In this document: positions 1 through 41,655 of the stretch, piece by piece | How positions within the stretch are numbered: position 1 is the stretch's first letter | How the letters are laid out: the number at the start of each line of letters is the position of its first letter | From: Syntrophobacterales bacterium | GTDB taxonomy: Bacteria > Desulfobacterota > Syntrophobacteria > BM002 | DNA length: 41,655 bases | Assembly (NCBI GenBank): GCA_050123975.1 | Contig: JASFGC010000001.1 | Location: forward strand, 1-41,655 | Direction: 5' to 3' | The notes under the pieces: generated by a model | Seen by the model: the letters and a program-made list of their open reading frames with translations, nothing else | Database searches by the model: none | Told to the model about the DNA's origin: nothing | Position numbers and translations under genes: made by a program

Positions 1-6
1 CCGAAA

Positions 7-675
7 ATGACCAAGACTGAGGTGCGAGTAGAAGATGTTGGTATTTCACTATTTGCAGGTCAGGCCAAACTCAAAGATTTTTATCTCGGCAACCCCAAAG
101 GATTCAACTCACCGCAGGCCATGAGCGTAAAGGCTATCTATGTGGATGTGGATGAGAAGTCAATAACCGGCAATCCGATTATCATCGAAAGAATCGAGGT
201 GGTAGCTCCGGAGATCAACTATGAGAAGGTGCGAAAAACGGATAATTTTAAGACCATCTTAAACAACGTCAAAAAAAGCGCCCGTAAGTCAACGTCTTCT
301 ACCTCGAAAGAAAAGTCGTCAAAAGATGGCGCAGGGAAGAAACTCGTAATCAGAAACTTTATCGTTAGAGATGGTGACGTCAAGATGGCCATGTCCACAC
401 AAGGTGGCCCGAGCCTCAATGCCTCAGCGTCCCTGCCGGACATCCACCTTAAGAACGTAGGAGAAAAGAGTGGTGGCGCCACAGCTGAGGAAGTCTTTAA
501 CATAATATTCGCAGAACTTTACACGAAGATCGTTTCCCCTGCCGTGACCGCTACACTCAACAAAGAGCTCAAGTCACTCGTTTCCCAAGTTCCCATAGAA
601 AACGAGGAAACCAAGAAAACAGTTGAAAAAACTGTCAATGAAGCGGTCAAAGGGCTGTTCGGTGGCAAGAAATAG
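7..675 (+). CDS. hypothetical protein, possibly AsmA/DUF748-like C-terminal region; 5' end may lie outside the window
   Basis: 222-aa ORF. The frame is open from base 1 (ccg aaa atg), so it may be truncated by the window edge. It has beta-rich repeated segments and a Ser/Lys linker. The family call rests only on remembered resemblance. Confidence 0.35.
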   Translation: MTKTEVRVEDVGISLFAGQAKLKDFYLGNPKGFNSPQAMSVKAIYVDVDEKSITGNPIIIERIEVVAPEINYEKVRKTDNFKTILNNVKKSARKSTSSTSKEKSSKDGAGKKLVIRNFIVRDGDVKMAMSTQGGPSLNASASLPDIHLKNVGEKSGGATAEEVFNIIFAELYTKIVSPAVTATLNKELKSLVSQVPIENEETKKTVEKTVNEAVKGLFGGKK

Positions 676-832
676 TAGCTGGAGAACAATAAACAGAGCA
701 GGGGATGGGTTTATTTCGGGCCTTATATCTCAGCCAACGCAGGGAGACTTCCTCCGACTAAGAGACATCTTATTTTTTTCTAGGCGCTCTAGGATGCATG
801 GGGGCTATAGTCGCCATTATGAAATATCCGGT

Positions 833-1198
833 TTAAAGCCAGGTGGCAAAGCGGAGAGCCAAACCGTCAGGGCCAGCAATGATGAAGTCTCGCAAGCCAT
901 AATACTGGTCCTCAATCGGGCTTAATATTTTTGCTCCCATCTTATTGGCAAGAGTCCAGTATGCGTCCACATCGGGCACCATGACTCGCATATTGCCGAT
1001 CGGGGTCGCTGGAGGCGGCGGAGTACCCGGCACTGCTGATAAGAATAACCGGGCGTCTTCCCACTTTAGTTCCATAAAGGTTCCCTCATCTCTCACAACC
1101 TCAAATCCGTAGCTTCGGTAAAACTCACTGGACTCTTTTATGTTACGAACGTGAAGAGCAACGACCAGTTGCTCACCCTGATTCACGTAACTCTTCAT
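833..1198 (-). CDS. VOC (glyoxalase/bleomycin-resistance/dioxygenase) family protein
   Basis: Typical VOC pattern: VALHVRNIKESSEFYRSYGFEV ... GLRDFIIAGPDGLALRF. The track start at 1234 is TTG. I prefer the ATG at 1198, which has GAGG about 10 nt upstream. Confidence 0.7.
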   Translation of the reverse strand: MKSYVNQGEQLVVALHVRNIKESSEFYRSYGFEVVRDEGTFMELKWEDARLFLSAVPGTPPPPATPIGNMRVMVPDVDAYWTLANKMGAKILSPIEDQYYGLRDFIIAGPDGLALRFATWL

Positions 1199-1475
1199 AA
1201 AGATAACCTCAGAATGATCTGTACTTCGTTGCAAACTATCTTATTCGTTTACTCGTTGACAAAAAAAATGACGTTGGGTCCGTGCGGAATTGAGGAATTC
1301 AGAAATTCAAGAAATGAAAATCTCCACAAAGTGTAAATCTATTCATATTGGAGCAACCTCCCAGTTGCGATACAATGGCATCAATAGATCCTCATATCGC
1401 AAGCAAAGCTTGCTCCTACGGGAGCTATTATAGTAAGTGCTGTTAATTTCTTCCTTGTGCCATGCGCCTTTCATC

Positions 1476-1524
1476 AATCTGCAATCTGCATTCTGCATTC
1501 TGCATTCTGCATTCTAAAATCTAA
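1476..1524. repeat. tandem heptamer array, 7 units of A(A/T)TCTGC degenerating to AATCTAA
   Basis: Direct reading: aatctgc aatctgc attctgc attctgc attctgc attctaa aatctaa. Confidence 0.9.
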
Positions 1525-1534
1525 TACTCGGTGA

Positions 1535-2137
1535 TCATTTTTTCTTGAGTTTCCTGAGTTCCAGGGCGCAGACTGACGGATCCGGTTTCTTGTTGATATC
1601 CGTCACCTGAATGAATCGTAAGTACCCTTCTTTATCGACAATAAAAAGGGCCCGCTCAGTAACGCCATCGGATCGCAGCACTCCATATGTCTTTGCCACT
1701 TCGCCGTGTGGCCAGAAATCTGACAGCACATGAAACCACACATCTCCAATCTGCTTTGTCCAGGCATGGAGCGTTGGGATGTTGTCCACCGTGATCCCGA
1801 GTAGTACTGCGTCGGTTTCGGAAAAGACATCTTTTACAATATTGTAGCCCGGCCATTGCTTAGAGCATACAGGGGTCCAGGCTGCAGGAACAAATGAGAT
1901 TACAACATTCTTCTCTCCATGGAATTGGTGCAGAGCAATCTTCTCACCGGAAACCGACGGCAGAACAAAATCTGGGGCAAATTCGCCAACTTTTACCTTC
2001 AAAACGCTGTCTATGGGTTTTCGTTTTCCCGGGTCGTAGATACTCTTTTTTAATTCTTCTGACCGCCCCGAAGTGCGACTATTTAGACATACTAGTACCG
2101 CCACCAGAACCACACTGAGCTTCAGCAATCTTCTCAC
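1535..2137 (-). CDS. secreted peroxiredoxin (AhpC/TSA-redoxin family)
   Basis: N-terminal signal peptide (MRRLLKLSVVLVAVLVCLNS). Peroxidatic Cys motif FVPAAWTPVCSKQ. GTG start with AGAGG upstream. Confidence 0.8.
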   Translation of the reverse strand: MRRLLKLSVVLVAVLVCLNSRTSGRSEELKKSIYDPGKRKPIDSVLKVKVGEFAPDFVLPSVSGEKIALHQFHGEKNVVISFVPAAWTPVCSKQWPGYNIVKDVFSETDAVLLGITVDNIPTLHAWTKQIGDVWFHVLSDFWPHGEVAKTYGVLRSDGVTERALFIVDKEGYLRFIQVTDINKKPDPSVCALELRKLKKK

Positions 2138-2274
2138 GGCTATAACCTCTTCAGATCAGATCCAGAATTTGCAGGAGCACTGTAAATTAACTTAGATTAT
2201 AGGAGAGTTCAACTTCTCTAACCCGGACATTTCATGAATCCGAAATTCGTCCCCCCTACCCCATGCTCCATGCT

Positions 2275-2727
2275 CTAATCCTCCGGCTCAAAGTGACAAA
2301 CCGCCGAAGATTCCAGGCATAAAACTTGGCACAGCTCATCAAGCACCTTTTGTTCCGGTTCACTGAAATCGCCGTCTGCTTTGGCAATCAGGATACCGCC
2401 ACGAACGAGCAGTGAGGCTTTCTCCTCATCGCCAGAAAACTTAGCAACAGCTTTCAACACCTCTTTTTTTGCTGTGCCAAAATCCTCTTTGATTGCTTTG
2501 CCCCAGTCTTGGAACAGATTGACCGCCTGGTGTACATCGAATACTTTGAGTTCGTTGACGTTTTCCAAGATGAAATCGAGTGCCAGCCGTTCCGAGAGCA
2601 CGATCTCTTCGTCTGCAAGAGCTAAAAGAGCAGTAGCCGCCATCATAGAATCAAGGAATGGTTTATTGCGATGTCGTTCCAGTTTCTCTGCCATTGATTT
2701 TCTGGCGGCACGAAAGATATTAGCCAT
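2275..2727 (-). CDS. TerB-like (tellurite-resistance TerB fold) protein
   Basis: 150 aa, helical, with acidic EE/DGD motifs (LALADEEIVLSERLAL ... IAKADGDFSEPEQKVLDEL) typical of TerB/DjlA-N domains. Confidence 0.55.
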   Translation of the reverse strand: MANIFRAARKSMAEKLERHRNKPFLDSMMAATALLALADEEIVLSERLALDFILENVNELKVFDVHQAVNLFQDWGKAIKEDFGTAKKEVLKAVAKFSGDEEKASLLVRGGILIAKADGDFSEPEQKVLDELCQVLCLESSAVCHFEPED

Positions 2728-2827
2728 AATCTTCCCCTTGTCTTTTAGCTAGTTCAGAGATCTATTGAGCCCAGCGTCTCCTAAGGAAAGGTATTATAAC
2801 CTACCAGCCCTTTCTCACAACTATTGT

Positions 2828-4708
2828 TTAAGCATCTGTGGCATCATCGAAGTCCATGTGAATCTCTATATCGCCCCCTTCCCTCGATGTTTTCAGGTTG
2901 GGATATCTTTTTTTGAAAACGCGGATCATTGCTGCATTTTCTCGCAGGACGTAGGCGGAAAAAGCTTTGTACTGGTTTTCTCTGGCGATCTTCTCAAGAA
3001 CTCCGAGAAGGTAGGAGGCTATTCCCATGCCCTGATGGTCCTCGCGTACAATGAAGGCCACCTCCGCAGTGGTTTCGTCCACCATCCCATATGAACCTGT
3101 GGCAACCACATCCAAGTTTCCCCTGTTACGCACCAGACCGATCATGGTCATGTTTTTTTTGTAGTCTAGTGTGGCCAAATGCTTCTGCAGATCTTCGTGG
3201 GTAAATATCTTCCTGTTATGAAAAAACCTGTAATAGATGGTCTGCTTGGTGAGAGAATAGAAGAAATTCCTTGAGGCCAGTTCATCCGACGCAAGAAGGG
3301 GGCGAAACTCGATGGTTCGGCCATTCTTCATGAGCATGGTGCTCTTGTAGCCGTCCAGAAAAAGCAGGTCTTCTGGTTGTGGAGGTAATTGGGTGGGGAA
3401 TATGTAGTGGCGCTCCTTTGCCGCCTCCATGAGATCTTCACGAAATTTGGGATGAGCTATCTGGGCCAATTCCACCACTCTCTGATAGATGCTTTTCCCC
3501 TGAAGTTCCGCGATACCGTATTCGGTCACCACGAAATTCACATCACCCCGCGTGGTGGCCACTCCTGCCCCTTCTGACAGGTGGGGCACTATGCGAGATG
3601 TTTTACCTTCTTGCGTTGTAGAGGGCAGCACAATGATGGAAAATCCCCCTTTGGACATGGTACTGCCGCGGAGGAAGTCCACCTGGTCTCCGAGGCCGCT
3701 GTAGAACAAGTATCCCATGGAATCGGAGCACACCTGGCCCGTAAGGTCTACCTCCAAGGCGGAACTAATTGAAACCAGGTTATCGTTTTGGGCGATAACT
3801 GTCGGATCGTTGACAAATTCCGAGGAGCGGAAATAGAACATGGGATTGTCATTCACGAAGTCATAAATTTTCTCTGATCCCATACAAAGGGAGGCCACCA
3901 CGCGCCCGGGAAGAAATGTCTTCCTTTTGTTAGTTATTGCCTTCTTTTCAAAAAGAGGCAGAAAGCCATCGCTGATCAGATGAGTATGTACCCCCAGGTC
4001 CCTCTTTTCGCCCAGATATTTCAAAATGGAGTAAGGCAATTGCCCAAAGCCGAGGTGCAGCGTGGCCCCGTTATCCACGAGCTGGGAAACGTAATGGCCG
4101 ATTCTTCGGGCCACCTCGGTTTCAGTTATCGTAGGGAGAGAAACCACCAGAGGTTCTTCATGCAACACCAGGTAGTCGATTTCATCCACATGAACAAAGC
4201 TGTCTCCTGAGGTCCTGGGCATCATGGGATTGATTTGGGCAATAACCAACTGCGCATTGTCCATTCCTGCTCGGGTGATATCCACAGAGACACCCAGGCT
4301 GCAATTGCCAAATCTGTCTGGCGGACTCACCTGTACGAGAGCCACATCAAGACCGATGCGTCTTCTGTAAAAAAGCCGCGGAACCTGAGAAAGGTAAGCC
4401 GGTATGTAATCAATCTTGCCATCGAAAGCGGCTTCCCGCATGGCGAGACTGATATGGAAAAGCTTTAATGAGAACCTGCTCAGAAAGGAATCGTCATCAA
4501 CATAATCCGCCAGCGTCTGAGAAAGCATCTGATAGACGATCATGTCTTCTAGTTCGGTGTTTTGCACCATAGCCCGGATCAGGTGCTGGGGCTCCCCGCA
4601 TCCTGTACCAAGGAAGACTCTGCTACCAGGTTTAACTTTTGAGATTGCTTGAGTAGCCTCAACTATTTTTTCAGGGCAATAGTCGCTCAACCATTTAGTG
4701 TAGTCCAT
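2828..4708 (-). CDS. acetyl-CoA hydrolase/CoA-transferase family domain fused to a C-terminal GNAT acetyltransferase domain
   Basis: The N-terminal ~430 aa carry the AbfT/Cat-type signatures ALEVDLTGQV and GDQVDF. The C-terminal ~150 aa carry the GNAT core QGMGIASYLLGVLEKIAREN. Confidence 0.8.
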   Translation of the reverse strand: MDYTKWLSDYCPEKIVEATQAISKVKPGSRVFLGTGCGEPQHLIRAMVQNTELEDMIVYQMLSQTLADYVDDDSFLSRFSLKLFHISLAMREAAFDGKIDYIPAYLSQVPRLFYRRRIGLDVALVQVSPPDRFGNCSLGVSVDITRAGMDNAQLVIAQINPMMPRTSGDSFVHVDEIDYLVLHEEPLVVSLPTITETEVARRIGHYVSQLVDNGATLHLGFGQLPYSILKYLGEKRDLGVHTHLISDGFLPLFEKKAITNKRKTFLPGRVVASLCMGSEKIYDFVNDNPMFYFRSSEFVNDPTVIAQNDNLVSISSALEVDLTGQVCSDSMGYLFYSGLGDQVDFLRGSTMSKGGFSIIVLPSTTQEGKTSRIVPHLSEGAGVATTRGDVNFVVTEYGIAELQGKSIYQRVVELAQIAHPKFREDLMEAAKERHYIFPTQLPPQPEDLLFLDGYKSTMLMKNGRTIEFRPLLASDELASRNFFYSLTKQTIYYRFFHNRKIFTHEDLQKHLATLDYKKNMTMIGLVRNRGNLDVVATGSYGMVDETTAEVAFIVREDHQGMGIASYLLGVLEKIARENQYKAFSAYVLRENAAMIRVFKKRYPNLKTSREGGDIEIHMDFDDATDA

Positions 4709-4746
4709 ACATTCTCCTCAAGTGACCATGGTGTAATTTCAACTTT

Positions 4747-4795
4747 AAATCTAAATTCTGCGATCCGCAATGTGTAATCTTAATTCTGCAATCTT
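4747..4795. repeat. degenerate heptamer array (AATCTNN / GATCCGC family)
   Basis: aatctaa attctgc gatccgc aatgtgt aatctta attctgc aatcttt, read in a 7-nt register. Confidence 0.7.
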
Positions 4796-4832
4796 TTCGC
4801 CTTAGTAAAACATTTGAAATATAACCACATTC

Positions 4833-4861
4833 TTGACAAACATGCAGTCGGCTACCATAAT
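4833..4861 (+). promoter_or_regulatory. sigma-70-type promoter candidate TTGACA-N17-CATAAT, ~340 nt upstream of pta
   Basis: Perfect -35 hexamer at 4833-4838, 17-nt spacer, CATAAT at 4856-4861. No ORF of 60 aa or more lies between it and pta. Confidence 0.45.
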
Positions 4862-5203
4862 TCGAAGTAGAATAACATTTCGTTAGGGGTTAGGATTCAT
4901 CTACCAGCTTAGATCCCAAATATTTTACAACATTGTAACAAACAGAACCGAGCTCTCCAGATAGAATATCGCCCCGGAATCTGCCGTGCGAAGGCGATGG
5001 CTACTGTTCTATCAACTACCGCGAGAAATGAGCACAGGGACAACTCAGTGAATAAACAGTTCTTGCTAGCCATAAAGGTGCTGATATTTTTTTGGTAGAA
5101 GAGCCAGATCTGAGTTAACAGATTGGCCTGCTAACAAGAGGACGAATACATCGACGCGGGTGCAGCCCTTGACGCGGCAGCTCGAACAGGAGGCAATGAC
5201 TAC

Positions 5204-7291
5204 ATGTCCAACAATCTATATATCGCATCAATGGAGCCAGCCAGCGGCAAGATAGCCCTGGTGCTCGGGGTGATGGAAACCCTCTCCAGAAGGATCAGGA
5301 ATATCGGTTTCTTTCGACCTATTATCAGGTCCGGTGACAAACCCGACAACAACATTCAACTCATTTTGAGCCGCTACAACCATGAGCTGTCTTACGAAGA
5401 CACCTATGGGTACACCCATGAAGAAGCGCGAAACATGATTGCAGGGGGGCAATACAATGAGCTCCTGAAGAACATTGTCAGCAAATATAAAGGGCTGGAA
5501 AGTCAGTGTCCTTTTGTTCTGTGTGAAGGAACGGATTTTACCGGTGTTGCTTCAGCCTTCGAGTTTGACTTCAACGCTGACGTGGCGAACAATCTTGGGG
5601 CGCCAATCCTAGCGGTGGTGAATGGGTTTGGCAAATCCCCGGCTGAAGTGGTGGATGGAGTGCGGGTGGCCCGGGAGTCTTTTAGAGAGCATGGCTGCAC
5701 TCTTGCGGCGACAGCAGTCAATCGAGTCACAGCAGCCCAAGTTGACGACATTGTCGAGCAGATAAAAGGTTTGCAAGGTGACGGTGAACCCCTCTACATA
5801 CTGCCGGAAGAACCAACCCTTGGAAAACCGACGGTCGGTGAAATCGCCAGGGCCCTGAATGCCACAGTCCTTCAGGGTGAGTCCAATGAATTGAATCGTG
5901 AAGTCCGCGATTTCAAGGTTGCGGCCATGAATTTGCCGAATTTTCTGGATTATGTGGTAGACGGTGCCCTGGTCATCACACCGGGCGATCGTTCCGACGT
6001 GATTCTGGGAAGTGTAGCCACAGCTTTTTCAGAAACGTATCCAAACATAGCGGGGATTCTTCTCACAGGCGGCTTGACTCCGGAACCCCAGGTGCAGAGG
6101 TTGCTTGAAGGTGCGAAAAGGTCACCCACTCCGATAATTTCAGTCGATACAGATACCTATACCACTGCCATGAACGTAAGTGCGGTGCCGGCCGTGATCA
6201 CCCCTGATAACGAGCGCAAGATCGCAGCCGCACTCGGCCTCTTCGAATCCATAGTAGATTTAGAGGAGTTTGGAAATCGCATTACTGGGATTCGCTCTGT
6301 CAGGGTTACACCGATCATGTTTGAGTATCAGCTCATTGAGCGGGCCAAATCTGATAATCAGCACATCGTCCTGCCGGAAGGCGACGAGGAGCGCATTCTC
6401 CGGGCCACTGAGGTACTTCTTCGCCGCAAGGTGTGCGACATTACTTTGCTGGGAGATGAGAAAAAGATTCAACAGAAGACAGCTTCTCTGGGGCTCAATC
6501 TGGAGGGGGCAAAGATTGTAAATCCAGTACAATCCGAATGGCTTGAAGATTTCGCCGGAACGTATTTTGAGATGCGCAAGCACAAAGGGATCTCCGAAAA
6601 GATGGCGGCCGATGTCATGACCGATGTCAGCTATTTTGGCACCATGATGGTATACCAGGGTAAAGCAGATGGCATGGTATCAGGTGCGGTCCACACTACT
6701 GCTCAGACGATTCGGCCAAGCTTCGAGATCATTAAAACCAAACCTGGTTGCTCTATCGTTTCCAGTGTTTTTCTTATGTGCCTGGCAGATAGGGTACTCG
6801 TGTATGGGGATTGCGCTGTGAATCCTCACCCGAATGCGGAGCAACTGGCTGATATCGCCATTAGTTCAGCGGAAACAGCAACCATGTTCGGGATCGAACC
6901 CAGAATCGCAATGCTTTCATACTCAACAGGGGAATCTGGCAAGGGGGAGGCGGTGGAGTCGGTGCGACAGGCAACTACCATTGCCAGGGAGCGTCGGCCA
7001 GATTTGAAGCTTGAAGGGCCGATCCAGTACGATGCCGCGGTGGATGCAAGCGTTGCAAAAACCAAGCTCCCCGAAAGCGAGGTTGCCGGACAGGCAACGG
7101 TATTCATTTTCCCTGACCTGAACACCGGTAACAATACCTACAAGGCGGTTCAGCGTTCCGCAAACGCGGTCGCTGTGGGACCGGTGTTGCAGGGGCTGAA
7201 CAAGCCGGTGAATGACCTAAGCCGCGGTTGCACGGTAACGGATATCGTCAACACCGTGGCCATCACCGCCATTCAGGCGCAAGAAGCCTGA
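5204..7291 (+). CDS. pta: phosphate acetyltransferase, long form (P-loop/DRTGG N-terminal region + PTA_PTB catalytic domain)
   Basis: 695 aa. The C-terminal half has classic Pta motifs (HIVLPEGDEERILRA, SGAVHTTA, IFPDLNTGNNTYK). It is followed by ackA. Confidence 0.95.
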   Translation: MSNNLYIASMEPASGKIALVLGVMETLSRRIRNIGFFRPIIRSGDKPDNNIQLILSRYNHELSYEDTYGYTHEEARNMIAGGQYNELLKNIVSKYKGLESQCPFVLCEGTDFTGVASAFEFDFNADVANNLGAPILAVVNGFGKSPAEVVDGVRVARESFREHGCTLAATAVNRVTAAQVDDIVEQIKGLQGDGEPLYILPEEPTLGKPTVGEIARALNATVLQGESNELNREVRDFKVAAMNLPNFLDYVVDGALVITPGDRSDVILGSVATAFSETYPNIAGILLTGGLTPEPQVQRLLEGAKRSPTPIISVDTDTYTTAMNVSAVPAVITPDNERKIAAALGLFESIVDLEEFGNRITGIRSVRVTPIMFEYQLIERAKSDNQHIVLPEGDEERILRATEVLLRRKVCDITLLGDEKKIQQKTASLGLNLEGAKIVNPVQSEWLEDFAGTYFEMRKHKGISEKMAADVMTDVSYFGTMMVYQGKADGMVSGAVHTTAQTIRPSFEIIKTKPGCSIVSSVFLMCLADRVLVYGDCAVNPHPNAEQLADIAISSAETATMFGIEPRIAMLSYSTGESGKGEAVESVRQATTIARERRPDLKLEGPIQYDAAVDASVAKTKLPESEVAGQATVFIFPDLNTGNNTYKAVQRSANAVAVGPVLQGLNKPVNDLSRGCTVTDIVNTVAITAIQAQEA

Positions 7292-7293
7292 GA

Positions 7294-7410
7294 GATTTCG
7301 GATTGGGATTGCGGATTAATGAAAGGCGCACGGCACAAGGCGTAAGGCTTAAGGCAATAGTAGGCTAAATCTTTTCCTTGCGCCCTGAGCCTTGAGCCGT
7401 ATGCCTCTTT
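7294..7410. repeat. composite heptamer arrays: GGATTGC family, then AAGGC(G/T)T units, a spacer, then inverted GAGCCTT units
   Basis: gatttcg gattggg attgcgg ... caaggcg taaggct taaggca ... ctgagcc ttgagcc gtatgcc. The two halves are roughly reverse-complementary. Confidence 0.8.
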
Positions 7411-7473
7411 TGATACTGGCTCCTGAATCCTTTAATTTCAGATCTTGATAGGTAACTTGAGAGAGAAAGGCAG

Positions 7474-8694
7474 ATGAAAATTCTGGTCATCAATTGTGGG
7501 AGTTCCTCCATCAAGTATCAGTTGTTTGATATGGAAAACGAGGTGGTCATGATCTCGGGCCTTGCCGAGCGGATTGGTGAGCCCGAGGGGAAGCTCACCC
7601 ACATTAAATATCCCGATACAGAAGAAGAACTGACCCTCGTCAAGGAAGAACCTATTCCAGATCATAAGGCAGGCATGAATACCATTGTAAGCCTCCTGAC
7701 CGACAAACAACATGGGGTCATAGAGGATGCTGCTGAAATCTTCGCAGTTGGTCATCGGGTAGTACACGGCGGCGAACTTTTTCACGCGCCCACCTTGATT
7801 AACGACGAGGTCATCAAGGCCATTGAAGAGACCATTCCCCTCGCCCCGCTGCACAATCCCGCCAATTTGATGGGCATTAGGGTTGCACAAACTCTGATAC
7901 CGCACGCCCCCCAAGTTGCAATCTTCGACACCGCCTTTCATCAGACCATGGCGCCTGAAGCCTTTCATTACTCATTGCCCTATGAATACTATGAGGAGTT
8001 GGGTGTCCGCCGCTATGGTTTTCACGGTACGTCCCATAGCTATGTGGCCAAAGAGGCGGCCAAACTCATGGGCAGGACCCTGGATGAATTGAACCTGATG
8101 ACCATACATCTGGGCAGCGGTGCCAGCACCTGCGCCATTGAAAAGGGCAAAAGCGTTGACACCTCCATGGGGATGACTCCTGTGGCGGGAATCATTATGG
8201 GAACACGCTCTGGCAATATCGATCCTGGAATTATGACCTATTTGGCCAAAACCAAAGGAATGAGCATAGAGGAACTGGACCACGTCCTCACTCATGAAAG
8301 TGGACTCAAAGGGATTTGTGGTCTCAATGACATGCGTGACATTCACAGAAAGGCAAAGGAAGGAGATATGCGGGCGCAGTTGGCCCTGGCTATGTTTGTC
8401 CGCCGGATAAAAAAGTACATTGGAAACTACCTGGCGATTTTGGGCCGTCTGGACGTGATCGTATTCACTGCCGGCATCGGCGAGCATGATGTTGAGATTC
8501 GTGCTCGGTGTTGTGAGAACTTGGAGCGGCTTGGCATTGTACTCGATTTGGAGAAAAACAAACAAGAACATGAGGGACCGCTGCAAATCAATAAGCCCGA
8601 GAGTGAGGTGGCCTTATTGGTGATTCCCACAAATGAGGAACTTGAGATTGCGCAGCAGACTCGGGAGCTATTGGAGGAAAAGGGATTCAAGTAG
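7474..8694 (+). CDS. ackA: acetate kinase
   Basis: MKILVINCGSSSIKYQLFDM N-terminus, plus FHGTSH and TAGIGE motifs. Confidence 0.97.
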   Translation: MKILVINCGSSSIKYQLFDMENEVVMISGLAERIGEPEGKLTHIKYPDTEEELTLVKEEPIPDHKAGMNTIVSLLTDKQHGVIEDAAEIFAVGHRVVHGGELFHAPTLINDEVIKAIEETIPLAPLHNPANLMGIRVAQTLIPHAPQVAIFDTAFHQTMAPEAFHYSLPYEYYEELGVRRYGFHGTSHSYVAKEAAKLMGRTLDELNLMTIHLGSGASTCAIEKGKSVDTSMGMTPVAGIIMGTRSGNIDPGIMTYLAKTKGMSIEELDHVLTHESGLKGICGLNDMRDIHRKAKEGDMRAQLALAMFVRRIKKYIGNYLAILGRLDVIVFTAGIGEHDVEIRARCCENLERLGIVLDLEKNKQEHEGPLQINKPESEVALLVIPTNEELEIAQQTRELLEEKGFK

Positions 8695-8710
8695 ACTGCG
8701 GATTTGAGAA

Positions 8711-8740
8711 GGCATAGAGCATAGAGCATAGGGTATAGAG
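8711..8740. repeat. tandem heptamer array (GCATAGA family, ~4 units) between ackA and the ferredoxin gene
   Basis: ggcatagagcatagagcatagggtatagag, directly followed by the RBS aaaggaga. Confidence 0.85.
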
Positions 8741-8753
8741 TAAAGGAGAACCC

Positions 8754-9206
8754 ATGAAAACCACGAAGATTCTAACCACCCCCCGAATGGAGCGGTGCAT
8801 CGGCTGTCACGCTTGCTCATTGGCCTGTGCCCGGCTGGTGAACAAGCGGTTGTCCTGGGACACGGCTGGAATCCGTATTATCTCTTCGGGTGGCCTGTCT
8901 ACCGGCTTTGAGGCAAAGCCCTGCCTGGCCTGTAATCCTGCCCCCTGCGCTTTAGCCTGCCCAACAGGTGCCTTTTTCCAGCGCAAAGGCGGAGGGGTGC
9001 TGCTCAAAAAAAAGCTCTGCATACAGTGCGGAGAATGTGCCTCGGCCTGCCCTGTTGATGCCATTTACCTTGATGCCACTTCAGAGCCCTTTGTTTGCAT
9101 CCACTGCGGTCAGTGTGTGCCATTTTGTCCCCATGAATGTCTGGAAATGACGGAGATTCCGGTTGAGCCCTTGCCTGAGGAGGCGGGAGAGGAGGTGGCG
9201 CCATGA
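8754..9206 (+). CDS. 4Fe-4S ferredoxin-domain protein (four Cys clusters), partner of AOR
   Basis: CIGCHACSLAC, CLACNPAPCALACP, CIQCGECASACP, CIHCGQCVPFCP. Its stop overlaps the AOR start (ATGA). Confidence 0.85.
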   Translation: MKTTKILTTPRMERCIGCHACSLACARLVNKRLSWDTAGIRIISSGGLSTGFEAKPCLACNPAPCALACPTGAFFQRKGGGVLLKKKLCIQCGECASACPVDAIYLDATSEPFVCIHCGQCVPFCPHECLEMTEIPVEPLPEEAGEEVAP

Positions 9207-10993
9207 TCAGGGATCATTTCAGGATACTCACCTTCGACCTCGCAACCGGCAAAGGTAAGATTGTGAACATTGACGGTCGTGATACTGAAGCCGGTGGTAG
9301 TGGACTGGCAGCATTACTGTTCAACAAATATGGTCACCTCGACAAGCCTTGGGACGATCCCGAGCAGCCTCTCATTTTCACCATCGGGCCACTTACCGGC
9401 TATTTCCCCCTCATGAGTAAGACCGTGTGCGGATTCAAGTCGCCTTACCACGACCAGTACGGAGAAAGCCATGCCGGCGGCCGTTCGGCCCTTTCCCTCC
9501 GCTTTGCTGACCTCGACGGTTTGGTCGTCACCGGCAAGGCTGAAACACTCAGTTGCCTCTCAATTGGCTCGCGTCATCTTGAGCTCATGGACGTTCACTA
9601 TATGCGGGGAATTGACCTGCAGAGATCCGGAAAAATGCTTCGTAAGATGATTGGTGGCGCAGGCCATCGCTCCATCTTGCGTATCGGACCAGCAGGAGAA
9701 AATCTTTCAGCCTATGCTTGCATAACAGTGGATACCTACCGTCACTTCGGCAGACTCGGCGGCGGTGCCGTTATGGGGAGCAAGAATCTCAAGGCCATTG
9801 CGATCCAGGGCGATGGGGTGTTCCACCTCCCAGAGGGTAAAGAATATGCAGAACTCTTTGAGGAAGTGCACAAGCAGCTTACCACCACCGACATGATGGA
9901 CAAGTACCACAATCTGGGCACCCCAGTGAATGTGGCCATTCTGAACAGGATTAAGGCTTTACCCATCAGAAACCTGCAACAAACCACTGACCCGAACATC
10001 AAAGGCATCACCGGTGAAACGTTTGCCGACGACACCCTGCTGCGCAACACCGCTTGCGCAGGATGCCCCGTAGGTTGTATCCATATCGGTTTTGTTCGAG
10101 AGAAATTTATGGAGCCCAACCAGTATCTCTACCGTCAGGTCTCTTACGACCACGAACCAATCTTCGCCACAGGTTCCATGCTGGGGATGACAAATGCTTT
10201 TCGCGTTCTTAGCATCATTGACATGGTAGAAAAGATGGGGTTGGACGTGATGTCGGCCGGGGTGGCACTTGCATGGGCAACGGAAGCACTGGACAAGGGA
10301 ATCATATCGGAGAAAGAGACGCTGGTACCACTGAAATTTGATGAGGCCGAAGGATACAAGGAGGCCATCCAACATCTAGGATTGGGCTCCAATGACTTCT
10401 ATCGCCTTCTGGCGCAGGGAACCATGAAGGCGGCTGAGCAATACGGCGGGGAAGATTTCGCCTGCGTACTTGGACAGGAGATGGGCGGTTATGCCACGGG
10501 TGAGGTCTTTTTCACTTCCCAGGCTCTGGGATTCAGACATTCTCACTTGGACAGCGGCGGCTATTCTTATGATCAGAAACACGAAGACAAGAACGTGAAA
10601 AAAGCGGTGGAATTTCTGGTGCGTGATGAACAAGGCCGGGTGTTTTTGACCTCCATGGTTGCCTGCCTTTTTGCCCGTGCGGTGTACAAGGACGAGTTGC
10701 TGGCAGATTGCCTGAACTCTCTTGGTTATACGACTCTGGCTGACAATATGGACCAGGTGGCCCAAAATATTCAGAAACTGCGTTGGCGACTCAGGCTGGG
10801 TACCGGTTTTGATCCGGCAGCGGTAAAGCTCCCCAAGAGATTTACTGAAATAACCACCTGGAAAGGGGGCATCGATAAAAAATACCTTAATAATTTGCAG
10901 AAGGAATACGCCAAACGCATCGTTGAGCTCGGGAAAGAAGAAAAGAAAGAGGAAGAGAAGAAACCAAAAAAGAAGGCTAAGAAAGGAAAGTAA
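9203..10993 (+). CDS. aor: aldehyde:ferredoxin oxidoreductase family (tungstopterin enzyme) with Lys-rich C-terminal tail
   Basis: AOR N-domain signature (GGSGLAALLF, GPLTG). Cluster ligands CAGCPVGC. Length 596 aa. The tail reads KEEKKEEEKKPKKKAKKGK. Confidence 0.9.
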   Translation: MIRDHFRILTFDLATGKGKIVNIDGRDTEAGGSGLAALLFNKYGHLDKPWDDPEQPLIFTIGPLTGYFPLMSKTVCGFKSPYHDQYGESHAGGRSALSLRFADLDGLVVTGKAETLSCLSIGSRHLELMDVHYMRGIDLQRSGKMLRKMIGGAGHRSILRIGPAGENLSAYACITVDTYRHFGRLGGGAVMGSKNLKAIAIQGDGVFHLPEGKEYAELFEEVHKQLTTTDMMDKYHNLGTPVNVAILNRIKALPIRNLQQTTDPNIKGITGETFADDTLLRNTACAGCPVGCIHIGFVREKFMEPNQYLYRQVSYDHEPIFATGSMLGMTNAFRVLSIIDMVEKMGLDVMSAGVALAWATEALDKGIISEKETLVPLKFDEAEGYKEAIQHLGLGSNDFYRLLAQGTMKAAEQYGGEDFACVLGQEMGGYATGEVFFTSQALGFRHSHLDSGGYSYDQKHEDKNVKKAVEFLVRDEQGRVFLTSMVACLFARAVYKDELLADCLNSLGYTTLADNMDQVAQNIQKLRWRLRLGTGFDPAAVKLPKRFTEITTWKGGIDKKYLNNLQKEYAKRIVELGKEEKKEEEKKPKKKAKKGK

Positions 10994-11015
10994 AGAATCC
11001 GGATTCAAAGGACCC

Positions 11016-11086
11016 GATCTCAGGGTTTCAGGTGTCGGGTGTCAGGTGTCAGGAAAGAAAAACAAAAACACTGAAATCTGAGACCT
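11016..11086. repeat. hairpin-type repeat: CAGGTGT heptamer arm, purine-rich loop, inverted arm
   Basis: ggtttcaggtgtcgggtgtcaggtgtcagg / aaagaaaaacaaaaaca / ctgaaatctgagacc, immediately 3' of aor. Confidence 0.8.
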
Positions 11087-11209
11087 CCACAAAAGCTCGC
11101 AATCTTTACTACAAATCGAATGGGCTCTGATTTGGCCTTAAGGACCAGGTTTTCGATATTGAACAAAAAGCTGAAAGCTGACCACTTACAGCTCATATGA
11201 AAGGTTTAA

Positions 11210-12148
<939 letters not shown>

Positions 12149-12150
12149 TG

Positions 12151-12197
12151 AGCTATCAGCTATCAGCTTTCAGCCGTCAGCGATCAGCGGTCAACTG
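12151..12197. repeat. tandem heptamer array (6 degenerate units, GC(T/G/C)NTCA)
   Basis: gctatca gctatca gctttca gccgtca gcgatca gcggtca, starting 3 nt after the ldh stop. Confidence 0.9.
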
Positions 12198-12236
12198 ATA
12201 TGTTTTTCCTTCAAGAAGCCGAACTCTGACAATGTA

Positions 12237-12400
12237 GATTTCGGATTGGCGATTAACGATTAGCGTGTCTTGCGAAGAAATTGGATATCTTGCACTCAAT
12301 CACGATTTTAAGAAAAAAACTAAACCGTAAATCCGAAATCCAGAATTTAGAATCAATCTTCGTTTTTAAATCCGCAATCCGCATTCCGCATTCCACAATC
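12237..12400. repeat. inverted pair of GATTNNC / GCAATCC heptamer arrays flanking ~100 bp upstream of fba
   Basis: The left arm at 12237-12265 reads gatttcg gattggc gattaac gattagc. Right arms at 12328-12358 and 12368-12400 read aaatccg caatccg cattccg cattcca caatc. Confidence 0.8.
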
Positions 12401-12413
12401 AAAAGGAGACATC

Positions 12414-13445
12414 ATGCCCGTTGCTGATTATGAAACCTACTGTAGAATGCTCGATAGAGCATTTGAAAAGAAGTTTGCCTACCCAGCCATAAACGTTACC
12501 TCCCTAACCACGGCTAACGCCGTTTTGAAAGGTCTTGCCGAGAGTCGATGCGACGGCATTATTCAGGTCTCAACCGGTGGTGGTGCATTCGCCTCAGGTT
12601 CCTCGGTTAAGGACATGGCCCTTGGGGCCATTTCAATTGCCGAACACGTGCATCGGGTTGCGGAGCGCTACGACATCTACGTTGCCCTTCATACTGACCA
12701 TTGTCAGGCAGATAAACTTGACACCTTCGTCATTCCCCTCATCGAGGAGACGGAGAAGCGTCGAGCGGCAGGGATGTTAAACCTCTTTAACAGCCACATG
12801 TTCGACGGCAGCGCCCTGCCTTTAAAGGAGAACCTGGACATTGCCGTGCCATTGCTGGAGCGCTGTCGCAAGAATGAAATCATTCTGGAAATCGAGGTTG
12901 GAGTAGTAGGGGGTGAAGAGGATGGTGTCAAAGCCGAGGGACCGGCAGACAAGCTCTATACAACACCGGAAGACATGCTCGAAGCAGCAAAACGCATGAA
13001 TGAAGTCAAGGGTGCACGCTATCTGGTGGCGGCAACCTTTGGTAATGTTCACGGAGTTTACAAGCCGGGTCATGTGAAACTCAAGCCGTCGATTTTAAAG
13101 GATGGCCAGGAGGCTCTGGAGAAGACCTACGGCAAGGAAGGACTTTTTTATCTGGTATTTCACGGGGGATCGGGTTCATCCCTGGACGAGATTCATCAGT
13201 CTCTGGACTATGGTGTGGTGAAGATGAACATAGACACGGACACTCAATATGCCTTTTCCCGCCCCATAGCAGACCACATGCTGAAGAATTACGACGGGGT
13301 GCTCAAAGTGGATGGAGACGTGGGGAACAAGAAAACCTATGATCCCCGTGTCTATTTGAAGATGGCCGAAGAAGCCATGGCAGAGCGGGTAAAAGAGGCC
13401 GTGGATAATCTGAGGGGGAAAGGTACGACTCTGGCTGGTGCCTAA
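12414..13445 (+). CDS. fba: class II fructose-1,6-bisphosphate aldolase
   Basis: FAYPAINV, IIQVSTGG, HTDHC and HGGSG motifs. RBS aaaggaga. Confidence 0.9.
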   Translation: MPVADYETYCRMLDRAFEKKFAYPAINVTSLTTANAVLKGLAESRCDGIIQVSTGGGAFASGSSVKDMALGAISIAEHVHRVAERYDIYVALHTDHCQADKLDTFVIPLIEETEKRRAAGMLNLFNSHMFDGSALPLKENLDIAVPLLERCRKNEIILEIEVGVVGGEEDGVKAEGPADKLYTTPEDMLEAAKRMNEVKGARYLVAATFGNVHGVYKPGHVKLKPSILKDGQEALEKTYGKEGLFYLVFHGGSGSSLDEIHQSLDYGVVKMNIDTDTQYAFSRPIADHMLKNYDGVLKVDGDVGNKKTYDPRVYLKMAEEAMAERVKEAVDNLRGKGTTLAGA

Positions 13446-13526
13446 TTTCAGGTGCCAGGTGTCAGGTTTCAGGTGTCAGGGAAGAAGAACAACAGAACTG
13501 AAACCTGAACACTGAACACTGAAACC
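13446..13526. repeat. hairpin-type repeat: CAGGTGT/CAGGTTT arm, purine-rich loop, inverted CTGAACA/CTGAAAC arm
   Basis: tttcaggtgccaggtgtcaggtttcaggtgtcagg / gaagaagaacaacagaa / ctgaaacctgaacactgaacactgaaacc, immediately 3' of fba. Confidence 0.85.
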
Positions 13527-13558
13527 TTAATCATTCTGATTTGTGAGGGAATACAACC

Positions 13559-15238
13559 GTGGAAGAAACAACCAGAGCTCATAAGGCGAGGCTGGCAATC
13601 AGAACATTCAAGATCGTTGCTGATGCTCTCTTTTTGAGGGGAAGTTATGCCCTGGGGGGAAAGTCCGGCCAGGCACTGGAAGATGCACTGCGAACCCTCA
13701 GCCCCGAAATCTACGGAAGCATGAATGACCCAAAGAGTATCGAACTCAAAGGGCTGGAGTACATTCTGGACAGACTCCCGAGGGGCATCGAAGAATGTCA
13801 TCGATTTGTCTTGACCGCGAAAGAAGATCTGGATGGCACCTCGTTTGAGAAAATCCAACCACCCAAGCGAAGAAGGATTTCCTATCGTGTTAGTGAGAAC
13901 GAAATGTGTTTTGTTATCACCCGGGGTTCCAGTGAGATCTACGACATCCTCACCCATATGACCTTTCTCTACCTAGAAGCGAAAAAGCTGCATGACCGCA
14001 TGAGAGATGACAGTGGCAATCCAACCATAGAATGGAGAGAGCTTGAAAAGATCGTTGGTTCGGGGGCTGACTTAAGCGGTAAGGACCTGGATCGAGCAAT
14101 CTGGAGCTTGAGCGTTCTTCTTGGTAGGCCTTACCATGAAACTAAGGAGACCTATGAATATTTTGAAAATAGCAGAACCAAAGCGAACGCCAATAACGGT
14201 CTTTTCAGTATTGTCTATAACCTTGGGAAACGTGTGGAGGATGAGCGAGAGAATAACGACATGTTCACAGTATACTTCACCCCTTCTCTCATAGATGTAA
14301 TGCTGCATCAAGTATACTGTAAGAGATGGGCTGCATCGATTAAAGATGCAATATGGAACCTTGGACTCCAGAATCGTCCTTTGCACATCATCAGCGCAAA
14401 CATGCACAGCGTATTGAATCTGTTATACGGTTACGGTGCAGTGAAAGATGAACAAAAGAAAAAAGACAGTGAAGAACTCTATACCTTTATTCAAGATATC
14501 AGTGATGAAGCAGGACTGATAAAAGAGTATGCGGCAAAGCACGGTTTCAATGAGCTGCCGGACAAAAGTGGAGCCCAGATTGATTGTCAACTCATTGATA
14601 CTGCCATGCTCGAATCCGTTGATTTTCACCCCGCAATAGCTGTGGACAAGAACCGTCTTTTTAGCGAGAAACCGGTGCTCTTAGTCATGGACTATGCTTT
14701 CGGGACCCAGGCATTCTCAGCCATGGATGAGCTTCTTCGACCTTGGGAAGAAGAAGACTCTCAGCGAATGCTCAATGTACATTCCGTCTCGGTGATGGGA
14801 AAAGCAGGCATCCTACCCGGACAGAAGGGGGACATCATGCTGGCATCCGCCCACGTGCTCGAGGGGGTGCCTCACACCTACATTGTAGAAAATGATCTGA
14901 GCAGAGAAAATTTCGACGACTCCGCGAACGTTTACGTTGGGCCCATAGTTACTGTTCTCGGCACTTCACTTCAGAACAAAGATGTTCTCGAAATGTTCCA
15001 AACCACGACCTGGAGGGCGGTTGGCTTAGAGATGGAGGGTGGCCACTACCAACGCGCGGTGGATGCTGCAATAGTTCGTGAGCACATCTCAAAAGACGTC
15101 AAGGTGAGATATGCCTACTATGCTTCGGATAACCCGCTCAAGAGCGGCCAGACCCTTGCTGCAGGCCCCCTGGGGAAAGAAGGTATTCGACCCACCTACA
15201 TGATAACCAAGGCCATTTTAAAGAAAATACTTACGTAA
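13559..15238 (+). CDS. unknown protein with a C-terminal nucleoside-phosphorylase (PNP_UDP_1 / AMP-nucleosidase-like) fold and a ~330-aa uncharacterised N-terminal region
   Basis: The C-terminal blocks are VLLVMDYAFGTQA, VSVMGKAGIL..GDIMLASAHVLEG, VGPIVTVLGT and AVGLEMEGGHY. They line up in order with the remembered E. coli Amn blocks ITLVNIGVGPSNA, MIGHCGGL..GDYVLAHAYL, TGTVVTTDD and AVAIDMESA. GTG start with GAGGGA upstream. Confidence 0.45.
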   Translation: MEETTRAHKARLAIRTFKIVADALFLRGSYALGGKSGQALEDALRTLSPEIYGSMNDPKSIELKGLEYILDRLPRGIEECHRFVLTAKEDLDGTSFEKIQPPKRRRISYRVSENEMCFVITRGSSEIYDILTHMTFLYLEAKKLHDRMRDDSGNPTIEWRELEKIVGSGADLSGKDLDRAIWSLSVLLGRPYHETKETYEYFENSRTKANANNGLFSIVYNLGKRVEDERENNDMFTVYFTPSLIDVMLHQVYCKRWAASIKDAIWNLGLQNRPLHIISANMHSVLNLLYGYGAVKDEQKKKDSEELYTFIQDISDEAGLIKEYAAKHGFNELPDKSGAQIDCQLIDTAMLESVDFHPAIAVDKNRLFSEKPVLLVMDYAFGTQAFSAMDELLRPWEEEDSQRMLNVHSVSVMGKAGILPGQKGDIMLASAHVLEGVPHTYIVENDLSRENFDDSANVYVGPIVTVLGTSLQNKDVLEMFQTTTWRAVGLEMEGGHYQRAVDAAIVREHISKDVKVRYAYYASDNPLKSGQTLAAGPLGKEGIRPTYMITKAILKKILT

Positions 15239-15298
15239 CCACTTCTCCCAACTCCCTTTAGTGAAAGGGGGGCTGGGGGGATTTCAGGAGAGAACTCC

Positions 15299-16726
15299 AT
15301 GCAACTTCCAGCCAGCAAGACCAAGATCGTCTGTACCATCGGACCTGCCTCTGAATCAGTAACGGTTCTCGAAAAAATGATCCGAGCCGGAATGAACGTG
15401 GCGCGGCTCAACTTTTCCCATGGAGACTTTGACAGTCACAAAAAGGTAATCGACAACATCAGGGCCGCAGCAGGCGCGGTGGGGAAACGCGTGGCAATTA
15501 TGGCTGACCTGCCGGGCCCCAAAATGCGTATCGGCCAATTGGCTGAAGAGCCTATTGAGTTGGTCCCCGGAGATTTTTTCTCACTTACCACCGAAGAAAT
15601 CGTTGGAGACAATAAGCGAGTCTCCATGAGTTTTCCGCGGTTACCCCAAGTAGTGAAAAAGGGGGACATTCTGTTTCTCAACGACGGTCTTATTCAGCTT
15701 GAAGTTGCAACGGTCGAGGGTAACGATGTCCAGTGCCAGGTCCTGGTGGGAGGTGAATTGCGCTCCCGCAAAGGATTAAATATACCCGACATTGATCTTG
15801 GCATGAGCGCTTTCACAGATCGTGATCACGAGTGTCTCGAGTTTGCCATGGAGCAGGGTGTGGACGCGGTAAGTCAGTCTTTTGTCGAATCCGCGGCTGA
15901 CATTGAGGCCGTTCGCAACGCTGCCAAAGCATTGGGCCACGATCCTTTTATTATCGCCAAGCTGGAGCGCACGCGGGCGCGAGAACAGTTAGACGCTATT
16001 TTTGAGGCCGCAGACGGGATCATGGTGGCCCGGGGAGACCTGGGGGTGGAAATGCCCATCGAGCGGATCGCCGTTGCCCAGAAAGAATTAATCCGGAGAG
16101 CAAATCTGCTGGGCAAGCCGGTGATCACCGCCACCCAGATGTTGGAATCCATGGTAAGGAACCGTCGGCCCACCCGAGCTGAGTCCACTGATGTCGCCAA
16201 CGCTATCCTAGATGGTACTGACTGCGTCATGCTCTCGGAAGAGTCGGCAATGGGTAAGTATCCAGTGGACGCTGTTGCCATGTTGGTCAAGATCGCTGCC
16301 GAAATTGAGCCTTATCGCCCAGGTCTTCGGGCGCGAAGTATCCTGAAGGAGTATGATCATAAACGCGACATCAGTACCAGGGATCTCCTCACCATGAGCG
16401 TCGAGACCATGGTGGAGAGTGTTGAACCTGCGTTGGTCCTGGTGCCAAGTTTGACCGGTGGAACAGCGAGAAGCATTACCCGATTTAGACTGCCGGTCTG
16501 GATCGCTGCGGTGAGCTCTGACAAGAGAATTTGCCAACAACTCACCTTCTCGTACGGCATTTACCCAGTCTTTGAGTCCGATCCACCCGAGGTCTGGAAC
16601 GATTTCGTTCGTGACTGGCTGAGGTCGCACGGGGTGGATGGTGACTTCGTCGTTTTGTCCACAGGACCATCGCCCAAGTACCCTGATGCAAATAACCGTA
16701 TTGAGATCATTGATCTGAAACATTGA
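15299..16726 (+). CDS. pyk: pyruvate kinase
   Basis: KIVCTIGPAS, MNVARLNFSHG, MVARGDLGVE and ITATQMLESM motifs. Confidence 0.95.
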   Translation: MQLPASKTKIVCTIGPASESVTVLEKMIRAGMNVARLNFSHGDFDSHKKVIDNIRAAAGAVGKRVAIMADLPGPKMRIGQLAEEPIELVPGDFFSLTTEEIVGDNKRVSMSFPRLPQVVKKGDILFLNDGLIQLEVATVEGNDVQCQVLVGGELRSRKGLNIPDIDLGMSAFTDRDHECLEFAMEQGVDAVSQSFVESAADIEAVRNAAKALGHDPFIIAKLERTRAREQLDAIFEAADGIMVARGDLGVEMPIERIAVAQKELIRRANLLGKPVITATQMLESMVRNRRPTRAESTDVANAILDGTDCVMLSEESAMGKYPVDAVAMLVKIAAEIEPYRPGLRARSILKEYDHKRDISTRDLLTMSVETMVESVEPALVLVPSLTGGTARSITRFRLPVWIAAVSSDKRICQQLTFSYGIYPVFESDPPEVWNDFVRDWLRSHGVDGDFVVLSTGPSPKYPDANNRIEIIDLKH

Positions 16727-16730
16727 TAGG

Positions 16731-16864
16731 GGATTTTGGATTGCGGATTGCAGAATCGAAGGTTTCAGGTGTCAGGTGTCAGGAAAAAGAACAATAGAAG
16801 CTGAAACCTGAAACCCAGAGATTTCTCCTTCGGAGTCCCCACCCTGCGGGCGGGGCCCCGGTTT
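16731..16864. repeat. composite intergenic element: GGATTGC units, then a CAGGTGT hairpin module, then a 47-bp GC-rich module
   Basis: The first part reads ggattttggattgcggattgcagaatcg. The hairpin module reads ggtttcaggtgtcaggtgtcagg-aaaaagaacaatagaag-ctgaaacctgaaacc. The GC-rich module reads gagatttctccttcggagtccccaccctgcgggcggggccccggttt. A near-identical copy lies at 25140-25243. Confidence 0.9.
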
Positions 16865-16933
16865 TGTGTTTAGAATTGAAGATTTGGACTTGAAAACAAT
16901 AAAGCATGAACGGGCTCTGTTACTACCTAAGCG

Positions 16934-19078
16934 ATGGATGAGGTCCAGAGAATGAGCGAAACAGCTGCACTCATTGACAAGGTTAAGAATGGTTTCCAGG
17001 CATTGGACGTTTCGGTTGAACATCAACGTGAAGCTCTGAAATGGCTCGAGATCTGGCTGACTGACGATATCTTTCGTGATTACGTCCCGCAAATAACCTA
17101 TCTGATTGAATCGGAGAAGTGGAATTTCTTACTGGACTCTTTTTATCAGGTCATTCCCTTTGGTACCGGCGGCAGGAGAGGGTTGGTCGGCATTGGTCCC
17201 AATAGGATCAATCCCTGGACCATCCAAGCCTCCGCCCAAGGCCATGCCCAGTATCTCATCAACCAGCATGGAAAAGAGGCGCAAGAAAGAGGGGTGGTCC
17301 TCAGCTATGATGTGAGGCAATACACTCAGAGAGGAGTGTATGACGACAGCCTTGCCAATCCAATCATGAATCTGGACGGTCCTCAATTGGCAGAAGCGGC
17401 AGCGGCAGTGTATGCTGCCAACGGTATAAAAGTGTATATCTTTGATGGTGCCAGGAGCACGCCGGCCCTCTCCTTCGCCATACGTCACCTGAATGCTGTC
17501 TCAGGAGACATGTTCAGCGCCAGCCATAACCTGCCTACCGATAACGGCAAGAAAGTGTACGACCAACATGGCGGCCAGTTAATACCACCAGACGATCAGA
17601 TTCTGGTTGATGAAGTGACCAAAAATGTCAAAGAAATAAAGATTATGAATTTCGGCGAAGCAAAGGAGAAGGGGTTAATTTCATATGTCGGTGAAGAAGT
17701 TGATATGGCCTTTCTGGAGGCTATCTGTAACATTTCTCTCTCCGAAGAGAGGGGCGTAGACATATCGTATGCTCCTCTCCACGGCACCGGGCTGAGTTCC
17801 ATCTATCCGGCCTTACAAAAGCTCGGATTTAACGTCACCCTCGATGCGCGAACATCCAACCTGAGTGGTAATTTCGAAAACGTCACCTTCAACATACCAA
17901 ATCCGGAAGTGATTGAATCATTTGAAACTTCTATTCCCTTTGCTCAAGAAATCAATGCTGATCTCATCATTAGTTCTGATCCCGACGCAGACAGAATTGG
18001 CGTCATGGCCAGGCATCATGATTCATATGAGTTTGTCAACGGCAATGAAATCGGCATAGTGTTAACCAATTACGTTATCTCCAAGTACAAAGCCAAGGGA
18101 ATTTTAAACCCAAACAGTGTGGTCATAAAAACAGGAGTAACCACCTCATTAATAGAAGGAATTGCGCAAGAAAATAACATTCACTGCATCGGCGATCTCT
18201 TGGTTGGTTTTAAGTATATCGGCGATGAAATGAACAAGCTCGAGAACGATGGAAGAATTCAGGATTTCATTATCGGCGCCGAAGAGAGTCACGGTATTCT
18301 GACCGGAGATTATTGTCGAGATAAAGATGCGGCAGGCGCCGCTGTCTGGATAGCTGAACTGGCTGCTGAATTGAAAAAAGATGGCAAAACATTAATCGAC
18401 TATCTCGATGAAATCTACTGCAAGTATGGCTATTGCCATAATTACTTGACTGAGATCAGGCTCTTGGGTGCCAAGGGCATGGAACAGATTGCGGACATCA
18501 TGACCCATCTCAGGGATAATCCAGTTGAATCTTTTGGCGAATTTTTTGTGCAAGAAAAAATCGATCGTTGGCAAGGCGAACCTCAGCCCCATCTATCCAT
18601 CACCGATACCGCCTCGAGAAATGTTCTGATATTCAAGATTGACAGACTACCAGATACTAAATCCATCAAAGTTACCGTTCGCCCATCAGGGACTGAACCA
18701 AAAATAAAAATGTACTTTGAAGTGTATGGTGAACCCTGTGATTTAAAGAATATTGATGCTGAAAAGCAGAAAATCGTCGAGATGAGAAACAGATTGGAAA
18801 GAGCGTTCATGCTCTATTGCTATAGAATATTAGGCGTTGATTTTCCGGAAAGAGGTTTTTTGTTGTTTTGGCAGTTACCGCTCAATGACAAGCTGAAATA
18901 TTTTGAAACAGAAGAAGAAATCATTCAGTTAAAAAACATTCAAGATCTAGAAACCAGAAAAAAAGAGCTCTATGACCTGCTTGAATTCCTCGGTGCCGAC
19001 CCGATTGCAAAAGTGAATGATGCCTTCAAGGAAAAGTATAAGAAAAGCATACATGAATATTTAGATATAGTGCGATAG
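16934..19078 (+). CDS. alpha-D-phosphohexomutase family protein (phosphoglucomutase/phosphomannomutase-like), long form
   Basis: FGTGGRRG loop, active-site Ser block FSASHNLPTDNGKKVY, metal loop SSDPDADR, and EESHG. An alternative start lies at 16952. The ~100-aa C-terminal extension is unassigned. Confidence 0.8.
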   Translation: MDEVQRMSETAALIDKVKNGFQALDVSVEHQREALKWLEIWLTDDIFRDYVPQITYLIESEKWNFLLDSFYQVIPFGTGGRRGLVGIGPNRINPWTIQASAQGHAQYLINQHGKEAQERGVVLSYDVRQYTQRGVYDDSLANPIMNLDGPQLAEAAAAVYAANGIKVYIFDGARSTPALSFAIRHLNAVSGDMFSASHNLPTDNGKKVYDQHGGQLIPPDDQILVDEVTKNVKEIKIMNFGEAKEKGLISYVGEEVDMAFLEAICNISLSEERGVDISYAPLHGTGLSSIYPALQKLGFNVTLDARTSNLSGNFENVTFNIPNPEVIESFETSIPFAQEINADLIISSDPDADRIGVMARHHDSYEFVNGNEIGIVLTNYVISKYKAKGILNPNSVVIKTGVTTSLIEGIAQENNIHCIGDLLVGFKYIGDEMNKLENDGRIQDFIIGAEESHGILTGDYCRDKDAAGAAVWIAELAAELKKDGKTLIDYLDEIYCKYGYCHNYLTEIRLLGAKGMEQIADIMTHLRDNPVESFGEFFVQEKIDRWQGEPQPHLSITDTASRNVLIFKIDRLPDTKSIKVTVRPSGTEPKIKMYFEVYGEPCDLKNIDAEKQKIVEMRNRLERAFMLYCYRILGVDFPERGFLLFWQLPLNDKLKYFETEEEIIQLKNIQDLETRKKELYDLLEFLGADPIAKVNDAFKEKYKKSIHEYLDIVR

Positions 19079-19099
19079 AGGATTGCTCCCGCGCGCCGT

Positions 19100-19142
19100 C
19101 TCCCGCCCAAGGCGGAGTCAAATAGCGGGCGGGGACCCGCCC
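19100..19142 (+). terminator. two GC-rich hairpins 3' of the mutase gene (terminator-like, no U-tract)
   Basis: ctcccgcc-caag-ggcggag (one bulge) at 19100-19117, and gggcgg-ggac-ccgccc at 19127-19142. Confidence 0.3.
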
Positions 19143-19229
19143 CTACTTCACCACTCTTAGATAACTCCCTCCTGGCAAAACACTTGACCTCTGACCCCTA
19201 TTTGGTTTACCAAGGTGCAACGGTAAATT

Positions 19230-19949
19230 GTGATGAGTGAGGTAGGTATGGACGCAGACGAAAAAACGTGTCTTCCCTTCAGCCGGGTCTGCTTTAGGGA
19301 AAGATTTTCAGGTCTGCTCATCTTCATCATGGCTATTCTTATCCTTGGACCTCTCGTTGATGAGTTTGTCCAAATACGTATCTTCATAGACATCCTTTGG
19401 ACTGCTGTTTTTGCATCCGCCATTTATGCAGTCAGCCAAAAGAAACATCATATCATTATTGCCGTACTGCTTGCTCTGCCCATGCTGGGGGGATTATGGT
19501 CCAGACATTTTGTGGGGCATCACTCTCTGCAGGTAGTGGGTTACCTGTGCGGAGCTGCCTTTATTCTTTTTGCAATTATTCAGATGCTGATCTTTATCTA
19601 TAGTCACAAGGAGGTCACCAGAGATCTTATCATCGGTGCGGCGGTAGTCTATTTGCTCATGGCCATAATGTGGACATTCGTTTTCATCGTTGTGGAGACA
19701 CTTCACCCCGGCTCATTTAACCTCCCAGAGGGTCAGAGTATAGAGACCGGCGAACATTTTATTTACTTTAGCTTTGTCACTTTAACCACCCTGGGCTACG
19801 GTGACATTACCCCCGTGACGAGACTGGCAAGAAATTTGTGTACTCTCGAGGCAGTGATCGGCCAACTCTACCTGGTAGTGCAGGTTGCCTGGCTGGTGGG
19901 TGTCCATGTTTCCCAATCAATGCTGAAGAGAGCCGGACGGGATGATTGA
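19230..19949 (+). CDS. potassium channel family protein (multi-TM N-terminus + pore loop)
   Basis: Selectivity filter TLTTLGYGDITP, flanked by hydrophobic helices. Confidence 0.8.
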   Translation: MMSEVGMDADEKTCLPFSRVCFRERFSGLLIFIMAILILGPLVDEFVQIRIFIDILWTAVFASAIYAVSQKKHHIIIAVLLALPMLGGLWSRHFVGHHSLQVVGYLCGAAFILFAIIQMLIFIYSHKEVTRDLIIGAAVVYLLMAIMWTFVFIVVETLHPGSFNLPEGQSIETGEHFIYFSFVTLTTLGYGDITPVTRLARNLCTLEAVIGQLYLVVQVAWLVGVHVSQSMLKRAGRDD

Positions 19950-19954
19950 TTGAG

Positions 19955-19978
19955 GATTTGCGATTGCGGATTGTGGAC
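19955..19978. repeat. short GATTGCG heptamer array between convergent genes
   Basis: gatttgc gattgcg gattgtg gac. Confidence 0.75.
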
Positions 19979-20893
19979 TTATTCAAGAAGCGCTGAGCGC
20001 AAGCGTTCGAGGGTAGCGTCATCTATCTCCAGCCCCTCCTTAAGATACCCCTCAAAGGAGCCGTATTTTTGGTCTATGGCCTCGAAGGCAGCTTCCAGGT
20101 ATTCCGGCCTCACTTCCATCAAGGCGCGTACTTCGCTGCGCGGAGTTCGGAAAAGAGAGGCGCAGTTGGCAAAACATGACAGTCTGTCCGCCTCACTCTC
20201 CCAGAAGGTGTTGCTCAACATGTAGTCTTCCAGTACTGTCTCCTCAGGTACACCGAGAGAACGGAGCACTATGGCCACCGAAACTCCCGTCCGGTCCCGA
20301 CCATAGGTGCAGTGAATGAGTCCGGGCAGACCTCCGGGCTCAGCCATATTCCGTAACAGCAAGGACCACTCGGAAGTGTAGTTCAAAACATAATTCCGGT
20401 AGCATTCCAGCATCAAACCTTTGAAGTCTCCCTCTTCCACATCACCTTTCAAGATCCTTTTGGCCACTGCGTAAGGGTCAATGAGTTCACAGTCAACAGA
20501 AAAATGAACCACCTCCAGCGAGGTGACTTCTGATAGCCGGGGGGGATCCTTTTCGCGTTCCCTTTCAGTGCGCAGATCGTAGACTGTCTTCACCCCGAGG
20601 GCAACGACCGCTTCAACATGTCTCTTCCTCACTCTCTTCAGGTGATCCGAGCGGTAGAGCATCCCCCTCTTGATCTGTCTGCCGTCCATGGTGCTGTAGC
20701 CACCGAGATCTCGAAGGTTGCGGGCACCAGCAAGTTCAACACGGCTGGGATGCTCTGGTGGCGCAGTAGCGCAGCCCAAGAAAAGAAGAAGGGCAGCGAC
20801 GATGATAGCGCCGAGGGATTTCGGATTGGGGATTGGGGATTGCGGATCTCGGATTGCGGATCTCGGATTGCGGAATGCGGATTTAATAATCAT
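19979..20893 (-). CDS. lipoprotein protein-tyrosine phosphatase (Y_phosphatase3-like, CX5R)
   Basis: Catalytic loop HCTYGRDRTG. Lipobox-like LLLFLGC. I place the start at the ATG at 20893 (MIIKSAF...). The track's longer ORF is read-through of the repeat array. Confidence 0.75.
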   Translation of the reverse strand: MIIKSAFRNPRSAIRDPQSPIPNPKSLGAIIVAALLLFLGCATAPPEHPSRVELAGARNLRDLGGYSTMDGRQIKRGMLYRSDHLKRVRKRHVEAVVALGVKTVYDLRTEREREKDPPRLSEVTSLEVVHFSVDCELIDPYAVAKRILKGDVEEGDFKGLMLECYRNYVLNYTSEWSLLLRNMAEPGGLPGLIHCTYGRDRTGVSVAIVLRSLGVPEETVLEDYMLSNTFWESEADRLSCFANCASLFRTPRSEVRALMEVRPEYLEAAFEAIDQKYGSFEGYLKEGLEIDDATLERLRSALLE

Positions 20894-20934
20894 TGTGGAA
20901 TTCAGATGGCGGATCACGGATCGCGGATTTAAGA
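20816..20934. repeat. 17 in-register heptamer units (GGATTGC/GGATCTC family); units 1-11 lie inside the phosphatase CDS
   Basis: ggatttc ggattgg ggattgg ggattgc ggatctc ggattgc ggatctc ggattgc ggaatgc ggattta ataatca ttgtgga attcaga tggcgga tcacgga tcgcgga tttaaga. Confidence 0.9.
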
Positions 20935-21017
20935 TGTTCAGTATATACCTCAAAAGAGTACCATTTTCGTTCAGAATCAAAGAATCTAATAGCCAGTGGC
21001 AAGTAGGTAGTACTTAG

Positions 21018-21246
21018 GTTTCAGGTGTTCCGCCGGAGGCGGATAAGGTGTCAGCAGTAAACGGTAACTCGTTATCGACAGCCATTTAACTCAAATTTCT
21101 TGATTTCTAAATTCCTCAATTGCCCTGCGGACTCCCACCCTTCGGGCGGGTTCCCAGTTTCGAAATTCGCAATTCAAAATTCGCAATTACTTCTCTATGC
21201 CCTATGCCCCATGCTCTATGCCTTCTAAAGTCCGAAATCCGCAATC
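21018..21246. repeat. mosaic of intergenic repeat modules
   Basis: A CAGGTGT fragment is interrupted by the hairpin ccgcc-ggag-gcgg. An AATTGAGGAATT module (reverse-complemented) lies at 21090-21123. A GC-rich module lies at 21123-21160. Heptamer arrays cgaaatt cgcaatt caaaatt cgcaatt and tatgccc tatgccc catgctc tatgcct follow, then ccgaaatccgcaatc. Confidence 0.85.
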
Positions 21247-21247
21247 T

Positions 21248-22567
21248 TTATTCGGTCATTTCTTTAAATTTTCGGCCTGCATAGCGCACTGCGAAGATCC
21301 AGACGATGATAATGGGAATGGTGAAACCTGAGAGCCAGCGGATGCTGGAAAAATCTGTAAACACGGTTGTAATCCCGAGGCTCACTCCCACTGCCACCGC
21401 TTTGGCAAAGCGCTGCACGAACATGTCGATGAAGGCTTTGGCTTTGTACTTCTCGTTTTTGGTGGTTGGGACGTACAGGGACTCCTTGGCCGACTGATTA
21501 ATGGAGTAGCTGAAGGCATTGTCCACCGTGTTCAGTGAACTGCCCACCCAAAGAATGGGAAGGACCGTAAAACCCATCGATCCGGCGAGCACAGCAATAG
21601 GCAGAAACAGAAGCGCAATCCCCACGCCCAGTCGGGACATGACAAAGCTGGTCAGCAACAGCTGCACCAGCATGGAGATGATATTGGTGATGGCAAAGAC
21701 CGTGGCGAACTGCTTGCCGATTTCAGGACCACTCAAGTAATGGGCGATAGTACTGGTAAATTGAAAATCCATCACCGTGGAGACTATCTCATAGAGACCC
21801 ACAATAGCCACGATGGAGAGCAGGTATCGTGAACTGAATACCAACCGCGCACCCTCTATGGCGGGATTGGACTCTCCCCGCGGTTCCGGCTCGGAGATTT
21901 CAGGCTCGGGCTCTGGGGGTGGATTTCGATTCACCAGGCGACCAGCTCCCAGGGCCACAGCGAGGATCGCGAGACCCAGACCAAAGGCGATCCAGAGCCA
22001 GCCCACCGCATTGATTCTCGCAATCAGTACCCTGACGGTTGTGGTACCGAAAACACCGCCCACGACCCCTCCCAACCCCACCAGACCGTAGAGCCGTTTG
22101 GCAGCGTCGGGGCTCACGCTGTCGTTGAGAAAGGCAAAAAAGGTTGCCACCATCAGGGTGGAGAAAAGATCCCCGAATAGATAGAAGCTCCAGACCGTAA
22201 TGCTCTGGGGCTTCTCTATTACAAAGCTGTAGGCAACGTAGCTAGCCAGGAAAAAGCCGGTGAAGATGAAGGTAAGCTGCTGCCGCCGGAAATGACGGGC
22301 CAGCCAGGTGAAAACGGCAACGGCCACAAAGGCCACCACCATGTTGAGCACCTTGGCGAGCAGTTCTGCCTGAGGACCGGACAGGTGCCAGGCAAAGAGA
22401 TCGAAGCCCGCCTTCTCGTAGAACTGGATGAAGAGGGACTTTTTGATGGGCTTGAGGATCCAGAAACTGGTGATGACCAAGAAGAAATAGCTGAACATCA
22501 GGAGGGCGAGGGGCAGCTCGGACTTCCTGATGTCGAAGATGGCCTTGAGGGGACTCTCCCGTTTCAT
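21248..22567 (-). CDS. polytopic transporter resembling the TLC (ATP/ADP translocase, Npt)-like / MFS family
   Basis: About 11-12 hydrophobic segments. The N-terminal block ELPLALLMFSYFFLVITSFWILKPIKKSLF resembles the Npt/TLC N-terminal signature as I remember it. The substrate cannot be read from the sequence. Confidence 0.5.
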   Translation of the reverse strand: MKRESPLKAIFDIRKSELPLALLMFSYFFLVITSFWILKPIKKSLFIQFYEKAGFDLFAWHLSGPQAELLAKVLNMVVAFVAVAVFTWLARHFRRQQLTFIFTGFFLASYVAYSFVIEKPQSITVWSFYLFGDLFSTLMVATFFAFLNDSVSPDAAKRLYGLVGLGGVVGGVFGTTTVRVLIARINAVGWLWIAFGLGLAILAVALGAGRLVNRNPPPEPEPEISEPEPRGESNPAIEGARLVFSSRYLLSIVAIVGLYEIVSTVMDFQFTSTIAHYLSGPEIGKQFATVFAITNIISMLVQLLLTSFVMSRLGVGIALLFLPIAVLAGSMGFTVLPILWVGSSLNTVDNAFSYSINQSAKESLYVPTTKNEKYKAKAFIDMFVQRFAKAVAVGVSLGITTVFTDFSSIRWLSGFTIPIIIVWIFAVRYAGRKFKEMTE

Positions 22568-22583
22568 TTTCTGAGCCCCTCGC

Positions 22584-23639
22584 CTAGAAAACCTGAATAT
22601 TGCCGGCGTCCACTTCGGCGATTACATGCTGGATACGGTCCCAAAGAGCATCGATCTCCGCTTTTGAAAGACCGTATTGCAGTATTCCATCTTTGTACTT
22701 CGCACCCACTTTGGGGTCCAGGTTCTTCCCCACCGGTTTCGGTTGCAGAACTCCATTCTGATCTAATTCAAACTGGACTATCACGGCCAGGAAATTCAGG
22801 TCCTGCCGTTGTATCTTTCGCAACCGCTCGATGGAATTTTTGCGCAGCGCCGGCACATGAATGTCTTCCCACTGCTGAATGAAAAAATTGTATGGCCAGA
22901 AACCAAAGGAAATGCCGTTGTCAATGGAGAATACCTGACGCCGCTTGTCGTCCTTTGAAACCAGGAATTGCCCCACCCGGTTATCGCGGTGTTGGATTAG
23001 GTAGGTGAGAAGGTTAAAGTTGGACATAAAGTAGGCGTAGGTAGGATCCTTAAGAAAGCGCGACTCATCGTACAATGTGTCGGGAACTGTGACGTCCTTC
23101 ATCCATATGGAAGCAAGACCCAAAACGCAATCCGTTCCCTCCAGGGTCGCAGCAGCATACCCACCCCTCTTCATAAACCTATCACGGGATATGCAGACCG
23201 GTAGAGCAGTGGGCACCACGTAATCTTCGGGGTCCAGAAAAAACTTCTGCACATTATAAGCAGCAATCTCTTTACGCGGCGAGGTGTTGAAGCTGTCAAC
23301 CCAGCCCGGAACATTCTTTTTGAACTTCCACTTTATGTCCTTGCCGCTCACTGTGTCATGGTTGATGAGGACCAAGGCGCCGGTGGTACCACGTGCCGTC
23401 CTCTCCACCTCCTTGGCCTGTAATTTCCCTTCCACCCCTCTCTGGTATATCTTGGTCTCCAGCTCCTGGGGGGTGAACTGCCAGTTGGGAAATTCACCTT
23501 TGACACTGGGAGAGAGGGCTTTCTTGAATTGCAGTTGGCGGTCCTCGACCGTGCCCCTGCTAGCGCAACCTGCGAAAGACAAAATGAAGCCGAACAAAAG
23601 AATGAATAAAAGTCCGAACCGAAGTGCGCTCTTTTTCAT
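22584..23639 (-). CDS. lipoprotein with kinase-like catalytic motifs (PI3/PI4-kinase or protein-kinase-like)
   Basis: Signal peptide plus lipobox (LSFAGC). It has an HRD-type catalytic loop (YLIQHRDNRVGQFLV) and a DFG-equivalent (FSIDNGISFG) about 20 aa downstream. That arrangement recalls type II PI4K (..DR..N..L / IDNGLAF). The ORF itself is solid. The fold call is tentative. Confidence 0.4.
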   Translation of the reverse strand: MKKSALRFGLLFILLFGFILSFAGCASRGTVEDRQLQFKKALSPSVKGEFPNWQFTPQELETKIYQRGVEGKLQAKEVERTARGTTGALVLINHDTVSGKDIKWKFKKNVPGWVDSFNTSPRKEIAAYNVQKFFLDPEDYVVPTALPVCISRDRFMKRGGYAAATLEGTDCVLGLASIWMKDVTVPDTLYDESRFLKDPTYAYFMSNFNLLTYLIQHRDNRVGQFLVSKDDKRRQVFSIDNGISFGFWPYNFFIQQWEDIHVPALRKNSIERLRKIQRQDLNFLAVIVQFELDQNGVLQPKPVGKNLDPKVGAKYKDGILQYGLSKAEIDALWDRIQHVIAEVDAGNIQVF

Positions 23640-23801
23640 CTCCTTCTCCTTTGGATAAGGTGGTCAAGACAATGCGGTTACTATAAGTACTGTTCATGAT
23701 TGTGTAAAGCTCTTAATTCATTAGTATGATTACCTAGACTTTTCACCAGATGGATTAACTGCTATTCTAACCCCTATTTCTCATTCGGAATTATGTAGAA
23801 A

Positions 23802-23962
23802 GATGTGAGATGTGGGATGTGGGGAGGCATAGGGCATGGGGTATGGAGCATAGAGCATAGAGTAGATGGTGGATGTGGGATGTGAGATGTGAGATTGTGG
23901 ATTTTGCCTTGTGTCCTGAGCCTTGAGCCTTACGCCTCCTGACACCTGAAACCTGAAACCTA
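23802..23962. repeat. 23 consecutive in-register heptamer units that switch between five motif families
   Basis: GATGTGR x3, TAGRGCA-like x6, GATGTGR-like x6, CCTTGAG-like x5, AMACCTG x3, with no register break (parsed by hand from 23802). Confidence 0.9.
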
Positions 23963-24010
23963 ACAGAAGATGTGGAACTAAAGGTGAACATCGTGTTGCA
24001 GAAGCATAAA

Positions 24011-25102
24011 ATGATCATCGTTAGGATTGTTGGCATCGTAACGCTATTGATAGTTACCTTGTCTTCTGTAAAAGCCCTTTCAAAGGACGATAACAGTGCT
24101 CCAGACAAACTGCTGGTGGCAGTTGTAGATGCGCCGCCCTTCTACATGAAGACGCCGGATGGGCGCTGGGAGGGCCTCAGCATCGAACTCTGGCAAGCGG
24201 TCGCTCAAGAGCTGGGTGTGGAATTCGAGCTACGAGAATACAGCTTCGAACAGTTGCGGAATGCTGTTACAAAAGACAAAGTTGACGTGATACCTGCAGT
24301 GGCTGTCACAGAGGAGCGCGAAATCATTATGGACTTAAGCCATCCCTTCCTCAGGTCGGGATCGGCCATAGCGGTAACGGCAGAAGCCACTGGGCACAGC
24401 TGGCTCCGCTTCGCAGGACATCTTTTTTCATTGAACATCCTGCCGGTGATTGGTCTCCTGCTCCTGCTGGCGCTGGTAGCCGGCACAATCGTGTGGTTAT
24501 TCGAGGCTCGCCGGAACCCCAAAATGTTCGGCGGCGGAACAGTGAGAGGAGTTGGACAGGGCATCTGGTGGGCTATAGTAACTCTGACCACCGTGGGTTA
24601 CGGAGACAAGGCGCCAAAAACGCTCGGCGGGCGAATGGTTGCGCTTATCTGGATGTTCGCCTCGATTATCCTGATCGCCAGCTTTACTGCCGCCATTACA
24701 ACCTCGTTCACCGTTGGTGAATTGAGAGGCAAGGTCCGTGGCCTGAGCGATCTACCCGATGTGCGAGTAGGCTCTTTGCCCCAAACGGCAAGCTCTAACT
24801 TTCTTGCTAAACGCGGGATCGCGGTTCGACCCTTTGAGAATTCGCGTGATGGTCTGCAGGCGATCGTTGATAAAAAAATCGACGCATTCGTTTTTAATGA
24901 ATCCATATTGAAACACCTCGCGAGAACCGAGTTTCCCGGCCGAGTGCATGTTCTACCCAGCACCTTCGATCATTACTACGTGAGCATGGCCTTGCCATCT
25001 GGCAGTCCGCTCCGGGAACTGCTCAACAGGGCCTTGCTCAAGATCATAACCCAGGACGACTGGCACAGGTTGGTGCAGAGCTATTTAGGTCGCGATCGTT
25101 GA
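24011..25102 (+). CDS. GluR0-like ligand-gated K+ channel (periplasmic binding-protein lobes S1/S2 interrupted by an M1-P-M2 pore)
   Basis: Signal sequence, then an SBP_bac_3-like lobe, M1, the pore TLTTVGYGDKAP, M2 and a second SBP lobe. The ATG at 24011 is preferred over the track's GTG at 23972. Confidence 0.8.
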   Translation: MIIVRIVGIVTLLIVTLSSVKALSKDDNSAPDKLLVAVVDAPPFYMKTPDGRWEGLSIELWQAVAQELGVEFELREYSFEQLRNAVTKDKVDVIPAVAVTEEREIIMDLSHPFLRSGSAIAVTAEATGHSWLRFAGHLFSLNILPVIGLLLLLALVAGTIVWLFEARRNPKMFGGGTVRGVGQGIWWAIVTLTTVGYGDKAPKTLGGRMVALIWMFASIILIASFTAAITTSFTVGELRGKVRGLSDLPDVRVGSLPQTASSNFLAKRGIAVRPFENSRDGLQAIVDKKIDAFVFNESILKHLARTEFPGRVHVLPSTFDHYYVSMALPSGSPLRELLNRALLKIITQDDWHRLVQSYLGRDR

Positions 25103-25139
25103 GTTCGCTTGAGATGAATAAGGTTGTAGGAGGAATGGA

Positions 25140-25243
25140 GGTTTCAGGTGTCAGGTGTCAGGTGTCAGGAAAAAGACACAGAAAAGCTGAAACCCTGAGA
25201 TTTCTCCTTCGGAGTCCCCACCCTCCGGGCGGGGCCCCGGTTT
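25140..25243. repeat. second copy of the composite CAGGTGT-hairpin + 47-bp GC-rich module
   Basis: The hairpin part reads ggtttcaggtgtcaggtgtcaggtgtcagg-aaaaagacacagaaaag-ctgaaaccct. The GC-rich part reads gagatttctccttcggagtccccaccctccgggcggggccccggttt. The 47-bp part has one mismatch against 16818-16864. Confidence 0.9.
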
Positions 25244-25294
25244 AGTGATTCGGATGTGGGATTTTTGAATGCGGATATGGGGTGGTGCGCCAGC

Positions 25295-25323
25295 TTGACT
25301 TAAGGGCTAAAGAGCTTTATTTT
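25295..25323 (+). promoter_or_regulatory. sigma-70-type promoter candidate TTGACT-N17-TATTTT
   Basis: Read directly. It lies ~65 nt upstream of the 85-aa ORF. Confidence 0.35.
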
Positions 25324-25389
25324 AGTTGATCGTGTTACACTACGAGTTGTTATCACGCCGCTGGAAAAAATGCTCAATGGGAGGTTCGC

Positions 25390-25647
25390 ATGGCTAAAGA
25401 GAAGGTAAAAAAAATGACTGGCGTTTTCGCATCTGTCTTTTCCCACGCTGGTCACATTTCCAAAGAGGACGCGAAGGAAATAAGTGGATTAGATGATTCA
25501 AGTTTTGAAGAAGTCTATGCAAAAGCATCGAATGTGGCGGAAAAGCTCATGAAGGCCGAAGGAGACAAAGCTGATAAGTTCTTGGAGCATTTTGCCGAAG
25601 AAATCGATGAATGGATGAAAGAATTTAGTGCTAAGTTCGGTTTTTAA
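25390..25647 (+). CDS. small acidic helical hypothetical protein (85 aa)
   Basis: ORF with GGGAGG RBS-like sequence upstream (aatgggaggttcgc ATG). No family recognised. Confidence 0.5.
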   Translation: MAKEKVKKMTGVFASVFSHAGHISKEDAKEISGLDDSSFEEVYAKASNVAEKLMKAEGDKADKFLEHFAEEIDEWMKEFSAKFGF

Positions 25648-25764
25648 GGCTAGGACATGAGGTGTGGTTTCCGCCACATCCCTGGAACGCTTGGAGTGAC
25701 CAGACGGAGGGAAAGGAAGACGAGACATCCTGAGTATGGTCTTGACCGACGAGGGCCGAGCCGT

Positions 25765-26775
25765 TCAGGTTCCCGAGCCTTTCTGCAGTTGTTTAGCACG
25801 CTCCTTATAGCCAATGATTCTGTCTTTGGATTCAGGCTCTATCTCAATTACTCGGTCAAAGTCCCCTATCGCTCCAGCGTAATCTCCCAAATCCTGCTTC
25901 AGTATTCCACGCCTCAGATAACCATCAATGTACTCTGAATTCAACGCGATTGCCCTGTCAAAATCTTCCAATGCCTCGGAGTGATTGCCCAGATTCTCTT
26001 TTGCTATTCCGCGATTACAATACGCCTCAACAAATTGTGAATTCAACTCGATCGCCCTACTGTAGTCCTTTATTGCTCCCATGTAGTTTGACTGTTCAGC
26101 CTTTATGTTGCCGCGGTTATTGTAAGCGTTGGCATATTCCGGATTTATCTCAATTGCTTTGTTGTAGTCTGCTTTTGCTTGCTTTAAATTCTTAACTGTC
26201 TCTTGGGCCAAACCACGACTATTCAAAACATTGGCGAGAAGAAAAATAGATGGATATTCCAGAAAATCCTTTTCATCTAAATCGTAATCGAATCCGAGCG
26301 GGTCTGTGTTGTCGATAGTATAGAGAGTGTCATCAACTCTCAATCTATTTACCATATGACTGTCACTCACCAGGATTGTAAGATTCAGACTTTCCCTCAA
26401 GCCTAATACGGTAAAGAGAGCCGTCAAACCAACACACGAACCCACCTTGCGATTCACGTCAGGATCCAGTTGCGCGTCAATTACATCGGTCAGGAGAAAA
26501 TTACCATCGCACCTTCTCGGTTTTGTGTTCCAGAGGTATTCAAACAGCGACTGAGCCAGGGAGGCTATCATATATTCCCTCAAGGCGGACAGACTTACGG
26601 GACTCTTTGATGTCAGCTTTTCAATAAAGCCATGATAAATCTGATCCAGTTTTTGGGTGTATTCTCCAATCTCTTCCTCTGTTTTCAGCCCGGAGATTAT
26701 CAATAGACCTCTTTCCAGAGAGATATCCCTGCCTTCCTTAACGTCTTGAATGAGTTTCTCTTCCAAGCTTGCCAT
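25765..26775 (-). CDS. TPR-repeat protein with N-terminal transglutaminase-like (SirB1/YchA-like) region
   Basis: The C-terminal half holds 4-5 canonical TPRs (A..Y..AIE.NP....AY.NRG). The N-terminal half has GSCVGLTALF ... H ... D spacing. The track start at 26787 is TTG. An ATG lies at 26775. Confidence 0.7.
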   Translation of the reverse strand: MASLEEKLIQDVKEGRDISLERGLLIISGLKTEEEIGEYTQKLDQIYHGFIEKLTSKSPVSLSALREYMIASLAQSLFEYLWNTKPRRCDGNFLLTDVIDAQLDPDVNRKVGSCVGLTALFTVLGLRESLNLTILVSDSHMVNRLRVDDTLYTIDNTDPLGFDYDLDEKDFLEYPSIFLLANVLNSRGLAQETVKNLKQAKADYNKAIEINPEYANAYNNRGNIKAEQSNYMGAIKDYSRAIELNSQFVEAYCNRGIAKENLGNHSEALEDFDRAIALNSEYIDGYLRRGILKQDLGDYAGAIGDFDRVIEIEPESKDRIIGYKERAKQLQKGSGT

Positions 26776-26892
26776 ACTTTTTAGCAATTATTTAAAATAG
26801 TTCGTTAGTCCGTGGAGTAAAATTAGCGGCTCAACGGTAGCACAACTTACCTGCTGAGGTCAAAAAGTCCCACTAAACAATTCTCGCTATCC

Positions 26893-26948
26893 CCTGACAC
26901 CTGAAACCTGACACCTGACACCTTTCGTTATGCCCCATGCTCTATGCC
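26893..26948. repeat. heptamer arrays ACACCTG/AAACCTG then TATGCCC/CATGCTC
   Basis: cctgacacctgaaacctgacacctgacacc ... ttatgccccatgctctatgcc. Confidence 0.85.
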
Positions 26949-27107
26949 TCCGCGAGGCGGTGGTCAATGGTCCAAAAAAGAATCCTGAGTTCTGATAAGT
27001 AGAAAATCGGTAATGAAGGTTCTTAATCTAATTTTTCATTTATATTCAATAATTTAAGCTGCATACATCTCCTCCGAGGACAGAGTTTCATTTCTTTTCT
27101 TTGATAC

Positions 27108-27124
27108 CGGAATCAGCAGTTCCG
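27108..27124. promoter_or_regulatory. palindromic UAS candidate CGGAAT-CAGCA-GTTCCG
   Basis: Same 17-bp palindrome family as the five copies around 36.8-38.3 kb. Its end is 55 bp upstream of the TGG of the sigma-54 promoter. Confidence 0.6.
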
Positions 27125-27178
27125 ATTTTTTGCACTTCATTTTACAATAAATATAATAATTTCAATATTTTAAATACA

Positions 27179-27194
27179 TGGCATCTCTGTTGCT
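27179..27194 (+). promoter_or_regulatory. sigma-54 (-24/-12) promoter TGGCATctctgTTGCT
   Basis: GG and GC are at canonical spacing. An IHF-like TTCAATATTTTA (27161-27172) ends 6 bp upstream. The USP ATG is ~65 nt downstream. Confidence 0.7.
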
Positions 27195-27259
27195 AAAAGA
27201 CTCAGGTGTCTGTGATCATTTGTTGTCCAGATTGCATGCGGTTTGACAGGAGAAAAGGT

Positions 27260-28195
27260 ATGGCTGAATTGAGCAAAATGATAGTCGTAGCCGTGGATGG
27301 TTCCGAAAATGCTCTCAAATCCTTAGATTATTTAGGTCTGCTTTACGGAGCCAAGCCGAGCCTGGAGATCGTTCTCCTTTACGTATTACCTACTTTGCCC
27401 CCGATCCTCGTTGCTGATGATGACCGCCAAAGCAAGTTAAGACTGCTGGCTGTCGAAAAGAAAAGCATCCAGATGGCTGAGCGTATTCTTTCTGAGGCAA
27501 AGAACCTCCTCCGCAAGAAAGGTTTTAAGGATGAACACATTCGGTCATTGCATCGGAAAAAGCAGATGGGCATAGCCCGGGATATATGCAACTTGGCAGA
27601 TGAAAAGAGGGCAGACAGTGTGCTCATCAGTGCGAAAGGTAGAAGCAAACTGGAGGCTTTTTTCTCCGGAGGGGTGGCAAACAGAATGCTAGAGTATTGC
27701 CGTGTCTGTCCAGTGTGGCTAGTGGAGGGTACGGTCAAATCAAAAAAGGTGCTCATCGCCATGGATGGCTCAGCAAACGCTCTCAGAGCAGCAGACCATG
27801 CTGCTTTTATGCTTTCTGGAACCGACTGTCAAGTGGCTCTGTTTCACTCTAAACGACATTTGAGACGTTTTGTACCTCAGGAGATAATTGAGGCAGCGCC
27901 AGAACTGGTAGAACTCTGGAAAAATAAGGCGGGAGAGCAGATCGCGCCGTACATGAAAAAGGCGAATGAAATGCTTCTGGAAGCAGGCATCCCTGAGGCT
28001 CAAATAAAGACCAAGGTGGTTGACGGAAGCAGGGATGCTGCCAGCGATATCCTCAAGGAAGCTAAGAGCAACGACTATGGAACTGTGGTTTTAGGACGAC
28101 GAGGTCACTCAGGTGTAAAGGAATTTTTCATGGGCAGTGTCACCAGTAAGGTTCTCCAAGACTTTGCTGGTAGGGCTGTTTGGCTTGTGCAATAG
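27260..28195 (+). CDS. tandem universal stress protein (two UspA domains)
   Basis: Two copies of the pattern VAVDGSENA ... (G.RG.S....F.GSV...V) ... V.LV. The ATG at 27260 with an AGGAGAAAAGG RBS is preferred over the track start at 27206. Confidence 0.85.
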   Translation: MAELSKMIVVAVDGSENALKSLDYLGLLYGAKPSLEIVLLYVLPTLPPILVADDDRQSKLRLLAVEKKSIQMAERILSEAKNLLRKKGFKDEHIRSLHRKKQMGIARDICNLADEKRADSVLISAKGRSKLEAFFSGGVANRMLEYCRVCPVWLVEGTVKSKKVLIAMDGSANALRAADHAAFMLSGTDCQVALFHSKRHLRRFVPQEIIEAAPELVELWKNKAGEQIAPYMKKANEMLLEAGIPEAQIKTKVVDGSRDAASDILKEAKSNDYGTVVLGRRGHSGVKEFFMGSVTSKVLQDFAGRAVWLVQ

Positions 28196-28268
28196 TAAAT
28201 AGATCGCAATTTGTTTCCATGCTGGAATGGGGCAAATTGGAAAAGGATCAAAGAAAGGGAGGTTCAGA

Positions 28269-28868
28269 ATGAAAAGGTCGGTTGTTTATGTTGTCGGTTT
28301 GGTTTTCTTGGCGTTGTGCTCAATGGCTGGCGCAAAATCTCCTGGTACTGTTGGACCATTCGGTTTCGCCATAGGGAAAACCTCATATGAAGAGGTTTTA
28401 AATGTTGCCCAGCAGCGCAATTGGCGATATCAGGAATACGAGAAAAGACACTTTAAGCCGATAAGTAAGAAAGATCCTGCTCGTGGTAAGAACACTTTTG
28501 TAAGAGCAACACCCAAGGGTATTGAGGGGGTCAGAAGCATCCTGATATTTTTTAATGGCGAATCAACCCTTGATGCAGTGATCGTCATTTTGGATCCCAA
28601 GTTGTTTGAAGACGTTTACCAGCAGCTGGATGCTAAATACAAACTTGTCCAAAAAAGCTTGAAGGGTGAATATCTCTCTACCGATTATCCCTATGCGTTA
28701 TGGCAAAAAGATAATGTCTACATTGAATTACAGAAAGCTAGCCCTTATCGGACAAGATTAGTGTATGTTGAAAAAGCAGTGTACGTGAACTACCGAGATT
28801 TTCTAAACAAGCATTATCCACGGTTTCGGCACACTCAAGAGAAAAGAGGCTGGATGGACGAACTGTGA
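28269..28868 (+). CDS. secreted hypothetical protein
   Basis: ATG at 28269 preceded by AAGGGAGG. Signal peptide MKRSVVYVVGLVFLALCSMAGA. No family recognised. Confidence 0.55.
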   Translation: MKRSVVYVVGLVFLALCSMAGAKSPGTVGPFGFAIGKTSYEEVLNVAQQRNWRYQEYEKRHFKPISKKDPARGKNTFVRATPKGIEGVRSILIFFNGESTLDAVIVILDPKLFEDVYQQLDAKYKLVQKSLKGEYLSTDYPYALWQKDNVYIELQKASPYRTRLVYVEKAVYVNYRDFLNKHYPRFRHTQEKRGWMDEL

Positions 28869-28900
28869 CTAGCGTTACTCATCTTGGAAGTGTGAGCCTA

Positions 28901-30346
28901 TCAAGGGCGAGACTTAACCGTTATTAAGACCTCAACATCCGGCCATTTTTTGTCTGCTGGTTGTACCTTGGGAGGCGCCACTATTTTCTTGGAGAGATTA
29001 ACATCTTTCTTGATGCTCTCCAGATAAACTGGCTCGGTCATTAAAGTGGTTCTTTGCTCCAAGTCACTTGCCGGGGCCAATATCTTTACTTGTTTCGGTT
29101 CCACAGTTACCGATACCAATTCCAAACCTTCGGGCAGAGTGCCCACCAGTTGTGGCTGTACCTCTACCACAGTCTCCACTATTTCCTCCAACGACACTGC
29201 TACGCTGGAAGGGGTTGCACCCACCAGTTTTACGCTTCTTGGGAGCAACACATTCTTTTCTGACATGACAAGAACCTGTCTCCCTGCCAAAGCCTCGGAC
29301 AAGTCAATCCTGGTACTTAAATTCAGAGGAGTTATATCATCGAGATTTGACTTCGGCCCTGTCAAATGCAGTTTGATTTCAGTCGGCTGGTCACCCGCAA
29401 GTGCAAGGTGCTTGGGGATACCAATGTATTCGATAGGAACGGTGAAAGCTTTTTCCCTTATCTCCATCTGTCCCAGAATAACACTTGACCAGACGACAAG
29501 AGCGACAATGAGACTGAAACCGATTTGAGCAATCAACTCTCGAGTCTTCATTGTTTTGGGCACTTCGATGCCGTGAAAAGCAATAGTTTCCCAGTGAGAG
29601 ATCAATTGTGTGGATAGGTCGCTCCTGTCATGGACTCTCTGGGGTTTTCCGTCGCGAAAGAGAGTAATGACCCCCCTTTCTTCCGAGACTACCACCACCA
29701 AAGCGTCCGATACTTCAGAAAGTCCAATTGCTGCGTGATGCCTGGTGCCGAAATCATTGGACAGCTTGCCCGTTTTCGATAAAGGAAGACGCACGCCGAA
29801 TTGAGTGAGTCTGCCGCCATCAATGATCAGGGCACCATCATGGCCAGGTGAATTGGGATCGAAGATACTCATGATAAGTGGATACGTGGGGGTAGCATTG
29901 AGACCCACACCGCCGGAGAGCCATCTCTCGATCGGTTCTTTACCAGGCACTACGAATATTGCCCCCCTTTTTTTCTCAGCTAAAGAGAAGGCAGTATCAA
30001 CTATGACCATGACCAAGTCTGTATGATCTCTGCCTCGCCCCCGCCCTCTAAAAGACGCTGCACTTTCGAATACCTTTCTGATTTCGGGCTGAAAAAGGAC
30101 AATCAATCCGATCAGCGCAACTTGGCTCAGATTTGAAAAAAGCCAGAGAATTCCTTTGAGGTCTAAAATGTTGGCGGCAACGAAGATAGCAATGGCCAGG
30201 AATATTCCCACCACGATTTTCCAAGCACCCAACCTGTGCAGCGTGCGATACAAGAGAAACAATGCGGCTGCCAACAGGAGAATGTCTAAAAACACCCTCC
30301 AGTCGAGCATGAGCTTGATCATTTTGAAAGTATTCAACTTCGCCAC
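28901..30346 (-). CDS. cdaA: diadenylate cyclase CdaA fused to a CdaR-like YbbR-repeat extracytoplasmic region
   Basis: It has three N-terminal TM helices and a DAC domain (LFQPEIRK, GHDGALIIDG, FGTRHHAAIGLSE, VVVVSEERGVITL). A fourth TM follows, then ~190 aa with YbbR-like beta repeats (IEYIGIP..L, V.V.LEE, V.V.PK.V.I). Confidence 0.85.
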   Translation of the reverse strand: MAKLNTFKMIKLMLDWRVFLDILLLAAALFLLYRTLHRLGAWKIVVGIFLAIAIFVAANILDLKGILWLFSNLSQVALIGLIVLFQPEIRKVFESAASFRGRGRGRDHTDLVMVIVDTAFSLAEKKRGAIFVVPGKEPIERWLSGGVGLNATPTYPLIMSIFDPNSPGHDGALIIDGGRLTQFGVRLPLSKTGKLSNDFGTRHHAAIGLSEVSDALVVVVSEERGVITLFRDGKPQRVHDRSDLSTQLISHWETIAFHGIEVPKTMKTRELIAQIGFSLIVALVVWSSVILGQMEIREKAFTVPIEYIGIPKHLALAGDQPTEIKLHLTGPKSNLDDITPLNLSTRIDLSEALAGRQVLVMSEKNVLLPRSVKLVGATPSSVAVSLEEIVETVVEVQPQLVGTLPEGLELVSVTVEPKQVKILAPASDLEQRTTLMTEPVYLESIKKDVNLSKKIVAPPKVQPADKKWPDVEVLITVKSRP

Positions 30347-30355
30347 CTCTATTGG

Positions 30356-31654
30356 TTACTTTACCAGCAAGGGCATAAAGATTACAGCAAAACCCAAGAA
30401 CGAGGCGAATCCGACACAGTCAGTCACGGTGGTGAGAAAAATTGATGAGGACTGTGCCGGGTCGCGGTTGAGGGCTTTCAATATGAGAGGGATGGTTGCT
30501 CCTGAAAGACCGGCCGCCACCATATTGACGATCATGGACAAAAAAATCACCAATGCAAGACCATAGTTTTTGCTCCAAACCCAGACAGCTCCAGCGGTAC
30601 CCACCGCAACTGCTATGCCATTAAACAGGCCTGCGAGAACTTCTTTCACGATAACCCGCTTGGCAGCGCCAGAAATGATTTCGTGAAGAGCCAAGCCGCG
30701 CATAACCACGGCCAGGGCTTGGGCTCCCGTGTTTCCTCCCTGACCGGAGACAATTGGGAGAAGCACAGCCAGGGCGGTTACCTTTTGGATGGTACCCTCA
30801 AACGCACCCACCACCGCTGCTGCCAGGAAAGCGGTCAATAAGTTTACGTATAGCCAGGGTAAGCGACGTTTTACCACAGTCGAAACCGGTGAAAGAGCGC
30901 GCTCGTCACCTCCAGCACCAACCATTTTCTGGAGATCCTCAAATGCTTCCAATTGACCGGCGCGCAGTGCTTCATCGTGTTTGATCACGCCCACAAGCCG
31001 ACCATCACTATCAACAACCGGTAGGGCAAGAAAGCGGTGCCTGCGTATAAGGGTGATAACCTCTTCCCGGGTCATGGTCTCGGGTACGCTGAGAATTTCC
31101 CGGTGAATCAGGGACTCTATTTTATCCTGTGGGGGTGCGAGCATGAGTTCGCGCATATTGAGGACGCCAGCCAATTTCCCATCGCTGTCAGTCACATACA
31201 AATAAAACAAGCTCTGACGTGGGGCTTTGCGTAAGTAAGCAGCCGCAGCTTTGACGGTCAGGTCCATTGGTATGGCAGCTACTCGCGGTTCCATCATTCC
31301 GCCTGCAGTATCCGGCGAATAATGCATGAGGTCACGGAGTTGCCTCGCTACACGATCTGAAAGCTTTGACAGAGCGTCTTCCCTACTGCTCTGTTCAAGA
31401 TGCTGAAGTATCATGGACGCTGTTCTCGGCGGCATGTTCTCCAGCAATTCCCTGACACGAGATGGATCTAGATTTTCTAGGATAGCGGCAGCAATATGAG
31501 GTCGGAGACGCTCCAGCAAAAGTCCGATGGCTCTGAATGGTAGCTTTTTTACGATCCCGACAGCTTCACTGATATCCAGCTGTTCTAAAGCATGTGCTGC
31601 ATCTTTGGGGTGGCTTTCCACAAATTGTCGAACAAGCAATTGAGCCGTTTCCAT
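30356..31654 (-). CDS. mgtE: magnesium transporter MgtE
   Basis: MgtE N-domain, CBS pair, and a C-terminal TM domain with SGQGGNTGAQ and DPA..SSIFLTTVTD motifs. It ends 9 bp before the cdaA start. Confidence 0.92.
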   Translation of the reverse strand: METAQLLVRQFVESHPKDAAHALEQLDISEAVGIVKKLPFRAIGLLLERLRPHIAAAILENLDPSRVRELLENMPPRTASMILQHLEQSSREDALSKLSDRVARQLRDLMHYSPDTAGGMMEPRVAAIPMDLTVKAAAAYLRKAPRQSLFYLYVTDSDGKLAGVLNMRELMLAPPQDKIESLIHREILSVPETMTREEVITLIRRHRFLALPVVDSDGRLVGVIKHDEALRAGQLEAFEDLQKMVGAGGDERALSPVSTVVKRRLPWLYVNLLTAFLAAAVVGAFEGTIQKVTALAVLLPIVSGQGGNTGAQALAVVMRGLALHEIISGAAKRVIVKEVLAGLFNGIAVAVGTAGAVWVWSKNYGLALVIFLSMIVNMVAAGLSGATIPLILKALNRDPAQSSSIFLTTVTDCVGFASFLGFAVIFMPLLVK

Positions 31655-31764
31655 TCAAGCTGTCCTTTCACCGAAAAAATGTTTCTGCCAATATGCCATC
31701 ACCGAAGCATTCTTTTCAGCGTGGGTCGTCGCAGGGTATGCCGTGCGCATTGATCTTTGCTTTT

Positions 31765-32814
31765 TCAATCTTCTGTCTTTTTAGGCGCAGATCGTTTGTG
31801 CTTACGCTTGCGCGCCAACTTTTGTAGGTCCACTACTTTGTCAGTCTCGTCCACGATTTCGGCACCCAGCACAGTCTCCAACAGATCTTCCAAAGTGATG
31901 AGGCCCGCCACCCCACCATACTCATCCTCTACGATGGACATATGGCTGCGTTTTTTTAAGAAGCGGTTCAACAATGCCAGACAATTTGTCTCTTCCCGTA
32001 CGAAAGAAATAGGCTTGACAATGGAAGACAGGAGCATATCGGGCTCGCTCATTATTCCGGCACAGCCGAGGTCATGGATCATGACATAGCCCAGTACGTT
32101 GTCTTTGTCCTCGCCATGGACAGGGATGCGAGTAAAACCCTTACCACTTGCAGCTTGAAGTGCTTCCCCGATTGTCATTTCAGCATTCAGGCTAAACATC
32201 ACTTTTCGAGGGGTCATGACCTCACGAACCTCTGTATTTTCCAGCTTTATGATATTGTGGACCATGAGGCTTTCCCACTCAGTGATTTCACCTTCTTTGG
32301 CTCCCAAACGAATGGACCCCAAGATGTCTTCCTCAGTGATTCGGGCAGGCGGACGGCCACGGGTGAGAAAAGCAGAGAACTTCTCGGTGATCCAAATTAA
32401 GGGGTAGAGAGGATACTTCATTGCAGTCAGAGGCCAGACAATCACAGGCCAGAGATTACGCCAATAAACAGCACCCATGGTTTTGGGAATGATCTCGGCA
32501 AAGAAGAGGATAGCGAGAGTGAATATAATAGAAAAAATAGGAACCAAGCCCACTCCTAATGTTTTGTGGGCATACATCCCCGCGATGGTAGCTCCCGCAG
32601 TGTTGGCGATGGTGTTCAGAATGAGTATCGCCGCAATGGGCTCGGAGATCTGTTTTTTCAACTGAATCATCTTTAAAGCCATCTGTCTTGTCTTCGATTT
32701 GGATTTTGCAGCTTCCAATGTCCCCAGGCGGGTGGAATACAACGTGGCTTCATACAGTGAGCATTGTGCTGAAATAAAGATGGTTAGAAACACAACAAAA
32801 AACAGGATAGACAT
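31765..32814 (-). CDS. CNNM/CorC-type transporter (DUF21 membrane domain + CBS pair, no CorC_HlyC C-domain)
   Basis: DUF21 helices (ILILNTIANTAGA, FAEIIPK), then a CBS pair (V.EVMTPR ... IVEDEYGGVAGLITLEDLLE). Confidence 0.85.
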   Translation of the reverse strand: MSILFFVVFLTIFISAQCSLYEATLYSTRLGTLEAAKSKSKTRQMALKMIQLKKQISEPIAAILILNTIANTAGATIAGMYAHKTLGVGLVPIFSIIFTLAILFFAEIIPKTMGAVYWRNLWPVIVWPLTAMKYPLYPLIWITEKFSAFLTRGRPPARITEEDILGSIRLGAKEGEITEWESLMVHNIIKLENTEVREVMTPRKVMFSLNAEMTIGEALQAASGKGFTRIPVHGEDKDNVLGYVMIHDLGCAGIMSEPDMLLSSIVKPISFVREETNCLALLNRFLKKRSHMSIVEDEYGGVAGLITLEDLLETVLGAEIVDETDKVVDLQKLARKRKHKRSAPKKTED

Positions 32815-32842
32815 TGATGTCTCCTTTTCTACTTCTGCTTCT

Positions 32843-33823
32843 TTATTTGAACTGTTTGATTACAAAACGGCCCAAGCTGGCTGGGTCATCTTTTTCAAGG
32901 TGCTTCGCTAAATTGGCCAAAGGAATTTCAGCACGGGCCCTGGCCCGATGCCCGCCTGCTGTACCCAAGCGGCCAAAGGCCCTGGCTGCCCTGGTGCCGG
33001 CGTTTTTGCGGAAACCATGATTGCGGATAATCACCACCAGCGTTTTCTTGTACACACCAGAGACTATAACCCAATCGATCTCATGTAATCTCAGGAAGAA
33101 GTCCGCGACAAGTACGAGATTATCCGGCGACTGGACCTGACCGAGGTGACTGAAGATTTTCCCCTCGATAATCTTTTTGTTTGCGAGGGCCAGTTGGAAA
33201 TATTCTAGGTCCTCTGCCCCCATGTCGGCTGCTTCGATCTTTCGCAGCAGATTCATATCAGCGTGAGAGAAAAGATATCGAAAGGCCTTTATGTCCTCTT
33301 CTGCCACACCTGACTCAAAATTACCGGTGTCCACCCGGATGGCAAAAAGAAGGGCAGTAGCCAGGCTTTTGGAGGGGCGTATCCTGGCTGCCCGCAGATA
33401 CTCTGTCATCATAGTGGCTGTAGCCCCGTAATCTGGCCGTATGTCCAGAAACGGAGCCCCGAGTGAAGTTGTTCGGGGATGGTGGTCAATAACCACGTCA
33501 TAGTCAAAATCGGCGTAAGCTTCGTTGTGGTCGGGCTGGCCGTCCACCAAGACAGTCTTTGAAAAGCTGGAACCGTCCACCCGGTGCAAGCGCTCGAGGG
33601 GGATCTTGAGAAGCCTGATCATTGTCACGTTGTCGTATCGATTGATTTCGTTGAAATGAGCGATGGTCACTGACTGAACTTTGCGCCAGAGGAGACGCTT
33701 GAGGGCCAAGGCCGATGCCAGGGCGTCAGGGTCGGCCCAAATGGTTATGAGAACATTGTCCTTAGAGTTAAACTGGCTGAGAAGCTCTCGCAGACGACCC
33801 TGCCTTGATCTTGTTGGAGACAT
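32843..33823 (-). CDS. DHH/DHHA1 family phosphoesterase (NrnA-like)
   Basis: Motifs ADPDALASA, VLVDGQP, VVIDHHP, DTGNF, and the DHHA1 motif GTAGGH. Confidence 0.8.
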   Translation of the reverse strand: MSPTRSRQGRLRELLSQFNSKDNVLITIWADPDALASALALKRLLWRKVQSVTIAHFNEINRYDNVTMIRLLKIPLERLHRVDGSSFSKTVLVDGQPDHNEAYADFDYDVVIDHHPRTTSLGAPFLDIRPDYGATATMMTEYLRAARIRPSKSLATALLFAIRVDTGNFESGVAEEDIKAFRYLFSHADMNLLRKIEAADMGAEDLEYFQLALANKKIIEGKIFSHLGQVQSPDNLVLVADFFLRLHEIDWVIVSGVYKKTLVVIIRNHGFRKNAGTRAARAFGRLGTAGGHRARARAEIPLANLAKHLEKDDPASLGRFVIKQFK

Positions 33824-33849
33824 TGTTGTACCTCAAGGGTCAGAGAGTA

Positions 33850-34083
33850 TCAGGAGTCTCTCAAATGATCAAATTCCTGGGGCGAGTGAGGGGATGATCC
33901 CAGAGCACCTTCCCGTAGATCAGCCACCCCGATAATGTGGCCGTGGAAGTGCTTCAGGCTCTGTTCTTCCAGAAACTGGATGAGAGACTTACAGTCTGAG
34001 CCCCCTCCCACCAAGGCAACATTAATGCATGAGGACTGCGTCTCAGCCTGAACCGTCGAATGTGTTTTCTCGACAATTTGCAT
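33850..34083 (-). CDS. small ORF (77 aa), possibly a remnant of a Rossmann-like N-terminus of a larger gene
   Basis: ATG with AGAGGA 7 nt upstream. VALVGGGSDCKSL resembles a GxGxxG N-terminus. There is no downstream continuation. Confidence 0.25.
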   Translation of the reverse strand: MQIVEKTHSTVQAETQSSCINVALVGGGSDCKSLIQFLEEQSLKHFHGHIIGVADLREGALGSSPHSPQEFDHLRDS

Positions 34084-34137
34084 GATGATCCTCTATCTTT
34101 AAAGGAATCTCGCCCGTATTGGTCTTTTCTATCTGAT

Positions 34138-34168
34138 AGAAAAGCGGGCTTTGGTGCCCGCTTTTCCC
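34138..34168 (-). terminator. rho-independent terminator after hsp20 (potentially bidirectional)
   Basis: agcgggc-tttggt-gcccgct (34143-34162), flanked by an A-run on one side and a T-run on the other. Confidence 0.7.
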
Positions 34169-34191
34169 TTTGTCGAAGTGGACTAGTAACC

Positions 34192-34647
34192 TTAGGCGGC
34201 CTTGACCTCGATCTTCTTGACGGCCTCAGGGGCAGTCTTGGGCATACTGATGCTGAGTACCCCGTCCTTGTAGTTGGCCTTGATTTTGTCTGTTTTCACT
34301 TCCACAGGCAATTGCACTGTCCTCGAAAAGGAGCCGGAGCCGCGCTCAACCAGGTGGAAGTTTTCTTTTTTCTCCTCGCGCTCGTGTTTGCGCTCGCCCT
34401 TGATGGTCAGCACCTTTCCGCTCAAGGAGATGTCAATCTCTTTTGGATCCATTCCCGGCAGTTCAGCCCTGACCACTAGCTCCTTGTCAGTCTCGGACAC
34501 ATCCACCGAAGGCATCCACCTTCCGGTCTCTGAGACACCGCGAAACGGCCACGCTTCCGAGAACATGTCGAAAAGCCGATCCATCTCGCGACGCATCTGG
34601 GTGAGGCCCCAGTCCTCTCCTTTTCTCCAACGGATCAAATCTGTCAT
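34192..34647 (-). CDS. Hsp20/alpha-crystallin small heat-shock protein
   Basis: The alpha-crystallin domain includes PSVDVSETDKELVVRAELPG, GVLSISMPK and a C-terminal I-x-V. Confidence 0.92.
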   Translation of the reverse strand: MTDLIRWRKGEDWGLTQMRREMDRLFDMFSEAWPFRGVSETGRWMPSVDVSETDKELVVRAELPGMDPKEIDISLSGKVLTIKGERKHEREEKKENFHLVERGSGSFSRTVQLPVEVKTDKIKANYKDGVLSISMPKTAPEAVKKIEVKAA

Positions 34648-34740
34648 TTTCTCTTACCTCCTTCTCGAACATAGAGTTCGTTCATCTGCGAATGTGACAT
34701 TTCAAACGCTATGCGCTATGTTCTCCCTGCTTTGCGAGCC

Positions 34741-36393
<1,653 letters not shown>

Positions 36394-36684
36394 TTATTTT
36401 TGAATCACTGCCAGAATGTCATCCTCACGCATGAGTAAATGTTCGTCACCATCGATTTTGACTTCAGTGCCGGCATACTTGCCAAACAGTACTTTGTCAC
36501 CTTTCTTGACATCCGGGGGGATAACATCGCCATTGTTCAAGATTTTACCCTTGCCAACGGCAATGACTTTGCCCTGGATGGACTTTTCCCTGGCAGTGTC
36601 AGGGATGATGATTCCCCCCGTGCTTTTGTCCTCTTCCTCTAATCGTTTGATCAGGACTCGATCGTGCAAAGGTCTAACCTTCAT
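36394..36684 (-). CDS. groES: co-chaperonin GroES
   Basis: [14 protein letters not shown] ... The ATG at 36684 has AGGAGG 8 nt upstream. The track start at 36693 is GTG. Confidence 0.95.
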
Positions 36685-36737
36685 GGTTTGCACCTCCTGT
36701 ACAATAATGCTTCATATCAACATCACATTCGTCATTG

Positions 36738-36753
36738 AGCATTCCCCATGCCA
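36738..36753 (-). promoter_or_regulatory. sigma-54 (-24/-12) promoter TGGCATggggaATGCT upstream of groES
   Basis: Read on the minus strand. GG and GC are at canonical spacing. An IHF-like TTCAGTTAATTA (36760-36771) ends 6 bp upstream. The groES ATG is ~55 nt downstream. Confidence 0.65.
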
Positions 36754-36806
36754 AAGTGATAATTAACTGAAATTACAGGGTAAAATGAGAAAAATACGAT
36801 TGACAC

Positions 36807-36823
36807 CGGAACTCTGAGTTCCT
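36807..36823. promoter_or_regulatory. palindromic UAS candidate CGGAAC-TCTGA-GTTCCT (proximal to the groES promoter)
   Basis: 54 bp from the -24 TGG, the same geometry as at the other two promoters. Confidence 0.6.
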
Positions 36824-36910
36824 ATAATTGGGTGGGAAGATAGGTGGCTCAGTTTAGTCAGAACCGAGGATTGTTTCTAATGTATTGAAATCGGTTGAAA
36901 AACCAGATAG

Positions 36911-36927
36911 TGGAATTCTAAGTTCCT
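36911..36927. promoter_or_regulatory. palindromic UAS candidate TGGAAT-TCTAA-GTTCCT
   Basis: Same palindrome family, in the groES / activator divergent spacer. Confidence 0.5.
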
Positions 36928-36940
36928 CTATTCCTTTTTT

Positions 36941-36957
36941 CGGAACTAGAGGTTCCG
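36941..36957. promoter_or_regulatory. palindromic UAS candidate CGGAAC-TAGAG-GTTCCG
   Basis: Perfect 6+5+6 palindrome, 13 bp from the previous copy. Confidence 0.55.
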
Positions 36958-37075
36958 CATTACAAGAGATAGCGAAGAACCGCTGGGAGGAAGAAAGGGA
37001 AAAGAAGATTGATTTAAAATCATTTTTAGATTATTCACGCTCTAATCTATTGAATTTTGGGTGAGGGAGAAGCTG

Positions 37076-38116
37076 ATGAGCTCCGAGCTTGACTCTTTAA
37101 AAGACCAATTTTGGCAACCGAGTTCCTTGGCAGTAATTCAAACCAAAAACTCCACCATGCAAACGGTCTTCGCCAAAATCCGCTCTGTGGCGCCGACCAA
37201 GAGTACCGTTTTACTAACAGGTGAGACCGGAACAGGCAAAGGTGTGCTTGCGAATCTCATTCATCAACACAGCAATCGCAGGGATGCCAAGTTTGTCAGC
37301 GTTCACTGCGGCGCGATCCCAGACACACTCTTGGAAAGCGAACTGTTCGGGCATGAGAAGGGGGCCTTCACAGGTGCCGACAGAAGAAAGCTGGGAAAAT
37401 TCGAAATCTCCAAAGGGGGAACGATTTTTCTGGATGAGATCGGTACCATTACACCGGCTGCACAGATAAAGCTCTTGCAGGTACTGCAGGATGGGACTTT
37501 TCAGCGAGTAGGTGGTGAAGCGACCTTCAATGCCGATGTGCGAGTAATAGCGGCCAGTAATATGGATCTCGAAGAAATGTGTGACAATGGCCACTTTAGA
37601 AAGGACCTCTATTTCCGCTTGAACGTCTTTCCCGTGGAAATTCCACCCCTAAGGGAGAGAAAAGAAGACATCCCTCATATTGTGGAAGTTATTATAGGCA
37701 GGCTCAATAAATTTCACCTCAAAGAAATTCGCGACATCCACCCGGATGTAATGGAAGGATTTCTCAATTACTCCTGGCCGGGAAACATACGAGAACTGGA
37801 AAATCTCATGGAACGAGCGTACATTCTTGAAAGCTCATCTACATTGACGCCGGAAAGTTTTCCCTTGGAACTGCTTACCTTAGAGGCTCCATCGGCGCAG
37901 ATGGGGTTGGATTCTTCATTTACCTTGGCTGAGGTCAGACGAAGAGCCTTGGAGGAAGTTGAGAAGCGCTACCTGAAGGAGCTCCTTGCAGGCCAAAAAG
38001 GGAAAATACGAGAGTCGGCAGAGGTCGCCGGCATTACCACCCGCCAATTGCACAAGTTGCTCACAAAATACGGGATTAAGAAGGAGGACTTCAAGTCCCG
38101 TACCAGCCATCAATAG
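37076..38116 (+). CDS. sigma-54-dependent transcriptional activator (bEBP) lacking an N-terminal sensory/receiver domain (PspF-like architecture)
   Basis: Walker A LLTGETGTGKG lies ~50 aa from the start. The hallmark GAFTGA loop is present (EKGAFTGADRRK), as is Walker B TIFLDEIG. The C-terminal Fis-type HTH is SAEVAGITTRQLHKLLTKYGI. ATG at 37076 (the track's GTG is at 37061). Confidence 0.9.
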   Translation: MSSELDSLKDQFWQPSSLAVIQTKNSTMQTVFAKIRSVAPTKSTVLLTGETGTGKGVLANLIHQHSNRRDAKFVSVHCGAIPDTLLESELFGHEKGAFTGADRRKLGKFEISKGGTIFLDEIGTITPAAQIKLLQVLQDGTFQRVGGEATFNADVRVIAASNMDLEEMCDNGHFRKDLYFRLNVFPVEIPPLRERKEDIPHIVEVIIGRLNKFHLKEIRDIHPDVMEGFLNYSWPGNIRELENLMERAYILESSSTLTPESFPLELLTLEAPSAQMGLDSSFTLAEVRRRALEEVEKRYLKELLAGQKGKIRESAEVAGITTRQLHKLLTKYGIKKEDFKSRTSHQ

Positions 38117-38123
38117 AGCAAAA

Positions 38124-38140
38124 CGGAACCATGAGTTCCG
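38124..38140. promoter_or_regulatory. palindromic UAS candidate CGGAAC-CATGA-GTTCCG
   Basis: Perfect palindrome arms, 8 nt after the activator stop codon. Confidence 0.55.
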
Positions 38141-38256
38141 ACATTCAGAGAATCGGTCCTTCAAGTTCTTCCTCTAAAGTTATCCATAGAAATCAAGATT
38201 TTAAAAGCTCCATTTGAACTGTGCCCGCACTTTACCACTTTCTCTCCCCCCCATAG

Positions 38257-38273
38257 CGGAACCTACAGTTCCG
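38257..38273. promoter_or_regulatory. palindromic UAS candidate CGGAAC-CTACA-GTTCCG
   Basis: Perfect arms. Its end is 55 bp upstream of the TGG of the next sigma-54 promoter. Confidence 0.6.
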
Positions 38274-38327
38274 ATTGCTCTTCCCCCGCATCACATTAAA
38301 TATAGTTAATTCAATATGTTATTGAGA

Positions 38328-38343
38328 TGGTACAACTCTTGCG
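38328..38343 (+). promoter_or_regulatory. sigma-54 (-24/-12) promoter TGGTACaactcTTGCG
   Basis: GG and GC are at canonical spacing. An IHF-like TTCAATATGTTA (38310-38321) ends 6 bp upstream. Confidence 0.65.
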
Positions 38344-38494
38344 CTGTACCTATTGCTAATTGATGCTGTCATATGATCCAAGGGTGAGACAGGCGGAACT
38401 GGCCGGAGTTTTCTAGCCGTTGTTGCTCACGGCATAACCAAAGATAAATGTATGACTTGCTTCCGGACAGAGTCTGCGGAAGGAGCCGCAGGTC

Positions 38495-38761
38495 ATGATA
38501 AGCGGGGAAAAAGCCCCTGTGGAGGATTCTATCACCATTAGAGGACTGCTTGTTCCCATCGATTGGGATGAGAAAGGCAACATCACCGAGATTGCTGTTT
38601 CCACTTATTTCGAAGAGGAGTATCTCATCGAAAAGAATGTCAGGGGAGAAGAGATGTTGCCCTTCCTTCGCCAAAAGGTGAAGGTCATCGGATTCGTGAA
38701 AATGGATGAGGGTGGGAAGAAGGTTGTCAGGGTGGAAGAGTATCAAGTAATTGAAGACTGA
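38495..38761 (+). CDS. small acidic hypothetical protein (88 aa), first gene of the sigma-54-driven unit
   Basis: ATG with AAGGAG 9 nt upstream. The predicted protein is beta-rich (ITIRGLLVPIDWDEKGNITEIAV ... KVKVIGFVK ... VVRVEEYQVIED). No family recognised. Confidence 0.6.
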   Translation: MISGEKAPVEDSITIRGLLVPIDWDEKGNITEIAVSTYFEEEYLIEKNVRGEEMLPFLRQKVKVIGFVKMDEGGKKVVRVEEYQVIED

Positions 38762-38810
38762 CTCAGTTGGGGAAGTATCAGCTGCTGGCTCTGAGTTGCG
38801 GAGGTGCGAG

Positions 38811-38945
38811 ATGTTTTCACGGTTTTGTGGGGAAATTCTAACGGTGCTTCTATTGGCGACTATATTGATTTTAAGGATCGTATTCTTCTTATGTAATGAG
38901 ATCGAAGCGGTCGAAATAGATTTGAGTGATATCGAGCAATGGTAA
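38811..38945 (+). CDS. possible 44-aa single-TM peptide
   Basis: ATG preceded by GGAGG. Hydrophobic core ILTVLLLATILILRIVFFL. It is short and unsupported by homology. Confidence 0.25.
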   Translation: MFSRFCGEILTVLLLATILILRIVFFLCNEIEAVEIDLSDIEQW

Positions 38946-38994
38946 TCAGAGCATTTACCTGCACAGTTTGTGCTCTTAGGCAAGGAGTCGGAAG

Positions 38995-39471
38995 GTGAAA
39001 TTGCAGAAGCTGCTCGTACCGGTTGACTTCTCGTTGGGTTCTGAAATGGCTTTCAAATATGCCAAGTTTCTGGCGAAAAAATTCTCCGCCAGCATCCATT
39101 TGATCCATGTTGTGGATAAGAGATACGTCGAAAAGATTGCTGAACTCAATGGTGAACCAGAAGACGAAGTGAGTGAGAAACTGTGCTCCCTGGCCAATGA
39201 AAAACTTGAAAGTTTCCTAACTTACAATGATTCAAATGGACTAATAGCCGGGAAGAAGATAAGTGTGGGGACTCCTTTTCAGGCCATAGCACTGCGTGCA
39301 CAGGTAATTGACGCGGACATGATAGTCATGGGTGGACAGGGGAGAGCTGGAGACGGAGAGATCGACGAGATTTTTTTCGGAAGTGCCGCAGAAAGGGTTG
39401 TGAGGTTACTCCCCTGTGCGGTTTTGTGTGTACCCCAGGAAGTGGATGGTCTCGGGGGTGGAGAGAAGTAA
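38995..39471 (+). CDS. universal stress protein (single UspA domain)
   Basis: KLLVPVDFS ... IVMGGQGR ... FGSAAERVVRLLPCAVLCV. GTG start with AAGGAG 7 nt upstream. Confidence 0.85.
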   Translation: MKLQKLLVPVDFSLGSEMAFKYAKFLAKKFSASIHLIHVVDKRYVEKIAELNGEPEDEVSEKLCSLANEKLESFLTYNDSNGLIAGKKISVGTPFQAIALRAQVIDADMIVMGGQGRAGDGEIDEIFFGSAAERVVRLLPCAVLCVPQEVDGLGGGEK

Positions 39472-39586
39472 AGAATCCAGTAGTATAGAGTGCTGAAAGT
39501 GCACCATCCTCAATCTTTCCTCTGCCCGATGGCCAAGGCGATTTGATCTTGCCCATTAGAGCAGGTTTCCGCTACCATATTTAGTC

Positions 39587-40945
39587 ATGGAAGATCTCAG
39601 ACGCATATTCTCGAGAGTTGAAGACAAGAAGTCGGATTATGCCAGGTACAACTTTTCCACCCAGCAAGACATTGTTCTGAAAACCTTCTTCGACTTGGCC
39701 CAAGAGTTTGAAAGCTTGGAGGACCTTTACCGAGTCTGTGTAGCGGTCCCTAAAGCCCACTTCGGATTGGATACAAACCTTTACCTTAATCACAAGAGCA
39801 GACAAGTACTGGTGCTGATTTGTAGCAGCAACGAAGGATACCTTGGCTCTCCTGACAAACTACCACCTGCGCTCATTCAAGCCTCAAACGAAGCATTCAT
39901 TGAAAATGAATCTCTTTTTACCCCCATTTTCGGTAAAATGGTCATCGCGGAGGTTAAAAATACAGAGGAAAAACAAGAACTCCTGGGCGTGTTGGAGATT
40001 CGGCCGGGAAGTGATCTTACAGAGAGTGAGCAATTTTTTTTCCAGAAATACGCCAACCGGATTGGCTACGCTCTCTATAACAGGATCTTGAGTCAGAGAA
40101 ACATCGAGCATCTCAAGTTTATCGACTCAATGGTTGCTGACATTGAGCACAACGTGATTGTGCCAAACATGGCCTTCCGCCTCTTTCTCAGGCGACTTCA
40201 AGGTAAGATTCGCAAAAACCATGAGATTGAGCGTATGCTTCGTAAGAAATGCAAAGAGATTACTGAAGGTGGCACCCTCGACCACGATTGGCAGGAGCGG
40301 GTCATGGCAGAACTTCAGGACGTTAATCGCGGTCTTGAAGAGGAGCTAGGTAACATAGAAAGGCATAATCGCAACATGAGCCTTTTTATTGAAAGTCTAT
40401 TTCGCCGGAGGCACTTTCAAGAAGGCCAATTTATTCCACGAAAGCGTCGCTGTAGATTGAAAAAGCAAATCATTGAACCCCAGTTGGAACGATTCAGAGA
40501 GCGATTTTCCTCAAAAGGCATAGCCATAGATGTTCAACTCGGAGGAGTGCCGGATGAGTCTGCGGTGGCAGTGGTTGATGTGGGACTCATTTCCCAGGTC
40601 TATGCCAACCTTTTTTCCAATGCTCTTAAATACACGCGGGTGATGCATGATGCAGACGGTGCAGAGAAGAAATTTGTTGCCTACGGGCAAGAGATAGTGG
40701 GGGATTACTTCGGTACCGGCAAAGACGGGGTAAAGTTTAACGTATTCAACACCGGGCCGCACATCCCACCAGAAGAGCGTGAGCGTATTTTTGAGGATGG
40801 ATACCGGAGCAATCAGGCGGGTGGTGAGCCAGGCACCGGTCACGGGTTGAGCTTCGTCAAGAGAGCGGTTGAAATCCACGAAGGTGTCGTTGGCTACGAA
40901 CCTACTCCCCTTGGGAACAATTTCTATTTCATCCTGCCAAAATAG
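39587..40945 (+). CDS. cytoplasmic sensor histidine kinase (GAF-like N-terminus, long DHp, HATPase_c)
   Basis: N box NLFSNALKY, G1-like NTGPHIPPEE and G2 GTGHGLSFV. The candidate phospho-His lies in MVADIEHNVIVPN. No TM segments are present and no adjacent response regulator. Confidence 0.75.
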   Translation: MEDLRRIFSRVEDKKSDYARYNFSTQQDIVLKTFFDLAQEFESLEDLYRVCVAVPKAHFGLDTNLYLNHKSRQVLVLICSSNEGYLGSPDKLPPALIQASNEAFIENESLFTPIFGKMVIAEVKNTEEKQELLGVLEIRPGSDLTESEQFFFQKYANRIGYALYNRILSQRNIEHLKFIDSMVADIEHNVIVPNMAFRLFLRRLQGKIRKNHEIERMLRKKCKEITEGGTLDHDWQERVMAELQDVNRGLEEELGNIERHNRNMSLFIESLFRRRHFQEGQFIPRKRRCRLKKQIIEPQLERFRERFSSKGIAIDVQLGGVPDESAVAVVDVGLISQVYANLFSNALKYTRVMHDADGAEKKFVAYGQEIVGDYFGTGKDGVKFNVFNTGPHIPPEERERIFEDGYRSNQAGGEPGTGHGLSFVKRAVEIHEGVVGYEPTPLGNNFYFILPK

Positions 40946-41655
40946 GAAAATCTTTCTCCCCTGTAACATCTAGCGAAGGGATTTTCGAAGGACCACGGAA
41001 TACCAGAAATCTGCGCATGAGCAACTCCAGTGGTCCTTTACCGAAACGTCTCATCCAGTAATATGCAAAAAGGACTGCACCAGTGTAAAACACCATAGTT
41101 CCCCACAGAGGAAAGAATACGAGCTCCATCTCAAGCGTCTCAACTGCTTTCAGGAACAAGGTACCGACAATGATGTGGGCGACATAGAGACTCAGAGTCA
41201 CTTGCCCTGCAGCTATGTGAGGCATAATCCATCGGGAGTTGCCGTACTTGTCTGCCAGTATCGTACTCAAGCTGATAACCCCTAGAGCCGTTCCCATAGC
41301 CGAAATCATAAAAAGGGGAATGGAATCCCATGATACTATTTGAAAAAGTGGGAGAAGGTTTTCAAGGCCGTGGCCATGTTGGGCAGATGATGAGAGGTAC
41401 ATGCCTACCCTAGAGAGCGACTCGGCAATAGTAACAGCGCCAACCCCTGCCAATAGAAGCTTTTTCCTGAAAGAACGGTCAGACAGATCTCGCCGACCGA
41501 TCCACATGCCTACCATAACGAAAGCCATCCAGGGCACCACTGGGAAACAGCCATTGAAAAAGAAGTGACCAATTATTCCCAGTAAACTCCCAATGCCTGT
41601 ATCAGCAACTGTATTGAAGTCCCAGTTCTTGACAAAATCAAAACTAGTCATAACA
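40929..41655 (-). CDS. DUF418/YeiB-like membrane protein, N-terminus outside the window
   Basis: Polytopic, with the C-terminal GPLELLMRRF signature typical of DUF418. The ORF is open at the window end. It overlaps the kinase 3' end by 17 bp (convergent). Confidence 0.6.
   Translation of the reverse strand, partial: VMTSFDFVKNWDFNTVADTGIGSLLGIIGHFFFNGCFPVVPWMAFVMVGMWIGRRDLSDRSFRKKLLLAGVGAVTIAESLSRVGMYLSSSAQHGHGLENLLPLFQIVSWDSIPLFMISAMGTALGVISLSTILADKYGNSRWIMPHIAAGQVTLSLYVAHIIVGTLFLKAVETLEMELVFFPLWGTMVFYTGAVLFAYYWMRRFGKGPLELLMRRFLVFRGPSKIPSLDVTGEKDFPILAG

Follow-up and report, generated by a model that had tools for sequence, protein, structure and literature searches.

A σ54 activator without its receiver domain and a repeated palindrome as the very probable control of chaperonin and stress genes in a Syntrophobacterales bacterium

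NtrC1 of Aquifex aeolicus and DctD of Sinorhizobium are σ54 response regulators that are under negative control by their receiver domain. In NtrC1, the unphosphorylated receiver and a helical linker hold the ATPase as an inactive dimer, and receiver-less fragments of the protein are constitutively active. A σ54 activator without regulatory domain is represented by PspF of E. coli, which is inhibited in trans by PspA. Bacterial heat-shock genes are usually described under sigma-32 or under repressors such as HrcA, and the heat-shock section of Rodionov 2004 treats sigma-32 and CIRCE only. The AAA+ domain of NtrC1 alone forms ring assemblies (heptamers), and positive control by the receiver is found in NtrC and FleR (PMC10696123). 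Furthermore, a general stress response of D. vulgaris involves the σ54 response regulator DVU3305 (Rajeev et al. 2011, PMC3333781; Kazakov et al. 2015, PMC4641369), which controls the operon it belongs to as well as nearby genes with UspA-type domains; heat shock, high pH and stationary phase are reported to induce its targets. In DVUA0024 of D. vulgaris, the receiver has been split off by a single-nucleotide deletion causing a frameshift, eight N-terminal AAA+ residues also being lost, and the gene is annotated as a pseudogene (PMC4641369). Finally, σ54 control of chaperone genes has been predicted in Bacteroidota and Planctomycetota (PMC12316311). A full-text keyword search of the literature for a σ54-controlled groESL/Usp regulon or for the motif GGAAY-N5-GTTCC retrieved nothing specific.

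The window, i.e. the whole stretch of 41,655 nt that was analyzed (positions 1 to 41,655, forward strand, of contig JASFGC010000001.1 in the Syntrophobacterales bacterium metagenome-assembled genome GCA_050123975.1), contains a σ54 activator gene beside chaperonin genes, whose product very probably acts on a repeated palindrome to turn on genes of heat shock and stress. In the best explanation of the locus as a whole, to which a probability of roughly 0.7 is assigned, the palindrome is the upstream activating sequence of the activator's subfamily, its targets form a σ54 stress regulon, the receiver has been deleted, the ATPase is released as in NtrC1, and the activator controls its own gene. 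As in the systems of Bacteroidota and Planctomycetota, groES/groEL, small heat-shock protein and Usp genes lie behind σ54-type promoters, whereas those systems belong to other phyla and were described with no activator, enhancer motif or fixed architecture being named (PMC12316311); here, a candidate activator, palindrome and IHF-like site were identified by comparison of loci. The control elements, listed with their conservation in orthologous loci (L numbers), are the following.

26979-27023, plus strand: two degenerate palindrome-like sites, AGAAT-N5-GTTCT at 26979 and GGTAA-N5-GTTCT at 27009, lying 200 and 170 nt upstream of the TGG of the Usp promoter
27108-27124, unstranded: palindrome CGGAATCAGCAGTTCCG, putative proximal enhancer for the tandem Usp gene, starting 70 nt upstream of TGG
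27160-27172, plus strand: IHF-like site TTTCAATATTTTA, matching WATCAR-N4-TTR with one mismatch and ending 6 nt before TGG
27179-27193, plus strand: predicted σ54 -24/-12 promoter TGGCATCTCTGTTGC of the tandem Usp gene (pattern match)
36739-36753, minus strand: predicted σ54 -24/-12 promoter TGGCATGGGGAATGC of groES-groEL-hsp20 (pattern match; conserved in L001, L002 and L003)
36760-36772, minus strand: IHF-like site ATTTCAGTTAATTA, separated by 6 nt from the -24 element of groES downstream of it
36800-36828, plus strand: sigma-70-type promoter TTGACA-N17-TATAAT toward the activator gene (12/12 match), its 17-bp spacer being almost entirely the proximal palindrome
36807-36823, unstranded: palindrome copy, putative proximal enhancer for groES, at 69 nt from the minus-strand TGG
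36911-36927, unstranded: site TGGAATTCTAAGTTCCT, putative distal enhancer for groES, at 173 nt from its TGG (conserved in L001-L003)
36941-36957, unstranded: palindrome CGGAACTAGAGGTTCCG, putative distal enhancer for groES, at 203 nt from its TGG
38124-38140, unstranded: putative distal enhancer palindrome of the downstream (88-aa operon) promoter, 203 nt from TGG and 8 nt past the activator stop codon
38257-38273, unstranded: putative proximal enhancer palindrome of the same downstream promoter, 70 nt from TGG
38309-38321, plus strand: IHF-like site AATTCAATATGTTA
38328-38342, plus strand: predicted σ54 -24/-12 promoter TGGTACAACTCTTGC of the 88-aa operon (pattern match)

A sequence-only reading of this DNA had reported six copies of the palindrome (27108, 36807, 36911, 36941, 38124 and 38257) and none elsewhere. 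Indeed, GGAAY-N5-GTTCC was matched at these six positions and nowhere else in the 41,655 bases, compared with 0.22 matches expected and none of 100 shuffles reaching six. Similarly, the 12-base core CGGAAC/GTTCCG with at most one mismatch occurred at five sites (0.07 expected); the fuller consensus is ATCGGAAC-N5-GTTCCGAT. The coordinates of the five copies said to bracket the activator gene were correct, but the picture of simple bracketing was not, as the copies at 36807 and 38257 are promoter-proximal and those at 36911, 36941 and 38124 are distal sites of two flanking σ54 promoters. For TGGYAY-N5-WTGC, five matches were found in the window (0.67 expected), three of which had been named in the sequence-only reading (27179+, 36753- and 38328+). 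These three adjoin palindromes, lie upstream of a gene and display -24/-12 elements of the TGGCAC-N5-TTGC type, in which 10 nt separate GG from GC; with these elements conserved in orthologous loci, the three sites are predicted to be σ54-dependent promoters. The two other matches, 11939(-) and 30620(-), were left out of the regulon, as there is no palindrome within 400 nt. The rigid module that had been proposed is present in all three cases, the palindrome being followed after 36, 35 and 36 bp by TTCA(A/G)T..TTA and after a further 6 bp by TGG, and each of the three IHF-like sites matches the IHF consensus WATCAR-N4-TTR (as quoted in PMC7962754) with one mismatch. The degenerate sites at 26979 and 27009 could be weak distal enhancer sites of the Usp promoter, a possibility of low confidence in view of their 3-4 core mismatches.

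The genes of the locus are given below.

27260-28195, plus strand: tandem universal-stress-protein gene (Pfam Usp, two stretches)
28227-28868, plus strand: 213-aa gene directly downstream of tandem Usp (no Pfam or NCBIfam match)
34192-34647, minus strand: hsp20, downstream of groEL on the same strand (Pfam HSP20, 4.9e-25)
34741-36360, minus strand: groEL (Pfam Cpn60_TCP1)
36394-36684, minus strand: groES (Pfam Cpn10, 1e-37)
37076-38116, plus strand: σ54 activator of 346 aa with AAA+ core, lid and probable C-terminal helix-turn-helix; receiver deleted in frame, junction between 37084 and 37085
38495-38761, plus strand: 88-aa protein, predicted OB-fold; in every orthologous locus its gene is the one directly following the activator
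38811-38945, plus strand: hydrophobic ORF of 44 aa, with counterparts called in L002 and L003
38995-39471, plus strand: single-domain universal stress protein (Pfam Usp), with orthologues in L001, L002, L003 and L088
39587-40945, plus strand: 452-aa cytoplasmic histidine-kinase-like protein (HATPase_c), on the same strand as the 88-aa operon

In line with the suggestion of at least three stress promoters, each of the three palindrome/IHF-like/σ54 modules lies before stress genes, and they are predicted to serve three transcription units: groES-groEL-hsp20, the tandem Usp operon, and the genes for the 88-aa protein, the 44-aa ORF, Usp and the kinase as one operon. The 213-aa gene probably belongs to the same operon as the tandem Usp gene, the latter being 34% identical to the σ54-driven tandem Usp of L002 and likely starting at ATG 27260, preceded by AGGAGA (mechanical ORF from 27206). 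The likely start of groES is ATG 36684, preceded by GGAGGT (mechanical ORF from 36693). A 59-aa ORF in the leader of the activator gene (36885-37064) was rejected as a gene, as it overlaps two conserved distal sites and none is called at that place in L001 and L003. Upstream of the activator in L002, a 91-aa ORF without Pfam match is called.

The AAA+ part of the activator was confirmed as that of a bEBP (Sigma54_activat, PF00158, 2.9e-67, residues 28-192, plus AAA_lid_14; GETGTGKG, GAFTGA and FLDEIG in the translation). The Fis-type helix-turn-helix (PF02954), precomputed for many orthologues, was not reported for the window protein; its C-terminal 60 residues align with the helix-turn-helix of paralogues and were modelled as three helices. 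No N-terminal domain was found ahead of the AAA+ core, as had been noted from the sequence, and no receiver was retrieved in the activator gene, upstream of it or elsewhere in the window by a domain scan, tblastn and a window search. A receiver is present in 102 of the 120 homologues listed, those at 86-91% identity being 471 aa long with PF00072, and the window matches only residues 125-471 of these 471-aa homologues in tblastn. In the DNA alignment, ATGAG(C/G)TCC is followed directly by GAG. This comparison indicates that a 375-bp in-frame deletion, lying between two short TCC repeats, took the whole receiver and the first part of the helix joining receiver to ATPase in the lineage of this genome, leaving the start codon, ribosome-binding site, leader and all putative enhancer sites untouched. 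Judging from its orthologues, the activator is sensor-less through a recent and clean deletion of the receiver domain, which its close relatives have all retained, and not primitively so. The receiver-less sequence was found on 14 contigs, and 69 members make up its cluster at 90% (346-347 aa for all of the 15 members listed, except for two partial sequences), indicating that the deletion is fixed in a lineage sampled many times. Other short homologues (313-395 aa) were not counted as evidence; P0011 and P0017 begin inside the receiver or linker on short contigs, and P0011 (352 aa), considered as a second receiver-less allele, turned out to be an artefact of an N run in the scaffold, the receiver being present upstream.

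This history bears on the claim of the sequence-only reading that the activity must be gated by a partner protein, in the style of PspF and HrpR/S, which found no support, the sensor-less form being derived. Like PspF, the window protein consists of AAA+ and a probable helix-turn-helix only, without any N-terminal domain, and has a probable stress regulon with predicted IHF-assisted σ54 promoters and divergent intergenic enhancer sites allowing autocontrol. In addition, the 88-aa gene is invariably the first one after the activator, chaperones are encoded in the regulon, and the ancestral receiver is without the conserved lysine, so that it may have responded to something else than phosphorylation, perhaps to a protein partner. 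A genuine PspF/HrpRS-type activator that is gated in trans by the 88-aa product or by the induced chaperones is nonetheless unlikely, as the sensor-less state reflects a recent deletion and not the design of the family. Moreover, the PspF models of NCBIfam remained below cut-off (TIGR02974, 253.9 versus 443.55 bits; NF008622, 222.3 versus 529), as did every NCBIfam equivalog for this protein, and no PspA-like coiled-coil gene was found among the window ORFs scanned. As to the 88-aa product, its AlphaFold2 model (pLDDT 86.8) predicts an OB-fold beta-barrel (best PDB matches OB-folds, E about 2e-3) and not a PspA-like coiled coil, which argues against a PspA-style partner. Its gene is equally present beside receiver-bearing orthologues, and secreted paralogues with signal peptides exist; the protein therefore did not arise to replace the sensor. 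For annotation, this means that a missing sensor domain calls for a look at close orthologues first, and only then for the proposal of a partner acting in trans.

The preferred reading, release of the ATPase by loss of the receiver, draws on NtrC1, which is the best PDB match of the activator (4l4u and 1ny5; E 1.8e-77 and 1.4e-76). Like NtrC1 (1NY5, 4L4U) and DctD, the orthologues of the window protein display the order receiver, predicted helical linker, AAA+ and helix-turn-helix. The window protein is the counterpart of receiver-less NtrC1 fragments made by engineering (1NY6), the receiver here having been lost naturally. The alignment with NtrC1 is gapless through helix alpha5 and the linker, a long structured linker being a sign of negative control (PMC10696123). 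The AlphaFold2 model of a full-length orthologue contains one continuous helix at residues 110-136, but with pLDDT below 50 from residue 128. Since the receiver of NtrC1, the closest solved relative, is inhibitory, the 346-aa activator is most likely constitutively active; it would assemble and activate without any signal, and its output would then be set by the amount of protein. The receiver-less lineage would represent a natural experiment, in which the truncation that biochemists use to obtain constitutive NtrC1 is retained under selection.

Conversely, the truncated protein may not be able to activate at all, the receiver being needed for ring assembly, so that it would be a placeholder or repressor on the palindromes or an incipient pseudogene, the stress genes using other promoters. 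Positive control by the receiver in NtrC and FleR speaks for this, as does the GHG motif after beta4, an indicator of negative control (PMC10696123), which is replaced by an S-P-Q consensus in the receiver-bearing orthologues. In addition, at least one relative genome carries a second groES-groEL locus, so that the σ54-driven copy need not be essential, and DVUA0024, likewise a natural loss of a receiver that all orthologues keep, was judged a pseudogene (PMC4641369). In contrast to the frameshift in DVUA0024, the deletion in the window is precisely in frame with the original start codon kept, the allele is fixed in its lineage, and Walker A, GAFTGA and Walker B are intact. Furthermore, the dN/dS of 0.17 between the two receiver-less activator genes points to purifying selection. 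The putative binding sites also seem to have remained under constraint after receiver loss: between the two genomes of the receiver-less pair, and these two only, none of 60 half-site positions of the palindromes changed versus 5 of 25 spacer positions (p = 0.0016), and none of 78 half-site and promoter-core positions, -24/-12 cores included, versus 65 of 692 other intergenic positions (p = 0.001). An inactive truncation is improbable on these grounds.

That the palindrome is the recognition site of the activator and marks a stress regulon, as had been proposed, is supported by its recurrence. A protein scan of genome contigs gave only two orthologues (L004 and L005) and 78 loci of paralogous activators, used as background set, in which the palindrome is about as rare as by chance and the promoter architecture does not recur. 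In contrast, it travels with orthologues of the activator down to 62% identity, these palindrome-linked orthologues sharing the distinctive recognition helix RQLHKL, and most of the orthologue loci have a motif density of 1.7-6.7 per 10 kb, compared with 0-1.5 in nearly all paralogue loci. The module geometry is identical in 30 modules from 9 orthologous loci, and the position of the 38124 copy is unchanged in L001-L003, L084, L085 and L087. A metagenome scan with a strict pattern, accepting exact palindromes only and thus blind to motif degeneracy, returned at least 120 stretches. In the 85 modules taken from the 80 loci listed, the palindrome-to-TGG spacing, for which seven values were allowed, was 70 (35 modules), 69 (24), 68 (11), 67 (7) or 71 (6), and distal palindromes peaked at about 172 and 202, where the degenerate sites 26979 and 27009 of the window fall too. 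The predicted IHF match started at -19 in 45 of 84 metagenome modules, at -18 in five and elsewhere only twice. First genes included those for groES (Cpn10), HSP20, AdoMet_dc, LAM (lysine aminomutase), a sigma-70-family factor, DUF418 and the 88-aa family. These comparisons identify the 17-bp palindrome as the putative upstream activating sequence of one subfamily of NtrC1-like σ54 activators, in a system that appears widespread in sediment metagenomes. They also reveal a fixed layout predicted for each target promoter, namely a site 67-71 nt upstream of TGG, one or two more at about 172 and 202, an IHF-type site ending 6 nt before TGG, and the -24/-12 elements. It is very improbable that the palindromes serve some other regulator (a heat-shock repressor, for instance) or are RNA hairpins, terminators or a dispersed repeat: although the 38124 copy closely follows a stop codon and both it and the 38257 copy were flagged in a consensus scan as terminator-like stems, half-sites are invariant around a free 5-nt spacer without compensatory stem changes, which is the opposite of RNA structure, no Rfam family matched, the positions are locked to σ54 promoters at -70, -172 and -203 and are not operator positions, and the motif follows the distinctive helix-turn-helix of the orthologues and is missing from paralogue loci. 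The terminator reading of 38124 and 38257 was rejected for this promoter-locked position and for the lack of a coding-strand T-run at 38124. Across the whole window, neither an RNA family (Rfam, gathering threshold) nor a tRNA (ARAGORN) was detected, the long leaders being without known RNA element.

The preferred reading, in which the activator acts through the palindromes, includes autocontrol. Control by the amount of activator could run through the sigma-70-type promoter, whose spacer is the proximal groES enhancer site, so that binding of the activator at 36807 would turn on groES and at the same time repress the activator's own gene. This promoter is kept in four of five close loci, being identical in L001, L003 and L088; L002 and the group at 73% identity lack it. 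The regulon would combine one dedicated activator with an unusually rigid promoter architecture. Its predicted targets are chaperone, Usp and osmolyte genes, unlike those of NtrC1; the genes for AdoMet decarboxylase and lysine 2,3-aminomutase behind σ54 promoters possibly serve polyamine and compatible-solute synthesis. DVU3305, which was compared on its published description, differs in its GAFSGA, its link to a Lon-protease response regulator and its gene set, groESL not being among its reported targets (PMC3333781, PMC4641369).

The ancestral receiver itself is atypical. Of the 102 receiver-bearing orthologues, 100 retain the acceptor Asp, but in place of the Lys they have Tyr (88), Cys (9) or Phe (2). 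Gln or Lys stands at the second acidic position in 86 of them, and the Thr position holds Ser (68) or Ala (23); judging from these residues, the 102 receivers depart from the canonical phospho-accepting set. Lys, one metal-binding acidic pocket residue and GHG are lacking in comparison with NtrC1, and a 5-residue insertion follows beta3. The mode of control of this ancestral receiver may follow neither the NtrC1/DctD nor the NtrC/FleR precedent. The linker S-E-L-D-Y-L-R-D-x-F-W is almost invariant in the subfamily. It is conceivable, albeit doubtful, that the whole subfamily senses stress without phosphorylation, the receiver-linker module being a direct thermosensor or a chaperone-titrated switch comparable with sigma-32/DnaK and HrcA/GroEL. 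If so, this would be a third, σ54-based type of bacterial heat-shock control, and the receiver-less lineage would be its naturally arisen derivative, either 'always-on' or re-wired. A pair of proteins with 91% identity poses the question whether the receiver of the subfamily is a brake or a clutch, and also how the loss of its sensor could benefit a stress regulon. The 452-aa histidine-kinase-like protein is possibly the former partner of the lost receiver; orthologues of it occur near the activator in L002 (83%), L087 (72%) and L085 (71%).

The observation of repeated palindromes next to sigma-54 promoters is real, and stronger than sequence alone could show. A pattern search of the whole window for GGAAY-N5-GTTCC returned matches at 27109, 36808, 36912, 36942, 38125, and 38258 only, confirming the six palindromes of the sequence-only reading (0.22 expected by chance on average; the observed count was reached in 0 of 100 dinucleotide-preserving shuffles). 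Similarly, five sites differing from the 12-base core CGGAAC/GTTCCG by no more than one base were retrieved, versus 0.07 in shuffles, and the promoter pattern TGGYAY-N5-WTGC matched five times, versus 0.67 expected. Three sigma-54 promoters were adjacent to a palindrome, and the rigid module proposed for them was found with exact spacing, namely the palindrome, then 36, 35, and 36 bp, TTCA(A/G)T..TTA, 6 bp, and the TGG of the -24 element. The positions of the five copies flanking the activator gene were correct, but their roles were re-read from the geometry of orthologous loci, two copies being proximal and three distal promoter sites. The features are as follows.

27179 (+), sigma-54 promoter, followed by a tandem Usp gene and a 213-aa gene without known domain
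36753 (-), sigma-54 promoter, followed by groES (Cpn10), groEL (Cpn60), and then the same-strand hsp20 (34192-34647)
38328 (+), sigma-54 promoter, followed by the 88-aa gene, a 44-aa ORF, a single-domain Usp gene, and a 452-aa kinase-like gene (HATPase_c)
36807 and 38257, proximal palindromes
36941 (-203) and 36911 (-173), distal palindromes of the groES promoter
38124 (-203), distal palindrome of the downstream promoter, just past the activator stop codon

For the Usp promoter, the distal sites were represented by degenerate candidates only, at -200 and -170. TGGCAY-N5-WTGC occurred also at 30606-30620 (-), inside the 3' end of an mgtE-like gene and just upstream of a cdaA-like gene, and at 11925-11939 (-); no palindrome lies within 400 nt of either, and both are either chance matches or targets of another activator.

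The role of the palindrome as the probable enhancer of the activator subfamily is well supported by comparative sequence data. The gene order groEL-groES, divergent activator, 88-aa gene, 44-aa ORF, and Usp is retained in close relatives. In nine orthologous loci, 30 sigma-54 promoters were preceded by a palindrome (at most two mismatches) beginning 67-70 nt upstream of the TGG. A second palindrome accompanies most of them at 201-205 nt, and a third is frequent at 170-174 nt. A metagenome scan for the strict module, which allowed seven spacing values and left the distal copies outside the search pattern, retrieved at least 120 stretches, the chance expectation being a few matches at most by rough arithmetic. 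In the 85 metagenome modules read, the spacing values were 70 (35 modules), 69 (24), 68 (11), 67 (7), 71 (6), 72 (1), and 66 (1), a marked skew over the seven allowed values (chi-square about 81, 6 degrees of freedom), and the distal copies peaked at 170-174 and 201-205. Of 84 modules, 45 had a match to the IHF consensus WATCAR-N4-TTR (PMC7962754) starting at -19 and five had one at -18; elsewhere in the 53-nt interval a match started twice only. The strict palindrome was present in five to six copies in about 10 kb at each of three close orthologous loci (L001-L003) and six times in 78 loci of paralogous activators (40-50% identity, about 1.2 Mb). Likewise, orthologues of at least 62% identity had the distinctive recognition helix (T/S/G)(T/V)RQLHKL(L/M) in common, and their loci carried 1.7-6.7 near-palindromes per 10 kb, with one exception (L004, 67% identity, helix SRHLHDL). 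The usual helix of the paralogues was SRRTL.RKL, with 0-1.5 near-palindromes per 10 kb and one outlier (L048, a locus of 3 kb with one site). The half-sites are invariant and the 5-nt spacer is free to vary, which is the signature of a protein-binding site rather than an RNA hairpin.

The activator (37076-38116) proved to be a bacterial enhancer-binding protein core without N-terminal domain, as had been described. Indeed, Sigma54_activat (residues 28-192) and the AAA lid were found with no domain ahead, and Walker A (GETGTGKG), GAFTGA, and Walker B (FLDEIG) were all readable in the translation. The sequence-only reading had taken this protein to be a sensor-less activator and hence in need of a hidden partner. 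A 346-aa form was also found at 96-97% identity; the homologues from 91% to about 72% identity, among the matches listed, were all about 470 aa long and carried an N-terminal receiver (PF00072), which contradicts a primitively sensor-less state. When two receiver-bearing proteins were compared with window positions 36301-38300 by tblastn, only residues 125-471 matched; the receiver region gave no match there even at E = 10, and no receiver remnant was found anywhere in the window. The event itself is visible in a DNA alignment of the window and the receiver-less locus L003 with the receiver-bearing loci L001 and L002. Leader, ribosome-binding site, and ATGAG(N)TCC are common to all four, after which L001 and L002 continue for about 375 nt to ...TCC/TCG GAG, whereas in the window and L003 TCC is joined directly to GAG. 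Gene length is 1416 nt with the receiver versus 1041 nt without it; therefore, 125 codons are gone and the deletion is in frame. Both of its edges carry a short TCC repeat. The 'sensor-less' state results from a recent deletion, and the loss of an atypical receiver from an activator of the response-regulator type by one in-frame deletion, the truncated form being retained under selection, is the simpler and better documented account.

The identical window protein is recorded on 14 contigs labelled 'MAG: Syntrophobacterales bacterium', and its 90% cluster has 69 members, of which the 15 listed are 346-347 aa long, apart from two partials (63 and 319 aa). The 352-aa protein P0011 was rejected as a second receiver-less homologue, being a scaffold-gap artefact: a run of N at L088 4934-4943 divides the activator gene into calls of 111 aa and 352 aa, which created a false receiver-less entry in the database. 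A second lineage-specific deletion was noticed as well, the window (37054/37055) and L003 being without about 47-52 nt of 5' leader that is present in L001 and L002 (columns 436-482 of the alignment of activator loci). A precedent for receiver loss is DVUA0024, where the receiver was lost by frameshift (PMC4641369); that gene is a pseudogene, whereas the deletion in the window is in frame.

The truncated gene shows no decay, with dN/dS values of 0.17 (at dS 0.10) between the two receiver-less genes and of 0.09-0.11 between receiver-less and receiver-bearing orthologues. Similarly, between the two receiver-less genomes, none of 60 half-site positions differed, versus 5 of 25 in the spacers (Fisher p = 0.0016), and none of 78 positions of half-sites plus -24/-12 core differed, versus 65 of 692 other intergenic positions (p = 0.001). 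The regulatory circuit is thus most probably still in use in the receiver-less lineage.

The receiver that was lost belongs to an unusual type. Among 102 receiver-bearing orthologues (receiver residues 1-127 of the listed homologous activators, P0003-P0119), the acceptor Asp was retained in 100, and the invariant Lys was replaced in 99, by Tyr (88), Cys (9), or Phe (2). In addition, Gln or Lys replaces the second acidic pocket residue, Ser or Ala occupies the Thr position, and a five-residue insertion follows beta3; the linker S-E-L-D-Y-L-R-D-x-F-W is near invariant in the orthologues. This suggests that signalling in this subfamily may depart from the standard phosphorylation switch. The protein family and the cis-architecture of the activator (enhancer, IHF site, and -24/-12 promoter) are classical; as none of the NCBIfam equivalogs (NifA, AtoC, NtrC, ZraR, PspF, and others) reached its cut-off for the activator, the subfamily is unnamed. 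Full-text literature searches found no description of the regulon or the motif. By reported function, the nearest precedent found is the D. vulgaris sigma-54 response regulator DVU3305, whose UspA-type target genes are induced under heat and other stresses (PMC3333781). Sigma-54-type promoters ahead of chaperone genes have been predicted in Bacteroidota and Planctomycetota (PMC12316311), although no activator or enhancer was given. Experimental work would be best spent on the natural truncation and the degenerate receiver.

Concerning control of the truncated form, the closest solved structures were those of A. aeolicus NtrC1 (4L4U and 1NY5; E about 1e-77), to which the alignment ran without gaps across helix alpha5 and linker. 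When a full-length orthologue was modelled with AlphaFold2 (receiver pLDDT about 83), residues 110-136 formed one continuous helix, with confidence below 50 from residue 128. A long structured linker is a mark of NtrC1/DctD-type activators, in which the unphosphorylated receiver keeps the ATPase an inactive dimer (PMC10696123). The window activator, with its N-terminus MSS-ELDSLKDQFW, retains only the last nine residues of the linker helix. By analogy, it would be free to assemble and should be constitutively active. This reasoning is weakened because the GHG motif, linked to negative control (PMC10696123), is replaced by S-P-Q in the subfamily and because the receiver of the whole subfamily is atypical. 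Auto-control is a possible replacement, judging from geometry only. A sigma-70-type promoter (TTGACA-N17-TATAAT, 36800-36828, 12/12 match) is directed at the activator gene, and the proximal groES palindrome forms its spacer. L001, L003, and L088 carry this promoter in identical form; it is missing from L002 and the 73%-identity group. Occupation of this palindrome would activate groES and repress the activator gene.

A kinase-like protein is plausible as the former partner of the activator. Orthologues of its gene lie near the activator in L002 (83% identity), L087 (72%), and L085 (71%), following activator divergence; in both the window and L087 the gene follows a module on the same strand, and it is intact in the receiver-less window genome. 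No membrane segment is evident in the protein (39587-40945), and Pfam gave no HisKA match; ADIEHNVIVP is its sole H-box-like stretch. The 88-aa protein had been put forward as a PspA-style gate. At all orthologous loci, the one at 64% included, its gene directly follows the activator; it is also present beside receiver-bearing orthologues and did not arise with receiver loss. The protein has signal-peptide-bearing paralogues and no Pfam or NCBIfam match, and all 78 database homologues are unnamed. Its model (pLDDT 86.8) is a five-stranded barrel with one short helix, the best PDB matches being weak ones to OB-folds (Stn1/Ten1, SSB, PriB, and the LysRS anticodon domain; E about 2e-3, TM 0.5-0.6). 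Given this predicted OB-fold-like barrel, the protein is probably not PspA-like, and no sign of gating was found, although the two proteins may interact. Cytoplasmic and signal-peptide members of this uncharacterised small OB-fold family (motif GxxxPxDWDxxGN...EEEY; window 38495-38761, L084 9701-9958 and 10041-10367, L086 10250-10531 and 11138-11482) constitute the commonest first gene after the enhancer-promoter module. DUF5818 was a weak match in two first ORFs behind metagenome modules.

Gene content behind the modules, a putative heat and general-stress set, makes 'hub of a stress regulon' a fair description, and comparison supports the regulon assignment well. First ORFs behind metagenome modules encoded GroES (7), HSP20 (4), AdoMet decarboxylase (4), lysine 2,3-aminomutase-type radical SAM enzymes (3), a sigma-70-family factor (2), DUF418 (2), Rho_N, and, besides secreted relatives, about fifteen 88-aa family members. 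The longer orthologous loci added DUF2914, a hibernation-factor/cold-shock fusion, and an HtrA-like protease operon, with the 452-aa kinase as last gene. Modules precede an operon of lysine 2,3-aminomutase, ATP-grasp, and GNAT acetyltransferase genes, and others precede AdoMet decarboxylase (L085 1451-2988, L087 1195-2723, L086 11576-15826, L117, L121, and L138). They point to synthesis of compatible solutes and polyamines, so that the regulon may possibly answer osmotic as well as heat stress. A sigma-70-family factor (L109 3586-4824; 413 aa; regions 1.2, 2, 3, and 4) is located some 266 nt downstream of one module, and Pfam identified two sigma-70-family proteins among the 67 first ORFs, which hints at a regulatory cascade from sigma-54 to another sigma factor.

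In the complete MAG CP070692.1 (L001 1-4472 and 12596-13137), no groEL comes after the sigma-54-driven groES; its place is taken by phage-like genes (Prim-Pol and large terminase). At a distance of 7 kb there is a second groES, along with a 74-aa Cpn60 fragment. This chaperonin operon appears to have been broken by a mobile element. The remaining window genes belong to central metabolism and ion transport (Pta, Ack, AOR, Mdh, Fba, Pyk, MgtE, CNNM, and CdaA). The cluster at 28901-33823 (-), between the two stress operons, resembles a neighbourhood for c-di-AMP and magnesium; it encodes a CdaA-type diadenylate cyclase that carries YbbR domains, along with MgtE and proteins of the CNNM/CBS and DHH families.
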